From Candidatus Iainarchaeum sp. (lineage in GTDB: Archaea > Iainarchaeota > Iainarchaeia > Iainarchaeales > UBA10219), in NCBI GenBank assembly GCA_018304425.1, contig JAGVWE010000003.1, positions 1-64,000 on the forward strand: DNA of 64,000 nucleotides, given 5' to 3'. Below, one piece after another: positions 1-64,000 of the stretch. The position numbers and the translations under genes were made by a program. Below the pieces are notes generated by a model, which saw nothing but the letters and a program-made list of their open reading frames with translations, had not been told where the DNA came from and did no database searches. Every line of letters begins with the position of its first letter. Within the stretch, counting starts at the first letter, position 1.

Positions 1-2
1 AC

Positions 3-557
3 CGCGACCCGGCTGAAATCGCGCGGGCAAAACACGGGGCCATCCATTGGCAGCGTGAAATCGACTCCTTGCTGGACGCCTTGACCTACTATTGTTCTAA
101 ACTGGTGCTGGAAACGAGGCCCCACCGGCAGGTAAACCATTTGGCCACCTTCCAAGAGCACCTCGTCAAACTGGCCATCGCCTATGCCGCGTTTGACCGG
201 GCAGTCCAGGCCTTCCAAGAAGAGTTCCTGATCGGGTCGTCCAAGGCCCCGGCAAAAGTCCGGGCTTTGGAACCAAAAACAAGAGAGGAATTCGTGAGAG
301 CCTACAAGGACATGCGTGCCCGCGAATTCAGGGTCGAAAGTTTTTTTGCCTGGTTGAAGAAGAACAATGCCTTCAATGAGATTGTGGCCCAACTCCACGC
401 AAACCCACGCCAGGCCAATGAACTGGACAGCCACCTTCGGGCAAGCACCAACCTCGCCTTCAAGGACGAGGCCAGGCTGGCTCGACTGGCAAGGATGACC
501 ATCGAGGCACTCCGGCAGCGCGTGAACGAAACCGGTTTCCTGGAGTTCCGGGTGTGA
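3..557 (+). CDS. Hypothetical helical protein, 5' end outside the window
   Basis: Frame is open from position 3 to TGA at 555-557. Charged helical pattern, no recognised motif. Confidence 0.6.
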   Translation, partial: RDPAEIARAKHGAIHWQREIDSLLDALTYYCSKLVLETRPHRQVNHLATFQEHLVKLAIAYAAFDRAVQAFQEEFLIGSSKAPAKVRALEPKTREEFVRAYKDMRAREFRVESFFAWLKKNNAFNEIVAQLHANPRQANELDSHLRASTNLAFKDEARLARLARMTIEALRQRVNETGFLEFRV

Positions 558-570
558 CCCGGAATCCCCC

Positions 571-576
571 TTTAAA
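571..576 (+). promoter_or_regulatory. TATA box upstream of dph5 (probably leaderless transcript)
   Basis: TTTAAA about 25 nt before ATG 601; the same spacing recurs across the window. Confidence 0.55.
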
Positions 577-600
577 GCCTTTCCCTGCCTAATACTCGGA

Positions 601-1371
601 ATGTTTTACCTGGTCGGCATCGGCTTGAAGCCCGGGCACCTGACCTTGGAAGCCCTGGAGGCCGTCAAGAAGTGCAGGCACGTGCTGCTGGAAAACTATA
701 CGAGCCGCTACGCGGAGGGTTCGGTGAAGGCGCTTGAAAAGGCGTTGGGCGTGGAAGTCTTTGAAGTCAGCCGAAGGGAAGTCGAGGAAGGCTTTGACAA
801 AATCCTTTCCCGCGCCAAGCGCGAGCACACCGCCCTGCTCGTGTACGGTAACCCCTTGATTGCGACCACGCACGTGCAGTTGTTGTTGGACGCGCGCGCG
901 CAGGGCGTGGACTGCCGGGTCATTCCCGGCGTGTCGGTGACCGATTTCCTGGCCAAAACCGGGTTGGATGCCTACAAGTTCGGCCGCACCACGACCCTTG
1001 TTTTTCCCCAGGAAAACTATGCCCCGGAAAGCTTCTACGACGTCATCGCCAAGAACAAGGGCCTGGGCCTGCACACCCTGTGCCTGCTCGACATCCAGGC
1101 CGAGAAGGCCCATGCCCAAAGGCTGATGACGGCCAAGGAAGCCATCCGCATCCTGTTGGCCATTGACCAAAAGCGGTGCACGCAGTTGTTCCCCAAGTCA
1201 ACGAAGCTCATCGCGTTGTGCGCCCTGGGCAGCGACCAGGAACTGATTGCCGCGGGCCGCGCGGAGCGGCTGCTGGACTTCGCCTTGGAGGGCATGCCCC
1301 AGTGCCTCATCGTGTGCGGCACCCTCAACGAAAAAGAGGAAGAGGCCGTGAAGGCCCTGTGCGAGAGTTGA
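601..1371 (+). CDS. dph5: Diphthine synthase (diphthamide biosynthesis methyltransferase)
   Basis: YLVGIGL start, ENYTS, GNPLIATTH, GLDAYKFGRTTT and GLHTLCLLDI motifs. Confidence 0.93.
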   Translation: MFYLVGIGLKPGHLTLEALEAVKKCRHVLLENYTSRYAEGSVKALEKALGVEVFEVSRREVEEGFDKILSRAKREHTALLVYGNPLIATTHVQLLLDARAQGVDCRVIPGVSVTDFLAKTGLDAYKFGRTTTLVFPQENYAPESFYDVIAKNKGLGLHTLCLLDIQAEKAHAQRLMTAKEAIRILLAIDQKRCTQLFPKSTKLIALCALGSDQELIAAGRAERLLDFALEGMPQCLIVCGTLNEKEEEAVKALCES

Positions 1372-1375
1372 TGGC

Positions 1376-1666
1376 TTGCCGGACAAGGAACTCCTGGAAA
1401 GGGTCGCGCGTTACCGCTCGCTGACCGAAACCGCGTTGAAAAAAATCCGGTTGAAGGAGGGGTTGACGGCCAAGGAGAAGGCAACCGCCGGGGACTTCCT
1501 CGCCATGGCCCGCGACTATGCCCGGGACGCGGGCTACTTCGATGGAAAGGGCGAGCACCTGACGGCGCTGGCAGCCTACAGCTATGCGCACGCCTGGCTG
1601 GATGCCGGGGTGCGGGCAGGCTGGCTGGACGCGCAAGGCGATGACCGGCTTTTCACGCTCCCCTAA
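1376..1666 (+). CDS. DUF357 family protein
   Basis: MARDYARDAGYF...ALAAYSYAHAWLDAGVRAG; the usual archaeal neighbour of dph5. Confidence 0.85.
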   Translation: MPDKELLERVARYRSLTETALKKIRLKEGLTAKEKATAGDFLAMARDYARDAGYFDGKGEHLTALAAYSYAHAWLDAGVRAGWLDAQGDDRLFTLP

Positions 1667-1711
1667 ACAGGCGAAAGGGTTAAATCCGTAGCCCGGCTCA
1701 TTGCTGTAAAC

Positions 1712-2749
1712 ATGCTGAGAAAGGTACTCCGTTTTTGGAGGGACGCGCTCCTCGACATCCTGGACGGGGACGCGCACAAGGTCTTGCACCGCTTTGCCGC
1801 CGATGTTTACCGGGCCCGGTATGGCGGCCCCAACAAGTTGCACATCGAGCCGATTGCGGCCTGCAACCTGCACTGCGAGTTCTGCTCGATTCCGCCCCCG
1901 CTCATCAAGCGCGAGAGCCGTTTCATGTCCCTGGAAAAGTTCAAGAAAATCGTGGACGATGTCAAGCCCCATTGCGTGGTCATGGCCCTCTACCTGGGCG
2001 GCGAATCCTTGTTGCACCCCCAGCTCCCCGAAATGGTGGCCTATGCCTCCAAGCAAGGCATCTACACCGAGTTGAGCACGAACGCCACCCTCTTGACTCC
2101 CGAGGTTTCCCGGAAACTCATCCAAGGCGGGCTGGACTCCATCACACTCTCCATTGACGGCGCCTCGAAGGCCAGCGTGGAAGGCATGCGGTTGGGCTCC
2201 AACTACGAGAACCTCATGCATAACCTCCGGGAATTCTTCCGCATCAAGCGCGAACTCGGCAAGCGCAAGCCCGATGCCTCCTTCCAGTTGCTGGTGTCCA
2301 AGCTGAACAAGGACGAAATCGCGGACTTCGAGGCCATGGCCAAAGGCTTCGGCGGCCACACCCGCATCCGGACCCTGGGCCTGCCGACCTGGGTGGGCGA
2401 GGGCGTGGACTTGAAAGCGCTGGCCGACAAGTACATCCTGGGCCCCGAAGAGGCCGCGCCGTTTGCGGGCTATGAAATCGACCGCGAGGGGCCCTGCACG
2501 TTCGACCAACGCAGTGTCGTCTTCGCGGACGGCCGCGTGGTGCCCTGCTGCTTTGACATCCACGGCGCGCACGTCATGGGCAACGCCTATCTCAAGCCCT
2601 TCCACGAGATATGGAGCGGCAAAACCTACCAGCAAACCCTGCCCCTGGTCCGGGCCAAGCAGCTCGACATCTGCGAGGGCTGTGACCTGAACCCCAAGCG
2701 CTCGGACGCCAAAATAAAGGCCCAGTATTCGTCGCAGGCCAGTCCGTGA
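1712..2749 (+). CDS. Radical SAM protein with SPASM/twitch domain
   Basis: CNLHCEFC (CxxxCxxC), GGESLLHP, and C-terminal C...DGRVVPCC...CEGC. Confidence 0.88.
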   Translation: MLRKVLRFWRDALLDILDGDAHKVLHRFAADVYRARYGGPNKLHIEPIAACNLHCEFCSIPPPLIKRESRFMSLEKFKKIVDDVKPHCVVMALYLGGESLLHPQLPEMVAYASKQGIYTELSTNATLLTPEVSRKLIQGGLDSITLSIDGASKASVEGMRLGSNYENLMHNLREFFRIKRELGKRKPDASFQLLVSKLNKDEIADFEAMAKGFGGHTRIRTLGLPTWVGEGVDLKALADKYILGPEEAAPFAGYEIDREGPCTFDQRSVVFADGRVVPCCFDIHGAHVMGNAYLKPFHEIWSGKTYQQTLPLVRAKQLDICEGCDLNPKRSDAKIKAQYSSQASP

Positions 2750-2799
2750 CGGCAAGAGAAAGCATTTAAGGGGTTTGATGGTAGTATAAACTGATTTTC

Positions 2800-3258
2800 A
2801 TGGGCATCTACGATGACGGCTATACTCCTGGGTTCACGGCCGCTGACCTTGGCAAGTACGCCAAGCTCTTGGCCGTCCTCTTCCTGCTGGCCGCGGCCTA
2901 TTACGCCATGGGGCAGGTCAACGAGGCCCTGAAACCCCAGCCCCTGGAAATCCGGCTCGAAAAAGAAAAAATCAAGCCCTCGGAGACCCTGTTGTTGAAC
3001 GTGAAAGTGACCAACACCACGGGCAAGGACGCCTCGGAGGTCGTGTTGCTCGTCAAGGCCAGGGACGAGAAATCCATCAACATCACGCCCCTGACCTCCA
3101 AAATCATAAAGAGCCTCCCCGCCAACGAGTGGCGGCAACTCGACTTCCTCGTCAACCCCATTGGAAGCATCAGCCCCGGCGGCTACACGATTACCGTGGA
3201 AACCATCCTCAGCGACCAAAAATTCGCGAAAAGCGCGGTGGTAACGGTCGAAGGGTGA
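2800..3258 (+). CDS. Single-pass membrane protein with Ig-like beta-sandwich domain
   Basis: One TM segment (LLAVLFLLAAAYYAM), then alternating beta strands (LNVKVTN, GGYTITVET). Confidence 0.65.
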   Translation: MGIYDDGYTPGFTAADLGKYAKLLAVLFLLAAAYYAMGQVNEALKPQPLEIRLEKEKIKPSETLLLNVKVTNTTGKDASEVVLLVKARDEKSINITPLTSKIIKSLPANEWRQLDFLVNPIGSISPGGYTITVETILSDQKFAKSAVVTVEG

Positions 3259-3270
3259 AGCCCGCCATCG

Positions 3271-3555
3271 CTAGTAAATCTTTTCGAATCCCTTGAACTC
3301 GCCGCTGGCCTCGTGCCAGGTGCACTCGACTTCTTTGACTTCGGCTCCGGGCGGGCCTTCTTCGAGGGCGCGCACGAATTCCTTGAGCGCATGCTCCTCG
3401 CCTTCCGCGAGAACCTCCACGCGGCCGTCATCCAGGTTCTTCACCCAGCCGACCAAGCGGTGCACGCCGGCCACGTGCCGGACAAACAACCGGTAGTTGA
3501 CTCCCTGCACCGAGCCCAAAACCAGGGCGTGCAAGCGCTTCAGCGCGGGCATCAC
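3271..3555 (-). CDS. acyP: Acylphosphatase
   Basis: [22 protein letters not shown] and EGPPGAEV motifs. Confidence 0.92.
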
Positions 3556-3989
3556 AATCCCTGGGCCTTCAATTCCTCCAAGGCCTGCTTGAACGCCTTC
3601 TTGGAGTTGTCATAGGTCAGGGTTTCCAGGGCCTGGGAAGCGGTCAGCCACTTGAAGTCGTCGTGCTCGATGACTTCATGCCGGCCCAACCGCACGTGCT
3701 CGTCGGAGTCTGCTTCCACGAAGAAGACGTCGTACACGTAATGGGTGTCCTTGGCCTTCCACTCCTTTTTCTGGGACAAGCGGCCCACTATCTTGACCAC
3801 CTTCAAGCCTGCTTCCTCGCCAATCTCCCGGACAACCGCCTGCTCGGGCTGCTCGCCCTCGTCCACCCCGCCCTTGGGGAACTCCCAGCCCTTCCAGTTG
3901 AGGATGCGATGCAACAACAGGTAATACTTGGATTCCCCTATTTTCTTGAACAAAACGGCTTCCACGCCCTGCTTGGTCTGCAATTCCAT
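3552..3989 (-). CDS. NUDIX hydrolase (Ap4A hydrolase-like)
   Basis: Nudix box [28 protein letters not shown] and EHDDFKW. Start placed at ATG 3989. Confidence 0.88.
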
Positions 3990-4042
3990 AATGCCCTTGT
4001 GCGGCCAAGTGGTTAAAAACCGTGCGATGCACAAATCTGGGA

Positions 4043-4363
4043 ATGGCGAAGGAACTACGGCTGGTGTACGTCACCCACGAGAACCACGCGAAGGCCAAGG
4101 CGCTCGCCCGGAAGCTGCTCAAGGAACGATTGGTTGCGTGCGTGAACATCCTGCCACACACAGAAGCCGTCTACTGGTGGAAGGACAGAATCGAGGCATG
4201 CCCGGAGGCCGCGCTGCTCTGCAAGACCACCGCGAAGAACGTGCCCAAGCTGATTAAGCGGATAAAGCAGCTGCACCCCTATGACATCCCCTGCGTGCTC
4301 TCGCTGAAAGTCGAGAAAGGGAACCCGGCTTACCTGAATTGGCTGGAAAAAGAGTGCCGGTAA
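4043..4363 (+). CDS. cutA: Divalent-cation tolerance protein CutA
   Basis: [17 protein letters not shown] and [10 protein letters not shown] motifs. Confidence 0.92.
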
Positions 4364-4371
4364 AAACGCCG

Positions 4372-4734
4372 CTATTTGCCTTCGGCCTTTCGCTGAAAGC
4401 GGCGCCGAGCACGCCCGCGTTTGAGTCGCGTGGCAATGGCCTTGAATCCGCCGCGGACTTTCTGGATGCCAAAGCGTAGCAAGGCCTTGGGAGAAGCGCT
4501 CGCCAGCCGCATGGCCCCAACCGGGAACCGGCGTTTGACCTGGAGGCGCTTCAAGGCAAGGGCGCCTTCCGCCTTCCCTATGTAGTCTGACCCAAACATG
4601 TGCGCGTTCATCGCGACATTGGCCACGTCCGCGGTGCGGGCGCGTACCATCCGGTTGCGGGAAACCAGCCGCTCGGCGCGTTCTCGCATAAAACGCTGGT
4701 AGGCGTTCCGCTTCGGCTTTGGCAGTGCAGCCAT
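4372..4734 (-). CDS. Arg-rich orphan protein
   Basis: Fills the cutA-thyX gap. ATTTAAAT at 4758-4765 upstream. Starts MAALPKPKRNAYQRFMRER and is very basic throughout. Confidence 0.6.
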   Translation of the reverse strand: MAALPKPKRNAYQRFMRERAERLVSRNRMVRARTADVANVAMNAHMFGSDYIGKAEGALALKRLQVKRRFPVGAMRLASASPKALLRFGIQKVRGGFKAIATRLKRGRARRRFQRKAEGK

Positions 4735-4796
4735 GGTAAAACTCACGCCCTCCAGCCATTTAAATGTTTCTGCTCTATTGGTTTTAGGGAAAGCGC

Positions 4797-6341
4797 TTGA
4801 CCGAAAAAATCGTTTCCGGCCCGCCCAAGGTGGTGCTGCAGAAGTGGTTCCAAAACCCCTACGCGGACGCCATCGCCGCCGCGCGCACCTGTTACTCGCC
4901 GCGCGTCATCGCCGATACCGAGGTCGAGGAAGTCCACAAGGAACGCATCGGCAAGACGACTTTTGAGGGCGGCCACCACACGGTGTACACGCACGCGACC
5001 TTCAAGTTCGGCCTCGAAAACGTGTCCCGACAGTTCGTGTGGAGCTTTTTGCACGCGCACCCGTTCTACAACAGCGAGCAGTCCAGCCAACGCTACGTCA
5101 AGCTCAACGAGGTCAAGGTCACGGTGCCTCCCTTGGACGCGGCCAACAAAAAAGTCTTTGAGCGCGCGTGCCGCGGGGCCTGGCAGGCCTACCGCGAGCT
5201 CACCGCGATTTTGTTGGAGGACTTGAAGGACGACTACCTGAAGCGGTTCCCCAAGAAGGAGTTGACGGACAAGGACTTGAAGAAGCTCGAAAAGAAGTCC
5301 ATCGAGACCGCGCGTTACGTCGTTCCCATCGCCGCGCACACCTCGATGGTGCACACCCTAAACGGCATCACGCTCTACCGGTTGTACCGGCTCATGAACC
5401 AGTTGCCGACTTCCTGGGAGGCCTCGGTCGTCGTCGGTCGCATGGTCGAAGAGGTCAAGAAAGTCGACCCCGACTTCTTCCGCAACGTCGAAGACCCTTT
5501 GCCCCTCGAGGAGACCCTGGAATTCAAGGCCGTGCAGGCGCTCAAGCAGGGGAGCAGCCAGGAATTCATCCGCGAATTCGACGCCGAACTGGGGGGCTAC
5601 ACGTCCAAATTGGTCGCGTTTTCCCCGGACGCCGAGCGCATCACCGCTGACGCCGTGCGCGCCGTGCTCGGCAAATCGAAACAGGAGCTGGGCGACGATG
5701 CCGCGCTGGATATGCTGGTGAACCCGGCCAAGAACAAGTACCTGGGCAGCAGCCTCGACCTGGCCACCATCTCGCCCCTGATGCGGTGCCTGAACCACGC
5801 CCATTTTTCGTTCAAGAAAAAGCTCAGCCACGCCGCGGACTCCCAGGACCAAAGGCATAGAATGGTGCCGGCCTCGCGGCCCGTGCTCTCCCTCGCGGTG
5901 TCCGGCCAACCCGACTACATCACCCCGCCCCAGATTGCACGCAACGAGAAGGCCAAGCAGGTGTATGACGCGTGGATGGGAAAGGCCTGGGACTACGCCA
6001 GGCAGTTGACGACCAACGGCGTGCCCAAGGAACACGCCGTTTACCTGCTCCCCAACGCGCTCGCCGTCCGCTTCATCGAGTCCGGGAGCCTCTTGAACTT
6101 GTGGCACAAGTGGGTCATGCGCTTGTGCTTGAACGCACAGCGCGAAATCTGGGTGAACTCGGTCGAGGAATTCGAGCAGGTCTCGAAGGTCGCACCGCGC
6201 CTCGTGAAATTCCTGGGCCCGCCCTGCCAGGTGCGCAAGACCGCGGAGATTACTCCTTGGTGCAACGAGGGCAAGCTGTTCTGCGGCTACCCGGTGTGGG
6301 GCTGGGGGCCGCTGGTCGAGACGGGAAAACGGCCTGTGTAA
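4797..6341 (+). CDS. thyX: FAD-dependent thymidylate synthase, tandem (double Thy1) form
   Basis: First domain: GHHTVYTHA, SEQSSQRYV, ETARYVVP. Second domain: SQDQRHR, YLLPNA, RLCLNAQREI. Confidence 0.85.
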   Translation: MTEKIVSGPPKVVLQKWFQNPYADAIAAARTCYSPRVIADTEVEEVHKERIGKTTFEGGHHTVYTHATFKFGLENVSRQFVWSFLHAHPFYNSEQSSQRYVKLNEVKVTVPPLDAANKKVFERACRGAWQAYRELTAILLEDLKDDYLKRFPKKELTDKDLKKLEKKSIETARYVVPIAAHTSMVHTLNGITLYRLYRLMNQLPTSWEASVVVGRMVEEVKKVDPDFFRNVEDPLPLEETLEFKAVQALKQGSSQEFIREFDAELGGYTSKLVAFSPDAERITADAVRAVLGKSKQELGDDAALDMLVNPAKNKYLGSSLDLATISPLMRCLNHAHFSFKKKLSHAADSQDQRHRMVPASRPVLSLAVSGQPDYITPPQIARNEKAKQVYDAWMGKAWDYARQLTTNGVPKEHAVYLLPNALAVRFIESGSLLNLWHKWVMRLCLNAQREIWVNSVEEFEQVSKVAPRLVKFLGPPCQVRKTAEITPWCNEGKLFCGYPVWGWGPLVETGKRPV

Positions 6342-6361
6342 GGCCAACCAATTCTGGCCTG

Positions 6362-7210
6362 CTACGTTATCGGACCACGATAAAGCTGGAAGCTGCGGCG
6401 CCCATCCACGTCAATATGGCAGGAATAGATGGATGGTTTCCTGGAACCCAGGGAATGCACGGGTCTGGAAACGACCATGACCGGCCATCCCAGGTCCTTA
6501 GCGAGCCAATGATCGCTCAACGTAAGGCCTTCCCGTGGATTCGTGGCGACCGCCCCGCCTCCCTGAGCGCTGTCAAATCGGATTTCCACAGTCACCCGCC
6601 CAAATACGATTGGATGCGTATGCCACATCACCGTGTGTCGGCCGGTGCGCTGCTCCTCCGCAATGTGCTCGGAGAGTCGCACTCTAAAGGAGTCAAAATC
6701 CCCTTCTTGAATATTGGGACTTTCCTGCAACTGTATGACGTAATGAGTGCCTTCCTGGATGATGACCGCCAGGCCGTGCAACTCTTTGCTCCGGTTGTCA
6801 TCGGCCAGTCGCTTCCAAGTGGGCAAGTCTTCAGGTGCCAAGGAAACCCGGTTCTCTGCCAGCGCCCGTGCAAATGCCTGATTGCGGGCCACATGCGGCC
6901 GCCAGAAGGGAGTCCGTCGCAGTTTTTCCAGCAAACGCTTTTTGGCTGCATTGGTTGCGGCATCAAACCGGTCGCGGGCCTTTCCACTCAAATAGGTCCC
7001 ATGACGGTCTACGATGGCCTGGACTTCGTCGAAGGCTTCGGCGATGGAAATCGGCTTGGATGCCAAGACGGCCTTCGCCCGGATGGCACTCAATCGCAGC
7101 CGCCACCGAAGACCCAATGCCTTGGGCCGGTCTTTTTCCAGCTGTTTAAAAAAGGCACGCCATTCACGCTGGCCTCTCGCCTCCGGGTCTTTTCTGCGAA
7201 ACCAAGGCAT
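6362..7210 (-). CDS. Orphan with Arg-rich N-terminus and C-terminal JAB/MPN-like metalloprotease domain
   Basis: KELHGL...WHTHP...GLTLSD...PVMVVS matches JAMM E-HxH-(S/T)xxD with an insertion. CTTTTATT about 22 nt upstream. Confidence 0.6.
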   Translation of the reverse strand: MPWFRRKDPEARGQREWRAFFKQLEKDRPKALGLRWRLRLSAIRAKAVLASKPISIAEAFDEVQAIVDRHGTYLSGKARDRFDAATNAAKKRLLEKLRRTPFWRPHVARNQAFARALAENRVSLAPEDLPTWKRLADDNRSKELHGLAVIIQEGTHYVIQLQESPNIQEGDFDSFRVRLSEHIAEEQRTGRHTVMWHTHPIVFGRVTVEIRFDSAQGGGAVATNPREGLTLSDHWLAKDLGWPVMVVSRPVHSLGSRKPSIYSCHIDVDGRRSFQLYRGPIT

Positions 7211-7343
7211 ACTATTCCTATACCCGACCCGGAATAAAAGCGTTTGCCAGTTGGTGGCCGTGCAATCCTTTCCCTTTAAAAGAAAGGGTAGCGCGGCCGG
7301 GTTTCATTCGTGCTTCAAACATTTCTTTCTTTTTGGCAACTTA

Positions 7344-7374
7344 CCTTTTTCTTTCTTCCAAAGAAAGAAAAAGG
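7344..7374. terminator. Perfect 14-bp hairpin just 3' of tRNA-Ser
   Basis: CCTTTTTCTTTCTT-CCA-AAGAAAGAAAAAGG. Confidence 0.55.
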
Positions 7375-7377
7375 CAG

Positions 7378-7461
7378 CGCGGAGGACGAGATTCGAACTC
7401 GCGTATCCTTTCGGATGCCAGCTCTCAAGGCTGGTGCGTTGGACCACTCCGCCACCTCCGC
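7378..7461 (-). tRNA. tRNA-Ser (anticodon UGA), CCA not encoded
   Basis: Acceptor stem GCGGAGG/CCTCCGC plus discriminator G; anticodon arm CCAGC-CTTGAGA-GCTGG; long variable arm ATCC-GAAA-GGAT; T-loop TTCGAAT. Confidence 0.95.
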
Positions 7462-7525
7462 GGCTGCTGGGCCGGAAGAATTATGGGTGAGGGCCTTTAA
7501 ATTAGTTGGCTTCGGCTGCCGCGCC

Positions 7526-8608
7526 TCACAGATGGGGCACCGAGGAATCGCGGAAGCGAACCAGTTTGACGCCCTCGCCTTTGACGACTTCGCCGATTAA
7601 CCGGGCTTTCTCGCCCAAGCGGGTGTTCAACAGGCGCAGGACCCTCTCCTTGTCCCGGTTTTGCACGACCAAGACCAGTCCAATCCCCATGTTGAAGGTG
7701 TGGAACATGTCCTTCTCCGGCACGTTGCCCGCGCGTTGGATGAGCCGGAACAAGGGCGGCACCCGGAACGAGTCCAGGTAAATCCTGCAACCCAGGCCCT
7801 TGGGCAGCACGCGGGGCAGGTTGTCCTGGAAGCCCCCGCCCGTGATGTGCGCGATGCCCTTGACCTTGAACTTCCTGCGCAGGGCGAGGATGGGCTTCGA
7901 ATAATTCTTGTGCGGCACGAGCAAGGCCTTTCCCACGGTGGTGCCGAGTTCCCTCAAAAAGGTCTTCGGCGAATAACCGGCCGACTCGAACAACACCTTG
8001 CGTGCCAACGAGTAACCATTCGTGTGCAAGCCATTGGAGGCCACGCCAACCAAGACGTCACCAGCGCGAATGGTTTTGCCGTCCAACAAGTCCCTTTTTT
8101 CCACGACGCCGATGATGCAGCCCGCCAAATCGTATTCGCCTTCCGAGTAAACCCCGGGCATCTGCGCGGTCTCTCCTCCCACAATCGCCAAGCCGTTGGC
8201 CTTCGCGGCAACCGCCATGCCCTTGACGAGTTGTTCCACGATGAAGGGGTCAATCTTGTTGCACGCGATGTAGTCGAGGAAGAACAAGGGCTTGCCGCCC
8301 ACGCACAGGATGTCATTGCACGAGTGGTTGACCAAGTCCTGCCCTATCGAGTCCCACTTGCCCATCAACTGGACGACCTTTATCTTGGTGCCCACCCCGT
8401 CAATCGAGGAAACGAGGATGGGGTGCTGGTAGGCCTTCAAGAAATCAGCGGAAAACGCGCCCCCGAACTGGCCGACATCCAAGGCCACGTGCTTGTTGAA
8501 GGTCGTGCGGACGTGCTTCTTGAGGCGTTCCTTGGCCTGCTCGGCCACGGAAATGTCGACCCCGGCCCTGGCATAAGTCAAGCCGCGCTTGCGTGCCTTC
8601 TTGGACAT
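7526..8608 (-). CDS. purM: AIR synthetase
   Basis: LTYARAGVDI, DGVGTK, GGETAQMPG, SNGLHTNGYSLAR, AHITGGG and TFNMGIG motifs. Confidence 0.96.
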   Translation of the reverse strand: MSKKARKRGLTYARAGVDISVAEQAKERLKKHVRTTFNKHVALDVGQFGGAFSADFLKAYQHPILVSSIDGVGTKIKVVQLMGKWDSIGQDLVNHSCNDILCVGGKPLFFLDYIACNKIDPFIVEQLVKGMAVAAKANGLAIVGGETAQMPGVYSEGEYDLAGCIIGVVEKRDLLDGKTIRAGDVLVGVASNGLHTNGYSLARKVLFESAGYSPKTFLRELGTTVGKALLVPHKNYSKPILALRRKFKVKGIAHITGGGFQDNLPRVLPKGLGCRIYLDSFRVPPLFRLIQRAGNVPEKDMFHTFNMGIGLVLVVQNRDKERVLRLLNTRLGEKARLIGEVVKGEGVKLVRFRDSSVPHL

Positions 8609-8647
8609 GAAAAAATTAAGGGGCAAGGGTTTAAAAGTAGTGCGATG

Positions 8648-9985
8648 TCAGGGGGAGTGACCGTGGACTCCGGCCGGCACGGGCTGGGGCTTTTGCCCGT
8701 CCTTCTTCCACTCCGTATAATAGAGGTTCATGGCCATCATGGGGCACAGGGTGTCGCACATGCTGCAGGCCCGCTTGTCCCTGGGCATGACTTCCTCGCG
8801 CATCTTCCGCGCCTTCTCGGGGTCCAAGGCCAAGGCGTATTGCTTCTCCCAGTCCAGGGCCTTGCGCGCCCTCGAAAGCTCGTTGTCCCACTCCATGGCC
8901 CCGGAAACCCCTTTCGCGATGTCCGCGGCATGGGCCGCAATGCGGTAGGCAATGACCCCCTCCTTCACGTCCTCCGGCAACGGGAGGCGCAGGTGCTCGG
9001 CGGGCGTGACATAACAAAGCATGTCCGCGCCATGCCAGCCCGCCAACGCGGCGCCGATGGCCGAGGTGATGTGGTCATAGCCGGGCGCGATGTCGGTGAC
9101 GAGCGGGCCGAGAACGTAGAACGGGGCCTCGTGGCAGAGTTCCTGCTGGAGCTTCATGTTGTACTCGATTTGGTGCAGGGGCACGTGGCCCGGGCCTTCC
9201 ACCATGCACTGCACCCCGGCCTTGAGGGTGCGTTGTTGCAGCTCGCCTAACGTGCGCAGCTCCTCGAACTGGGCCTTGTCAGAAGCGTCGTGAATCGCGC
9301 CCGGGCGAAGGCTGTCACCCAGGGAAACCGTGACGTCATACTTGTGTAGGAGTTCGAGCACCTGCTCGTAGCCCTCGTACAAGGGGTTTTCGCGGTTGTT
9401 GTGCCGCATCCAGACCGCCAAAATCCCGCCGCCCCTGCTCACCACGTCCGCTATCCGCTTCTGCTCGTCCATGCACTGCAAGGCCTTCTTGGTCATGCCT
9501 GCATGGATGGTCATGTAGTCGATGCCGGACTTGGCGTGGGCTTCCAGGGCGTCGAAGATTTCCTTTTCGGAGAGGTTCATGAAGTGGTGTTTCGCTTTCG
9601 CGGCGGCCTCGTAAATGGGGACGCTGCCAACCGGCACCGGGCAGGCCTTGACGACGGCGTCGCGGACTTCCTTCAAGTCCCCGCCCGTGGACAAGTCCAT
9701 GACCGTGTCCGCTCCAAAGTGAACCGCCAGGTGCAGTTTCTTGAGCTCGGCTTCGAGCTGCGCCATTCCCTTGGACGTTCCCAGGTTGGCGTTGATTTTC
9801 GTGCGCAGGCCCTTGCCGATGCCCATGGGCACGAGGCTCGCGTGCAAGGGGTTGCGGGGAATGATGATGCGACCCGAGACCAGGCCCTCGCGGACGAATT
9901 CCGGGGAAACGCCTTCCCGTAAGGCCACGAACTGCATTTCCTCGGTTAGTTCGCCGTCACGCGCGCGTTCAACGATGGTCTTCAT
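8648..9985 (-). CDS. thiC: Phosphomethylpyrimidine synthase
   Basis: [40 protein letters not shown] and CSMC...C motifs. Confidence 0.96.
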
Positions 9986-9994
9986 GATGCTCCC

Positions 9995-11380
9995 CTACAA
10001 CTTCAAGGCCTTTTTCCAGTGCTGGCAGACCTGCACGGTCTTCTTGGAGGCCAAGCCCGTGTACTTCGCGGGGTCCCGGATGACGGCCAGCTGCCCCGGA
10101 GTGAACGCTTTCAGGTAACGGGAAAGAGCCGGGTGGGCTTCCGCCAGGCCCAACAAAGGCTTCCCCTTTTTCTTGGCTTCCAGGGTCAACAAACGGACTT
10201 CCTCGTGGGCGTTGGCGTGGCCGTGCTGGGCGAGCAGGATGTAGAGCGGCTCGGCCACGATGGAGTCGGCGCTGGCCGCAAAGTTGCGCTCGATGTTCGC
10301 ATGGTCTACCACCAGGCGGGAAAGCGTCTTGTTGAGGCGCTCGGAGGCCAGGTAGAGACCCGCGAATATTTCGGGCAGGAACCGCGCCGAAGCCGAGTTG
10401 GTCAAATCGCGTTGGTGGTCGGACAAGGCATCCAGGTAGACCGTGACGATGCGGGGCATGAACTGCTTCCACAGGCTCTTCACGTTCTCGAAGTTGATGG
10501 GGTTGCGCTTGTGGGGCATGGTGCTGCTCCCCACTTGCTTCTCCCCGAAGGCCTCCGCGATTTCCGCGATTTCGCTGCGCTGGAGGTTGCGCAGGTCGTC
10601 CGCGAGGTTGGCCAACACGCAGAACGTGGAAATCACGGTGTTCAAGAGGTCGATAAGGGATTCCGGCTCCACGATTTGAGTGGAGTGCGTGCCGGTCTTG
10701 AGGCCGAGTTCCTTCAAGAGCGCCTGCTCGAAGGCCACCGGGTCCTTCAGGAAGAGGCTGCTCGCATTGTACGCTCCGACGGCGCCGCTGAACTTGCCGC
10801 AGAGGTTGTCCTTGGCGGCGTCGATGGCTTGGATGCGGTTGCCCAGCCGGCTGACGTACTCGCTCAAGGCAAAGCCAAAAGTTATCGGCTCGGCGTGCTG
10901 GCCATGTGTCCTCCCCACTTGCACGGTGTCCCTTTCTCGCAAGGCGAGCTTGATGAGCGTTTTTTCCAGGCCCTTCAGCACGGGCAAGAGCACCATGCGG
11001 CTTGCTTCCCGGAAGCGGAGCGCGGAAGCCGTGTCCACGATGTCATAGCTGGTTGCGCCGAAGTGCACGAAGGGCTTGGCTTCCTTTGAGACCTGGCGGC
11101 GGACGACGTTGACGAGGGCGCGGACGTCGTGCCGTATCCTGTCTTCTTCCTTGTAGACGTCTTCCGCGTTCACGCGGCGGCAGGCCTGTTCGACCTCGCG
11201 CGCGATTTCCTTGGAGCAGATTCCCTGTCGGGCCAGGACGCGGACCAGCGCGGCCTCGACCTGGGCCTGATAATGCACGCGCGCGTTCTCCGACAAATAG
11301 GGGGCCAGCAGCTTCGCGGCTTCCTTGTCGCGGCCCACATAACGGTAATCCAAGGGAGAGATGTTGTCAAACAGTTCCAA
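9995..11380 (-). CDS. purB: Adenylosuccinate lyase
   Basis: ISPLDYRY, HFGATSYD, GRTHGQHAEP and the GSSTMPHKRNP signature. Confidence 0.96.
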   Translation of the reverse strand: MELFDNISPLDYRYVGRDKEAAKLLAPYLSENARVHYQAQVEAALVRVLARQGICSKEIAREVEQACRRVNAEDVYKEEDRIRHDVRALVNVVRRQVSKEAKPFVHFGATSYDIVDTASALRFREASRMVLLPVLKGLEKTLIKLALRERDTVQVGRTHGQHAEPITFGFALSEYVSRLGNRIQAIDAAKDNLCGKFSGAVGAYNASSLFLKDPVAFEQALLKELGLKTGTHSTQIVEPESLIDLLNTVISTFCVLANLADDLRNLQRSEIAEIAEAFGEKQVGSSTMPHKRNPINFENVKSLWKQFMPRIVTVYLDALSDHQRDLTNSASARFLPEIFAGLYLASERLNKTLSRLVVDHANIERNFAASADSIVAEPLYILLAQHGHANAHEEVRLLTLEAKKKGKPLLGLAEAHPALSRYLKAFTPGQLAVIRDPAKYTGLASKKTVQVCQHWKKALKL

Positions 11381-11464
11381 ACCCGAAACCCCCTAACCTG
11401 TCGGAATTGAGGGCGAAGGGGGTTTTAAACCTATCCTGCACCAGCTTATGCAAAGGTCCCTGTG

Positions 11465-12385
11465 ATGGATGCCACGGAATGGTTGTTGATTTGGCTGGCG
11501 GCCGGGGTCTTCCTCCAAGCCGCGTGGCTGCTGAAGCAATCCCGCACCAGCCGGGGAATCCAAGCTAAGGTCATCCTACTGATAAGCCTCTTCACGGCGG
11601 GCTACTGGGCTGCGGTGCGCCTGAGCATTGGTGTCCCCTTCTTGGATGCCCTCCCCTATTATGTCCTCATGTGGTGCTTTCTTTTCGCGGTTCTCTTCCG
11701 CGACGAAGTCCTTCCGCAGATCACCGAAGAAACCGTGCTGATATTCAATGTGTTGTTCGCCTACCTGGCGTTCAAGCACTTTTCCCCCCTGTTACTCGCA
11801 AACCCGGTGCTGCTGGCCGGCTTCTTGCTTCCCACCCTGGCCGCGGTCGGCAACGCCTTCGTCAACAAGCCGCTCGGATTCAAGGCCAGGCTATTCTTTT
11901 ACGCCTGGTTCCTGGCCATCACGATTTTCCTCATCGGATTCCAGTCCCTGGTGAACCCCACGCTTTGGCTGGCGCTCGGCAATCTGACCCTGGTCGAAAA
12001 CGGTTTTCCCCTGCCGCTCGAGTTCCAGGGATGCATTGGCGGACAAGGCCCGCTCATCTGCGACCGTTTTTTCGGCCCCGAAATCCTGTTGCTGGGCGCC
12101 ACCCTGCTTTACCTCATGATTTACGCGACCACCCTGTTCCTGCTCGTGCCCTGGCCCCAGAAGCACCTGCCCTACCGCGATACCCTCCGGCACTGGAGGA
12201 AACACCTGGAACGGATGGCCGGCAAGTTCTCCATCGAACAAATGGAGCCCGCCAAGGCAGGACTCCTTTTGGCCGGCTTATTGGGGGTGTTACTGGCCAA
12301 CAATGTCCTCCAGGCCGTTGATGACGCCACCGCTATCAGCACGCTCCTCCTGGCCACACAATGGCTCGGCCGCAGCCCGCGTTAA
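11465..12385 (+). CDS. Multi-pass membrane protein of unknown function
   Basis: About 8-9 hydrophobic segments; TTTTAAA upstream near 11423. Confidence 0.7.
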   Translation: MDATEWLLIWLAAGVFLQAAWLLKQSRTSRGIQAKVILLISLFTAGYWAAVRLSIGVPFLDALPYYVLMWCFLFAVLFRDEVLPQITEETVLIFNVLFAYLAFKHFSPLLLANPVLLAGFLLPTLAAVGNAFVNKPLGFKARLFFYAWFLAITIFLIGFQSLVNPTLWLALGNLTLVENGFPLPLEFQGCIGGQGPLICDRFFGPEILLLGATLLYLMIYATTLFLLVPWPQKHLPYRDTLRHWRKHLERMAGKFSIEQMEPAKAGLLLAGLLGVLLANNVLQAVDDATAISTLLLATQWLGRSPR

Positions 12386-12429
12386 CGCCGGCAGAGAAGG
12401 TTTAAGTAGTTGGACTACGCAAATTAATC

Positions 12430-12684
12430 ATGCTCCCGCGAAATCGCACGCCCTTCAACGAATTCAGGCGCAGAGTCGCGGACGGCCAAAAACCCCATAT
12501 CGCGTTACATGAAGTCCTTTCGAACCTCTCCGCTATTGACCGGGCAAGCCTTGTAATACAGGTAGTGGAGAAATGGCCACGAGGACTGCAGGTAACAACC
12601 AGGCAGCAAACGCATGCACGAAACCTACAAAGTAATTACAGGCCAAAGGACCACGCCCCACGACGCAGGCCTAGGCCTTTATGA
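12430..12684 (+). CDS. Small Arg-rich orphan protein
   Basis: TTTAAG at 12401. Runs MLPRNRTPFNEFRRR ... HAPRRRPRPL. Confidence 0.45.
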   Translation: MLPRNRTPFNEFRRRVADGQKPHIALHEVLSNLSAIDRASLVIQVVEKWPRGLQVTTRQQTHARNLQSNYRPKDHAPRRRPRPL

Positions 12685-12779
12685 ATAATCTGCTGGAAAT
12701 AGTCTAGACCGTCTCAGCATCCTGGAATCCAAGGGCGAAAAACAGGGTTTTAAACGTATCTCGGCAAGGAAGATAGTGC

Positions 12780-13067
12780 ATGCCTGGAAGGAGACCCAGA
12801 CCCGGAAGGCGAAGGCCCCTCGAACGGGAAGCCCAGACCCGGCAGCAAGAGAACTTGCTGGCAAAAAACTTTTTGCAGCGGTTGCGGGAAACGCCGGACC
12901 CAGTGGAGCAGGTTAGAATGCTTGCCGAAAGCCTGCGTCAATTGAATGACGCCCACCCTGACCGGACCACGGAATTCCTGGCCGCGTGCAGGGCTACGGG
13001 GGGCGAGCAGTTCATGCGAGTGTACATGGCGCACCTCGGAAACCTGAAAAGACGCCAAGCGCCTTGA
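12780..13067 (+). CDS. Small orphan with Arg/Pro-rich N-terminus
   Basis: TTTTAAA at 12748-12754. MPGRRPRPGRRRPLERE is followed by amphipathic helices. Confidence 0.6.
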   Translation: MPGRRPRPGRRRPLEREAQTRQQENLLAKNFLQRLRETPDPVEQVRMLAESLRQLNDAHPDRTTEFLAACRATGGEQFMRVYMAHLGNLKRRQAP

Positions 13068-13082
13068 CTGTTTACGCCCGGC

Positions 13083-13856
13083 CTACTTGAAGTAGTTCCC
13101 GATTATCTGCATGATTTTGGGGTGGAGTTTGCCGTTGGAGGCCACGAAGTTCTTGGACTGCGGGCTCCAAGGGTGGCCCTGGAAGTCCGTGACCTTCCCG
13201 CCGGCCTCTTCGACAATCAAGGCGCCGGCCGCGATGTCCCAGGGAAGGGTCGAGTGGCCGACGAAAAAATCGGCCTTGCCACGCGCCACCATGGCGAACT
13301 CGATGGAAGCCGAGCCCAGGATGCGGGTGCCGAACACCGAGTTCATGAGCATCGTGAAATAGTCGAGCATCTCGTGCCGCTTCCGATAGAACGCCGAATC
13401 GTATAACATCATGGCCTTGGAGAGGTCATCGGTGTCCGACACGCGGATGGGCCGGTCGTTGAGGAACGCGCCCTTGCCCTTTTCCGCCCAAAGGGTCTGG
13501 TCAAAGTACGGGAGGTGGATGACTCCCAGGGTAATCGCCTCGCCTTCCTGCAATGCGATGGCGACCCCGAACATGGGGATGCTGAAAAAATAGTTGTGCG
13601 TGCCATCCAGGGGGTCCACGATCCAGGTGCAGTCCGAGCCCTTTTCCTCGAGCCCGCATTCCTCGGAAAGCGTGTTGTAGTCCGGGAACTCCTTTTTGAG
13701 CAGGCCCAGGATGCCTTCCTCGCAGAGCTTGTCCATGACCAGCTGGAGGCTGCCCCCCTCCTTGGTGGCCGCGGTCTCCTTCTGCTGCTTCCAGGCCCCC
13801 ATGAGTTTCTTGCCGGCTTCCTGCGCGGCCCGCATGGCGGCATCGCGTTCTTTCAT
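13083..13856 (-). CDS. suhB: Inositol monophosphatase family (SuhB/IMPase-FBPase)
   Basis: SEE, WIVDPLDGTHNY, RILGSA and WDIAAG motifs. Confidence 0.88.
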   Translation of the reverse strand: MKERDAAMRAAQEAGKKLMGAWKQQKETAATKEGGSLQLVMDKLCEEGILGLLKKEFPDYNTLSEECGLEEKGSDCTWIVDPLDGTHNYFFSIPMFGVAIALQEGEAITLGVIHLPYFDQTLWAEKGKGAFLNDRPIRVSDTDDLSKAMMLYDSAFYRKRHEMLDYFTMLMNSVFGTRILGSASIEFAMVARGKADFFVGHSTLPWDIAAGALIVEEAGGKVTDFQGHPWSPQSKNFVASNGKLHPKIMQIIGNYFK

Positions 13857-14857
13857 CGCGCCCTCACCTTGAGCTGGTCCAGGAAGGCCAGGTAGTCGTC
13901 GACCACGGCTTGAATGGCGGGCGCACCCCAGGTTTTCCGGCCGGTCCAAGCCTCGCACACGGACTTGTAGAGGTTGCCCGTGATTTCCAGCAGTTCCCGG
14001 GGCAGGTGCTCCGGGACAGGGTATTGTTCCTTGGGCTGGCCCCGGGCCTTGGCCGCTTCGAGGGCCGCATACCAGGGAGTCGTCTTGTAGTAATCGCGCA
14101 CGACCTGCTTGCTGACGTGAACGCCCTTGTACAGCATCCGGTCCTCGTCGAGCGTGCCCGCCACGTCCACCAACACCAGTTTCTTGTCCGGGGTGTAACC
14201 GAACTCGACCTTGCCGTCCGCGTGCTCCAAGCCGATTTCCTCGGCCTTCCCTGAGATGAAGTCGTTGATGCGCAGGGCCTTGTCTTTCAATTCCTCGATT
14301 TCCTTCCTTGAAAGGCAGGATAGTTCCAGGGCTTCCTCCCAGGAAAGGTAGCGGTCGGTGGGCTCCAGCTTCGTGCTCACGTCCATGATGGGCTTGGGCA
14401 GTCGCGCGCCGGGCCGGGGCATCTCCTTCAAGCCGAGCTGTGAGAGCGGCAACTGGCCGGACTGCAGCCGCTTGAACACGGAACTTCCCGCCGGCAGGGA
14501 ATTCCTGAAAATGACTTCCAAGGGCACCAGGTAGTTGCCCATCCCCTTCCGCAACTCGCCCTTCTGGGGGAACAGGATGCGCACGAGGTTGACCTCCATC
14601 TCGGTGGACGAGACCAGCCTCCGGTAATGGGAGGGGATGCCGAGCTTTTCGAGTTGCTCGAAGTTGTAGGCGGCCTGGCGGCAGAGGCTCTCGCCTTTCC
14701 CGGGAATGGGGTCCGGCATCTTCCCGTAATCGAAAATCGAGTAGTCGTCCGTGAACTGGAAGACGCCGACGCCCATCGCCTGCTCGGTGGCCTTTTTCTG
14801 GATGGTGAGGATTTTCACGCTGCCCGACTGCGTCAATCCCTTGCCGGTCAAAGCCAT
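13853..14857 (-). CDS. purC: SAICAR synthetase (long archaeal type)
   Basis: GSVK, FTDDYSIFDYG, PLEVIFRN, STKLEPTD, DGKVEFG, DEDR and SKQVVRDYY motifs. Confidence 0.93.
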   Translation of the reverse strand: MALTGKGLTQSGSVKILTIQKKATEQAMGVGVFQFTDDYSIFDYGKMPDPIPGKGESLCRQAAYNFEQLEKLGIPSHYRRLVSSTEMEVNLVRILFPQKGELRKGMGNYLVPLEVIFRNSLPAGSSVFKRLQSGQLPLSQLGLKEMPRPGARLPKPIMDVSTKLEPTDRYLSWEEALELSCLSRKEIEELKDKALRINDFISGKAEEIGLEHADGKVEFGYTPDKKLVLVDVAGTLDEDRMLYKGVHVSKQVVRDYYKTTPWYAALEAAKARGQPKEQYPVPEHLPRELLEITGNLYKSVCEAWTGRKTWGAPAIQAVVDDYLAFLDQLKVRAR

Positions 14858-15471
14858 TCGATGCCCTCCAGTTTGTGCATGATGTGGTGCCGCTCGAGGC
14901 GCTTGAGCAGCTCCCCCGAAGGCAAAACTTCCCCCATCCTATCAGCAGAGAAACGCTTTAAAAAAGAGGCGTGCAGGGCCTTCGCGTCCGAGGCACAGGC
15001 GTCTTTGACAATCACGACGTTGTAATTGTGCTCGAGCGCGGAGAGCGCGGTGGCGTACACGCAGTAGTCCGTGACCAGGCCGGCGAGCACCAGGGTCTCG
15101 ATGTCATGGTGCCGCAGCTTGTGGTCCAGGTTCGTCTTGTGGAAGGCGTTGAAGCCCGGCTTCTCGAGGTAGGAATCGAATTCGTTGCGGATTTCCCGGG
15201 GCTCCCTGGCGCCCTCGCTGCCCCGCAGGCAATAGCGCGTGTCCCTGGCTCCCGGATAGCGGAGTTGCCCGTGGTGGTAGAGGGTGTGCAGGACCGGCAG
15301 GTGCCTGGCCCGGAAGGCCTCCATGAGTTCCCGGAGGGGCTTGAGGATGGCCTTGCAGGCTGGGGAGAGGTCCAGGAAGTCCTGTTGCACGTCGATGGCC
15401 AGCAAGGCGGAACGGGCTAGGGGGAGTTCAAAGCTGGAATCAATCCGTTCCTTGCCCTTCTTCACCGGCAT
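14848..15471 (-). CDS. Isochorismatase/nicotinamidase-like cysteine hydrolase
   Basis: ALLAIDVQQDF, K...NAF and GLVTDYCVYATA (Asp-Lys-Cys triad). Confidence 0.85.
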   Translation of the reverse strand: MPVKKGKERIDSSFELPLARSALLAIDVQQDFLDLSPACKAILKPLRELMEAFRARHLPVLHTLYHHGQLRYPGARDTRYCLRGSEGAREPREIRNEFDSYLEKPGFNAFHKTNLDHKLRHHDIETLVLAGLVTDYCVYATALSALEHNYNVVIVKDACASDAKALHASFLKRFSADRMGEVLPSGELLKRLERHHIMHKLEGIEWL

Positions 15472-15475
15472 TCCT

Positions 15476-16324
15476 TCACTTGCGTTTTCTCGCGCGCGAG
15501 CGCGACTGCAGCTCCTTGTCGGCCTTCAAGACCTTTTTCTCGAGTTCCTTGCGGTAGGCCAGGAGCTTCTTGGCGTACTTGTTGCCGTTGGAAACGTTCA
15601 GGACTTCAATGGCGGCCAGCGCGGCGTTGGCGCCGCCGCAGATGGCGACCCACAACCCCGTGCGGGCCTTGTCCAGGATGAGGATGGCCTGCTCGGGGAG
15701 GTTGGGTTTCGCGATGGGCACGTGAATGACTAACGCATTCGAGTCCTCGATGGCATCGAGCTCCATCAAGTCAATCAAGTCGATGTAGACCTTGGACTCG
15801 TCCAGGGCCTGCCAGTCCACCCGGTCCAAGGAGATTTCCTCGAAGGGGACCTCGAAGCGCTTGAGGAGTTCCTGGGCCTCGCCCAGGCGATTGATCAACT
15901 CCACGTTGTTGCTGGACTTGATGAACACGACGCCGGACTTTTTCCCGGACAAAATCTTCTTGGCTTCCCGCACCGCTTCCTTTCCCTGGTTCACGCCCAC
16001 GCCCAGGACCGGCATGCCGGGCGGCATCTGGTGCACGCTCAGCAAGGCGTCCAAGCCAAAGTAGCTGGCGTGAACCGGTATGCCGATGACGGGCCTGACC
16101 GGCTGGTGGCTCTTGACCACGCCTGGCAGCGCGGCCGAAACCCCCGCGCCGGCGATGAAGACCTTGGCCCGGGTTTTCCGGAGGGCCTTCTCCAGTTGCT
16201 TGGGCGTGCGGTGCGCGGAGAGCACGCGGACCTCGGCCTTCAAGCCCTGGGCCTTGCACTCGTCGGCAACCGTCTCATAGACGCTGGAATCGCTGGCCGA
16301 ACCGAACACCACGAAAACGCTCAT
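15476..16324 (-). CDS. purE: PurE (AIR carboxylase family) with extra C-terminal PurE-like domain
   Basis: GSASD, SAHRTP, PVIGIP and GLDALLSVHQMPPG motifs. The second half ends in VAICGGANAALAA. Confidence 0.88.
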   Translation of the reverse strand: MSVFVVFGSASDSSVYETVADECKAQGLKAEVRVLSAHRTPKQLEKALRKTRAKVFIAGAGVSAALPGVVKSHQPVRPVIGIPVHASYFGLDALLSVHQMPPGMPVLGVGVNQGKEAVREAKKILSGKKSGVVFIKSSNNVELINRLGEAQELLKRFEVPFEEISLDRVDWQALDESKVYIDLIDLMELDAIEDSNALVIHVPIAKPNLPEQAILILDKARTGLWVAICGGANAALAAIEVLNVSNGNKYAKKLLAYRKELEKKVLKADKELQSRSRARKRK

Positions 16325-16437
16325 AAAACCGCCTTAAAACCCCTTAAACCAAATAGTATGCACTTATTACTGCAAACTCTTTAAACGGCTTTTCGGCAAG
16401 GTTTAAAAACCGTCCCGGATACATCTGATGGGAACAA

Positions 16438-17706
16438 ATGCCTGGAACCGTGGTCATTGGGGCGCAGTTTGGCGACGAAGGCAAGGGAAAGATAACGGAT
16501 TTCCTGGCCGAAAAAGCGGATTATGTCGTCCGGTTCGGCGGTGGCAACAACGCCGGGCACACGGTGGTAGTTGAGGGCAAGCAGTTCAAGTTGCACCTCC
16601 TGCCCAGCGGCGTGGTGCACGGCAAGCGCTGCCTGATTGGCGCGGGCGTGGTCGTGGACCCCCGCACCCTGATGGAGGAACTCGCCGCCCTTGAACGCGA
16701 GGGCATCCAAGCCGACCTGGGCATTGACCCCCGTGCGCACATCATTCTCCCCTACCACAACCTGTTGGACGCGGCCGGCGAGGAAGGCAACCACCACGAA
16801 AAAATCGGCACCACCAAGAAAGGCATCGGCCCGTGCTACGCGGACAAGGCCTTGAGGCAGGGCATCCGCTTCGAGGACCTGATTGAACCAAACCGGTTGA
16901 AGGAAAAACTGGCCCGAAACTATCCTATCAAGAAAAAAGTCCTCGAACAAATTTATGGCATCCGGGTTCCCTTCACCGAGGAAAGCCTGTTCAAGGAATA
17001 CGCCGCAGTGGGCGAAAAACTCCGTGCCTACAACGTGGACGTCTCCCTGGAGACCTGCACCGCACTCGACCAGGGGAAAAAAGTATTGTTCGAGGGCGCG
17101 CAGGGGACTTTCTTGGACAACGATTTCGGCACCTACCCGTTTGTCACGAGCTCGCACCCCATCAGCAGCGGGGCCGCGGTAGGCGTGGGAATCCCCACTG
17201 GAAAAATCGGGAAAGTCGTTGGCATCGTGAAAGCCTATACCACGCGCGTCGGCGAGGGGCCTTTCCCCACCGAGTTGAGGGACGCATTTGGAGAGGCGCT
17301 GCGCAAGAAGGGCAACGAGTTTGGGACAACGACTGGAAGGCCGCGACGCGTGGGCTGGCTGGACCTCCCCATGCTACGCACTGCCCAGCGCCTCAACGGC
17401 TTCACGGAACTCGCCGTCATGAAACTGGACGTGCTCGCGGGCCTCGACGAGTTGAAGGTGTGCACGCATTACCTCGTCAACGGCAAGGAAATATGCTTCT
17501 TCCCCTATTCCACGAAGGGCGTGGAACTGGCGCAGCCCCAGTACAAGGCCTTCAAGGGCTTCAAGGACCTCAACCCCAAGGCCAAAAAGCTTGCCCAGCT
17601 CCCCAAAGAAGCCCGAACCTACCTGAAGTTCGTCGAAAAAGAGGTCGGCGCCCGCATCTCCATCGTCTCCATCGGGCCCGGAAGAGAAGAGACGGTGCAG
17701 GCGTAG
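16438..17706 (+). CDS. purA: Adenylosuccinate synthetase
   Basis: GAQFGDEGKGK, GGNNAGHT, IGTTKKGIGP, EGAQG, GTYPFVTSS and TTGRPRRVGW motifs. Confidence 0.97.
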   Translation: MPGTVVIGAQFGDEGKGKITDFLAEKADYVVRFGGGNNAGHTVVVEGKQFKLHLLPSGVVHGKRCLIGAGVVVDPRTLMEELAALEREGIQADLGIDPRAHIILPYHNLLDAAGEEGNHHEKIGTTKKGIGPCYADKALRQGIRFEDLIEPNRLKEKLARNYPIKKKVLEQIYGIRVPFTEESLFKEYAAVGEKLRAYNVDVSLETCTALDQGKKVLFEGAQGTFLDNDFGTYPFVTSSHPISSGAAVGVGIPTGKIGKVVGIVKAYTTRVGEGPFPTELRDAFGEALRKKGNEFGTTTGRPRRVGWLDLPMLRTAQRLNGFTELAVMKLDVLAGLDELKVCTHYLVNGKEICFFPYSTKGVELAQPQYKAFKGFKDLNPKAKKLAQLPKEARTYLKFVEKEVGARISIVSIGPGREETVQA

Positions 17707-17723
17707 TCTGCGGAGCCAATAGT

Positions 17724-18383
17724 ATGACGAACGATTATTTTGCAGATGCAAAAAAGAGGTTAGAACAGCAAATCCCACCACACGACACCACCCAATTTAC
17801 TGAAATGCGAAATAAGATTAGGGCGGCGTTAGAAAAACAGGAAAACGAGTATCTCCTCACAGTGCGTAGTTTAAAGACGCTTGTTCTTGGTGATTGGAAT
17901 ACAGATGAAAAAAAGCAGTTACTGTATAGGCTACGGAACCTTCTGCTTAAGAATGGCCTCTATGCTGAAACTATTGCTGGATACTATGAAATGAATAAAA
18001 AAGGAGGGCTAACGCAAGAACAAATTTTTGGGACCTGCTGTGCAAGGCACCAACTCATAGTTTTTATTGACGGCACGGGCACAGGCACCGTAACGGAACA
18101 AAACTATCTCAATACATACTACATTTTTCAAGGCAAGGTCATCTTTTTCATCAAAGAGGAGAAATTCGATAAATTAAAAGATAACCCAAGCGAATATATA
18201 AAGAACTTCCCAACAATCATTACATACAAAAACGGCGATTTACCCGAAAAAATTTTAATATACAGTCGCCTAAGGATATATCGGTTGGCTGAGATAATCC
18301 AACGCCAAGCAGCCATTGGAAAAGGGCTTAAGAATCCAAAATACGAAACTTGGGAAAAAAGAGTGAAAAACTTAAAACAATAG
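17724..18383 (+). CDS. AT-rich hypothetical protein, possible nucleoside deoxyribosyltransferase (NDT)-like fold
   Basis: Abrupt drop in GC after purA. LVLGD...LIVFIDGTGTGTVTE...KVIFF resembles the NDT D-x-GT-xx-E pattern. Confidence 0.55.
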   Translation: MTNDYFADAKKRLEQQIPPHDTTQFTEMRNKIRAALEKQENEYLLTVRSLKTLVLGDWNTDEKKQLLYRLRNLLLKNGLYAETIAGYYEMNKKGGLTQEQIFGTCCARHQLIVFIDGTGTGTVTEQNYLNTYYIFQGKVIFFIKEEKFDKLKDNPSEYIKNFPTIITYKNGDLPEKILIYSRLRIYRLAEIIQRQAAIGKGLKNPKYETWEKRVKNLKQ

Positions 18384-18417
18384 ATTAATATATGAAAAGA
18401 AGCACTAATGTGATACG

Positions 18418-18687
18418 ATGAGCACAGAACTAGAGAAAATGTATGAACAGACTGAAAGCCTAAAAAATGTGCTACTGGAAAATAACAACATAGACATCTT
18501 ACTTTATTTGTCAAAATATAATCCCGATGCAACTCGCGATGCGATTGCAAGAAGATTTGGAAAAGAAGCATTAGAAGGCCTGGAAGATTTGAAGCAGTTG
18601 CACTTAATTCGTGAGAAAGAGCAACAACTAACGCTAACAAATGAGGGCATATTCCAGGTAGAGGGATTACTCACATTAGCCCTCTAA
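18418..18687 (+). CDS. Small winged-helix protein
   Basis: IDILLYLSK...TRDAIA...LEDLKQLHLI...LTLTNEG wHTH pattern; AT-rich. Confidence 0.6.
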   Translation: MSTELEKMYEQTESLKNVLLENNNIDILLYLSKYNPDATRDAIARRFGKEALEGLEDLKQLHLIREKEQQLTLTNEGIFQVEGLLTLAL

Positions 18688-18723
18688 TATTTTAATATCT
18701 GCGCTCCAAAAGTAGTTCGATAA

Positions 18724-19077
18724 CTAACCAAAGAGGGATCCAAAAAATGAGTTGTCCTTCTTCTGTTTTTTCTTTTTCCTGGGCTTAGAAGAAGTAACAG
18801 AGCGTTTTCCCTCTTTCCCAAGCTTCTTCATGAAAGTTGCCCAGCTGTCAGTCCCCTGCAACTTATTGCATCGAGCACAAACGCACGCACTATTCCGCAA
18901 AGTAGCACTACCACCTTTTGAAGCGGCATTTTTGTGCCCGGAATGCATCTCAGATAAATCTAATTTCTTCCCGCATGCCTCGCACTTTTTCCCCGCACGC
19001 AAATAGAGAATCTGTTTATCGCGGGCCCCTAGCGTTCTTTTCTTTGGTTTGTCATCCCCGCCGAAGAACCAACCCAT
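18724..19077 (-). CDS. HNH endonuclease
   Basis: CEACG...H...SKGG....N....CARCN Zn-binding HNH pattern. Confidence 0.85.
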   Translation of the reverse strand: MGWFFGGDDKPKKRTLGARDKQILYLRAGKKCEACGKKLDLSEMHSGHKNAASKGGSATLRNSACVCARCNKLQGTDSWATFMKKLGKEGKRSVTSSKPRKKKKQKKDNSFFGSLFG

Positions 19078-19137
19078 ACAATCGATTAATTACATAAGAT
19101 AAGTGTTTAAAAAGAAATGAGCTTTGTTTGAGCCCTG

Positions 19138-19500
19138 TTAAGCCGTCGCCACGGCGGGGCTCTCGTAGTCGAAGGCCGCCAGCGTGAGCTTGTCCTGGAT
19201 TGCCTGCTTGTTCGGCAATTCGATGAAGAAGGCGAGCACGGTCAAGCCTTTCTTGGTTTTGCTTGTCAGGTAAGCGGATTTTATCTTGGCGAGTTCCGGC
19301 TTGGAGATGGTCTTTCCAGTATAGTCTTTCAGGAATTGAGTCGCCCCCATTATTTCGAGACCAGTAACGCCGACTTTCGGGCGGAAGTCGATGTGAAGGT
19401 TTTCGCCGTATTCCACGCCCCCAGTGGACTTGAATTTGGTGTTGTAAATAAACAGGATGTCGAACTCCTCGTCGTAATCCACTGCAAACGTTTTAGACAT
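19138..19500 (-). CDS. DUF2283 family putative antitoxin
   Basis: DYDEEFDILFI...IDF...VTGLEIMGAT. Confidence 0.8.
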   Translation of the reverse strand: MSKTFAVDYDEEFDILFIYNTKFKSTGGVEYGENLHIDFRPKVGVTGLEIMGATQFLKDYTGKTISKPELAKIKSAYLTSKTKKGLTVLAFFIELPNKQAIQDKLTLAAFDYESPAVATA

Positions 19501-19744
19501 GCTTGCTTACCATGCGCTGCCATGCTATTCTAATCTTCTCAACGGCTATCAATTTTAGTGTTTTCTCATATTCATTCTTTTCCAAAACATATTTATGGCA
19601 TACGTTTCGGCTGACCTCATAATAAAGACAAAACTTGTCCCTGCCTTGTTGCACGACCAATGGTTCAAGGGATGCGCTGGTCAAATGCCCTATAACCTCT
19701 TCCGAAGTCATTTGCCTCGCATCCAGCTTAAGCCTGGCATGCAA
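19493..19744 (-). CDS. DUF4258/BrnT-RelE-like putative toxin
   Basis: HARLKLDARQMTSEEV at the N-terminus; overlaps the DUF2283 gene. TTG start with TATA about 26 nt upstream. Confidence 0.55.
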   Translation of the reverse strand: MHARLKLDARQMTSEEVIGHLTSASLEPLVVQQGRDKFCLYYEVSRNVCHKYVLEKNEYEKTLKLIAVEKIRIAWQRMVSKHV

Positions 19745-19887
19745 GGATACTCTTAGGGTGTATAACCACTATAAATGGTTTTGCCCAGCCGAAAGACGGG
19801 CAAGGAAAAATCTTGGGGTGCAGGCGCCATGGTCAAGTAAGTTGGCTCTGCTTATATTATATTTATAATCCATCCCAACCACCTAAC

Positions 19888-20184
19888 ATGACCAAACAAG
19901 CCGCCGCCCTGCTTCGGCCCCTCCAATCCCTTCCCGGCGTCGGCCCGTCCATCGCGCAGGACTTGTGGGAGCTCGGGGTGCGCAGGCCCGAGCAGCTCAG
20001 GGGCAGGGACGCGGAAGCCCTCTACGAGGAGTTCTGCGCGCTGAAGAAGGCGAAGGTCGACCGCTGCCTGCTATACACCTTCCGGTGCGCCATCCATTCC
20101 GTGGAACGCGGGAAACACTCGCAGGCCTGCCTCCAGTGGTGGAACTGGTCGGACGAGAAGCAGGGAAAGCGGAGGCCGCACTGA
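19888..20184 (+). CDS. Helix-hairpin-helix protein (Cdd1/TfoX-C-like)
   Basis: LQSLPGVGPSIAQDL...DRCLLYTFRCA...WWNWSD. Confidence 0.8.
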   Translation: MTKQAAALLRPLQSLPGVGPSIAQDLWELGVRRPEQLRGRDAEALYEEFCALKKAKVDRCLLYTFRCAIHSVERGKHSQACLQWWNWSDEKQGKRRPH

Positions 20185-20639
20185 TGAAGAGCCTCGACTT
20201 CCTGAAAAGCAAGGGCACCCCCTTCAAGACCATCGAGCTCGCCGAGGAGCCGAAGAGCGCACAGGACGTGGAACGCCTCTATGGCTGCCCGCTGAAGCAG
20301 GTGCTGAAAACATTGGTGTTCATCGGCGAGGCCTGGCCGGTGCTGGCCGTGATTCCCGGCGACAAGCGCGTGGACGTCGAGAAGCTCAAGGAGGCCGCCG
20401 GGCAAAGGTATTTGCGGATGGCCTCGGCGCAGGAAGTGCAGCAGGCGACCGGCTACCCCGTCGGCGGCGTGACCCCGTTGGGTGTGGAAGGCAAGGCCAT
20501 CAAGGTGCTCGACCCCCAGGCGCTGACCGGCGACAAGGTAAACATCGGCAGCGGGAAAGCCGAGATCGGAATCGAGTTGAAGTCCGCCGACCTCAAAAAG
20601 GTTTGGGAAGGGAAAATCGCTTCCATCACCCGCACTTGA
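20184..20639 (+). CDS. YbaK/EbsC aminoacyl-tRNA deacylase family
   Basis: QVLKTLV, TGYPVGGVTPLG and NIGSGK motifs. Confidence 0.88.
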   Translation: MKSLDFLKSKGTPFKTIELAEEPKSAQDVERLYGCPLKQVLKTLVFIGEAWPVLAVIPGDKRVDVEKLKEAAGQRYLRMASAQEVQQATGYPVGGVTPLGVEGKAIKVLDPQALTGDKVNIGSGKAEIGIELKSADLKKVWEGKIASITRT

Positions 20640-21399
20640 ATACCGCGGACTCGTTGACGCCGTCGATTTTGCTCAGGGCAAAGCCGGTGCAGGTGGCCTT
20701 CCAGAACACGCGCTCGCCGCGCGCGCCCTTCACGGTGGCGAGGCACGAGCCCTTGCCCTTGCAGGCGGCCTTCGCTGACTTGCATTCCTCCACCGAGTTC
20801 GAGCGGAGGAACACGCACCGCACCTGCTCGGAGACATCGCCCAGGCACTTGAATTCAACGAGTTCATTGCGACCATCCACCACGGTAACCGGCTTGGCAG
20901 CCGCAGGAGCCGCGGGCGCGGAACGCGTGCTGGTGCAGGGGCTCTCCCAGGAAAGCCGCTCCCTTGCCTTGCCCTGCACGCTCGCAAGGCAGGTGCCGGT
21001 TCCCTTGCAGCCCCACTTCCCGGCCTTGCACTCCTGCACGGAATTCGAGCCCGAGAAAACGCATTTGACTTGCTCGCGGAACTGCGCCCCGCACTGGAAC
21101 CGGGCCTCGTCCGCGCGGCCATCCATGATGGTAATGGCGTTGCCCAGGCAGTCACTCTTCCAGGAAACGATTTCCGTGGTCTGGCCCAAGAGCTTCACCG
21201 AACAGCTTCCCAGGCCCTTGCACCGGGCCTTGTCCGAATAACACTCGTGTTCCACGGTGCGGTCGTCGAAGACGCAGGTGATGACGTCGCTCACCCACCG
21301 GCCGCCCGAGAAAACCACGTTGCCCGAAGACAGGCAGCCGGCCAAGGCGACCAAGACCAGCAAGGCGGCAAACGGCAACCAGGGAAGGGGCCCGCGCAT
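20626..21399 (-). CDS. Lipoprotein with three tandem 6-Cys repeats
   Basis: Lipobox LVALAGC, then three repeats of C-VF...EC...C-KG-G-C...W..xC...DG...F-C. Confidence 0.75.
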   Translation of the reverse strand: MRGPLPWLPFAALLVLVALAGCLSSGNVVFSGGRWVSDVITCVFDDRTVEHECYSDKARCKGLGSCSVKLLGQTTEIVSWKSDCLGNAITIMDGRADEARFQCGAQFREQVKCVFSGSNSVQECKAGKWGCKGTGTCLASVQGKARERLSWESPCTSTRSAPAAPAAAKPVTVVDGRNELVEFKCLGDVSEQVRCVFLRSNSVEECKSAKAACKGKGSCLATVKGARGERVFWKATCTGFALSKIDGVNESAVFKCG

Positions 21400-21462
21400 A
21401 TGCAGTAATTCACGCCAAAACCCTTTATAAAAAGAATTCCCCTGATTCTGCCGGGTAGTCCC

Positions 21463-22707
21463 ATGGATTTTTCGAACCTGAAGAAATTCGACCCGGAAAT
21501 ATACGGTTACGTGATGGCGGAGAAGGACCGGGAAATGGATGGACTCGAATTGATCCCCAGCGAGAACCTGCCGAGCCTCGCCGTCCTCGAAGCCCTGGGG
21601 AGTTATCCGAACAACAAGTACGCGGAAGGCTACCCTGGAAAGCGGTATTACGGTGGCAACGAATTCATCGACCAGATTGAGGGCACGGCCATCGCGCGCG
21701 CCAAGAAGCTGTTTGGGGCGGAGTACGTGAACGTGCAGCCGTATTCCGGGAGCCCGGCCAATGCCGCGGTCTACCTCGCGCTGCTGGAATTCCATGACAC
21801 CCTGATGGGCATGCGCCTCGACATGGGCGGGCACCTGACGCACGGGCACAAGGTCAGCTACTCGGGCAAGGCCTACAACGCCGTGCAGTATACGGTGGAC
21901 GAGAAAACCGAGCTCATCAACTACGACGAGGTTCGGAAGCTGGCGCACGAAGCCAAGCCCAGGATGCTCATCGCGGGGTTCAGCGCCTATCCGCGCGCGC
22001 TCGACTTCAAGCAGTTCCGCGAAATCGCGGACGAGGTCGGGGCCTACGCCATGGCGGACATCGCGCACATCTCGGGCCTGTGCGCAACGGGCCTGCACCC
22101 GAACCCCTTGAAGGACGGCTTCGACGTGGTAACCACCACTACCCACAAGATGTTGCGGGGGCCCAGGGGCGCGATGATCATGGCCAAACCCGAGTTCGGG
22201 GAAAAAATCGATAAGGCCATCTTTCCCGGCTTCCAGGGCGGGCCGCACGAGCACGCCATCGCGGCCATGGCGGTGTGCTTCAAGGAAGCCCTGCTGCCGG
22301 ACTACAAGAAGTACTGCCAGCAAATCGTGAAGAACGCGCAGGCGTTGGCCGACGAGCTGATGAAGCGCGGTTACCGGCTCGTTACGGGGGGAACTGACAA
22401 CCACTTGATGCTCGTGGACCTGCGGTCGCAGAACCTGACCGGCCTGGAGGGGGAGAAGGCCCTCGAAGCCGTGGGCATCTACTGCAACAAGAACGCGATT
22501 CCCTTCGACCCCCGCAAGCCCTGGGACCCCAGCGGCATCCGCGTCGGCACCCCCGTGCTGACCACGCGGGGCATGAAGGAAAGCGAGATGCACGAGGTCG
22601 GCCGGCTCATCGACTTGGCCTTGAAGAAGAAGGACCAACCCGCCGAGCAAAAGAGGGTCGCGGCCGAGGTCAAGGCACTGTGCGGGAAGTTCGGGTATTA
22701 CCAGTAA
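21463..22707 (+). CDS. glyA: Serine hydroxymethyltransferase
   Basis: [40 protein letters not shown] and GGTDNH motifs. Confidence 0.97.
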
Positions 22708-22708
22708 A

Positions 22709-22853
22709 CCAACGAGGGCCAGCTACGGGCGAAATGTCAAATGAAGAAATCAAAAAAACAGGGCTAAGTGATACCCTTATCCGGATGTCCGTTGGGTTGG
22801 AAGACGCGGAAGACCTTATCAGGGACTTGAAGCAAGCGCTCCCCCGCAGGTGA
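22709..22853 (+). pseudogene. C-terminal remnant of a Cys/Met metabolism PLP enzyme (MetB/MetC/MGL family)
   Basis: 22734-22853 reads MSNEEIKKTGLSDTLIRMSVGLEDAEDLIRDLKQAL; the preceding PTRASYG is one base out of frame. Confidence 0.75.
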
Positions 22854-23395
22854 TGACAATGGATGCCTTTAAAGCCATGGAAACACGGCACACGACGCGC
22901 AGCTACCATGACAAAACCGTGCCCCAGGCAGCCATCCAGAAAATCCTGGGTGCCGCGGTAAAGGCGCCCTCGTCCATGAACCAGCAGCCCTGGCACTTCA
23001 TCGTCGTGAACGCCAAAGACGCAAAGGCCAAAATCCGGCGCCTCTACGACCAGGCAAGGAAGGAACTGAACTACTACGAGCAGGACACGAGCTTCATGGA
23101 AAACGGGGCCCTGGTGGTTGTCTGCTGCAACTCAGCGGGAGACGACCAGCGCTTTTCCTGCCTGATGGCGGCCCAAAACATGCTGATAGCCGCAACCGCG
23201 CTGGGCCTCGGCAGCGGCCCCAGCATCACCCTCCTCCAAAGCAAGGAAGGTGCAAAGAAACTCAGGCGCCTCCTCGGGATACCCAAGAAGATTGCGCCCC
23301 TGCTCCTCGTGACCCTTGGCTACACCGACAAAAAACCGGCGCACTACAAGAAAAAGAAGGGCCTGAAAAAAGTGCTCCACGAAAACCGGTGGTAA
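22853..23395 (+). CDS. Nitroreductase family protein
   Basis: RHTTRSY, APSSMNQQPWHFIVV and AAQNMLIAATALGLGS motifs. Confidence 0.9.
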   Translation: MTMDAFKAMETRHTTRSYHDKTVPQAAIQKILGAAVKAPSSMNQQPWHFIVVNAKDAKAKIRRLYDQARKELNYYEQDTSFMENGALVVVCCNSAGDDQRFSCLMAAQNMLIAATALGLGSGPSITLLQSKEGAKKLRRLLGIPKKIAPLLLVTLGYTDKKPAHYKKKKGLKKVLHENRW

Positions 23396-23416
23396 GCCGC
23401 AAAAAAAGAAACAGCC

Positions 23417-24220
23417 TTACTTGGAGTCCATCGACATCGCTTCCGCCAACTTGGCATAGCATTCCACCGGGTTGTCGAGCATCAAAAAGTGGCCCGCGCC
23501 CGGGATGCGGATGCACTCGATTTCGCCTTCCAGGTCCTGCACGGCCTCCAGCGAACGCGTATGGTCGCCATAGAAATAGGCCTTGGAGCAGGGCAGCTGT
23601 TCGAGCTTCCACAGCAAATCCCCGGAGTCGCTCCAGGCCACCAGCGAAAGCGAAGCCCGATGATAGGCCAGCGGCGAGCAACGTGCCAGGGCTTGGACGA
23701 GGAACTGCGCGGCCCGGCCATGCGCGTGCCGGAAGCCCTCCACCAGGATTTCGAAGCCGCCGTGCAGGAAATCGTCCTGGCTGAAGCGCGCGGCCTGGCG
23801 GCTGGACACCGGGTCGTTCGGCGTCAGGTTGCCTTCGAGGCTGATGAACCCCTTACAGGCAAGGCCCAGGCGCTCGGCGAGCAGCAAGCCGATGGCACCA
23901 CCCATGCTGTGACCGACGAGGACAACGTCCGCGAGCCGGTGCTGGAGGAAAAAACCGTACAACAACTCGGCGTAGGCCTCCAAGGAGCAGGAAAAATCCG
24001 GGGGCAAGGGGGAATCGCCGAAACCCGGCAAGTCAACCGCGAGCAGCTCGCGTCCGGCAAGGCCCGGATGAGAAAAGGCGTCCAAGAATTGTTCCTTGCA
24101 TCCGCCGAGCGCGTGCAGGAAAAAAAGGGCCGGGCCTTTTCCCCCGCTGTGCAAGGCCGCGAGGTCGAAGGCCTTTCCGTGCAGGGAAACCCGGAACCGC
24201 TTCGCTTCCGCCATCCTCAT
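23417..24220 (-). CDS. Alpha/beta hydrolase
   Basis: DLPGFGDS, GHSMGG nucleophile elbow and GAGHF. Confidence 0.88.
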   Translation of the reverse strand: MRMAEAKRFRVSLHGKAFDLAALHSGGKGPALFFLHALGGCKEQFLDAFSHPGLAGRELLAVDLPGFGDSPLPPDFSCSLEAYAELLYGFFLQHRLADVVLVGHSMGGAIGLLLAERLGLACKGFISLEGNLTPNDPVSSRQAARFSQDDFLHGGFEILVEGFRHAHGRAAQFLVQALARCSPLAYHRASLSLVAWSDSGDLLWKLEQLPCSKAYFYGDHTRSLEAVQDLEGEIECIRIPGAGHFLMLDNPVECYAKLAEAMSMDSK

Positions 24221-24702
24221 CTCACTATCAGCTTTCCTTCCATTTCCTTGTGGCCCTCGCCGCAGTAGACACTGCAGTAAAACTCGAAGTCCCCCGACTT
24301 GTCAGCCACGAAGTCAATGACTGCTTCTTCGCCCGGATTGAGGTCGCGCTTGAGGTCATAGCCCTCAATGTTAATGCCGTGCTTGACGTCAACGCTTTTC
24401 ACGCGCAGCCGCACGTGGTCGCCCTTGCTCACGGTGATGGTCGAGGGCTCGAACTTGAATTGGCTGGCGACGATGGTGAACTCCTTCACCATCATGCCCT
24501 CCATGCCCGGCATGTTGGAGTGCTCCATCATGCCGTTGCCCATCCCGCCGCTGCCGCCCTGCATCATGCCTCCCGCCGGCAACGCCTTAACGGGTTCCCC
24601 CTGCTGTGGCGGCGTGCCGGCCCCATACTGAGTGCCTGCACCCGGCAGGGTGCAACCGGCCAAGGCCAACGATAAAACCAATAGAATGGCTACTCTGTTC
24701 AT
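24217..24702 (-). CDS. CuA-type cupredoxin lipoprotein with Met/Gly-rich linker
   Basis: Lipobox LAGC, DVKHG and CSVYCGEGHKEM. Confidence 0.85.
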   Translation of the reverse strand: MNRVAILLVLSLALAGCTLPGAGTQYGAGTPPQQGEPVKALPAGGMMQGGSGGMGNGMMEHSNMPGMEGMMVKEFTIVASQFKFEPSTITVSKGDHVRLRVKSVDVKHGINIEGYDLKRDLNPGEEAVIDFVADKSGDFEFYCSVYCGEGHKEMEGKLIVR

Positions 24703-24768
24703 TGAATCCCTCCCCAGTAGGCGTAATCCGAAACCAGTTTATAAATATAATTGGCTCTCAAGTTCCCT

Positions 24769-25680
24769 ATGGCAGCCCAACTCATTGACGGCAGGGCCAT
24801 GGCATCCGGCCTGCGCAGGGAGCTGGCTGAACGCGTGCGAAAACTGGCCGCCAAAGGCGTTAAACCCGGTTTGGGCGTGATATTGGCTGGGAACAATCCC
24901 GCTTCCAGGATTTACGTGCAAAAAAAAGAGGAAGCCTGTGCTGAGGTCGGCATCCAATCCGTTCACCACGACCTGCCTGCTACCAGCACGGAAAAGGAAA
25001 TCCTGAAACTGGTGGAAAGGCTCAACGCGGACCGGACGGTGCACGGCATCCTCCTCCAGTTGCCGTTGCCGGAGGGAGTGGACGAGCGGAAAGTCATTGA
25101 CTCGATTGCCCCCGAAAAGGACGTGGACGGCTTCACGACCGGCAACGCCGGCAGGCTGTTCACGGGCAAGAAGTCAGTCACACCTTGCACGCCGAAAGGC
25201 ATCCTGAAACTCATCGACTCAACCGGCGTTGACTTGAAGGGCAAGCACGCGGTAGTTATTGGCAGGAGCAACATCGTGGGAAAACCCGTTGCCCTGCTGT
25301 TGCTGGAACGCCACGCGACCGTGACCATTTGCCACTCACGCACCAAGGATTTGGGCGAAGCCACGCGGCAAGCCGACGTCCTCGTTGTTGCGGTGGGAAA
25401 AGCCGGCTTGGTGGACCAGTCCATGGTGAAAAGGGGCGCGGTCGTCATCGATGTGGGCATGAACCGCTTGCCGGACGGCAGGGTGGTCGGCGACTGCAAC
25501 CCGGATGTCAGGGAGGCGGCAGGCTGGTTGACTCCGGTTCCGGGAGGAGTGGGGCCCATGACGGTTGCCTGCCTGATGGAGAACACGGTGGAAGCCTTTT
25601 TGCTTGCGCAAAAAGCCTTGGGAAAAGTGGCGGGCAAGCCCGCCGAAGCCGCGGAGAGGGGTTTGCATGGCAAGGATTAG
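24769..25680 (+). CDS. folD: Methylene-THF dehydrogenase/cyclohydrolase
   Basis: YVQKK, HGILLQLP, KDVDG, PCTPKG, GRSNIVGKP and TPVPGGVGPMT motifs. Confidence 0.96.
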   Translation: MAAQLIDGRAMASGLRRELAERVRKLAAKGVKPGLGVILAGNNPASRIYVQKKEEACAEVGIQSVHHDLPATSTEKEILKLVERLNADRTVHGILLQLPLPEGVDERKVIDSIAPEKDVDGFTTGNAGRLFTGKKSVTPCTPKGILKLIDSTGVDLKGKHAVVIGRSNIVGKPVALLLLERHATVTICHSRTKDLGEATRQADVLVVAVGKAGLVDQSMVKRGAVVIDVGMNRLPDGRVVGDCNPDVREAAGWLTPVPGGVGPMTVACLMENTVEAFLLAQKALGKVAGKPAEAAERGLHGKD

Positions 25681-26293
25681 GCTGGGCGTGCTGGGCAGCA
25701 CGCGGGGCACGGACTTGCAGGCCGTCATCGACGCCATCAAGGAAGGCAAGCTGGACGCCGAAATCGCCTTGGTCGCCAGCAACAAGGAGGATGCCTACAT
25801 CCTCACGCGGGCCAGGGTGCATGACCTGCCCGCGTTGTTCGTCGAGTCTCGGGGCAAGGAAAGGGAGGACTTCGACCGGGAAGTCATGAAGGCACTCGAA
25901 GAAAAGGGGGTTGAGCTCGTGTTGTTGATCGGTTACCTGCGGCTCCTCTCCCCTGCCTTCGTGGAAAGGTACCGGAACAAGGTCATGAACATCCATCCCT
26001 CGTTGTTGCCCGCGTTCGGGGGCGGCATGGACCGCAACGTGCACAAGGATGCCCTGGACTACGGGGTCAAGGTGACGGGTTGCACCCTCCACTTCGTCGA
26101 CGAGGGCGCGGACTCGGGGCCCATCATCCTGCAGCGCGCCGTGGACGTGGACGAAAACGAAACCGTGGACTCGTTGAAGGAAAAAGTGCAGCACGCGGAA
26201 GGCCAGTTGATCGTCAAGGGCATCAAGTTGTTTGCCGAGGGCCGGCTGAAGGTCGAGGGAAGAAAGGTCCTCATCCAGCCGGAGAAGGGGTAA
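25667..26293 (+). CDS. purN: GAR formyltransferase
   Basis: STRGTDL, NIHPSLLPAFGG and GCTLHFVDEGADSGPII motifs. Confidence 0.94.
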   Translation: MARIRLGVLGSTRGTDLQAVIDAIKEGKLDAEIALVASNKEDAYILTRARVHDLPALFVESRGKEREDFDREVMKALEEKGVELVLLIGYLRLLSPAFVERYRNKVMNIHPSLLPAFGGGMDRNVHKDALDYGVKVTGCTLHFVDEGADSGPIILQRAVDVDENETVDSLKEKVQHAEGQLIVKGIKLFAEGRLKVEGRKVLIQPEKG

Positions 26294-26296
26294 GCC

Positions 26297-27847
26297 ATGA
26301 AAATCAAGACCGCATTGGTGAGCGTCTCAAGCAAGGAGGGCCTTGTTCCATTCGTCAAGGAACTGGCCGGGCTCGGCATCAAAATCGTTTCCACGGGGGG
26401 CACGGCCAGGGCCCTGAAACAGGAGGGGCTGGCCATCCAGACCGTGGAGGAGTTGACGGGCTTCCCGGAGATGCTGGACGGCCGCGTGAAAACCCTGCAC
26501 CCCAAAGTGCATGGGGGAATCCTCGCGAACCGCACGGACCTGGACCACGTCAAGCAGTTAAAGGAACAAGGCATTGAAGCCATTGATTTGGTGGTCGTCA
26601 ACCTCTACCCCTTCAAGGAAACCATTGCCAAGCCCCATGCGAGCCTGGAGGAAATCATTGAAAACATCGACATCGGGGGCCCGACGCTTATCCGGGCCGC
26701 GGCCAAGAACCACGAATTCGTTTCCGTAGTCGTGAACCCGGAATGGTACGAGTTCGTCTTGGAGGAAATCCGGAAGACCGGAAGCACTTCCCTGGAAACC
26801 CGGCGGAAGCTGGCCCGCGAGGCCTTCGAGTACACGGCCTGGTATGACGCCCTCATCGGCCAGTGGCTGGGCAAGCGGTTCGGCAAGCCCGAGGAGTTCC
26901 CGGAGCGGTTCACGGCGCCGTTCGAAAAGCGGCAGGCCCTGAGGTACGGCGAAAACCCCCACCAGCACGCGGCCTTCTACCAGGAGCCCCTGGTAGCCGA
27001 ACCCTGCATTGCTTCCGCGCAGCAAGTCCAGGGCAAGGAGTTGAGCTTCAACAACGTGGCGGACGCGGATGCGGCGCTGGAACTCGTGAAAGAGTTCAGG
27101 GAACCGGCCGCGGTCATCGTCAAGCACAACAACCCCTGCGGGGCTGCGCAGGCGAAAACCTTGTCCGAGGCGTTCAGGGACGCGTTCGAGTGCGACCAGA
27201 CGGCAGCCTTCGGAGGCGTCATTGCCTTGAACCGCGCGTGCGACGAATCAACTGCCAAACAAATCGCTTCCTTTTTCAACGAAATCGTGGCTGCCCCGGA
27301 CTTCGAGCCGGCCGCCTTGGAAGCGCTGAAGGCAAAGCCCAACGTGCGGTTGCTGAAAGTGCCGGGCCTTGAATCGGGAACGACTGCCAAACGGCTTTCC
27401 CTTCGGAAGGTGGCCGGCGGGCTGCTCGTGCAAGACGACGACCAAGTGGTGTTCGACCACAAGACCTTGAAGGTCGTTACCCGGAAGGAGCCTGGCAAGG
27501 AACAACTGGACGCCTTGTTGTTCGCGTTCACGGTGGCCAAGCACGTGAAGAGCAACGCCATCGTCTTGGCGCAGGGCACGAAGACCGTGGGCATCGGCGC
27601 GGGGCAGATGTCGCGCATTGACTCCACGGAAATGGCCGTCAAAAAGGCCGGGGAACGCGCCCAGGGCGCGGTCCTGGCCTCGGACGCCTTCTTCCCCTTC
27701 CCCGACAACGTGGAGGCGACGGCCAAGGCCGGGGTTTCGGCCGTCATCCAGCCCGGCGGCAGCGTCAAGGACCCGGAAGTCATCGCGGCAGCCGACCGAC
27801 ACGGCCTCGCCATGGTCTTCACCGGGCTGAGGCACTTCAAGCACTGA
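26297..27847 (+). CDS. purH: Bifunctional AICAR transformylase/IMP cyclohydrolase
   Basis: STGGT, GRVKTLHP, IDIGGP, LRYGENPHQ, KHNNPCG, ASDAFFPF and RHFKH motifs. Confidence 0.97.
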   Translation: MKIKTALVSVSSKEGLVPFVKELAGLGIKIVSTGGTARALKQEGLAIQTVEELTGFPEMLDGRVKTLHPKVHGGILANRTDLDHVKQLKEQGIEAIDLVVVNLYPFKETIAKPHASLEEIIENIDIGGPTLIRAAAKNHEFVSVVVNPEWYEFVLEEIRKTGSTSLETRRKLAREAFEYTAWYDALIGQWLGKRFGKPEEFPERFTAPFEKRQALRYGENPHQHAAFYQEPLVAEPCIASAQQVQGKELSFNNVADADAALELVKEFREPAAVIVKHNNPCGAAQAKTLSEAFRDAFECDQTAAFGGVIALNRACDESTAKQIASFFNEIVAAPDFEPAALEALKAKPNVRLLKVPGLESGTTAKRLSLRKVAGGLLVQDDDQVVFDHKTLKVVTRKEPGKEQLDALLFAFTVAKHVKSNAIVLAQGTKTVGIGAGQMSRIDSTEMAVKKAGERAQGAVLASDAFFPFPDNVEATAKAGVSAVIQPGGSVKDPEVIAAADRHGLAMVFTGLRHFKH

Positions 27848-27855
27848 GGGCGAAG

Positions 27856-28314
27856 ATGACCAAACCACAACTTCCCTGGCTAAAAGGCAGGCCCAGGCGC
27901 AGAGCGGACCCCCGGGCCCTGGTTGAAAACCTGGTTGCCAAACTCGCGCGTCTGGGAAGAATAAAACCGGATGAAACCATGGCGAAAAGGATGGGCCGCA
28001 TGAAGTTACCGGATACGACGAAATTCGAGAAAATCATGTCTTGGAACCGGAGGCGAGATAACCGGACCGATGCGTTAATTGCCCGCTTGAGAAGCATGGG
28101 AGTCACGGAGGCTAAAATCGTTCGGCTGGTGCAAGCCGAGGGGTTACGCCAATTCACGGATGCGAGACAGCTGCTTGCAGATGAGCTCGGAGAGCTGCGG
28201 CTAAAACACGCAGGCAGGACCATCCACGCCATTCCAGAAACCGATTTGGCCCGCATGCTACAATTAGGCAAGGAAATTCACAACATCGAAAAAGGGCTCA
28301 AGAAGAAGCCATGA
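27856..28314 (+). CDS. Basic orphan protein with Arg/Pro-rich N-terminus
   Basis: MTKPQLPWLKGRPRRRADPR followed by helices; fills the purH to 5-FCL gap. Confidence 0.6.
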   Translation: MTKPQLPWLKGRPRRRADPRALVENLVAKLARLGRIKPDETMAKRMGRMKLPDTTKFEKIMSWNRRRDNRTDALIARLRSMGVTEAKIVRLVQAEGLRQFTDARQLLADELGELRLKHAGRTIHAIPETDLARMLQLGKEIHNIEKGLKKKP

Positions 28315-28891
28315 TGACGCGTTCTTCGGTTACAATCTTTTCGACGCGCATGTCTTTTTGGGTCACGGGCACTTCCGCGAACAACTGGCACTCGAAGGCG
28401 AGGGCGAGGAGGGGCACGCGCTTGGGCAGATGGGAAATGAATTTGTCGTAGAAGGCCATGCCGAAGCCGAGTCTCCTCCCCTGTTCGTCGAAGGCCAGCC
28501 CCGGGGTTATGAGGACGTCAATCCGCGAGTCGGGAACCCGCACGTGGGTCTCGCGCACGGGCTCGGGGAAGCCAAAGGAACTGGTCTTGAGTTCGGCAAA
28601 GGACTTGAAGGCGTACATGCTCATGGACTTCAAGTCAAAGTCAACGACCGGCAGGCAAACGGTTTTGCCTTCCCGAACCAACTGCTCGATGAGTGCATGC
28701 GTGTCCACCTCCGACCCGAAACTACAGTAAATGGAGACCGTCTTCGCTTGGCTGACTTCGGGCAGGGCCAGCAGGCGCTGCGCGATTTGCTTGGACTTGA
28801 CCGCACGCTCCCGCTCCGTCAAGGACGTCCGCCGCTTGGTGGCCAACTGGCGGAGCACGAACTTGGCTTCCTTGATTGGCCGGTCCACCAT
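28298..28891 (-). CDS. 5-formyltetrahydrofolate cyclo-ligase
   Basis: EVDT, FGFPEP and PGLAFD..GRRLGFGMAFYD motifs. Confidence 0.9.
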   Translation of the reverse strand: MVDRPIKEAKFVLRQLATKRRTSLTERERAVKSKQIAQRLLALPEVSQAKTVSIYCSFGSEVDTHALIEQLVREGKTVCLPVVDFDLKSMSMYAFKSFAELKTSSFGFPEPVRETHVRVPDSRIDVLITPGLAFDEQGRRLGFGMAFYDKFISHLPKRVPLLALAFECQLFAEVPVTQKDMRVEKIVTEERVIMASS

Positions 28892-28901
28892 GGAAGGCAA
28901 G

Positions 28902-30182
28902 TCAATGGCCTCCTGACTGCGGCAAAGCCGCTTTCCCGATGTCCCGGCGGAAATGCATGCCCTCGAAGTAAATCAAGGCAACGGCCTGGTACGCCTGGCC
29001 AATGGCTTCCCGGATGGTCTTCCCCAGCGCGGTGACGCCCAGCACCCTTCCCCCGCTGGAAACGGTTTTGCCGTCCGCCAGCGAAGTACCGGCATGGAAT
29101 ACCAGGGTGTTCGGCTGCTTTCCGGCCCTTTCAAGGCCCGAAATTTCCTTGCCCTTCTCGTAGGCAGCAGGATACCCCTTGGAGGCCAGGACCACGCAGC
29201 AACAGGGCTGGCTGCCCCACCTCAATTCCACGGCATCCAGCCGGCCCTCGATGCAGGCCAAGGCAACCTCCACGAGGTCGGTTTCAAGCCGGGGCAAAAT
29301 GACCTGGGTCTCCGGGTCCCCGAAACGGCAATTGAATTCAAGTACCTTTACCTGCGTGCCGGAAACCATGAGCCCCGCATATAAAACGCCTTTATAGGCC
29401 CGGCCCTCCTTGGCCATGCCCTCCAAGGCCCGGGCGATGACTTGGGCGTGCACGCGCCGCTCGAACTCCGGCGAAGCAAAGGGCGCGGGACTGTAGGCGC
29501 CCATGCCGCCCGTGTTCGGGCCCTGGTCTCCGTCGAACACGCGCTTGTGGTCCTGTGCGGAAACCATGAGCCGCGCGGTCTTGCCATCGCAGAAGGCGAG
29601 CACGGAAACCTCCTGGCCTTCGAGGAGGTCCTCGACGATTACCTGGTTGCCGGCGTCCCCGAACCTCTTTTCGACCAGGATTTCCTGGACCGCGGCCAAG
29701 GCCTCGGCAGCGGACTGGCAGACGTACACGCCTTTGCCGGCCGCGAGGCCATCCGCTTTCACCACGCACCTTCCTTTCTGCTTGACAAAGGCCTGAGCGG
29801 CTTCGGCGTCCGAAAAAACCCGGAAGCCAGCCGAGGGAATGCCGTGGCGTTGCATGAATTCCTTGGCAAACGCCTTGCTGCCCTCGAGGACCGCGGCGTT
29901 CTTCCGCGGCCCGAAGACTTTCAGGCCGCGCGCCTCGAATTCGTCGACGATGCCCAGGGCCAATGGGCCTTCGGGACCGACCACCGTCAAGTCAACCTGG
30001 TGGTGGACCGCGAACTCGGCCAGTCTGGGAAGGTCATCGGCCTGGATGTTCACGCACTCCGCGAGCTGCGCGATGCCGGGGTTGCCCGGCGCGCAGAAGA
30101 CCTCACCCACCTGGGGCGACTGCCGAATCTTCCACACCAGGGCGTGTTCACGTCCACCAGAGCCAACCACTAAGACGTTCAA
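28902..30182 (-). CDS. purD: Phosphoribosylamine-glycine ligase
   Basis: GSGGREHAL, KADGLAAGKGV, QDHKR, GPNTGGMGAYSP and EFNCRFGDPETQ motifs. TTG start inferred. Confidence 0.96.
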   Translation of the reverse strand: MNVLVVGSGGREHALVWKIRQSPQVGEVFCAPGNPGIAQLAECVNIQADDLPRLAEFAVHHQVDLTVVGPEGPLALGIVDEFEARGLKVFGPRKNAAVLEGSKAFAKEFMQRHGIPSAGFRVFSDAEAAQAFVKQKGRCVVKADGLAAGKGVYVCQSAAEALAAVQEILVEKRFGDAGNQVIVEDLLEGQEVSVLAFCDGKTARLMVSAQDHKRVFDGDQGPNTGGMGAYSPAPFASPEFERRVHAQVIARALEGMAKEGRAYKGVLYAGLMVSGTQVKVLEFNCRFGDPETQVILPRLETDLVEVALACIEGRLDAVELRWGSQPCCCVVLASKGYPAAYEKGKEISGLERAGKQPNTLVFHAGTSLADGKTVSSGGRVLGVTALGKTIREAIGQAYQAVALIYFEGMHFRRDIGKAALPQSGGH

Positions 30183-30277
30183 GGCAAAAAACCCCTGAAA
30201 GACAGAGGGCAAAAGGGTTTAAATTCGACGCCCCTGGGCTTAGAAAAGATTTTATAGGCGGAAAGCATTGTCTTGGT

Positions 30278-31744
30278 ATGGGTCAGCCGATGGGAGGAAG
30301 GAGTTGGCGGATGCGGTTGCCACGCGGCGTGCGGCCCGCCATCCAGCCGAATTCCGTGTTCATCCTGCATGCGTTGGATTCAAGTGTCCGCCCGAATGCG
30401 GCGCTGCTGCGAAAATGGGTTGCTGCAGGCCACGTGGTGCCGGTTGAACGCGTGGATGCGCGCGGTCGAAGGATTCACGGCCAGCGACGGCATTTCCTGG
30501 TGCCCATCAAGGTACCCGAAGCCAGCCGCGACCGCATGGGCATCGTGCACACCCATTCGCACTCCGAGGCATCACTTGGAATCGCATTCGGTGACGGCCC
30601 CAACATCGCCACCACCACGCCGGCCACCTACACTAAAAAGAAATTCGTCGGAGGCCGGCGGCAAGCCGTCGGCCACCATTTCAAGCCCATTGAACAAGGC
30701 GAGTGGGCGAATACACGGAACCTCACCTTGAATGACGGTGAAAGCCCGCACCGTGTTCTGAAGGGAGCTGGCACGAAAACGGTGGTGGCGACTGTGCCCT
30801 TTGAGTTGCGGCCAAAGGAAAACGTTGGCGAGCGCAGGCTCTGGGGCGGAGCGCAGGCGGGAACGACGCGCACGTCGGTGGAAAACGCAAGGCTCCTGCA
30901 AAGGGATTGGAACGAGGCCCGCCGTCAAAGGGACCCCGTCGTAATGGAAGCCGTGCGGGCCGGATTGGAGACCCCCACCCTCCAGCCGGTGGCCGTGTTC
31001 AAGCCCCTGCAAGTGCCCCTAGCTGTGACCGGGCAAACGGGGGCGCACCTTCGCAGTGGGCACGTGAAAATAGTCAAACTCTCGCCGACCGCCGCCAACC
31101 GGGTGCTGGATGCGACCATTGAAAGGCGCTCCATCGAGGAGCGGGCGCAAGAGGCGCGCTTGGCCCGGAATTTCGCGGGCGTGCCGGGCATGGAGGTCGA
31201 GGAAAAGGTGGACCCGCTTCCGCGCTCCAAACGCCAACTCGCCGCCCAACGCGTGTTCGCCTACGAGGTCGACCATGGCATGCGCGTGGAGGGTTTGCAG
31301 GTGTTCTCTCCGCAGGAACCCGTGTGGCAACTCCTCTTGGCTAAGAGCGGGTTCAAGGTGGAAGGCGGCATTGTCACGAAGGAATGCCGCGAGGTGCCCC
31401 TGCCGAAGGTGCGTAGCAAGCTGCTGATTGATTTCATTGCACGGATGGCGGCAACCTTTAGCCTGGTCAAGCGGAGGGGCGCCTCGTTGTCTTCCCGCAA
31501 TGGCAGCTCGTTCTCCCCCCAAAACGTTTCCATCCTGGGACAGCCTCTTGACCTGGATACCGGGTTCTTGCGCGAAAAGGCTCGTGGGATCGACCACTTG
31601 ACGGATTGGCGGGAGTGCCTGTCCACCCTTGCCATGTTCAGGGACAGGTTGGGAATCCAGCTACCGAGAGAAAACCTGGCGCGGTTCTTCCTCGCCGACT
31701 TGAAGGGCAGCTTCCACCCCGAAGAGTGGTCGGAAAAGAAATAG
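30278..31744 (+). CDS. Divergent SelO/YdiU-like pseudokinase-fold protein with Arg-rich N-terminus
   Basis: Motifs in SelO order: GDG, LNDGESPHRVLKGAG, GLETPT, FIARMAA, QNVSILGQPLD. TTTTATA at 30250-30256. Confidence 0.6.
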   Translation: MGQPMGGRSWRMRLPRGVRPAIQPNSVFILHALDSSVRPNAALLRKWVAAGHVVPVERVDARGRRIHGQRRHFLVPIKVPEASRDRMGIVHTHSHSEASLGIAFGDGPNIATTTPATYTKKKFVGGRRQAVGHHFKPIEQGEWANTRNLTLNDGESPHRVLKGAGTKTVVATVPFELRPKENVGERRLWGGAQAGTTRTSVENARLLQRDWNEARRQRDPVVMEAVRAGLETPTLQPVAVFKPLQVPLAVTGQTGAHLRSGHVKIVKLSPTAANRVLDATIERRSIEERAQEARLARNFAGVPGMEVEEKVDPLPRSKRQLAAQRVFAYEVDHGMRVEGLQVFSPQEPVWQLLLAKSGFKVEGGIVTKECREVPLPKVRSKLLIDFIARMAATFSLVKRRGASLSSRNGSSFSPQNVSILGQPLDLDTGFLREKARGIDHLTDWRECLSTLAMFRDRLGIQLPRENLARFFLADLKGSFHPEEWSEKK

Positions 31745-33340
31745 TCACTTGCACGCCATCAATTCAACGGGTTGTTCGTACGTCCTTCCCTTGGACTTGC
31801 CCATGAGGGCCAGGGCCTTCTGGTAGCAGGCCTGGCCGCCGGGGGTGGGGTAACGTCCCGTGATGCAGGCCATGCACAAGTCTTTCGCGCCGTTCTCGAG
31901 GCCGATGGCACGCACCAGGCCTTCCTTGGACTGGTAGACCAGCGAGTCGGCATTGATTTCCTTGCGGATTTTCTCGACCTGCTCGGGTTTCATGTCAATG
32001 GCGCCAATCCCGTCGTCGAGTTCCTCTCTTTGCAGGTGCCTGGAAGCAATCAATTCGTCCAAGGTGCTCATGTCGATGCCGTAAAAGCAGGGTGCGACGA
32101 TGGGGGGACAGGAGACGCGGACGTGGATTTCGCGGGGATGCCCTTTCTCGCGGATGTAGGTCAGGAGCTCGCGGCTGGTCGTGCCCCGCACGATGCTGTC
32201 CTCGACGAGGATGACCTTCTTTCCTTTCACGACCTGCTTGATGACCATGTACTTTTCCTTGACCCGTTCCAGGCGGTCGTGGGACTCGATGAAAGTCCGG
32301 CCCACGTAGCGGTTCCTGAGCAGCCCCTCCTTGGAGGGCAGGCCCAGGGTGTTGGCGTAGGCGTCCGCCGCAGGCTTCGCCGTGTCGGGAACCCCGACCA
32401 CGACGTAATCGTCGTCGCTCTTGACGTCCAGGGGCTCTATTTTGGCGAGTTCCTGGCCCATGGCCCACCGCGCCTCGTACACGCTTCGGCCGTCCAAGAC
32501 CGAGCCCGCGTTGGCGAAGTACACGTACTCGAACATGCAGTGCGCGTTGCGCGGGGATTTCGCGAAGCGCTTGACTTCCTTGGAACCGTTTTCGACCAGC
32601 AGCATCTCCCCGGGCTTCAGGTCCCTGATGCCGTTCTGCACGTAGTTCACCAACGCAACGGATTCGCTGGCCGCGCCCGTGAAGCCCTCGTGGGAGGCGA
32701 ACACGAGGGGCTTGATGCCGTAGGGGGCGCGCACGGCCGCGATATCGCCTTCCGCGTTGAGGTAGACGATGGAGTAGGAGCCGTCGAATTTCTCGGAGAC
32801 GTTGGCGAAGGCGGCCGGGAGGTCCAGCTTTTGCTCGCCGATGAATTGCTTGGCGAGGAAGTGCTGGATGATTTCGGTGTCGGTGTTGAGCGTGATGTGG
32901 TATTTCTGGGCTTCAAGTTCGGCTTTGAGTTCCGCGTAATTCGCGAGGTTGCCGTTGAACGCGATGCTGAACCACTTCCACACGCGGCCGTGCTTGCGCT
33001 CGAAGGGCTGCGCATATTCCACGCTGTCCGAGCCGCAGGTCGCGTAGCGGATGTGGCCAATTCCTTTGGACCCGGAAAAGTCCCGCAGGAGGCGCAGCAT
33101 CTTGTCGGGTTCCCTGGAGCGGAAGACCTCGTTGACGATGCCCAGGCGCTTGTGCGTGTTCAGGAGCAGGGGCCGCTCCGCGTTATAAGTCGTGATGCCC
33201 GCCGACAATTGACCGCGGTTCTGCTGGGCGAGCAGCATCTTGTACAAGTAGAAGGCCGCGCCTCCGGTGGGCCAGTCCTTGGGCTTGCCGCCGAGCGATA
33301 CGGCTGCGACGGCACAGTTTTCCGTTGGCTCACCGGACAT
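31745..33340 (-). CDS. purF: Amidophosphoribosyltransferase (propeptide, Fe-S type)
   Basis: Short propeptide then Cys; NRGQ, GHIRYAT, CMFEYVYF, EDSIVRGTT, PCFYGID and CMAC motifs. Confidence 0.95.
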   Translation of the reverse strand: MSGEPTENCAVAAVSLGGKPKDWPTGGAAFYLYKMLLAQQNRGQLSAGITTYNAERPLLLNTHKRLGIVNEVFRSREPDKMLRLLRDFSGSKGIGHIRYATCGSDSVEYAQPFERKHGRVWKWFSIAFNGNLANYAELKAELEAQKYHITLNTDTEIIQHFLAKQFIGEQKLDLPAAFANVSEKFDGSYSIVYLNAEGDIAAVRAPYGIKPLVFASHEGFTGAASESVALVNYVQNGIRDLKPGEMLLVENGSKEVKRFAKSPRNAHCMFEYVYFANAGSVLDGRSVYEARWAMGQELAKIEPLDVKSDDDYVVVGVPDTAKPAADAYANTLGLPSKEGLLRNRYVGRTFIESHDRLERVKEKYMVIKQVVKGKKVILVEDSIVRGTTSRELLTYIREKGHPREIHVRVSCPPIVAPCFYGIDMSTLDELIASRHLQREELDDGIGAIDMKPEQVEKIRKEINADSLVYQSKEGLVRAIGLENGAKDLCMACITGRYPTPGGQACYQKALALMGKSKGRTYEQPVELMACK

Positions 33341-33437
33341 GAAGCAATGTCCCCGCGTATGGAACTGAGTGCAAACAAGTATTTATATTTATTATTCCAG
33401 TTGAATCTAGTACGGGTTGGATGTGGGGGAGAAATGC

Positions 33438-33920
33438 ATGCATTTCGTCGAGGTAGGGTGCAAGCCAGGGGTCAGGGACGTGCTGGGCCAGGCCGTCAAG
33501 GCCCGCCTCGAAGAAGACTTGTCCGCAGGAGTTAAAGGCCTCCGGAGGGTTGCTTTTATCGACGTTTACCGCCTGGAATGCCTTTTGTCGCCCCAGGAAG
33601 CCGAAAGGATCGGGGCCGAGCTCTTGCGCGACCCCATTACCCAGGTGTTTGCCGTGGACCAGCCGGTGGAAGGGGGCTTTGACTGGAGTGTTACGGTGAG
33701 CCTCCACCAGAATGTTACGGACAACGTGGGCATCGCGGCCAGGGAAGGCATTGAAGACCTCCTGGGCCGGAAGCTGGACGAAGGCGAGCGCCTCCACTAC
33801 GACCGGAAATACCTGTTCTGGGGCGACCTCACCGAGGCCCAGGTGAGGGACCTGGCTGGAAAGGCCTTGGCCAATGATTTCCTCGAGCATTGCCGGGTGG
33901 AGCGCGGCAGCCATGCCTGA
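33438..33920 (+). CDS. purS: PurS-like FGAM synthase subunit (double domain)
   Basis: KPGVRDVLG...LLRDPITQ and a second repeat VTDNVG...LAN; directly upstream of purL. Confidence 0.7.
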   Translation: MHFVEVGCKPGVRDVLGQAVKARLEEDLSAGVKGLRRVAFIDVYRLECLLSPQEAERIGAELLRDPITQVFAVDQPVEGGFDWSVTVSLHQNVTDNVGIAAREGIEDLLGRKLDEGERLHYDRKYLFWGDLTEAQVRDLAGKALANDFLEHCRVERGSHA

Positions 33921-36306
33921 ACTTCGCGTGCTCGACCGGAAGCCCGCTGACCTGGTGCGGCTGGGCAAGGAAGCGCAACTCCACCTAAACGAAGGGGAGT
34001 TCGCCGCCATCCAGAAATACTTCGAGCGCCTGGGACGCGAGCCCACGCAACTGGAACTGGAGACGATTGCCCAGACCTGGAGCGAGCACTGCAAGCACAA
34101 GGTGTTCAACGGCGTCATCGAGTACGTGGACGAGCGCGGCCACAAGGAAATCATCGACAACCTCTTCAAGCGCACCATCCGGAAGGCGACGGAGCGGGTG
34201 GCAGGGGAAGTCGGCTGGCTGGTGTCCGTCTTCAAGGACAACGCGGGCATCATTGCCTTCAATTCATCCCACCACGCCTGCATGAAAGTGGAAACGCATA
34301 ACCATCCCAGCGCCCTGGACCCCTACGGGGGAGCGAACACGGGCCTGGGGGGAGTCATCCGCGACGTGCTGGGCTGCGGCCTGGGCGCGAAGCCGGTCGC
34401 GAACACGGATGTCTTCTGCTTTGGGTTGCCGGACCTGGCCTACAAGGACTTGCCAAGCGGCGTCCTCCACCCCAAGCGCATTGCCAAGGGCGTGCGGGAG
34501 GGCGTGCGCGACTACGGCAACCGCATTGGGATTCCGACTGTGAACGGGGCCATCCTCTTCGATGCCAGGTACACGTGCAATCCCCTGGTCTACTGCGGCA
34601 CGGTGGGCGTGCTGCCCAAGGGCATGGAGTCAAAGCAGGCCAGGCCCGGCGACAAAATCGTTGCCATCGGGGGCCGGACCGGGCGCGACGGCATCCATGG
34701 CGCCACCTTTTCCTCCGCGGAACTGGACGAAAGTGTGTCCACCAGCGTGGTGCAAATCGGCAACGCCATCGAGGAAAAAAAGTTCTTGGACGTCCTCTTG
34801 AAAGCACGTGACCTCCGCTTGTACTCGAGCCTCACCGACTGCGGGGCCGGAGGCTTTTCGAGCGCGGTCGGGGAGATGGGCGCTGATTGCGGGGCACGCG
34901 TCGACCTCGAAAAGGCGCCGTTGAAGTACGCGGGCATGCAGTCCTGGGAAATCTGGGTCAGCGAGAGCCAGGAACGCATGGTGCTGGCCGTGCCTCCCGG
35001 GAACGTCGAGCGGCTCGTGAAATTGTTCGCGGACGAGGACGTGGAAGCCAGCGTCATCGGCGAGTTCACGGATGACCGGTTACTGAGCGTCCACCATGGC
35101 GGGCAATTGGCCGGGCAACTGGACATGGCTTTCCTGCACCGGGGCAACCCGCGGCTCGAGCAGAAGGCATCCTGGAAGCCCAAGCCCTTCGAGGAGCCCG
35201 TCTTTTCGGAGCCCAAAAACCTGGGAAGCCTGCTGAAGCGATTGCTGGCCGCCCCGAATATTGCCTCCAAGGAGACGACCATCCGCCAGTACGACCACGA
35301 AGTGCAGGGAGGTTCCGTCTTGAAGCCGCTGGTGGGAGCGGACCTGGATGGCCCGGGGGATGCCGCCATCATGCGGCCCTTCTTCGACGGCTGGGCGGGT
35401 TTGGCGGTTTCCAATGGCATCAACCCCTTGTATGGGGACATCGACCCCTATTGGATGGCGGCTTCCGCGATTGACGAAGCCCTGCGGAACCTGGTCGCGG
35501 TGGGCTGTTCCCTGGAACGGGTGGCCTTGTTGGACAACTTTTGCTGGGGCAACCCAAAAGACGAGGCAAAGCTCGGCGAACTCGTGCGCGCCGCGAAAGC
35601 CTGCCACGACGTGGCCGTGGCCTTCAAAACCCCTTTCATCTCGGGCAAGGACTCCTTCCACAACGAGTACACGGTGGGAGGCAAGACCGTTTCCATTCCC
35701 TCAACCCTCTTGATTTCCGCGTTGGGCGTCATGGGGGACGTGCGGCAACGGGTGTCCATGGACTTCAAGCAAAAAGGCAATCCCCTCTACGTCGTGGGAA
35801 AAACGTTCCAGGAACTGGGCGGCAGCCACTATTATCGGCTGCAGGGTGCGGTGGGGCGAAGCGTGCCCAGACTGGTGGTTGCCAGGGCCCGGAAACAGTA
35901 TGCGGGGCTGGCGAAGGCTGCCGCAATTGGGGTGGGGAAGAAAAACCGCGACCGCGTGGTGCGCGCCATGCATGACTGCAGCGAGGGCGGCCTGGGCGTG
36001 GCATTGGCGGAGATGGCGTTTGCCGGCGGGCTGGGCTGTGAAATCGACCTGCGAAAGCTCCCACGCGAGGGCGTGGAACGGAATGACTACGCGTTGTTCA
36101 GCGAGAGCAACGCGCGCCACCTCGTGGAAGTCAACAAGTCAAAGCGAACGGCCTTCGAGCGGCTGCTCAGGGGAACCGATTTCGCCTGCATTGGCCGGGT
36201 GACGGGCCCTGGGCGGCTGGTGGTAAAAGGCCTGCAGGGAGAAACCGTGCTGGACGAGGACGGCAAGGCATTGAAGAAGGCATGGAAGGGGACGCTGAAC
36301 TGGTGA
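33913..36306 (+). CDS. purL: FGAM synthase subunit PurL
   Basis: WSEHCKH, KVETHNHPSA, GRDGIHGA, DCGAGG, SESQERM and ISGKDS motifs. Confidence 0.97.
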   Translation: MPELRVLDRKPADLVRLGKEAQLHLNEGEFAAIQKYFERLGREPTQLELETIAQTWSEHCKHKVFNGVIEYVDERGHKEIIDNLFKRTIRKATERVAGEVGWLVSVFKDNAGIIAFNSSHHACMKVETHNHPSALDPYGGANTGLGGVIRDVLGCGLGAKPVANTDVFCFGLPDLAYKDLPSGVLHPKRIAKGVREGVRDYGNRIGIPTVNGAILFDARYTCNPLVYCGTVGVLPKGMESKQARPGDKIVAIGGRTGRDGIHGATFSSAELDESVSTSVVQIGNAIEEKKFLDVLLKARDLRLYSSLTDCGAGGFSSAVGEMGADCGARVDLEKAPLKYAGMQSWEIWVSESQERMVLAVPPGNVERLVKLFADEDVEASVIGEFTDDRLLSVHHGGQLAGQLDMAFLHRGNPRLEQKASWKPKPFEEPVFSEPKNLGSLLKRLLAAPNIASKETTIRQYDHEVQGGSVLKPLVGADLDGPGDAAIMRPFFDGWAGLAVSNGINPLYGDIDPYWMAASAIDEALRNLVAVGCSLERVALLDNFCWGNPKDEAKLGELVRAAKACHDVAVAFKTPFISGKDSFHNEYTVGGKTVSIPSTLLISALGVMGDVRQRVSMDFKQKGNPLYVVGKTFQELGGSHYYRLQGAVGRSVPRLVVARARKQYAGLAKAAAIGVGKKNRDRVVRAMHDCSEGGLGVALAEMAFAGGLGCEIDLRKLPREGVERNDYALFSESNARHLVEVNKSKRTAFERLLRGTDFACIGRVTGPGRLVVKGLQGETVLDEDGKALKKAWKGTLNW

Positions 36307-36311
36307 AAATC

Positions 36312-37076
36312 ATGGCGGAATTCAAGGCAATGGTGTTGAAGACGGCGGGAACCAATTGCGATTTCGAGACGGCCGAGGCCCTGCGGTTGGCGGGTTTTTC
36401 GCCGGAAACCATGCACGTCAACGAACTCATCCGCGGCGGGAAAAACCTGCGCGACTACCGCTTCCTGGTGTTGCCGGGCGGCTTTTCCCACGGGGACTAC
36501 ATCGCATCGGGGAAAATTTTGGCCAATAAGCTCAAATACCGGCTCGGCGAAGACGTTCCCCGGTTCATCGAGGAGGGCAACCTCGTGCTGGGCATCTGCA
36601 ACGGCTTCCAGACCCTGGTGAAGGCCGGGCTGCTGCCGGGCTTTGACGGGAACTACAAGCGGCAGGACGTGACCCTGACGTTCAACGACTCCGGGCACTT
36701 CCAGGACGAGTGGATCGAGTTGAAGAACGTGAACAAGGGCCGGTGCGTGTTCTCGAAGGGCCTCCGGAAAACCATCCACTGCCCCATCAACCACGGGGAA
36801 GGGAAATTCATTCCCGGAAGCCGGAAGGTGCTGGCGCGGCTGCACGAACAGGACCAGGTGGTGTTCAAGTACGCGGGCAGGAACCCCAACGGGTCTTTGG
36901 ACGACATCGCCGGCATCTGCGACGAAACCGGGCGGGTGCTGGGCTTGATGCCGCACTGCGAGAAAAACCTTTTCTCCGTGAACGACCCGCGGAGCACGCG
37001 CCTGGACCTGCCAGTCGAGGGAGAGGGCACGGCGATTTTCAGGAAGGCGTTCGAGTTCGTGAAAAAAAGGAAATAA
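36312..37076 (+). CDS. purQ: FGAM synthase glutaminase subunit
   Basis: GTNCD, PGGFSHGD, GICNGFQ, NPNGS and GLMPHCE motifs. Confidence 0.96.
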   Translation: MAEFKAMVLKTAGTNCDFETAEALRLAGFSPETMHVNELIRGGKNLRDYRFLVLPGGFSHGDYIASGKILANKLKYRLGEDVPRFIEEGNLVLGICNGFQTLVKAGLLPGFDGNYKRQDVTLTFNDSGHFQDEWIELKNVNKGRCVFSKGLRKTIHCPINHGEGKFIPGSRKVLARLHEQDQVVFKYAGRNPNGSLDDIAGICDETGRVLGLMPHCEKNLFSVNDPRSTRLDLPVEGEGTAIFRKAFEFVKKRK

Positions 37077-37090
37077 GCCCTGCCGTGAAT

Positions 37091-39286
37091 TCATTTCCGC
37101 AGCTTCAAGTCGAAGACCAGGCAGTCCACCTTCTTGGTTTTCTTCCCGAAGTAGAATACCATGGACTTCCGCAGGTTCCGGTAGAGCCGGAAACCCATGT
37201 TCTTGCAGATGGCAATGCCTTCCGGGTTGTTCCCTTCAAAGCCCAGGGTGACCTTCTTGATTCCCTGTTTCCTCGCGAAACCAATGGCTTCCCGCAGCAG
37301 GGCGGTCGCAATGCCCTTGCCCCTGAACTCTGGCAGCGTGGCAGTGGAGGGGATGAACAGGATGGGGCCATCTGGGACATGGGTCTGCCGCGGGTTGTCC
37401 GTAACGCAGTAGCCGTGCCGCTTCGTCCAGCGCTCGGTCAGGCAGTACCCGATGACCTGGTTGTTGACTTCGGCCGCAAAACAGCCGGCGGGGTGCAGTT
37501 CGAGCCTGGCCGCGTAATGGGACCTGGGGTCGCAGATTCCGCGGTTGAAAGCCTTTCGCTGTATTTCCACGATGCGGTCCAGGTCCCCTGATTTCGCCTT
37601 CCGGATCCTGAACGAGGCAAAGTACTGGCGGACCAGGACGCGCACGATGTTGGACTTGAAGGAATCCCGCTCGGTTCTCGCCACCCGCCCAGCCGCCGCG
37701 GGGATGTGTCCGCCGGCGGAGCCCAGCTCCAGGCCCTGCACGGCTTCCTCCAGCAGGTCGTTGACCTTCACCTTGAAGTCCTGCCGCCGCCCCGAAAAGC
37801 GGAGCAGCTTGTCGCCCTTGTCCTGGATGAGGATGAGCGTCTGCCGGGGGAACAACTGGGTGCTGAGCTTGTTGACCAAGGCGGACTTTATCTCGTACCC
37901 TGACTTTATTTCGTAGAATATGAGGTCGAGTTCGGGGATGAATTCCGCTTTCTGGCGGACGCCCGAGTAAAGCCGCCCGATCTCGCGCTCGAAGGTCTTC
38001 TTGTACCGCATGAACTGGCTTCGCAGGACTTCCCGCCAGTTCCGCGCGCAATAGAATTCCCTGAACAGCCGGGGGAACTCCTTCGGGGCCAGGGACTCGA
38101 CCGAGGAAATGAGTTCCTTGAGTTCGAGGAGCTTTTCAAGCGGCACCTTGTTCCGGTGGCAGGTGTCCTTGATGAACTTCCGCCAGGTGCGAAGGCCCAT
38201 GTCCGCCAGCACGCCGATGGCCGAAATCCAGTCGGTTTCCCGCACGTCGATGACCTGGTTCATGCAGTCGAAGACGAGTTTGGCGGCCGGGTACTTGCTG
38301 CCATCCAAAGCAGAAAGGTACTGGGCCTTGATGAAGATGACTCTTCCGGATGCCAGGTCCTGGTAGATTTTGTGGTGGTCGAAGACCACGAACTGGATGT
38401 TCTTCGGGGCCTCCTCGATGAGCACGGGGTTGGAGTCGATGCCGATGTCGGAAACAATCACCTTGTTGATGTCGTGCTTGACGAGGAGGGGGATTATCTT
38501 TTCCCGCGTCTCGCGGTCCGAGTAGCCGGAGGGAATCTCCAACTCGGCCGGCCTGCCCCGCAGTTTCTCGATGGCGCGGTTGAGGATGCAGGCCGAGGTC
38601 AGGCCATCCGCGTCCAAGTGGTGGACGAGCGCAATGCGGTCCTCCCGGCGGAGGTGGTACATGAAGGTCGTGAGGCGCCCCAAGAGCTTCCGCGCATCCA
38701 GTTGCTTGGGAATCTTGTCCTTTATCTGGCTGCCCAGCCTCAAATCGAGTTCAAAGACCAGGCCGTCCACGGGCTCCCGGTGCAGGGGCTTGAAAAAACC
38801 GGGCACCGTTTTCTTGAGCTTGAACCGGAATTTCGAGTAAAACCCGTGCGCGCGCTTCTGCGTGCGCCGCGAAACCAGCAAGGCCTTCGAGCAATGGTGC
38901 CTGCGTGCAAGGTCCAGCAAGGCGTGCATGAGCTTGGTTCCAATCCCCTTGGCCTGGTGGTCGGGATGCACGGCCACCACGTGAATGTACATGATTTGGC
39001 CGCTGGAGACATGCCGGCCTCGAATGGGTTGGCCGGCTTCCAGGGGATGCATTTCATCCCAAAACTCGGCGCTGAGGTAACCCAAAATCTGGCCCTCCTC
39101 CTCGTATGCGAGGAAGCCATCCCGAAAGGCTTTAAGGCGCTTCCGGAGGGTTTCGCGGCTGTCGGCGATGCCAGGCGGAAAGATGAGGCGCTCGAGCCCG
39201 GCCAGTTGCTTCAAGTCCGTTTCCCGCGCCCGCCTCACCGGCGATACATAGGCGTATCCCGTTGCATGGTCTTTCAACTGGCTCAC
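37091..39286 (-). CDS. GNAT - DHH/DHHA1 phosphoesterase (RecJ/NrnA-like) - GNAT fusion
   Basis: Two GNAT motif-A segments (VHPDHQAKGIG, LPEFRGKGIA) flank DADG, SD, DHH, AD and SAGGHIPAAAG. Confidence 0.8.
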   Translation of the reverse strand: MSQLKDHATGYAYVSPVRRARETDLKQLAGLERLIFPPGIADSRETLRKRLKAFRDGFLAYEEEGQILGYLSAEFWDEMHPLEAGQPIRGRHVSSGQIMYIHVVAVHPDHQAKGIGTKLMHALLDLARRHHCSKALLVSRRTQKRAHGFYSKFRFKLKKTVPGFFKPLHREPVDGLVFELDLRLGSQIKDKIPKQLDARKLLGRLTTFMYHLRREDRIALVHHLDADGLTSACILNRAIEKLRGRPAELEIPSGYSDRETREKIIPLLVKHDINKVIVSDIGIDSNPVLIEEAPKNIQFVVFDHHKIYQDLASGRVIFIKAQYLSALDGSKYPAAKLVFDCMNQVIDVRETDWISAIGVLADMGLRTWRKFIKDTCHRNKVPLEKLLELKELISSVESLAPKEFPRLFREFYCARNWREVLRSQFMRYKKTFEREIGRLYSGVRQKAEFIPELDLIFYEIKSGYEIKSALVNKLSTQLFPRQTLILIQDKGDKLLRFSGRRQDFKVKVNDLLEEAVQGLELGSAGGHIPAAAGRVARTERDSFKSNIVRVLVRQYFASFRIRKAKSGDLDRIVEIQRKAFNRGICDPRSHYAARLELHPAGCFAAEVNNQVIGYCLTERWTKRHGYCVTDNPRQTHVPDGPILFIPSTATLPEFRGKGIATALLREAIGFARKQGIKKVTLGFEGNNPEGIAICKNMGFRLYRNLRKSMVFYFGKKTKKVDCLVFDLKLRK

Positions 39287-39420
39287 CCCTCGCTCTCCAA
39301 GCCATCCATACTATGGTTTGAACCCCTATATAAACAATGGGTTGATTTCCTTGCCTTGCCCGGCCCAAGAAAACCTTATTAAGCTGAACCCCCATACGTT
39401 AAATCCGGTGGGTGCGGCAA

Positions 39421-39588
39421 ATGGCGTATGAACACCGGAACTCCAGGGGAAAAACCTATTACCTGCACCAGAAGGGCAGGCTATACTACTTCGCATCCAA
39501 GCAGGGGCCCAACGCCATCGACCTTCCCGAAGGCTTCAAAGTCATCGAGAACCCGAAGACCGGGCTGCCCATGCTGAAAGGCAAATGA
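39421..39588 (+). CDS. 55-aa small protein (not in ORF track)
   Basis: MAYEHRNSRGKTYYLH...LYYFASK...IDLPEGFKVIENPKTGLPMLK; TATA-like sequence upstream; host-like codon usage. Confidence 0.75.
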   Translation: MAYEHRNSRGKTYYLHQKGRLYYFASKQGPNAIDLPEGFKVIENPKTGLPMLKGK

Positions 39589-39595
39589 ATTACTT

Positions 39596-40423
39596 CTATT
39601 CGGCGACCTTGGAAGTGCCGAGTTCCCGAATACGCACCTCGCACAGTCTAGCCCAGGACGGCATCAGTTCCCGGATGGTAAATTCGTCCTCGGCCGCTGG
39701 CCGGCCTGCAAGCCGCTTGCCCAATGCCCGGTAACCCGCCATGAGTTGCCTCCTCTGGTTTCGGGTCAAACCGATTTTCTGCACCCACGCGAGTTGCTCC
39801 ACTTCGTAGAGCGCTCCCACCGATGCCGCCAACTCCCGGGCTTCCTTCAGCCTGGCTTCAGCCGCTTCCAGCTCCACCCGAGTCCGTGCAAGCGCCTTGG
39901 ACAGTTTCGATTCGCTCAGGCGCTCGAACAACTTGTGCTTCAGGTTAAACTCCAGGGCCTCCCGTTGAACCTTGTAGGCGTTGATTCGCTTGCGCCATAG
40001 CTCCACGTGATTCAAGAAAAAATCCTTCATGGACTCTGGTGAGGAGCCGATGGTCCAAAAACGGGAGAATTTTCGCCCAAATTCCCTGGCGTTGGCATCC
40101 GTTCCATTGTAGTCCGCCAACAGGCCGTTGGCCCTGCGCCGGAGTTGTTCCCGCGTCTCGCGCCGTTCCCGCCGCCGGCCCATGGCCCGCGCGCGGTACC
40201 GCACGTACTCTTCGTAGCCGGGCTCGAACTCGGAGTAGGCACGCGATTCAAAGGGCTTGGTCCGCAGGTCCTTGTACATGGGCCGCTTGGCCGGGGGAAG
40301 GCCTTGCTCCCGGCGCAACTGATACTGGGCGCGGTAACGGGCCAGCCTCCTGCGCTGCACGAGGCGAAAATAGTTGCCCCGCTCCATCAAGGTGGGCTTC
40401 CGCCTGGGTGCCGGGCTTACCAT
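39596..40423 (-). CDS. Arg-rich coiled-coil orphan protein
   Basis: Starts MVSPAPRRKP; TTTATAAA at 40446-40453. Confidence 0.65.
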   Translation of the reverse strand: MVSPAPRRKPTLMERGNYFRLVQRRRLARYRAQYQLRREQGLPPAKRPMYKDLRTKPFESRAYSEFEPGYEEYVRYRARAMGRRRERRETREQLRRRANGLLADYNGTDANAREFGRKFSRFWTIGSSPESMKDFFLNHVELWRKRINAYKVQREALEFNLKHKLFERLSESKLSKALARTRVELEAAEARLKEARELAASVGALYEVEQLAWVQKIGLTRNQRRQLMAGYRALGKRLAGRPAAEDEFTIRELMPSWARLCEVRIRELGTSKVAE

Positions 40424-40490
40424 AACCGATATACGGCGTTTCCGGTTTATAAACTTGCCTGGCCCCGTTCCTCGTCCATTGGCTGGAAGA

Positions 40491-41099
40491 TTACGCGGTG
40501 CCACTACTGAACTTTTTTATTTCCGAAGTTAGATAACCTTCAAGCAAGGCGAGCAAGCCGTGCGGATAGTCCGATCCACGGAGCCTCCCAGCATTGACTT
40601 CGGCGCGGTGTTGCCTGAATGCATTCAAGGCACGTTGAAAGAGTTCGGCCACGCTTTTTCGTTGTGGGCGAAGAAGCCCAGCTGGATCCAAGCCAGGGCC
40701 CTGTCGGAAATAGTCCAGGTCAGCAAATACCGCCTTCATTTCCCCTGCAAAGGCGGCACTTGCTCTTGCCATCGTTATGCCCTGCCTGGCTGCCTCAATT
40801 TCTGCTGGGGGGCGGCCCTCAAGGGATGCAAGCTGATTAAACAGCTCGGCTTTGGCCACTTCGTGTTCTCCTCTTATGCGCTCCATGTCGAAAAATTCGT
40901 GCCACATCACGGAATGCACGTTCGTTCCCGCTTGCAAAATGCCACTCGCAATGGATCCCGTGAGGTGCCTTGCATTGGCCAAGTCACGTTGAAGCCCGCC
41001 AACCGCACGCCATTTCTCATCAATCAACTGTTGCGTGCGAGGGTTAGCTCTTCTCGGCCTTCCCCTCCTTGGATCCTCAGGCCTCCGCTCTAACGGCAT
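40491..41099 (-). CDS. Helical orphan with Arg/Pro-rich leader (paralogue A)
   Basis: Starts MPLERRPEDPRRGRPRRANPR; aligns with 41151-41771. Confidence 0.7.
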   Translation of the reverse strand: MPLERRPEDPRRGRPRRANPRTQQLIDEKWRAVGGLQRDLANARHLTGSIASGILQAGTNVHSVMWHEFFDMERIRGEHEVAKAELFNQLASLEGRPPAEIEAARQGITMARASAAFAGEMKAVFADLDYFRQGPGLDPAGLLRPQRKSVAELFQRALNAFRQHRAEVNAGRLRGSDYPHGLLALLEGYLTSEIKKFSSGTA

Positions 41100-41128
41100 A
41101 AAAGAATTGCCGCTGACCAATTTAAATA
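41097..41128 (-). promoter_or_regulatory. Duplicated promoter/start region, copy 1
   Basis: CATAAAAGAA-N9-ACCAATTTAAATA on the + strand; 26 of 32 nt identical to 41769-41800. Confidence 0.7.
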
Positions 41129-41150
41129 GTTTCCAGTCGCCGTAATCCGG

Positions 41151-41771
41151 TTAGCCGCCTTCAAATCTTCCAGCCACGACGCTCAAATGTCGCTCTAACA
41201 GCATTCGCACTTCCCGGTCATTGTCTGATTCATGGATGCTTCCGGCCGCGATTTGCCTACGATGCTCGTCTAACAAACTCAGGGCACGCTTTAAAGCCCC
41301 TTGTACCTCGGCTCGTTGCGATGGTGAAAGCTTACTTGGAATCAAGCCAACCTTTGCATCCAAATCAGTTAGTCTAAAGAATATGCCCTTCATTTCCTGT
41401 GCATAGGCAGCCGCTGCCTTGGCCTGGTTAAGAACACTAGCAGCCTCCACCCTTGCCCCTGATCCCATTTGTTTCAAGAGAGTCGCTCTACGAACCAGCT
41501 TTTCTCTTCCAACGTTAAAATCATGCACGACGGAAAGCGTAGCAAAATAATCAGCCCACGGACGAGGGTTGGCAACATCCGCCCAGTTCCATACTTCAGC
41601 CTGTGCCAATTCAAGAGCCACCCGCATGGATTCCATCCTTCGGTTTTGCTCCCCAATGCCTTCCAGGGTTTGTCGATAAAGCTGTGCCCTGCGGGTTGCC
41701 CCCGCCGTTGGTTTCCCTTGACCCCGTCGTTCCTCAGGCCGCCGCCTGTCAACCCGCTTGTCAACCGCCAT
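41151..41771 (-). CDS. Helical orphan with Arg-rich leader (paralogue B)
   Basis: Starts MAVDKRVDRRRPEERRG; AAAAYAQEMKGIF aligns with ASAAFAGEMKAVF in paralogue A. Confidence 0.7.
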   Translation of the reverse strand: MAVDKRVDRRRPEERRGQGKPTAGATRRAQLYRQTLEGIGEQNRRMESMRVALELAQAEVWNWADVANPRPWADYFATLSVVHDFNVGREKLVRRATLLKQMGSGARVEAASVLNQAKAAAAYAQEMKGIFFRLTDLDAKVGLIPSKLSPSQRAEVQGALKRALSLLDEHRRQIAAGSIHESDNDREVRMLLERHLSVVAGRFEGG

Positions 41772-41800
41772 AAAAGAACTATTCCTAACCAATTTAAATA
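41769..41800 (-). promoter_or_regulatory. Duplicated promoter/start region, copy 2; its TATA box could also serve the divergent tldD
   Basis: CATAAAAGAA-N9-ACCAATTTAAATA; TTTAAATA lies about 22 nt from one start and about 24 nt from the other. Confidence 0.7.
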
Positions 41801-41823
41801 TCTTTACTGGCTGTTTAAAAGCA

Positions 41824-43398
41824 ATGCAAGCCAAACTACTGGGCATCGAGGCCTTGGAGCCGGCGAAGGACGTCATTGTCAAGGCCCTCGACGAGGCGAA
41901 GCGCAAGGCCTACCTCGCCTATGCGGATGTGCGCCTGGACTTGGGGGAAGGCAAAGCGGTTTTCGCCTTGCAAGGCAATGCCAAGGGCGCAACGGAAGAC
42001 AATGAAATGAGTTGCGGGGTCCGCGTTTACGTTGAGAAGGGCGGCGTGGCCTCGGCGGGTTTTGTCGGCCGGAGCCTTGGCGAACAGGAACTGAACGGCC
42101 TGGCCCAGGTGCTCAAGGAGATGCACGGCCTGGCCTACAAGCGCGCCAGGGCGAACCAAGCACATAAGCGAGCCCTGGCGAAGAAATACAAGTTTTTCGG
42201 GAAGAGCCTGACCGCGGGAAAGCTGGCCCCGGTCAAGGCCTGCGTGGACACGCTTAAGCCCAGTTTCAAGCGGAACCCACGCGACTACTCCTTCGAGGAA
42301 CTGGTGCGGCGCACCGAGCGCTGCAGCCAACTGGTCCAAAAGCTGCCGGGCATGGCCTCGAACAGCGTTTCCATCGTGACCGGCCTGGGAAGGCAATTGT
42401 TCGCCAGCACGGAGGGCGCGTTCATCGACGACTCCAATGCCCTAACCCAGGGATTCCTCTTCGTGACCGCGAAAGGCAAGGCAGTTGAAACCTTTTACGA
42501 GTGGAACGGCGCCTATGCAGGCCTGGAAGTGCTCGAAGGCGAGAACGGCTTCCGGATGAACTTCGAGGACTTCTGCCAATACATCGCCGAAGGCACCATC
42601 GAGGTCTCGAATGCACCCGCCATGAAGACCACGGAAAAGCCAATGACCGTCATCTGCGACCCGCGCTTCAACGCCCTGGTCTCCCACGAGATCTGCGGCC
42701 ACCCCAGCGAAGCCGACCGCGCCCTGAAACGCGAGGCGGCCTGGGCTGGAAGGGCGTGGTGGTTCAGGGGCATGGACGACAACGAATTCGGGAAACCCGT
42801 GGCCTCGGAACAGGTCAGCGTCTTCTCGGACCCCAGCCTGCAAGGCTATGGCAATTACAAGTACGACGACGAGGGCGTGCCAGCGAAGAAGGTCTACAAC
42901 ATCAAGGAAGGGCGGCTGAACGCGTTCATCAACTCAAGGGAAACGGCCACCATCCTGGGCCAGGAACCCAATGGCGGGATGAGAGCCGCGAGCGCTATGC
43001 AGGTGCCGCTCATCCGCATGAACAACACCTGCCTCGACAAGGGCGACTGGTCGAAGGACGAAATCTTCAAGGACACCCGGGAAGGCTATTACCTGTTCGG
43101 CCAGAAAACGCCTTCCATTGGGGAGACGCGGCAGAACTTCAAGATCACCTGCTGGAAGCTGTACAAGGTCGAGAACGGCGAATTGACGCAGCTCTACCGC
43201 ATGGGCGGGATTACTGCCGACTCGGCGGCCTACCTGAAAAGCATCGACGCCGCTGCGGATGACCTGCACGTGCACAACATCCCCAACTGCGGGAAGGGAA
43301 CCCCCATGCAGAGCATGATGGTCGGGAACGGCGGCCCGCACACGCGGGGAAAGGCCATTGTCACCGGCGCCCACGCCGAGGGAAGGGGCAGCCTATGA
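41824..43398 (+). CDS. tldD: TldD metalloprotease
   Basis: HEICGHPSEAD (HExxGH), YDDEGV, RMNNT and CGKG motifs. Confidence 0.9.
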   Translation: MQAKLLGIEALEPAKDVIVKALDEAKRKAYLAYADVRLDLGEGKAVFALQGNAKGATEDNEMSCGVRVYVEKGGVASAGFVGRSLGEQELNGLAQVLKEMHGLAYKRARANQAHKRALAKKYKFFGKSLTAGKLAPVKACVDTLKPSFKRNPRDYSFEELVRRTERCSQLVQKLPGMASNSVSIVTGLGRQLFASTEGAFIDDSNALTQGFLFVTAKGKAVETFYEWNGAYAGLEVLEGENGFRMNFEDFCQYIAEGTIEVSNAPAMKTTEKPMTVICDPRFNALVSHEICGHPSEADRALKREAAWAGRAWWFRGMDDNEFGKPVASEQVSVFSDPSLQGYGNYKYDDEGVPAKKVYNIKEGRLNAFINSRETATILGQEPNGGMRAASAMQVPLIRMNNTCLDKGDWSKDEIFKDTREGYYLFGQKTPSIGETRQNFKITCWKLYKVENGELTQLYRMGGITADSAAYLKSIDAAADDLHVHNIPNCGKGTPMQSMMVGNGGPHTRGKAIVTGAHAEGRGSL

Positions 43399-44849
43399 GA
43401 ACCGTGAAAGAACTCCGGGACGCGGTAACGGAGGGCCTGCGCTGGGTGGAGAAGCAGCCGCGCGTGAAAGAAGCGGAAGTATACGCTTCGGCGACCTACC
43501 TCAACGTGCAGCGCATCTGTTACGCGACGAATGTTCCCAGCAATGGCCTCGAAGAGCCGAAGTCCGAGGAATCGTATGGCTTGAGCGTGCGCGTGCGGTT
43601 CGAGGACGGGAGACTCGGCTTCGGCAAGGAGGACAGTGCGCTGGACAGGCGGGGCTATGGCAACGCGTTCCTCAAAGCCGAACGCAACGCGGTGCTGGAC
43701 ACGGATTTCCACTCGCTGCCATCACCCCTTCCCGCATCCCTGCGGGGCAAGGCGCGTGCGCCCAGGAACGCGTTCGCGGACAAGGCCATCGCGAACCTCG
43801 ATGATGGGAAAGCCATCGACAAGGCCTATGACTGCCTGGGCGGGGCCTTCGAGGCGCTGGCGCGCGCCGAACGCGACCTCAACATCACGGGCGAATTGAA
43901 TTTCACGGTCGAACGCATGGCGCTGGCGAACTCCAACGGCGTGAAAGCCGAGGAAGAGAACACGCAGGCCCTGGCGGCTTTGACCACCCTCTTGGAAGGC
44001 AAGCCGGACATCGCCGGCATGGACTTCGACTCCAACACCCACTTGAAGGCCTTGAACGCCCGCAAAACCGGGTTTTCTTCGGCGGAGAAGGCCTTGGCCA
44101 TGCGGGGGGCCAAGAGCATCGAGTCCGGTTCCTACCGGGCGGTGCTGGGACGGCTCGCGGTAACCGACCTGCTGCACAGCCGCTTCGAGGTGGGCTTGAA
44201 CGCGGTGGACGAGCAAGCAACTCCCTTCGTCGGGAAGCTGGGCCGGAAACTCTTCTCCACGCAACTCAACCTCTCGGACGATGCTTTGGTCTCCGGGGCC
44301 ATCGGCTCCCGTGGTTACACGGACGAGGGCTTCGCGGCAGGAAAGACCTTGTTGGTAAAGGACGGGGTGCTGGAGAATTTCCTGTCAAACGACTACTATT
44401 GCAAGAAGTTCCCCGACGAGAAAAGGTACAACCCCTTGAACGGCTACCGCAGGGGCCGCAACTACGCCTCCGACCCGGGCATCCACGGCACCAACTTGGT
44501 GGTCGAACCAGGCAGCTTCTCGGACGAGGAACTCATCCGCGAAGTCAGGAACGGCATCTACATCGGCCGCATCTGGTACACCTATCCGGTGAACGGCCTG
44601 GCGTCCAGTGATTTCACGACCACCATCCGGGGAGACTCTTACCTCATCGAGGACGGCGAAATCAAGTCGGCTTTGACGCCCAACACCTGCCGGGTCTCGG
44701 ACAACTTCGAGCGCGTGTTCAAGGGCGTGCTCGGCCTCGGCCGAAAACAACGGGTCACCTTCGCCTGGGGCCAGGAACCCGTCGTCATCACGCCCGAAAC
44801 CGCGGTGGAAAGCGTGAAAGTGGAACGCATCGCCAAAGGGCTGTATTAG
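43395..44849 (+). CDS. pmbA: PmbA/TldE partner subunit
   Basis: Follows tldD; ANSNG, DEG, DGVL and TNLVVEPG motifs; no HExxH. Confidence 0.85.
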   Translation: MRTVKELRDAVTEGLRWVEKQPRVKEAEVYASATYLNVQRICYATNVPSNGLEEPKSEESYGLSVRVRFEDGRLGFGKEDSALDRRGYGNAFLKAERNAVLDTDFHSLPSPLPASLRGKARAPRNAFADKAIANLDDGKAIDKAYDCLGGAFEALARAERDLNITGELNFTVERMALANSNGVKAEEENTQALAALTTLLEGKPDIAGMDFDSNTHLKALNARKTGFSSAEKALAMRGAKSIESGSYRAVLGRLAVTDLLHSRFEVGLNAVDEQATPFVGKLGRKLFSTQLNLSDDALVSGAIGSRGYTDEGFAAGKTLLVKDGVLENFLSNDYYCKKFPDEKRYNPLNGYRRGRNYASDPGIHGTNLVVEPGSFSDEELIREVRNGIYIGRIWYTYPVNGLASSDFTTTIRGDSYLIEDGEIKSALTPNTCRVSDNFERVFKGVLGLGRKQRVTFAWGQEPVVITPETAVESVKVERIAKGLY

Positions 44850-44931
44850 GCCTTTGCCTGCGGCAAAAGGCGTTTTCCGCGCCGGACGCCGTGGTAGGCC
44901 TTTTAAAGGCTTGGCAGGAAAAGTGGGTACA

Positions 44932-45789
44932 ATGGTGTCTGCCTTGCTGACCGACCAAATGCAGAAAAAGCTCTTGCAGATTCTCAACGAGGACATCGGC
45001 TCGGGCGACATCACGGCCGCCCTGGTGCCCCGGAAAAAGTGCCGGGCCACGATTGCCGCGGGCGAGCAAGCCCGGGTCGCTGGCCTCGAGGAAGTGGCTT
45101 ACTTGTTCGAGCAGGCAAAGGTTTCGGCCAAACTCCACGTCAACGACGGTGACCTGGTGGAAAAGGGCCAGATCGTCTTGGAAGCCGAGGGCGTCAACCA
45201 GAACGTGCTGGCCGTCGAGCGCACCGCGTTGAACATCCTGGGCCGGATGTCGGGCGTGGCCACGAAATGCTGGCAGGCCGTGCAGGCCGCGAAAAACCCG
45301 GACATGAAAATCCTGTTAACCCGCAAGACCATGCCGGGCTTCAACGAATTCGACAAGAAGGCGTGCGCCTTCGGCGGGGTGGGACCGCACCGCATGAACC
45401 TCTCGGACATGGTGCTGGTCAAGGAAAACCACCTGGCCTTCTTTGAGACCCTGCCCGCGGCCTTGTTCCGCGCCAAGAAGTCCAAGTACCAGGGCCCCAT
45501 CGAAATCGAGGTGCAAAACCTCCAGCAGGCCGTGCAAGCCATGCGGACCGGCATCGTGGACGTCGTCCTGCTGGACAACTTTTCCGTGGAGGACGCCAGG
45601 AAAGCCATTCCCTTGCTGAAGAAAATGGGCGAAGTCAAAATCGAGTTGAGCGGCGGCATCACCCTGGCCAACCTGCGGGAGTACGCCAAGCTCGACCCGG
45701 ACTTCCTCTCCATGGGCGAGCTCACGAAGGACGCAAAGACCGTGGACTTTTCCCTGGACATCGTGGAAGTCTTGGAGGGAGAGGCATGA
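44932..45789 (+). CDS. nadC: Quinolinate phosphoribosyltransferase
   Basis: EDIGSGDIT, ERTALN, TRKTMPG, HRMNLSD, KENH, LLDNF and SGGIT motifs. Confidence 0.95.
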   Translation: MVSALLTDQMQKKLLQILNEDIGSGDITAALVPRKKCRATIAAGEQARVAGLEEVAYLFEQAKVSAKLHVNDGDLVEKGQIVLEAEGVNQNVLAVERTALNILGRMSGVATKCWQAVQAAKNPDMKILLTRKTMPGFNEFDKKACAFGGVGPHRMNLSDMVLVKENHLAFFETLPAALFRAKKSKYQGPIEIEVQNLQQAVQAMRTGIVDVVLLDNFSVEDARKAIPLLKKMGEVKIELSGGITLANLREYAKLDPDFLSMGELTKDAKTVDFSLDIVEVLEGEA

Positions 45790-46301
45790 GGGGCCTGGTA
45801 GTGGGGAGGTTCCAGCCCTATCATTCCGGGCACCACCAGGCCATCAAGAACATCCTGGGGGAAGTCGACGAGCTGGTCATCGTCATCGGCTCCACGCAGA
45901 AGAGCTATGAGCGGGAGAACCCGTTCACGGCCGGGGAACGGATTGAGATGATTTCCGAGGCCCTGAAAAAAGACAAGCTGTTCGGCGCCTGCTTCCTCGT
46001 GCCCATCGCGGACGTGGGCGAGAACGCGGTGTGGACGAAAAAGGTGAGGAGCCACTGCCCCAGGTTCGACGTCGTGTACTCGAACAACCCCCTGGTCAAG
46101 CAGTTGTTTGAAGGCGAGGGCATCCAGTCCAAGCCCATGGTCTCCAAGCTGAAGGACATCGACTCCACCCAGGTGCGGAAGCTCATGCTCTCCAACGGCG
46201 AATGGCGGAAGCTGCTGCCCAAGCCGGTCGTGGACTACCTGTCCTCCATCAAGGCAGTGGAGCGGATGAAAGCCATCGCCAAGAACGAGGAAAAGTTCTA
46301 G
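45786..46301 (+). CDS. nadM: Archaeal NMN/NaMN adenylyltransferase
   Basis: GRFQPYHSGH, NPFTAGER and STQVR motifs. Confidence 0.92.
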   Translation: MRGLVVGRFQPYHSGHHQAIKNILGEVDELVIVIGSTQKSYERENPFTAGERIEMISEALKKDKLFGACFLVPIADVGENAVWTKKVRSHCPRFDVVYSNNPLVKQLFEGEGIQSKPMVSKLKDIDSTQVRKLMLSNGEWRKLLPKPVVDYLSSIKAVERMKAIAKNEEKF

Positions 46302-46313
46302 CCTGGGACCCGC

Positions 46314-47894
46314 ATGCAAGCAAATGCCCGCTTTCTCGCCGCCTTCGACTCCAAGGACCTTTCCACCGAAACCTTTGACCTCGTCATCGTCGGCACGGGC
46401 CTCGCCGGGCTTGCCACCGCTTATTACGCCCAGAAAGCCGGCAAAGACAAGAGCATTCTCCTGATTTCCAAGGCCAGGCAGAGCCAGATCAACTCCACCA
46501 TGGCCCAGGGAGGCATCTGCTGCGCGCTGGGAAAGAATGACTCCTGGCGCGAGCACGCGAAAGACACCCTGGCCGCGGGCCGCGGCCTCTGCAACGAGAA
46601 GGCAGCCAAGACCTTGGCTAGGGAAGGCGTGGAACGCATCCGGGAACTGATGAACTTGGGCATCCAGTTCGACGCGGGCGACACGAGCCTGCAGTTGGGG
46701 CTTGAAGGCGGGCACTCCAAGCGGAGAATCCTCCACATCAACGGCGACCGCACCGGCCTCGGGTTGAGCCAGTTTTACTTGGGCCTGGTGCGGGAGAGCC
46801 GCAACTGTTTCAGGTTGCCGGGAACCCAGGCCATTGACGTCCTGGCAAAGAACGGCCGCTACACCGGGCTGCTCGTGGAAACCGAGGGCGGGTTCAAGGT
46901 CTTGAAGTCAAGCGCGCTCGTCTTCGCTTCCGGCGGCTATTCCTCGCTGTACGCGCACACCACCAACCCAGTGGAAACCATTGGAGAGGGCGCCAGCATC
47001 TGCTACCGCGCGGGGCTTCCCCTGATGGACCTGGAGTTCGAGCAATTCCATCCCACCACGCTGTCCGTGGAAGGGGCCGGCAACTTTCTCATCAGCGAGG
47101 CCGTGCGGGGCGAGGGCGCCCTGCTCGTGAACGACTCGGGCAAGCGTTTCATGGCGCACGAACCCTTGAAGGAACTGGCTCCACGCGACGTGGTCAGCCG
47201 CGCGGTTTACGCGCAATTGCAGGCAGGCCGAAAGGTGTTCCTGGACGCGCGGCACCTCGGCGCCCGGTACGCGGCCCAACGCTTTCCCTTCATCTCCGAG
47301 CGGCTCCGGGAATTCGGGTTGAGCCTGGCCAGGGACTTGATTCCCATCGAGCCCGCGGCCCACTTTTCTTGTGGCGGCATCCAAACGGATTTGCAGGCAC
47401 GCACCCCCTTGAAGGGCGTGCTGGCGGTGGGCGAGGCGGCCTGCAATGGCTTGCATGGCGCGAACCGGCTGGCCAGCAACTCGCTGCTCGAAGCCATCGT
47501 CTTCGGTTACCGGGCGGCGGAGTCCGCGCTCAAGGAGAAGCCGAAGGCATCGGAACGGTTTGAGGTAAGGGCGTCGGATGGCAAAGGCAAGGCAGACTAT
47601 GGCAGGCTCACGCAGGCGCTGCGGCAGCGGATGTGGGAAAAGGCCGGGATTATGCGCGAGGAAAGGGGCTTGAAGGAGCTGCAGGCATGGGTGCAGGCGG
47701 AGTGGAACGCGCTGGCGTGCGGGAAAACCCATGAATTTTTTTCGACCGCCAACCTACTGCAGCTTTCTGCGTTGATTACCGAGAGTGCCCTTGCACGAAA
47801 GGAGTCCAGGGGCGGCCATTACCGCCTGGATTACCCAGAGCCGAGAAAGGAATTAAAAAGGCACTCCACCCTTAATAGGTATGGAAGCCAGTAA
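46314..47894 (+). CDS. nadB: L-aspartate oxidase
   Basis: AQGGI, EGGHSKRRILH, QFHPT, SEAVRGEG, LAPRDVV, GLHGANRLASNSLLE and ESRGGHYR motifs. Confidence 0.94.
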   Translation: MQANARFLAAFDSKDLSTETFDLVIVGTGLAGLATAYYAQKAGKDKSILLISKARQSQINSTMAQGGICCALGKNDSWREHAKDTLAAGRGLCNEKAAKTLAREGVERIRELMNLGIQFDAGDTSLQLGLEGGHSKRRILHINGDRTGLGLSQFYLGLVRESRNCFRLPGTQAIDVLAKNGRYTGLLVETEGGFKVLKSSALVFASGGYSSLYAHTTNPVETIGEGASICYRAGLPLMDLEFEQFHPTTLSVEGAGNFLISEAVRGEGALLVNDSGKRFMAHEPLKELAPRDVVSRAVYAQLQAGRKVFLDARHLGARYAAQRFPFISERLREFGLSLARDLIPIEPAAHFSCGGIQTDLQARTPLKGVLAVGEAACNGLHGANRLASNSLLEAIVFGYRAAESALKEKPKASERFEVRASDGKGKADYGRLTQALRQRMWEKAGIMREERGLKELQAWVQAEWNALACGKTHEFFSTANLLQLSALITESALARKESRGGHYRLDYPEPRKELKRHSTLNRYGSQ

Positions 47895-48942
47895 ACCCCC
47901 GTCCCGCCGCATTTTAATGGGAGAGGCGGCCTTGGCGAAAAGGCCGTTTTCCTCCGCCGAAATCGAGGCCGAAGCCCGGCGGTTGCATGCGAAACTCCAA
48001 GCCGTTGGTTACCCGGTCGAGCAATGCCGGTTGTACGCGCCGCTCACCCTGGCCATCAACCGCTTGAAGAAGGAAAAGAATGCGGTAATACTCGCGCACA
48101 ATTACCAGCGGGCCGAGGTCTTGTTCGGCATCGCGGACTTCATCGGGGATTCATTGGAGCTGGCGCGGAAGGCACGGGACACCCAGGCCGACATCATCTT
48201 GTTCTGTGGCGTCAAGTTCATGGCCGAGACCGCGAAAATCCTGACCCCGGCGAAGAAAGTGCTGATTCCGGATATGGAAGCGGGCTGCTCGCTGGCGGAA
48301 AGCATTTCCGCGGCGGACGTGAAAAAGCTGCGCGCCGCTCACCCGGAGGCCGCGGTGGTAAGCTACGTGAATACCTACGCGGACGTCAAGGCCGAAAGCG
48401 ACGTGTGCTGCACGAGCGCGAACGCCTTGAAAATCGTGGAGGCGCTGCCGAACCAGGAAATCGTTTTCTTGCCCGACAACTACATGGCGCGCAACATCCA
48501 GGCGCAGACCCCTTTGGGGAAGAAAATCATGGCCTGGAAGGGCTTGTGCATCGTCCATGAAACCTTTCGCGCCGAACAGATTGCCGTTTACCGGAAGACG
48601 TATCCCGGCATCCAGATTCTGGCCCACCTGGAGTGCCACCCGGACGTGGTGAAGCTGGCCGATTACGTGGGCGGAACCTCGGGGATGGCCAAGTACGTGG
48701 CCGAAAGCCAGGCCAAGCAGTTCATGCTGGTCACCGAGTGCGGGATGTCCGATGTCCTGCGGGTGCAGTTCCCCGGCAAGCAGTTCATCGTGCCCTGCGC
48801 CTTGTGCCCGTACATGAAGAAAATCCACCTGGAAAAGGCGCTGGACGTGCTGATACGGGAAGCGAACGAGATAACGGTGCCGGAACCCGTCCGGGCAAAG
48901 GCGGAGCGGGCGCTGCAGAAAATGTTCGAGTTGACGTCCTGA
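47881..48942 (+). CDS. nadA: Quinolinate synthase
   Basis: AHNYQ, GDSL, FCGVKFMAETAK, GCSLA, CIVH, HLEC and CPYMK motifs. Confidence 0.95.
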   Translation: MEASKPPSRRILMGEAALAKRPFSSAEIEAEARRLHAKLQAVGYPVEQCRLYAPLTLAINRLKKEKNAVILAHNYQRAEVLFGIADFIGDSLELARKARDTQADIILFCGVKFMAETAKILTPAKKVLIPDMEAGCSLAESISAADVKKLRAAHPEAAVVSYVNTYADVKAESDVCCTSANALKIVEALPNQEIVFLPDNYMARNIQAQTPLGKKIMAWKGLCIVHETFRAEQIAVYRKTYPGIQILAHLECHPDVVKLADYVGGTSGMAKYVAESQAKQFMLVTECGMSDVLRVQFPGKQFIVPCALCPYMKKIHLEKALDVLIREANEITVPEPVRAKAERALQKMFELTS

Positions 48943-48945
48943 GGG

Positions 48946-49497
48946 CTAGTCGATTAAAAAAACCCGCCGCACGATGTGACTCACCACCGCCCGCAGCGGC
49001 AATTTTCTTTGGGTTGCAATTTGGAGAATGATTTGGTTGGTGATTTGGGCCACTTTTCGCCCCAGGTTGCCAACATCCCCAAACGAGCCTATTTCCGCAA
49101 GGCTCTTCAATGGCACTTCATGGTCCCACCATTGCTGCACCCGTTCCGCTTGGCCGGGTTGCTTGAGGAACCGCTCGATTTCCGCTGAGGTCAGGGCAAG
49201 GCCGGTTTTTTGCCGAACCCTTTCCTGTTCTTCGGCCAGGGCCAGGCCCAGTTGATAGCCTGGCTCCCGTGACCGGAAACCATGGCCGGCGTTCAGCGTA
49301 TTCGGGTAGTGGACCAGCCATTCCCTTGCCTGCTTGAGAACGCGCAGGCGATGCAGGCGGGCCAGGGTCACCTTGAGACGCGCCCGCACCTTGGGATCGG
49401 CCAAGGACCGACTGGCAGCCTTGCGCTCTTTTCTCTGCAGTCTTTTCTCTAACGTGTCAAGGCGCTGGGGGTCGAGGCCATATTTCCGCGCAACCAT
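48946..49497 (-). CDS. Arg-rich helical orphan protein
   Basis: Starts MVARKYGLDPQRL...RLQRKERK; TTTTAAA at 49521-49527; fills the nadA-peptidase gap. Confidence 0.6.
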   Translation of the reverse strand: MVARKYGLDPQRLDTLEKRLQRKERKAASRSLADPKVRARLKVTLARLHRLRVLKQAREWLVHYPNTLNAGHGFRSREPGYQLGLALAEEQERVRQKTGLALTSAEIERFLKQPGQAERVQQWWDHEVPLKSLAEIGSFGDVGNLGRKVAQITNQIILQIATQRKLPLRAVVSHIVRRVFLID

Positions 49498-49560
49498 ACG
49501 CTCATACGCCGCGGAAACCCTTTTAAACCCCTTAAACCATTGTCTACCAGGGTCTGTGAC

Positions 49561-50643
49561 ATGAAGGAAAAGGCGCGCCAGTTGTTCGACCATGTGAACG
49601 TCGATGCCGTGGTGCTGGAGAACTGTGAGGAAGTCAAAGAATTGAACCTCTACTATTTCACGGGCCTGCCGAAGAAGATTACCGGCAGCCAGTTCCTCGT
49701 GCTGACGCGGGACAAGACCACGCTCTACGCCACCGTCCTCGAGTACGGGGCCATCGAGAAAGAGTTGAAGCAGAAATTCGTTGACCTGCGGCTGTTCAAA
49801 AGCGAAAAGGACTTGCTGGCATCGCTGGCCCAGGAATTCCATGCCGCGGAAGTGCTGGGCGTCAACTACTCGGTGCTGAGCAAGAAGTCCTACGACAAGC
49901 TGGCCAACGCGTTCCCAGGCAAGATCCTGGTCGACGTGTCGGGAACCCTCAACCGGGTGCGGGAAAAGAAGACCGAAGCCGAAATCGCGTGCATCAAAAA
50001 AGCCTGCAAGGCCAGCGAAGACCTCCTCAAAGAAATTCCCTCCCTGGCACGACCCGGCAAAACCGAGTTGGACGTGCAGAAGGCCATGGACGCCTGGATG
50101 CGCGAGCGGGACTGCGTTCCCGCGTTCGAAACCATTGTGGCAAGCGGCGCGAACGCGAGCATCCCCCACCACGTGGCGGGAAACACCAGGCTCCGCAAGG
50201 GCGATTTGCTCCTCCTCGACTTCGGTGCCGAGTACGCGAACTACGCTTCGGACCTCACGCGCATGTTCGTCCTGGGCAAGGCCACCAAACGGCAGAAAGA
50301 GCTGTACAAGCTCGTGTTCGAGGCCAAGGAGCGCTCCCATGCCCAGGCGTTTCCCGGCAACCCGGCCAAGAACGTGTTCCTGGCCAGCGAAAACCACTTG
50401 AAGGCCCACGGCTTTTCCATGATTCACTCGATTGGCCACGGCCTCGGCTTGCGCGTGCACGACTTCCCGCCCAGGATGGGCCTTGACGCGGAGTGGAAGC
50501 TCGAAGCCGGCATGGTGGTAACGATTGAACCCGGGGTTTACGACAAAGGCTTTGGCGGCATCCGCATCGAGGACGACGTGCTCGTCACGGAAAAGGGGCA
50601 CACGCGGTTGACCAAGGCACCTAGGCAATTGACGGAACTGTAG
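49561..50643 (+). CDS. pepQ: Xaa-Pro aminopeptidase/prolidase (M24)
   Basis: PHH, DFGA...YASDLTR, HSIGHGLG, TIEPG and GIRIED motifs. Confidence 0.88.
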   Translation: MKEKARQLFDHVNVDAVVLENCEEVKELNLYYFTGLPKKITGSQFLVLTRDKTTLYATVLEYGAIEKELKQKFVDLRLFKSEKDLLASLAQEFHAAEVLGVNYSVLSKKSYDKLANAFPGKILVDVSGTLNRVREKKTEAEIACIKKACKASEDLLKEIPSLARPGKTELDVQKAMDAWMRERDCVPAFETIVASGANASIPHHVAGNTRLRKGDLLLLDFGAEYANYASDLTRMFVLGKATKRQKELYKLVFEAKERSHAQAFPGNPAKNVFLASENHLKAHGFSMIHSIGHGLGLRVHDFPPRMGLDAEWKLEAGMVVTIEPGVYDKGFGGIRIEDDVLVTEKGHTRLTKAPRQLTEL

Positions 50644-51018
50644 TCAGGGCCCCGCGTATTTGGCCAGCAGGGCCTTCAACTCAGGCAAGTCAAAGGGCTT
50701 CATGATGTAGCCGTCCGCGCCCGACTTCTTGCATACTTCCTTGATGTTGACGTAGGCCGAGAAGAGGATGACGGGCAGGGCCTTCGTTTCCGGGCTGGAC
50801 CGGAGTTCTTGGACGAGTTTCGGCACGTCCAGGTTGGGCATGACGACGTCCTGCAACAGCAGGGCCGGCTTGTTCTTCCGGACGGTTTCCACGATTTTCT
50901 TGGCGTCGTCCACGGTGACGGACGGGTAACCGAAGACCTGCAGCAACTGTTTGGCGGTTTCCAGGATGTCGGGCTCGTCGTCCGCAATCATCACGAGTTT
51001 CTTGGAAGCCATGCTCAT
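50644..51018 (-). CDS. Stand-alone response regulator receiver
   Basis: ADDEP, QDVVMP, PVILFSA and GADGYIMKPF motifs. Confidence 0.9.
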   Translation of the reverse strand: MSMASKKLVMIADDEPDILETAKQLLQVFGYPSVTVDDAKKIVETVRKNKPALLLQDVVMPNLDVPKLVQELRSSPETKALPVILFSAYVNIKEVCKKSGADGYIMKPFDLPELKALLAKYAGP

Positions 51019-51055
51019 TCTCCTTTCGTTCAATGAAAGACCGATGTCCTTAAAT

Positions 51056-52354
51056 TCAGCCATCCTGCCGGAACGGCAAGGCAAAGGAAAAAGTGGTTCC
51101 CTCGCCCAGGACGCTCTCACACCAGATCCGGCCCTTGTGGGCCTCCAGGATGCCCTTCGAGATGACCAGGCCTAGGCCGGAGCCCTTGACGTTCACGCTG
51201 GAAGTGGAACTGGCCTGGAAGAAGGGCGTGAACAGCTTGCGCTGGTCTTCCACGGAAATGCCAGGCCCGTGGTCGGAGACGCTGACCCGGACTTCGCCTT
51301 CCCGCTTCTCCAGGGAAACCAGAATCTCCGTGTCCCTGGCTGAGAACTTGATGGCGTTGTCCACCAGGTTGGTCAGCACCTGCGTGATCCGGTCGGGGTC
51401 GAAGAAGAAGTCCGGGCAGTCCCCTGCTTTCACCCTGATTTTCACGTTCTTGACCGAGGCAATGGGTTGCTCGATTTCCACCACGTAGTCGATGGCTTTC
51501 TTGAGGCTGGCCTTGACCGGGAGGGCGCTCATCTTGCCCGCGCTGATCTTGCTGACGTCCATGATGCCGGCAATGAGTTTCTCGAGGCGCAGCAGGTTGC
51601 GCAGCACCATCTCCAGGCTGCCCTTCTGGTTCTCCGAGACGCTGCCCAGGTAACCGCTCATGAACATCTGGAGCTGCGCTTTCATGGGCGTCAAGGGCGT
51701 GCGCAGCTCGTGGGAGGTTACGCTCAAGAACAAGTCCTTGGCCTTGTCCAGGGCCTTCAACTCGGCCTGCTGCTTGAACAAAAAGCCGGCCAGGTAGTAG
51801 ACGGCGAAGGCAATCAGGTAATTGAACAATAGCGTGGAAAACAGGTGGGTCAAGACGTACACGGGGTTGTACACCAGCTGGGTTTCGACGACGAAGCCCT
51901 CGGCCGGCAACAGCTTCGTGTACTCCAAGGCAACCGCGAACAACAGGAAGGCGTTGGCCAGGCTCGCCGTGACCAGGGCACGGTTGCCACCCAGGGAAAT
52001 GCCTTCCACGACGATCAAGAAGAGGTAGAGCCACAGGAACGGGCTGTTGAGGCCCCCACTCAAGTGGATGCCGCCCGTGGCCAGGATGAGCATGCTCACG
52101 CTCTGGATGTTGATGGCATACGACAGGTGCTTGCGGGGCTTGTAGAACTGCAGGTAATTGAGGCAGGCGATGCCCACCGCGGCCAGGTCCAGCAGCAACA
52201 CCAGGATGAGGGAGTGCTTCTTGCTCACCACCCAGAGGAAAAACACCACCAGGGCAATGAAAGCCCCCAGCACCCAGACAAAGGTGAGGTTGTTCCGCAG
52301 GGCGCTGGCCAGCCGCTGCTGCTGTTCTGCCTCCGTTTCCTGCTCGCCGGGCAT
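51056..52354 (-). CDS. Membrane sensor histidine kinase
   Basis: About 6 TM helices; SHELRTPL, NLVDNAIKF, DHGPGI and GSGLGL boxes. Confidence 0.93.
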   Translation of the reverse strand: MPGEQETEAEQQQRLASALRNNLTFVWVLGAFIALVVFFLWVVSKKHSLILVLLLDLAAVGIACLNYLQFYKPRKHLSYAINIQSVSMLILATGGIHLSGGLNSPFLWLYLFLIVVEGISLGGNRALVTASLANAFLLFAVALEYTKLLPAEGFVVETQLVYNPVYVLTHLFSTLLFNYLIAFAVYYLAGFLFKQQAELKALDKAKDLFLSVTSHELRTPLTPMKAQLQMFMSGYLGSVSENQKGSLEMVLRNLLRLEKLIAGIMDVSKISAGKMSALPVKASLKKAIDYVVEIEQPIASVKNVKIRVKAGDCPDFFFDPDRITQVLTNLVDNAIKFSARDTEILVSLEKREGEVRVSVSDHGPGISVEDQRKLFTPFFQASSTSSVNVKGSGLGLVISKGILEAHKGRIWCESVLGEGTTFSFALPFRQDG

Positions 52355-52407
52355 GCGTAGGATTAACGGAAAACCCGTATATATACTTAAGCCTTTTTGC
52401 GGCAGGA

Positions 52408-53202
52408 ATGGGTATGGACCTGGTTCACGCGCGCAAGCTGGTGGCCGAAGCCATCCAGAACCAGGAAATGCTGATGGTCATCGGCGACTGTTACGTGGAG
52501 TACTGGGGGCGCGCGGCCTCCAAGCTGCCGCGGGGGAAAAGGCTGTGCCTCATCAAGGGGGATGGCTCGTTCGGCATCCACCAGAACAAGAAGCTGCGGC
52601 CCGTCAACTACATGATGGGCGCGGCCATTGCCTCGGAAGTCAAGGACGGCTGCCTGCTCCTGAGCGCGAAAAAGGCCAAGCCCAAAGAAGAAATAAGGGT
52701 CCACTTTTACGCCGTGGACGGCGTGCACCGCTATGCCATGGACGACCGGGAAGACGTGCGGCTGTTCGGGAGCGAGCGGGAGCTGAGCGGCCAGCTGATG
52801 ACGGACCTGAGCTTCATCGAGCCCGGCCTGACCCCGATGAAATCAGAGGCGCCCTTCCGCAAGGGCACGGTGGACATCCTGGCCGAGGACGGGAGGGGAA
52901 GACTCGTCGTCATCGAAGTCAAGCGCCGCAAGGCCGAGTTCGACGCCGTGACGCAGCTGGAACGGTACATGAAGCAGGTGCGCAAGCTGAAGGGCCGCGA
53001 GACCAGGGGTTTGCTTATCGCACCCGAAATCAGCCCCCACGCCCTGGAGTTGCTGGAACAATCGGGCCTCGAGTTCTACCAGTTCGACTACGAGGTGGGC
53101 AACCCCCGAGCCACCATCAAGGGCGTGCGGAAAAAGCAGCCCACCCTGAGCGAGTACCTGGGCACGCCAAGCGCACCGCTCCTCTCCCGGGGCAAGGATT
53201 AA
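52408..53202 (+). CDS. nucS: Endonuclease NucS/EndoMS
   Basis: VEYWGRAASKL, IKGDGS, PVNY, VDIL, IEVKR and QLERY motifs. Confidence 0.93.
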   Translation: MGMDLVHARKLVAEAIQNQEMLMVIGDCYVEYWGRAASKLPRGKRLCLIKGDGSFGIHQNKKLRPVNYMMGAAIASEVKDGCLLLSAKKAKPKEEIRVHFYAVDGVHRYAMDDREDVRLFGSERELSGQLMTDLSFIEPGLTPMKSEAPFRKGTVDILAEDGRGRLVVIEVKRRKAEFDAVTQLERYMKQVRKLKGRETRGLLIAPEISPHALELLEQSGLEFYQFDYEVGNPRATIKGVRKKQPTLSEYLGTPSAPLLSRGKD

Positions 53203-53238
53203 ATTAGGGTGGGCGGTAAATGGATGGGGAGCCTTCGC

Positions 53239-54120
53239 ATGTACCCTGCCAGACCCGTCTTGAAGCCCAACCTCGTGCAGGTCGAGGGCATTGACTTCTG
53301 CAACGCCAAGTGCGGCATGTGCCCGGTGCCGGTGTTGAAGCGCGCCAAGGCCCTCATGAAGATGGACTTGTTCCGAAAAATCATCCAGGACTGCGTGGAA
53401 GTGAAGCCCCTGCAGGTGATGCCGTTCCTCAACGGGGAGCCGTTCCTCGACCCCCTTATCTTCGAGCGGATTGCCTGCATCAACGAGTTGCTTCCCAACA
53501 CGTTGGTCAAACTGATTTCGAACGCGGAATTGCTGGACGAACGCAAGCTGGACAAGCTCCTGGCCCTCAAGGTCGGCATGGTCTCCTTCAGCGTCAACGC
53601 GTACTCGGCCAAGGCCCACCGGGAAGTCATGGGCCTCGACCACGGGAAGGTCATGGCCAACATCGACCGCTTCATCGAGAAGAGCCAGGGAAGAATCCCT
53701 TACAAGGTCACCTTTGTCTCGCAAAAAGAGAACCTGTTCGAGGAACAGGCCTTCAAGGACTACTGGCACCAGCGGGGCGTGCGGGCCACGGCCCTGCGCC
53801 TCCAGGACTTCGGCGGCCACGTGGACCTGGGAAAAAAGGATTCCCTGCAGGGAAGAATTAGGAGACTCTTCTCCGCCTTGCAGGGCCAGTCCAACACGCA
53901 TGCCTGTGGCAAGCTCTTCAACCACCTCACGGTGATGGCCGACGGGAGGGTGAACCTCTGCTGCTTTGACGCGGAAGGACAGGTTATCGTGGGCGATTTG
54001 AACGAACAGTCCGTCATGGAGGTCTGGAACGGCGAAAAACTCGACGGAATCCGGCGCATGCACTTGGCGGGGAAAAGGCCGGAACTGCCCCTGTGCGGCA
54101 CCTGCACGGCCATGTATTGA
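53239..54120 (+). CDS. Radical SAM protein with SPASM/twitch domain
   Basis: CNAKCGMC, GEPFLDP and DGRVNLCC...CGTC motifs. Confidence 0.87.
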   Translation: MYPARPVLKPNLVQVEGIDFCNAKCGMCPVPVLKRAKALMKMDLFRKIIQDCVEVKPLQVMPFLNGEPFLDPLIFERIACINELLPNTLVKLISNAELLDERKLDKLLALKVGMVSFSVNAYSAKAHREVMGLDHGKVMANIDRFIEKSQGRIPYKVTFVSQKENLFEEQAFKDYWHQRGVRATALRLQDFGGHVDLGKKDSLQGRIRRLFSALQGQSNTHACGKLFNHLTVMADGRVNLCCFDAEGQVIVGDLNEQSVMEVWNGEKLDGIRRMHLAGKRPELPLCGTCTAMY

Positions 54121-54134
54121 GCAGAGCCACCCGG

Positions 54135-55562
54135 TTAAGCGGGAGTGCGTGCTCTTGAAAAGAACAGGCAGCAGGCGAGGTTGGCGGTCACGATGAACAG
54201 GGCCGCGCCCACGATGAGCACGGGGCTATCGACCAGGTTGCCGTAGACGAAGGCCGGGAGTCCGAAGAGCAGCGAGCAGCCCACGCCCCACAAGGCGCCC
54301 TTGGCCGTCAGCTTGTCCCAGTAGAGGCTGAGGATGGTGGGCACGATCATCGAGGAGGCCACGGCCCCGAAAATCCAGAACAATTGCTTCAAGCCGAAGC
54401 CCGGCAGCCAGGCCGCGGCCAGGGCGACGAGGAAGCCCGCGGCAAGGATGAGGAGCATCCCCACCTTGGGGTGGCGGAGGTCGTGGGAGACCACGTATTT
54501 TTTGGCGTCCACCGCGTACAGCGAGGAGAACGCGTTGAGCGCCGAGTCCATGGTCGAGGCCAGGCCGGCCAGCAACATCAGGAGGAAAGCAAGAAGGAAG
54601 CCGCTGGGCAGCAAGTGTGCGACCGCGAGGACGCCAATCAGGGAGGCGTCCGTGCCCTCTGGCAACGCGATTCCTGAGCCCGGCGCGGCCGCGAGGAATC
54701 CGAGCACGGACAAGGCGATGGGCACGATTCCGAACAAAAGCGCGCCCCCCATGAAACCTGGTACCACGGACTTTTTCTCGAACGCGAACACCCGCTGCCA
54801 GAACTGCTGGTCGGATAGGGAGCCCGCGATGAGGCCAATGGAGGTCACCAGGCCGAAGGAAAAGGCGACGCCGGGGTCGAAGAGGTCGGAGTGTTTTCCC
54901 GTCACGCCGCCCAGGCCAGCCCAAACGGCTTCAAACCCGCCCCCTGCGGAGAGGGCTGAGGGAACTACGATGGCGATGCCCACGAAGATGACGGCCAACT
55001 GCACGACGTCCGTAACGATGGAGGACCGCAGGCCCGAGAGCCAGGAATAGGCGAGGACAATCGCGGCCAAGGCCAGCATGGCGGGCAGGAGCGGGATGCC
55101 TGTGAGCAATTGCACGAGGTTGCCGCCCGCGAACAATTGCACGGAGACGGCCATCAATTGGTAGAAGCTTTGGCCGAAAAAGTAGACCTTGCGCAGCCGC
55201 TGGTCGCCCAGCTTTTGGCCGATGAATTCTGCGAAGGTGTGGCCCTGTTGGAATTGTGCGCGGATTTTCGGCGCCAGCAGGATGAAGATGGCCACGGCGA
55301 CGATGTTGGGCGCCGTGAACCAGAAGATGCCGGGCAGGCCAAGTTGGTAAGCCATCTGCGAGGAGAGGAAGAGCGCCGGGGCCCAAATCCAGGAGGCCGC
55401 AATGCTCGCGGCGCCCATCCACCAGGGAACGTTTCTTCCAGCCATCAGGAAGTCCTCAGTGGACAGGCGCTCGTGCCGGGTGAAGAACCAGGTGATGAGC
55501 AGCATGGCGAGTCCGAAGACTGCCAAAACCAACCAACCATCGAACGCGGAAATGAAAGCCAT
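54135..55562 (-). CDS. Sodium:solute symporter (SSS family; substrate unknown)
   Basis: FLMAGRNV, ASWIWA, SGLRSSIVTDVVQ, DQQFWQR and ASTMDS motifs; many TM helices. Confidence 0.88.
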   Translation of the reverse strand: MAFISAFDGWLVLAVFGLAMLLITWFFTRHERLSTEDFLMAGRNVPWWMGAASIAASWIWAPALFLSSQMAYQLGLPGIFWFTAPNIVAVAIFILLAPKIRAQFQQGHTFAEFIGQKLGDQRLRKVYFFGQSFYQLMAVSVQLFAGGNLVQLLTGIPLLPAMLALAAIVLAYSWLSGLRSSIVTDVVQLAVIFVGIAIVVPSALSAGGGFEAVWAGLGGVTGKHSDLFDPGVAFSFGLVTSIGLIAGSLSDQQFWQRVFAFEKKSVVPGFMGGALLFGIVPIALSVLGFLAAAPGSGIALPEGTDASLIGVLAVAHLLPSGFLLAFLLMLLAGLASTMDSALNAFSSLYAVDAKKYVVSHDLRHPKVGMLLILAAGFLVALAAAWLPGFGLKQLFWIFGAVASSMIVPTILSLYWDKLTAKGALWGVGCSLLFGLPAFVYGNLVDSPVLIVGAALFIVTANLACCLFFSRARTPA

Positions 55563-55632
55563 CTTTTGCAACCCCCTCACGGAGTAAAGTGAATCCTTAA
55601 ATACTTGCAGCGGCCCCCTTAAAGTAAATATG

Positions 55633-55650
55633 TGGTGGCAATTGCCACCA
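55633..55650. promoter_or_regulatory. Perfect 18-bp palindrome, probable TrmB operator
   Basis: TGGTGGCAATTGCCACCA lies between the divergent TATA boxes of the symporter and trmB genes. Confidence 0.65.
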
Positions 55651-55692
55651 AAAATAGATAGCGTTATATAGGGGTTTGAAGCCAATATACGC

Positions 55693-56430
55693 ATGTATTC
55701 CAAGGCATTGGGGGAACTTGGGTTGAGTCCCAACGAGGCCAAGGTCTACGAGGCCCTGCTCGACCTGGGCCTTGCCTCCATTGACAAGCTAGCCGTGCAG
55801 AGCCAGGTACACCGGCGGAACGTCTATGACTCCGTGGAAAAGCTGGTGGCAAAGGGCCTTGCGAGCCCCGAGTTCCGGGAAAAAAAGCGGTTGTTCAAGG
55901 CCACGAATCCCAGGCGGTTGCTGATGCTGGTCAGGGAACGGGAGGCGCTCGTGGAATCGGTGCTGCCCGCGCTCGAGCAGAAGTTCCAGAAAGCCGTGGT
56001 CGAAGAAGAAGCCGTCATCTACCACGGCTTCGAGGGCGTGAAGAACTACTTGAATGACTTGCTGGAAGTCGGCGAACCCGCGTACTTCCTTGCGGCGAAA
56101 GGCTATTGGCTGCACCCAAAACTCAAATACTTCACGCCGAAATTCGACCGGGAACGCGTGAAGCGCGGCATTCCCATGCATCACTTGTTCGACGAGGAAG
56201 TCAAGACCCGGTGTCCGGAGATACTGAAACTGGAGCTCAACCACTACCGGTTCATCCCAAAAGAATTCGGCAGCCCGGGCCTGGTCGACTTCTTCGGCGA
56301 CCACGTTTACCTCTTCCATGTCGTGGAAGACAACCCCGTGCAATTCAAAATCGTCTCCAAGCCCATCGCGGAAAGCTTCCGCACCTATTTCCGGTTCATG
56401 TGGCAATTCGCCGAGAAGGGAAACGAGTGA
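55693..56430 (+). CDS. TrmB-family transcriptional regulator
   Basis: LGLSPNEAKVYEALL...RRNVYDSVEKLVAKGL...NP wHTH, plus a C-terminal effector domain. Confidence 0.88.
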   Translation: MYSKALGELGLSPNEAKVYEALLDLGLASIDKLAVQSQVHRRNVYDSVEKLVAKGLASPEFREKKRLFKATNPRRLLMLVREREALVESVLPALEQKFQKAVVEEEAVIYHGFEGVKNYLNDLLEVGEPAYFLAAKGYWLHPKLKYFTPKFDRERVKRGIPMHHLFDEEVKTRCPEILKLELNHYRFIPKEFGSPGLVDFFGDHVYLFHVVEDNPVQFKIVSKPIAESFRTYFRFMWQFAEKGNE

Positions 56431-56451
56431 CGCCTGCAGCCAGGCCGCCGT

Positions 56452-57717
56452 TCACTTGAAGTAGTTTGTCTGGCCCCGGGCTTCCAGGCCTTCCTCGATG
56501 CGGAGCAACTGGTTGTACTTGGCGGTGCGCTCGCTGCGGCAGGGGGCACCCGACTTGATCTGGCCGCAGCCCAGGCCCACGGCAAGGTCCGCGATGAACG
56601 AATCCTCGGTTTCCCCGCTGCGGTGCGAGACCATGACCTTCCAGCCGTTTTTCCTGGCCAGGGAAGCGGCTTCAAGGGCTTCCGAGACCGTTCCAATCTG
56701 GTTGACCTTCAACAACAAGGCGTTACAGGCCTCCTCCATCAGCGCCTTGCGGATGCGCACCGGGTTGGACACCAGCAGGTCATCCCCGACCACCTGGGCC
56801 ACGTTGCCCACTTCGGCCGTGAAGTCCGACCAGTTCAGCCAGTCATCCTCCGCGAACGGGTCCTCAAAGGAGTAAACGTCGTAGGTCTTCTTCAAGTCGA
56901 AGTAGACTTCCATGAGCTCGGGCCCGGAAAGCCGTTTGCCCGCCAACGTATAGGCTTCATCGGCGTAAAACCCGCTGGCCGCCGAGTCCAAGGCCAAGCG
57001 CACGACATCCGAGTAACCGAGTTCCTGCACGGCCGACAAAATCAATTCAATGGGCTCCCGGACTTCCTTGAGAGGCGGAGCAAAGCCACCCTCGTCGCCC
57101 ACATTGACTGCTTGCTTGCCGTACTTGGCCACTATTTTTTTCTTGAGCGTCTGGTAGATTTCGGCCACGATTTGGATGCCTTCCGCGAACGACTTGGCGC
57201 CCAAGGGCATGACCATGAATTCCTGGATGTCCAACTCGTTGCCGGCGTGCGCGCCTCCATTGATGAGGTTGCTGGCAGGGCAGGGAAGCACGAACCGGTC
57301 GTTGGCGGCCAGGAAGCCGATGAACTCGTGCAAGGGAATGCCTTGCACCCGCGCGCTTTCCCGGCAGGCCGCCATGCTCGCGGAAAGAATGGCGTTCGCG
57401 CCCAGCCTCGACTTGTTGGGCGTGCCATCCAGGGCCAGCAAGGCATTGTCCACTACCCTTTGGTCGGTTACATCCAGGCCCACCAAGGCCTTCGCAATGG
57501 CCGTGTTCACGTTGGTTACGGCCATCGTCACGCTCTTGCCCAGGAAACAGTGGTCGTTGTCCCGCAGTTCCAGCGCCTCGTGAACGCCCGTGGAAGCCCC
57601 ACTGGGCACCATGGCCCGCGAGAAGCCGCTGGATGTGTGCACCTCGCATTCAACGGTTGGGTTGCCGCGGCTGTCCAGGACCTGCCGCGCGAAAACCCGG
57701 GAAATCTTTTCAACCAT
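56452..57717 (-). CDS. eno: Enolase
   Basis: DSRGNPTVE, PSGASTG, GDEGGFAP, KVNQIG, SHRSGETED and KYNQLLRIEE motifs. Confidence 0.97.
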   Translation of the reverse strand: MVEKISRVFARQVLDSRGNPTVECEVHTSSGFSRAMVPSGASTGVHEALELRDNDHCFLGKSVTMAVTNVNTAIAKALVGLDVTDQRVVDNALLALDGTPNKSRLGANAILSASMAACRESARVQGIPLHEFIGFLAANDRFVLPCPASNLINGGAHAGNELDIQEFMVMPLGAKSFAEGIQIVAEIYQTLKKKIVAKYGKQAVNVGDEGGFAPPLKEVREPIELILSAVQELGYSDVVRLALDSAASGFYADEAYTLAGKRLSGPELMEVYFDLKKTYDVYSFEDPFAEDDWLNWSDFTAEVGNVAQVVGDDLLVSNPVRIRKALMEEACNALLLKVNQIGTVSEALEAASLARKNGWKVMVSHRSGETEDSFIADLAVGLGCGQIKSGAPCRSERTAKYNQLLRIEEGLEARGQTNYFK

Positions 57718-57761
57718 GTTTGGTCCGCCTAGATTGACGCCCACACTTAATTAAAGCTTAA

Positions 57762-58499
57762 TCAAAGTTTTACGCTGGCCTCCCCTATGCGGGGCAACCG
57801 GTTGACCAGGCCCGAGACAATCTTGTCGCCGATGAGCTGCTTGCGCATGCGGCCATAACAGAAGGCGTCAAACGCGCCATAGCGGGGTGCGGGAAACTTG
57901 CCCAGCACCAGCTTCCAGACGTCCGGCCAGGCGCGCTTGAGATAGGTCAGGCCCCCAATCATTTCCTGGGGCGGCTGGTTGCGCTCGCTCAGGGAGTCCT
58001 TGACCAACGCGAAATCGATTTTCGAGACCAGCCGCGTGTAATAGCCGTCCGTCCACAGGTCGTGGCCAATGAGCACCATCCGCTCCCGGGGGATGCCGGA
58101 GACCGTCGCATAATTGGTTATCGCCACCTGCTTGAAGTACTCGTCCTTGAATTCGGGGTCTTTTTCCAGTTGCGTGAGGTAGCGCTGCCGGTCGAGCTTT
58201 TCCATGCCCTCGACGTAGCTGCCGGTAACCGAGTGGATGCGGGCCTGCCGGAAGTGGCCGGAAACCCCGGAAGCCGCCTGCAAGCGCTCCAGGGCCCGGG
58301 TCTGGCTGGAAGAAACGAGCAAGTGTTTTTCGAAGTCGAAGGCGTCCTCCAGGTGGGAAAGGTTTTCCAGAATTTCCCTGACCTTGCCGAAGGCATCCGC
58401 CTTGGACTGCACCTGGCCCGGCACCAGGACATCGCCCAAGCAGAAAAACAGGCATGTCTTCTTGAGCTGTTCCTGCCGGATGCCCTTCACCGAAAACAT
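57762..58499 (-). CDS. HAD-superfamily-like protein with degenerate motif I
   Basis: FFCLGDVLV at the motif I position, K in YFKQ, and motif IV-like IGHDLWTDG. Confidence 0.55.
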   Translation of the reverse strand: MFSVKGIRQEQLKKTCLFFCLGDVLVPGQVQSKADAFGKVREILENLSHLEDAFDFEKHLLVSSSQTRALERLQAASGVSGHFRQARIHSVTGSYVEGMEKLDRQRYLTQLEKDPEFKDEYFKQVAITNYATVSGIPRERMVLIGHDLWTDGYYTRLVSKIDFALVKDSLSERNQPPQEMIGGLTYLKRAWPDVWKLVLGKFPAPRYGAFDAFCYGRMRKQLIGDKIVSGLVNRLPRIGEASVKL

Positions 58500-58563
58500 G
58501 AACCATGAGAAGGCACAAACCTATTTAAACCCTTGACCACCCAAGTCTATTGTGTGGGATGGC

Positions 58564-59514
58564 ATGGCCGAACCGCTCCTGTTTTTCACCGGAAATTCGA
58601 ACCCCGAACTGGCCAAGGAAATCGCTTCCCACTTGAAGGCGCGGCTCGGCGACGCAACTGTCACCAAGTTCCAGAACGGGGAAACCTATGCCCGGTTCAA
58701 CCAGAGCGTGCGCGGCAAGGACATCTTCATCCTGCAGAGCCTCTGCGAGCCCGTGAACGATAACCTCATGGAGCTCCTGGTGCTGGCGGATGCGGCCAAG
58801 CGCAGCAGCGCCGAAACCATTAACGCGGTCATCCCCTGGTACGGCTACAGCCTCCAAGACCGGCAGACCCAGCCCAGGGAACCGATTACCGCGAAACTCG
58901 TGGCCAACCTCCTGCAGACCGCCGGAATCAACCGGATACTCACCATGGACCTACACGTCGGCCAAATCCAGGGCTTCTTCGACATCCCCGTGGACCACGT
59001 CACGGCAATTCCCTTGTTCGCCGACTACTTGAAGAAGCAAAAACTGCACAACCCCGTGGTGGTGAGCCCGGACGCGGGAGGCACGAAACGCGCGCGCATC
59101 CTGGCCAAGGAATTGAATGCCCCCATCGCCATGATTGACAAGCGAAGGCCCAAGCCCGGCGAAGCCGAAATCATGAACGTGGTGGGAGAGGTAAACGGGA
59201 AGACCTGCATCGTCGTGGACGACATCGTCAACAGCGGTTCCACGCTGGCCCCGGTATCGAAGGCGCTGCTGGCACGAGGGGCCACCGGCATCTACATCTG
59301 CGCCACGCATCCCATCCTCTGCGGACCCGCGGTCCAGCGGCTGAAAGAAACCCAGGCCAAGGAAATTGTTTTGACGAACACCATTCCCGTTTCCAAGGAA
59401 AAGCGCCTGCCAAACGTGCGCATCCTTTCCGTGGGCAAACTGCTGGCGGACGCCATCCAGATGATGCACGCCCACAAGTCGTTGAGCGACAAGTTCGAGC
59501 AGCCCCTCCAGTAA
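58564..59514 (+). CDS. prs: Ribose-phosphate pyrophosphokinase
   Basis: F.NGE, VNDNLMEL, MDLH..QIQGFFDIPVD, VSPDAGG and DDIVNSGST motifs. Confidence 0.95.
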   Translation: MAEPLLFFTGNSNPELAKEIASHLKARLGDATVTKFQNGETYARFNQSVRGKDIFILQSLCEPVNDNLMELLVLADAAKRSSAETINAVIPWYGYSLQDRQTQPREPITAKLVANLLQTAGINRILTMDLHVGQIQGFFDIPVDHVTAIPLFADYLKKQKLHNPVVVSPDAGGTKRARILAKELNAPIAMIDKRRPKPGEAEIMNVVGEVNGKTCIVVDDIVNSGSTLAPVSKALLARGATGIYICATHPILCGPAVQRLKETQAKEIVLTNTIPVSKEKRLPNVRILSVGKLLADAIQMMHAHKSLSDKFEQPLQ

Positions 59515-59520
59515 TCGAGG

Positions 59521-59739
59521 ATGATGGACTTGACCAAGTGCGGTTTCTGTGGCGCTCTTGCGACCAAGATGAGCGACGAGGGCTTCCCGTCCTGCGCGCG
59601 GCATTCGGGAAAAAAGGCGGCTGCGCCTTCCTGCCCTGACTGTGGTTCCGTGATGGCCCTGCGCAGGGGCAAGTTCGGGAGCTTCTGGGGCTGCATAACC
59701 TACCCCAACTGCATCGGCATCCGGAAGATGGGGGCATAG
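59521..59739 (+). CDS. Small Zn-finger protein (topoisomerase C4-type finger)
   Basis: CGFC...C..H plus CPDCG...RRGKFGSFWGCITYPNC. Confidence 0.8.
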   Translation: MMDLTKCGFCGALATKMSDEGFPSCARHSGKKAAAPSCPDCGSVMALRRGKFGSFWGCITYPNCIGIRKMGA

Positions 59740-59744
59740 GCAGG

Positions 59745-60173
59745 CTAGGGCTTACAGTAAAGCCCTTTCAGCCCGGTGGCTTCCTCGGTTTTGCGGTAAA
59801 CCCGGGCTTTGGACGCCAGCAGGGTTATCTCGTTGGTCACATGCACCACGGCATTGAATAAATGGCCGCCCCAGGCCTTGTGACCCGAGTCCCCGATGCA
59901 GGCATGCAAGTGGAAGTCAAAGCCTTTTTCGGCGTTCCGCGAAAACAGGCCGGAGAGGGCCACCAGTTCGACGGCTTCCTTCCACGTTCGCCGAAGATAT
60001 TCGCCTTTTTTCACGAAATAGCCGAGCTCGCACTCGCCGAAGGCGCCTAGGCCTGAGGCAATGACGGCTGTCCGGAGTTTGTGCTTCCGGCCCACGGCTT
60101 CAAGGGAGGCGTGCACGTTTTCCCCTGGAAACAAGCGCACGAAGACCAGGTTGCCTTGCATTTTGGACTGCAT
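59745..60173 (-). CDS. PPC/DUF296 domain protein
   Basis: VRLFPGE, GLGA, ELVALSG, HLHAC, GGHL and TNEI motifs. Confidence 0.88.
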   Translation of the reverse strand: MQSKMQGNLVFVRLFPGENVHASLEAVGRKHKLRTAVIASGLGAFGECELGYFVKKGEYLRRTWKEAVELVALSGLFSRNAEKGFDFHLHACIGDSGHKAWGGHLFNAVVHVTNEITLLASKARVYRKTEEATGLKGLYCKP

Positions 60174-60215
60174 CTAACCACAAGAAAAACGACGGATGCC
60201 CTTAAATAGGTTGCT

Positions 60216-60265
60216 AAAAAAAAGGCCGGGAAAAAAAGGTGCAAGTATAAAAACCTTCCCGGCCT
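60216..60265 (-). terminator. GC hairpin followed by a U-run on the minus strand
   Basis: AGGCCGGGAA (60223-60232) pairs with TTCCCGGCCT (60256-60265); an A-run at 60216-60222 reads as U on the minus strand. Confidence 0.5.
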
Positions 60266-60409
60266 GTCGATGTAACAATCAATACAAAAAAAATTTTGTC
60301 ACGCGGTTAACTTAACAACTCGTGCAAGTTTTACAAAGTCTTTTATAAAAGGTTGAACATAGTATTGGTCGAGGTGGTTAAACACAAAAAGTTTAACTAA
60401 CTTAGTTCA

Positions 60410-60478
60410 ATGGTTTGGAGGCAGGCTCACTCTGCTAATAGAGTAACATTGTTCTCATGGTCCAGTCCTCCAAACCAT
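60410..60478. ncRNA. Candidate structured small RNA
   Basis: 12-bp closing stem ATGGTTTGGAGG/CCTCCAAACCAT encloses the inner hairpin ACTCT-GCTAAT-AGAGT; TATA-like elements upstream and a pyrimidine tract downstream. Confidence 0.4.
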
Positions 60479-60569
60479 CCCATTTCTCCTGCTTCTTTCC
60501 CGTTGTTTCCGGGCCCCGCCTTGCGCGCTTTGCGGGTGGAAAGATTTTTTAATGCGAACAACGTAGTTA

Positions 60570-60734
60570 ATGGGTGAAACCGTGAGTGGAACCAGTAGTG
60601 CGGCCGCGATGTTCTTGATTGGCATGGTGGTGGGCAGGTTTTTGCCGGCGTTCCCCGAGCCCTTTGGGGTCGTGAACCAGTTCCTGCCCCTCCTCCTCAT
60701 CGCCTTGGCGCTCTTGCTCTTCGTCCGGGGCTGA
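60570..60734 (+). CDS. 54-aa two-helix membrane protein (not in ORF track)
   Basis: MGETVSGTSSAAAMFLIGMVVGRFLPAFPEPFGVVNQFLPLLLIALALLLFVRG; TTTTTTAA upstream. Confidence 0.6.
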   Translation: MGETVSGTSSAAAMFLIGMVVGRFLPAFPEPFGVVNQFLPLLLIALALLLFVRG

Positions 60735-60741
60735 AACAGGC

Positions 60742-61161
60742 TTACCAGCGGCGTTTTCGGGGCTTCTTGGCCTTGCCCGGCCGCTTCCGGGCGGGCTTTT
60801 TGCGGGCGACCCCTCGGCGCCCCGCCTTCCGGGGGCGGGAAACCGGGCCCGGCTTCAAGCCCAGCGCGCGGGCGGACAACAGGCGAGCCAACTCCACGCT
60901 TTGCTCGTGCAGCGAGGGCGGAATCAATCCAATGGCTTTGAAGACCCCGGCCTTCACCCGGTAATGGCGTTCGAGGAGGCTGCCGAGTTCTTCGATGGAG
61001 GCACTGGACGCCTCGCCTTCGACGGCCAAGACAAACGAGTGAATGGCGTGACCCAACTCGGTTAAACCCTTTTTCCGCGCCTCGGCACCCCGCGCGGCCT
61101 TGACCGCTTCGGCCTGGGCCAAGGCCTTCCGGTCAACGGCTTCCGCAAGCAAACCCAACAA
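60742..61161 (-). CDS. Hypothetical protein with Lys/Arg-rich C-terminal tail
   Basis: GGAGG precedes TTG; helical body then RKKPARKRPGKAKKPRKRRW. Confidence 0.55.
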   Translation of the reverse strand: MLGLLAEAVDRKALAQAEAVKAARGAEARKKGLTELGHAIHSFVLAVEGEASSASIEELGSLLERHYRVKAGVFKAIGLIPPSLHEQSVELARLLSARALGLKPGPVSRPRKAGRRGVARKKPARKRPGKAKKPRKRRW

Positions 61162-61241
61162 AACCCTCCAACCATTGAAGGCAATAAACGTATTTAAATA
61201 GATTCGCGTCCAAATTAACTCATTCAATCGGAGGTCATTCC

Positions 61242-61406
61242 ATGGGAAAAGAGCTTTCAAAGGAACTGCTGGAAGTCCTGGCCTGCCCGGCCTGCAAGGG
61301 AGACCTGGACTACCAGAAAGCAAAAGACCAACTGGTCTGCAAGAACAAGGCCTGCAAGCGCGCCTACAAAGTCGAAGACGGCATCCCGATCATGCTCGTG
61401 GAGTGA
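61242..61406 (+). CDS. Trm112/YcaR-family methyltransferase activator (not in ORF track)
   Basis: LLEVLACPACKGDL...LVC...C...YKVEDGIPIML; GGAGG upstream. Confidence 0.9.
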   Translation: MGKELSKELLEVLACPACKGDLDYQKAKDQLVCKNKACKRAYKVEDGIPIMLVE

Positions 61407-62094
61407 CCTTCCTTGGACGTCGGGTGCGCTGGGAAGCCAAGGACCTGATTAAAGGAGCGGATTTCCGACCCGGGCTGTGCTTTTTTCTCGGTGCTTCAGG
61501 CGACAACACAAACCCTTCGGCCAATAAACTTTTCCGCAGCCGCTTACGGGCGCGCCACAAGCGCTGGTCAACTGCGTTTCTTTTCAGTCCGAGTACGGCT
61601 GCAATCTCTTCTGGTGTCTTATCGCCTTGAATGGACAACCGCAATACTGCCGCCTCCCTAGGGGGCAGCAAGCCAATCGCATTTTCAATTAAGGCAACGG
61701 CTTCACGGCTTTCCAGTGTATAATGGCGCGTTCTCCGCGCACGATAACGCTCTTCCGCATCTGCGGGAAGTTGGCGGAGCGGATGGCTACGTTGGGTACG
61801 CCATTCCAGTAAAAAAGTGTTCTTCACGCCGCGTGTCAAATATCCAATCAAGCCATCCTCCGTTTTGGCTACCAGTTTCCCTGTAACCCAATTCCATGCG
61901 ACCTCGGCTGCCCGCGCACGCATCAGTTCACGCAAATGACGTGTGGAGAGATTGCGATATTCAGGCAGCAGGTGTCTGTAAAGGATCCGCCCCATGGCAC
62001 TATCCCAACCCGGCCGCGTCCTGTCGAGCATGGCCAGTAAATCTTCTATCGCACGGTTGTCACTAGCCGTATACCCGTGAACTGGACCTGACAT
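61390..62094 (-). CDS. ECF sigma-70-like protein (regions 2 and 4)
   Basis: Region 2-like GYLTRGVKNTFLLEWR; region 4 LPPREAAVLRL...TPEEIAAVLGLKRNAVDQRLWRARKRLR; basic tail. Confidence 0.7.
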   Translation of the reverse strand: MSGPVHGYTASDNRAIEDLLAMLDRTRPGWDSAMGRILYRHLLPEYRNLSTRHLRELMRARAAEVAWNWVTGKLVAKTEDGLIGYLTRGVKNTFLLEWRTQRSHPLRQLPADAEERYRARRTRHYTLESREAVALIENAIGLLPPREAAVLRLSIQGDKTPEEIAAVLGLKRNAVDQRLWRARKRLRKSLLAEGFVLSPEAPRKKHSPGRKSAPLIRSLASQRTRRPRKVTPRA

Positions 62095-62147
62095 ACACCA
62101 GATACACACACGACCCCAAATAAAAAGGTTACCTTCCTTCCTCTGTC

Positions 62148-62627
62148 ATGGACCTCTTGTTCCACCTGCTCATCCCCTACACGCTTTTGCGGCTCCGGGG
62201 TTATGGCAACCGCTACCTGGTCCCGTTGGCGGTGCTGGCCGTCCTCCCCGACCTCGACCGGTTCGCGTGGCTGCGGCGAAGCTGGCACAGCCTCCTCCTG
62301 GGCCTTGCGCTGGTTGCCCTGGCCTGGTTCTTGGCGCGCAAGCGGGCGGACGGCAAACGCATCACTTTCATCAGCGGGTTCTACTTCTTCTCGCACCTCG
62401 CCCTCGACTTGGGCGGGGAAATGGCGTGGCTGTGGCCCCTGGACTCCAGCTACTACGTGGTCACGCCCTACGTGAAGCTCGTCAACCTCTGGCCGATTTT
62501 CGGCGTCGACTTCCAGGTGGTGCCAACCGTGGTCCAAGGCATTGGAACCGTGCTGAGCGCGGCTGGGTTTGGGGTGCTCGGGTTGCTACTGGGGTTGTGG
62601 ACTGTGAACAGCCTGCGACGAAAATAG
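62148..62627 (+). CDS. Membrane-bound metal-dependent hydrolase (YdjM-like)
   Basis: H, LPDLD, R..HS, SHLALD and WLWP motifs. Confidence 0.82.
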   Translation: MDLLFHLLIPYTLLRLRGYGNRYLVPLAVLAVLPDLDRFAWLRRSWHSLLLGLALVALAWFLARKRADGKRITFISGFYFFSHLALDLGGEMAWLWPLDSSYYVVTPYVKLVNLWPIFGVDFQVVPTVVQGIGTVLSAAGFGVLGLLLGLWTVNSLRRK

Positions 62628-62628
62628 T

Positions 62629-63003
62629 TTAGGCGCCTGGAATGAATTCGGCGAACGGCTTGCCGGAAAAGTGCTGGTCGCCGGTGAGCAGTTTCTTCTC
62701 GGCGCTGGCATAGGAATAAATGATGGCGTCCGCCAAGTGCAGGCCCTCAGCCTCGCACAAGTTGCCGGCCTCTATGGCCCGCTCGGCAGTAAGGGGCAGC
62801 ACGAGACTGTTCTGCATGACGTAATCAATGGCTTGATTCCGTTCAGCATCCGAAAATTTCCGTTTGACAAGGATTCTGGTGAGTTCACTTAGGACCAGGG
62901 TTGGCGTTTCGAGGTAGTTCCCTTCCAGCATGGACTTGAAGGGGGAGGCAGCATCCCCAAAATAGGATACCCAAGCATAGGTGTCAACGATATAGGTCTT
63001 CAT
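62629..63003 (-). CDS. vapC: VapC PIN-domain toxin
   Basis: IVDTYAW, LSE, LADAII and LLTGDQHF motifs. Confidence 0.9.
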   Translation of the reverse strand: MKTYIVDTYAWVSYFGDAASPFKSMLEGNYLETPTLVLSELTRILVKRKFSDAERNQAIDYVMQNSLVLPLTAERAIEAGNLCEAEGLHLADAIIYSYASAEKKLLTGDQHFSGKPFAEFIPGA

Positions 63004-63193
63004 GAATTTCTTCCTCGACGATGTCCTTGGTCGAAATGCGCCCGGCTAAGAAACCGGCCAAGCTCTTTTTCTTCTTGAACAGGCCCTCAACCAGGATTTC
63101 GTTGGCTAATTTGGATAGGTTGTCGGGAGAACGTTGGCGGAGCTTGGCGAAGACCGCTTCATCCAACACCAAGGTGGTGCGCACTTTGGACAT
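62984..63193 (-). CDS. vapB: VapB-like RHH antitoxin
   Basis: RTTLVLDE...NLSKLANEIL; overlaps vapC. Confidence 0.75.
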   Translation of the reverse strand: MSKVRTTLVLDEAVFAKLRQRSPDNLSKLANEILVEGLFKKKKSLAGFLAGRISTKDIVEEEIHEDLYR

Positions 63194-63199
63194 AGTACC

Positions 63200-63237
63200 A
63201 GCATATAGCATACAGCATACCTTTTATTTAAGCTTAA
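63200..63237 (-). promoter_or_regulatory. vapBC promoter with three AGCATA direct repeats and TTAAGCTTAA palindrome
   Basis: AGCATA at 63200, 63207 and 63214 (7-nt period), between the TATA region and the start codon. Confidence 0.45.
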
Positions 63238-63290
63238 TTGCTATAAGCTAGGCACCAAAAGCAATATAAAATAATTCGTTGATTGACGAA

Positions 63291-64000
63291 TTATTGTAGA
63301 CACGCCTTCACGAACCCCAAAAACAGGGGGTTGGGCTTCAGGGGCCGGGACGTGAACTCGGGGTGGAACTGCGTGCCCACGAAGAACTTGTGCACGGGCA
63401 ACTCCATGATTTGCATGATGCGCTTCTGGGGCGCGCGGCCGGAGAACACCAGGCCCTTGGCGGTCAACTGGTCGATGTACTGGGTGTTGACGTTGAAGCG
63501 GTGGCGGAAGCGTTCCCGGATTTTCGCGGCGCCATACAGCTTGTAGGCCAGCGTGCCTTTTTCCACGAGGACGTCGTAGCCGCCCAGCCGCATGGTGCCT
63601 CCAAGGCCTTCAATATCTTCCTGCTCGGGGAGGATGCAGATGACGGGATGCGGGGTCCTCGGGTTCACCTCCGTGGTGTTTGCGTCCTTCAAGCCACAGG
63701 CATTGCGCGCGAACTCAATCGTTGCCAACTGCATGCCATAGCAGAGGCCGAGATAGGGGATGCCGTGGGTGCGCGCGTAGCCGATGCAGGAAATCTTTCC
63801 CTCCACGCCGCGCGAGCCGAAGCCGCCGGGGACGATGAGGCCGTCAACGCCGGCCATGGCTTCTTCAACGGAACGCTTGCCCTTCTCGAGGTCGGTTGTT
63901 TCAATCCACTTCACGTTGACCTTGGACTGGGTCACGGCCGCGCAGTGTTCGAGCGCTTTCAGGATGCTGATATAAGAGTCGAAGAGACCGGTGTACTTTC
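63291..64000 (-). CDS. pyrG: CTP synthase, C-terminal glutaminase part (5' end outside the window)
   Basis: VPGGFGSRG, GLCYGMQ, GGTMRLG, ERFRHRF and QFHPEF motifs. Confidence 0.96.
   Translation of the reverse strand, partial: KYTGLFDSYISILKALEHCAAVTQSKVNVKWIETTDLEKGKRSVEEAMAGVDGLIVPGGFGSRGVEGKISCIGYARTHGIPYLGLCYGMQLATIEFARNACGLKDANTTEVNPRTPHPVICILPEQEDIEGLGGTMRLGGYDVLVEKGTLAYKLYGAAKIRERFRHRFNVNTQYIDQLTAKGLVFSGRAPQKRIMQIMELPVHKFFVGTQFHPEFTSRPLKPNPLFLGFVKACLQ

Follow-up and report, generated by a model that had tools for sequence, protein, structure and literature searches.

Here we report a sigma-70/ECF-family gene in the chromosome of an archaeon, carried on a small accessory insertion within a window of 64,000 nt (the whole stretch of DNA that was analysed). 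The reading that we favour, and for which we judge the chances to be about even, is a recent horizontal acquisition whose sigma-4 helix-turn-helix would act as an ordinary DNA-binding regulator in this DPANN archaeon. The family homology, the archaeal host, the insertion site, the foreign codon usage and the promoter geometry are observed; expression, DNA binding, a regulatory role and target genes we infer, along the following lines. A divergent bacterial ECF-type sigma gene would have arrived recently by horizontal transfer on the insertion and is probably transcribed, as a leaderless mRNA, from a native-style archaeal TATA promoter; the sigma-4 helix-turn-helix and a basic tail would most likely bind DNA, giving a sequence-specific regulator, and the degenerate sigma-2 domain may serve as a scaffold or partner surface. 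The promoter common to the sigma-like gene and its YdjM-like neighbour would be the obvious first candidate target. Because the cell's sole RNA polymerase is an archaeal one, accompanied by TBP and TFB, the protein could not act as a bacterial initiation factor; in a cell without the bacterial core enzyme, action through the sigma-4 helix-turn-helix and tail as a conventional regulator would be expected. The features of the locus are as follows.

61242-61406, plus strand: trm112, a core gene, left flank of the insertion.
61390-62094, minus strand: sigma-70/ECF-like gene, 234 aa plus stop, start ATG at 62094 favoured.
61393-61518, minus strand: disordered basic C-terminal tail, residues 193-234, with 12 K+R and 2 D+E.
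61403-61414 and 62128-62139, no strand: 12-nt direct repeat, GTGACCTTCCTT / GTTACCTTCCTT, bracketing the sigma gene and the TATA box.
61407-63290, no strand: accessory insertion of 1,884 bp between convergent trm112 and pyrG.
61519-61725, minus strand: sigma-4 domain (helix-turn-helix), residues about 124-192, from Pfam and the structure model.
61780-62067, minus strand: N-terminal four-helix domain, sigma-2-like but degenerate, residues about 10-105.
62118-62126, no strand: AT-rich box, AAATAAAAA / TTTTTATTT, candidate shared bidirectional archaeal TATA box.
62148-62627, plus strand: YdjM-like multi-pass membrane protein gene, divergent neighbour (Pfam 2.9e-6, just below the gathering score).
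62629-63003, minus strand: PIN-domain toxin gene.
62984-63211, minus strand: 75-aa ORF upstream of the PIN gene and overlapping it, with no family match.
63291 onward, minus strand: pyrG, a core gene, right flank of the insertion.

The gene is an uninterrupted 234-codon frame at 61390-62094 on the minus strand, and its stop-free translation is exactly the protein quoted in an earlier, sequence-only reading of this DNA, including the region-4 string, the GLIGYLTRGVKNTFLLEWR segment and the RTRRPRK tail; the plus strand opposite carries no overlapping ORF longer than 75 aa. At its 3' end the gene runs into that of trm112 on the opposite strand, with an overlap of its last 14 coding nucleotides plus the stop codon. 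Alternative database gene calls start at M22 (213 aa) and M34 (201 aa), and the three members of the protein cluster are 100% identical, differing only in the start chosen; the 234-aa sequence itself is recorded from 12 contigs in four sources. We prefer ATG 62094 as a leaderless start over M22 and M34 because the distances from the candidate TATA box to both of the start codons that it separates match the genome-wide peak.

Profile searches support the assignment of the protein to the sigma-70/ECF family. Pfam Sigma70_r4_2 (PF08281) matches residues 136-186 at 6.8e-12 and 45.3 bits against a gathering score of 25.7, and Sigma70_r4 (PF04545) matches at 3.5e-9 and 36.5 bits against a cut-off of 24.1, which bears out the sigma region 4 that the sequence-only reading had proposed. 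The NCBIfam model TIGR02937 (sigma70-ECF) scores the whole protein at 51.5 bits, above its curated cut-off of 42.9 (51.8 bits in the genome-wide search), in a partial alignment that covers only residues 79-190 and profile positions 49-165 of 165. The ECF equivalog model NF004113 aligns over residues 25-192 at 30.6 bits, far below its own cut-off, and in PHROGs the match is to phrog_1740, 'RNA polymerase sigma factor' (2.3e-11). The nearest sequences of solved structure are Mycobacterium tuberculosis SigE chains (E about 0.003), in which GYLTRGVKNTFLLEWR aligns to the SigE region 2.3-2.4 motif GWLHRITTNLFLDMVR. The proposed region 2-like segment is real, but it is partial: Pfam Sigma70_r2 (PF04542), which matches 59 of the 65 aligned proteins, is not listed for the sigma-like protein even at E ≤ 10, making it one of the six without, and the TIGR02937 alignment begins only at profile position 49. 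Neither Sigma70_r1 nor Sigma70_r3 of Pfam matches, so that the layout is one of two domains, with four N-terminal helices, a linker and sigma-4, and no match to region 1.1 or 3. The protein most likely belongs, as a very divergent member, to the ECF type (group 4, sigma-2 plus sigma-4) of the bacterial sigma-70 family.

Structure prediction is consistent with this layout. An AlphaFold2 model of the full-length protein, built on an alignment of 64 remote homologues, has a mean pLDDT of 76.8, with 70-84 in the N-terminal helices (residues 10-103), 95-98 in the sigma-4 domain (124-192) and a disordered tail (193-234). Foldseek places SigL (6dv9_F) first among PDB matches to the full-length model, at 2e-4 over 207 columns, with further top matches to both domains of the ECF sigmas SigE, AlgU, SigH and RpoE; the VIA-align alignments covered 161 of the 174 SigL residues and 149 of the 164 in E. 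coli sigma-E. The predicted sigma-4 domain superimposes on 3hug_A with a Z of 11.3 and an rmsd of 2.0 over 80 of 80 residues, and on 3vfz_A with an rmsd of 1.0 over 62 residues. Since sigma-4 alone could carry the full-length fold scores, residues 1-122 were modelled separately (pLDDT 76.2). Foldseek returned nothing at E ≤ 0.001 for this isolated domain, and a likeness to TFIIB/Brf2 was disregarded at an E of 2-4 and a probability of at most 0.13. A search of 48,161 chains that was independent of Foldseek ranked sigma-2 domains 1 to 4, namely SigE (Z 7.5, rmsd 3.0 over 76 residues), an EcfG-type RpoE (Z 7.0), ShbA (7.0) and SigH (6.8), with about ten more sigma-2 domains within the top 50 chains. 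According to the search tool, Z values up to 7.5 are in a range common for helical bundles, and models built on alignments of genuine sigmas are biased towards sigma folds; for both reasons a degenerate sigma-2 fold for the N-terminal domain is supported weakly and not proven, a counterpoint to the regulator reading.

Residue conservation differs sharply between the two domains. The majority residue is kept at 26 of 31 well-conserved columns in sigma-4, the domain whose helix-turn-helix binds the -35 element in bacterial sigmas, against just 9 of 22 in the N-terminal domain. Region 2.3-2.4 retains its (W/Y)L..N..R motif (Y85, L86, N92, R99). In contrast, the D-L-x-Q-E motif, taken here as the core-binding motif by which region 2.2 contacts the beta-prime clamp helices, is replaced by E-L-M-R-A at residues 56-60; at these columns the 64 homologues carry D in 80%, Q in 62% and E in 47%. 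The basic tail that had been read from the sequence is present, with 12 lysines and arginines to 2 acidic residues across residues 193-234, and a net charge of +10 in the last 40 residues is reached by just one of the 64 homologues. This anatomy, with region 4 at 26/31, region 2 at 9/22 and ELMRA in place of DLxQE, makes the repurposed-sigma transcription factor proposed by the sequence-only reading plausible. The near-consensus sigma-4 set against a degenerate sigma-2 with an altered DLxQE points to DNA binding, not polymerase binding, as the activity that may have been retained.

The protein has no orthologue in an exhaustive phmmer search of 1.84 billion representative proteins, in which it was itself the only match at E ≤ 1e-10; the same search gave 166 proteins at E ≤ 1e-3, the best non-self match being 8e-7. 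A word-based protein search returned only the protein itself, and as a single query it matched 0 of 40 relatives. Searches for related loci with remote homologues gave one weak Acidimicrobiia match for P0005 and nothing for P0011, and a cluster look-up of remote homologues yielded one name, 'RNA polymerase sigma-70 factor (ECF subfamily)', for P0019. Without an orthologue and with identical database copies, there is no sequence variation in which to look for purifying selection, a counterpoint to the regulator reading.

Within the archaeal order, the TIGR02937 cut-off is exceeded in 39 of 196 genomes, this one (G000) included, and among the 39 are the one-contig genomes G029 and G016. Such a survey for sigma genes in DPANN had been proposed in the sequence-only reading, and the result adds a count for one archaeal order. 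Two other TIGR02937 matches in this genome, below the threshold and encoded on contigs C1 and C4, were rejected as sigmas: the N-terminal part of the C1 protein is unmatched and its C-terminal part is a sigma-4-like helix-turn-helix, and the C4 protein has, by eye, the look of a double-helix-turn-helix regulator of the Lrp type. Among the 15 best loci of the order, 11 have Pfam region 2 together with a region 4 family, 3 have region 4 only and 1 has region 2 only, and a poly-basic arm is N-terminal in 9 of these 15 relatives. To these 15 the sigma-like protein shows only faint similarity (best 15.9 bits in a phmmer search of the 15 sequences), which suggests that its gene may have been acquired separately from the order's other sigma-like genes.

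The organism is an uncultured small groundwater archaeon. Its assembly (1.477 Mb, 7 contigs, 92.55% completeness, 1.3% contamination) contains archaeal SSU rRNA (1327 bits) and LSU rRNA, one TFB gene, one TBP gene and one RNA polymerase large subunit, split in the archaeal style into A' (873 aa) and A'' (444 aa) next to the B subunit; a bacterial alpha C-terminal domain has no match in this 92.55% complete genome. The host is thus, as the sequence-only reading had held, a genuinely archaeal chromosome, with TBP and TFB and without a bacterial RNA polymerase. These markers lie on other contigs, and C5, the contig of the window, was tested directly by its promoter signature. In each of the seven contigs, C5 included, AT-rich hexamers are in excess at starts 30 to 26 nt ahead of ATG, with values per gene of 0.52 in C5 and 0.55 in both C4 and C1. 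A peak of this kind marks leaderless genes preceded by archaeal TATA boxes. The core genes at the flanks, trm112 and pyrG, share 63-70% and 60-64% protein identity, respectively, with homologues in the same archaeal order.

Bacterial contamination, mis-binning or a chimeric contig would be another account of a sigma gene in an archaeal assembly, and two features could be read in its favour, namely the foreign codon usage of the gene and a nearby PRPP synthase of bacterial type, whose best matches are to bacterial genomes only, at 46-55% identity. Assemblies of public runs point the other way. Logan assemblies X1 and X2, which are possible source runs, hold 60900-63500 in one piece with zero differences, and X6, from the study of X1 and not marked as a possible source, holds low-depth pieces with 0-1 differences that bridge both ends of the gene (record 16, 61026-61427, across trm112/sigma; record 19, 62052-62271, across sigma/YdjM). 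Parts of the YdjM-like and PIN genes are also present in X12, a run of another study. The PCC-domain neighbour, used as a query in metagenome contigs, found no relative. Given the flanking core genes in synteny with archaeal relatives, a promoter signature in C5 that is the same as in C4, the contig with the rRNA, TBP and TFB genes, the junctions reproduced in assemblies of other runs and the record of the protein from 12 contigs, and with contamination estimated at 1.3%, we regard this account as very unlikely and, in our judgement, barely credible.

The insertion is cleanly delimited. In relatives G092 and G090 pyrG and trm112 converge, with about 30 nt between their 3' ends, and in relative G089 a different ORF of 228 aa lies between the two genes. 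The atypical codon usage remarked on in the sequence-only reading is borne out by a GC3 of 0.53 for the sigma-like gene against a genome median of 0.81, a value as low being found in 19 of 852 filtered ORFs of at least 200 aa (the lowest 2.2%), and by a synonymous-codon likelihood in the lowest 0.5%. Its YdjM-like neighbour has native codon usage (GC3 0.87), and with a gene of native usage beside one of foreign usage the insertion is a mosaic. The PIN gene and the overlapping 75-aa ORF are likely to form a VapBC-type toxin-antitoxin pair. The 12-nt direct repeat, identical at 11 of 12 nt with a spacing of 725 nt, has a motif that occurs 3 times in the genome against 0.5 expected, in a 3 kb region that holds ten such short repeat families; it may be a target-site duplication or may be due to chance. 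As also noted earlier from the sequence, there is no anti-sigma neighbour: none of the 12 neighbouring ORFs scanned matches an anti-sigma family. A giant surface-protein gene is likewise absent from these neighbours. An anti-sigma gene adjoining an ECF sigma gene is common, not universal. The YdjM-like protein was rejected as a conserved partner or anti-sigma factor, its homologues in 10 of the 195 other genomes of the order never being on contigs with a listed sigma match. The downstream ORF at 60742-61323 (minus strand, 193 aa) was likewise rejected as an anti-sigma gene, having no family match, and the conserved trm112 on the opposite strand between them makes its co-transcription with the sigma gene unlikely.

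At the 5' end of the gene, the archaeal TATA that had been proposed upstream was located as a run of nine A or T residues, TTTTTATTT, at 62126-62118, which is -32 to -24 from the sigma ATG at 62094 on the minus strand. The same box lies at -30 to -22 from the YdjM-like ATG at 62148 on the plus strand, and the two start codons are 54 nt apart. Both distances fit the genome-wide AT-hexamer peak (starts at -30 to -26), making the box a candidate bidirectional TATA element. A search of the promoter region for palindromes and operator-like inverted repeats gave none, a counterpoint to the regulator reading. RNA runs containing the stretch were sought, and none is listed.

The main rival, possible if on the unlikely side, is that the gene is a functionless passenger, a recent horizontal arrival that is intact only because it is young and is bound to decay. 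A singleton without an orthologue, with foreign codons and degenerate sigma-2 motifs, at a variable junction where another relative has a different gene (locus L107), is what such a passenger could look like, and the gene adjoins the putative toxin-antitoxin pair; such pairs are typical of flexible islands. It is harder to reconcile with an intact 234-codon frame, with a sigma-4 near consensus at 26/31 positions, with a start codon at the genome-standard distance from a TATA box that would also serve a native-codon gene, and with a class of genes that appears to be retained, being found in 39/196 genomes of the order, the one-contig G029 and G016 among them. The favoured reading would place the protein among the archaeal regulators of bacterial type, which are mostly conventional DNA-binding regulators; that typical prokaryotic regulators act as dimers counts against it.

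Two further readings keep a role for RNA polymerase. Archaeal RpoA' has a clamp coiled-coil homologous to the bacterial beta-prime clamp helices, and the sigma-2-like domain might dock on it and so modulate initiation together with TBP and TFB. As a docking site the clamp coiled-coil is conserved between the domains of life, and the protein keeps the two-domain ECF architecture. The class also recurs in DPANN, both in 39/196 genomes of this order and in the genomes described in PMC8204110. We nevertheless consider such docking decidedly unlikely, as the DLxQE-equivalent motif is unconserved, Pfam region 2 is undetected and there is no link between the sigma-like protein and RNA polymerase; a complex prediction for its residues 1-195 with RpoA' 1-420, folded with no controls, gave a score of 0.00 and a mark of 0.32 and is neutral evidence. 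The sequence-only reading had also offered an effector, here taken as exported, that would take over a bacterial partner's RNA polymerase; this proposal did not hold up, and we regard it as highly improbable. Only the family resemblance to bacterial sigmas speaks for it. By eye, with no predictor, the N-terminus (MSGPVHGYTASDNRAIEDLL...) has no hydrophobic signal-like segment, none of the 12 neighbouring ORFs is a secretion gene, and the region-2 motifs, including the presumed core-binding motif, are degenerate. According to PMC8204110, moreover, the known hosts of DPANN archaea are themselves archaea.

A broader version of the regulator reading is that DPANN have repeatedly domesticated bacterial ECF sigmas as a regulator class typical of the lineage and marked by a poly-basic arm, whose sigma-2 domain may touch the RpoA' clamp or TFB. 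We think this unlikely; if true, it would amount to a third kind of initiation-level control in archaea, and the gene described here would be a very young example of the class, just inserted and already under the control of a bidirectional TATA box that it shares with a membrane-protein gene.

In the common view, transcription in archaea requires no sigma factor. Sigma-70 genes in DPANN are already published, and the finding is less surprising than the sequence-only reading had assumed. A review (PMC6126073), in the passage concerned, credits Rinke et al. 2013 with the first description of archaeal sigma factors, and Castelle et al. 2021 (Front Microbiol, PMC8204110) report sigma-70 genes (fam00359) in many DPANN genomes; they exclude mis-binning, find no anti-sigma factors and call the controlling mechanism unclear. 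The function of DPANN sigma-70 genes is a question that has been posed since the first report, and the locus described here gives no answer to it. What it offers is a cleanly delimited and apparently recent acquisition, in which the insertion site is known exactly, the codons are foreign and the promoter looks native. Added here are the defined insertion site, the shared candidate TATA box, the contrast in conservation between sigma-4 and sigma-2, and the order-wide count.

The protein was compared with known systems. With the DPANN sigma-70 genes described in PMC8204110 it shares its occurrence in a small DPANN genome with TBP and TFB, on a contig verified as archaeal, and the lack of an anti-sigma gene nearby; it differs from them in being a singleton without an orthologue and in having its basic extension at the C-terminus. 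Pfam region 2, present in 12 of the 15 best sigma-like genes of the order, is undetected here. With the bacterial ECF sigmas (SigL, SigE, SigH and E. coli RpoE; PDB 6dv9, 9m9e, 5zx2 and 1or7) it shares a TIGR02937 score above the cut-off, a sigma-4 domain that superimposes in the model at an rmsd of 1-2 Å, and a predicted layout of sigma-2-like domain, linker and sigma-4 over about 190 residues without regions 1.1 and 3. In contrast to these bacterial sigmas, it resides in a host without the bacterial core polymerase and has the DLxQE motif replaced, Sigma70_r2 undetected and no anti-sigma partner, and it combines an extra 42-residue basic tail with a putative archaeal promoter.

The sigma-like gene and its TATA box are bracketed in the window by a 12-nt direct repeat, whose two copies lie 725 nt apart:

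61403-61414, repeat copy GTGACCTTCCTT
62128-62139, repeat copy GTTACCTTCCTT

The motif AAGGAAGGTNAC occurs three times genome-wide against an expectation of 0.5, and two of these three occurrences are the copies that flank the sigma-like gene. The repeat may represent a target-site duplication, in which case the last few codons of the sigma-like gene would be target-derived and the YdjM-like membrane protein gene would formerly have stood ~20 nt from trm112; it may equally have arisen by chance. Within the order, insertions seem to recur at the junction between pyrG and trm112, because the relative G089 carries there an ORF different from the genes of the window:

L107 (locus in G089) 793-1479, + strand, 228-aa ORF

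Beside trm112 and elsewhere in the window lie three further features:

60742-61323, - strand, putative 193-aa ORF
58552-59514, + strand, bacterial-type PRPP synthase
18724-19077, HNH endonuclease ORF

The putative 193-aa ORF combines a hydrophobic segment with a strongly basic tail (RPRKAGRRGVARKKPARKRPGKAKKPRKRRW), returned no match in a family search and, with TTG at 61323 taken as its start, overlaps at its 5′ end the start of trm112 on the opposite strand. For the PRPP synthase, the best 80 genome_contigs matches are all bacterial (Selenomonadales, Bacillus and others; 46-55% identity), and on this sequence comparison the gene is a further sign of bacterial gene flow into the archaeon. The HNH endonuclease ORF sits inside a low-GC patch at 18000-20000 (GC 0.44 versus about 0.60), the small ORFs of which gave no family matches; this patch probably represents a further insertion of mobile or foreign DNA.

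The genome under study also encodes another protein with a sigma-region-4-like HTH:

L003 (locus) 1471-2394, - strand, 307-aa protein; about 81840-82763 on contig C1

The HTH forms the C-terminus of this protein and scores 22.8 bits with TIGR02937, under the cut-off, and the protein also carries three GKP.S.E.R.RI.AA-type repeats that we take to resemble NUMOD3-type nuclease DNA-binding motifs.

A Lys/Arg/Pro-rich N-terminal extension, defined as a net charge of at least +6 in the first 25 residues with the most upstream start used, was found in 9/15 sigma-like proteins of related genomes, a count to be read with the start codons uncertain and the genomes kin (loci L007, L008, L009, L010, L014, L015, L017, L020 and others). 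Applied to the 64 remote homologues of alignment A1, the same criterion identified none. The basic arm is N-terminal in these nine proteins of order relatives, whereas in the sigma-like protein of the window it is C-terminal.
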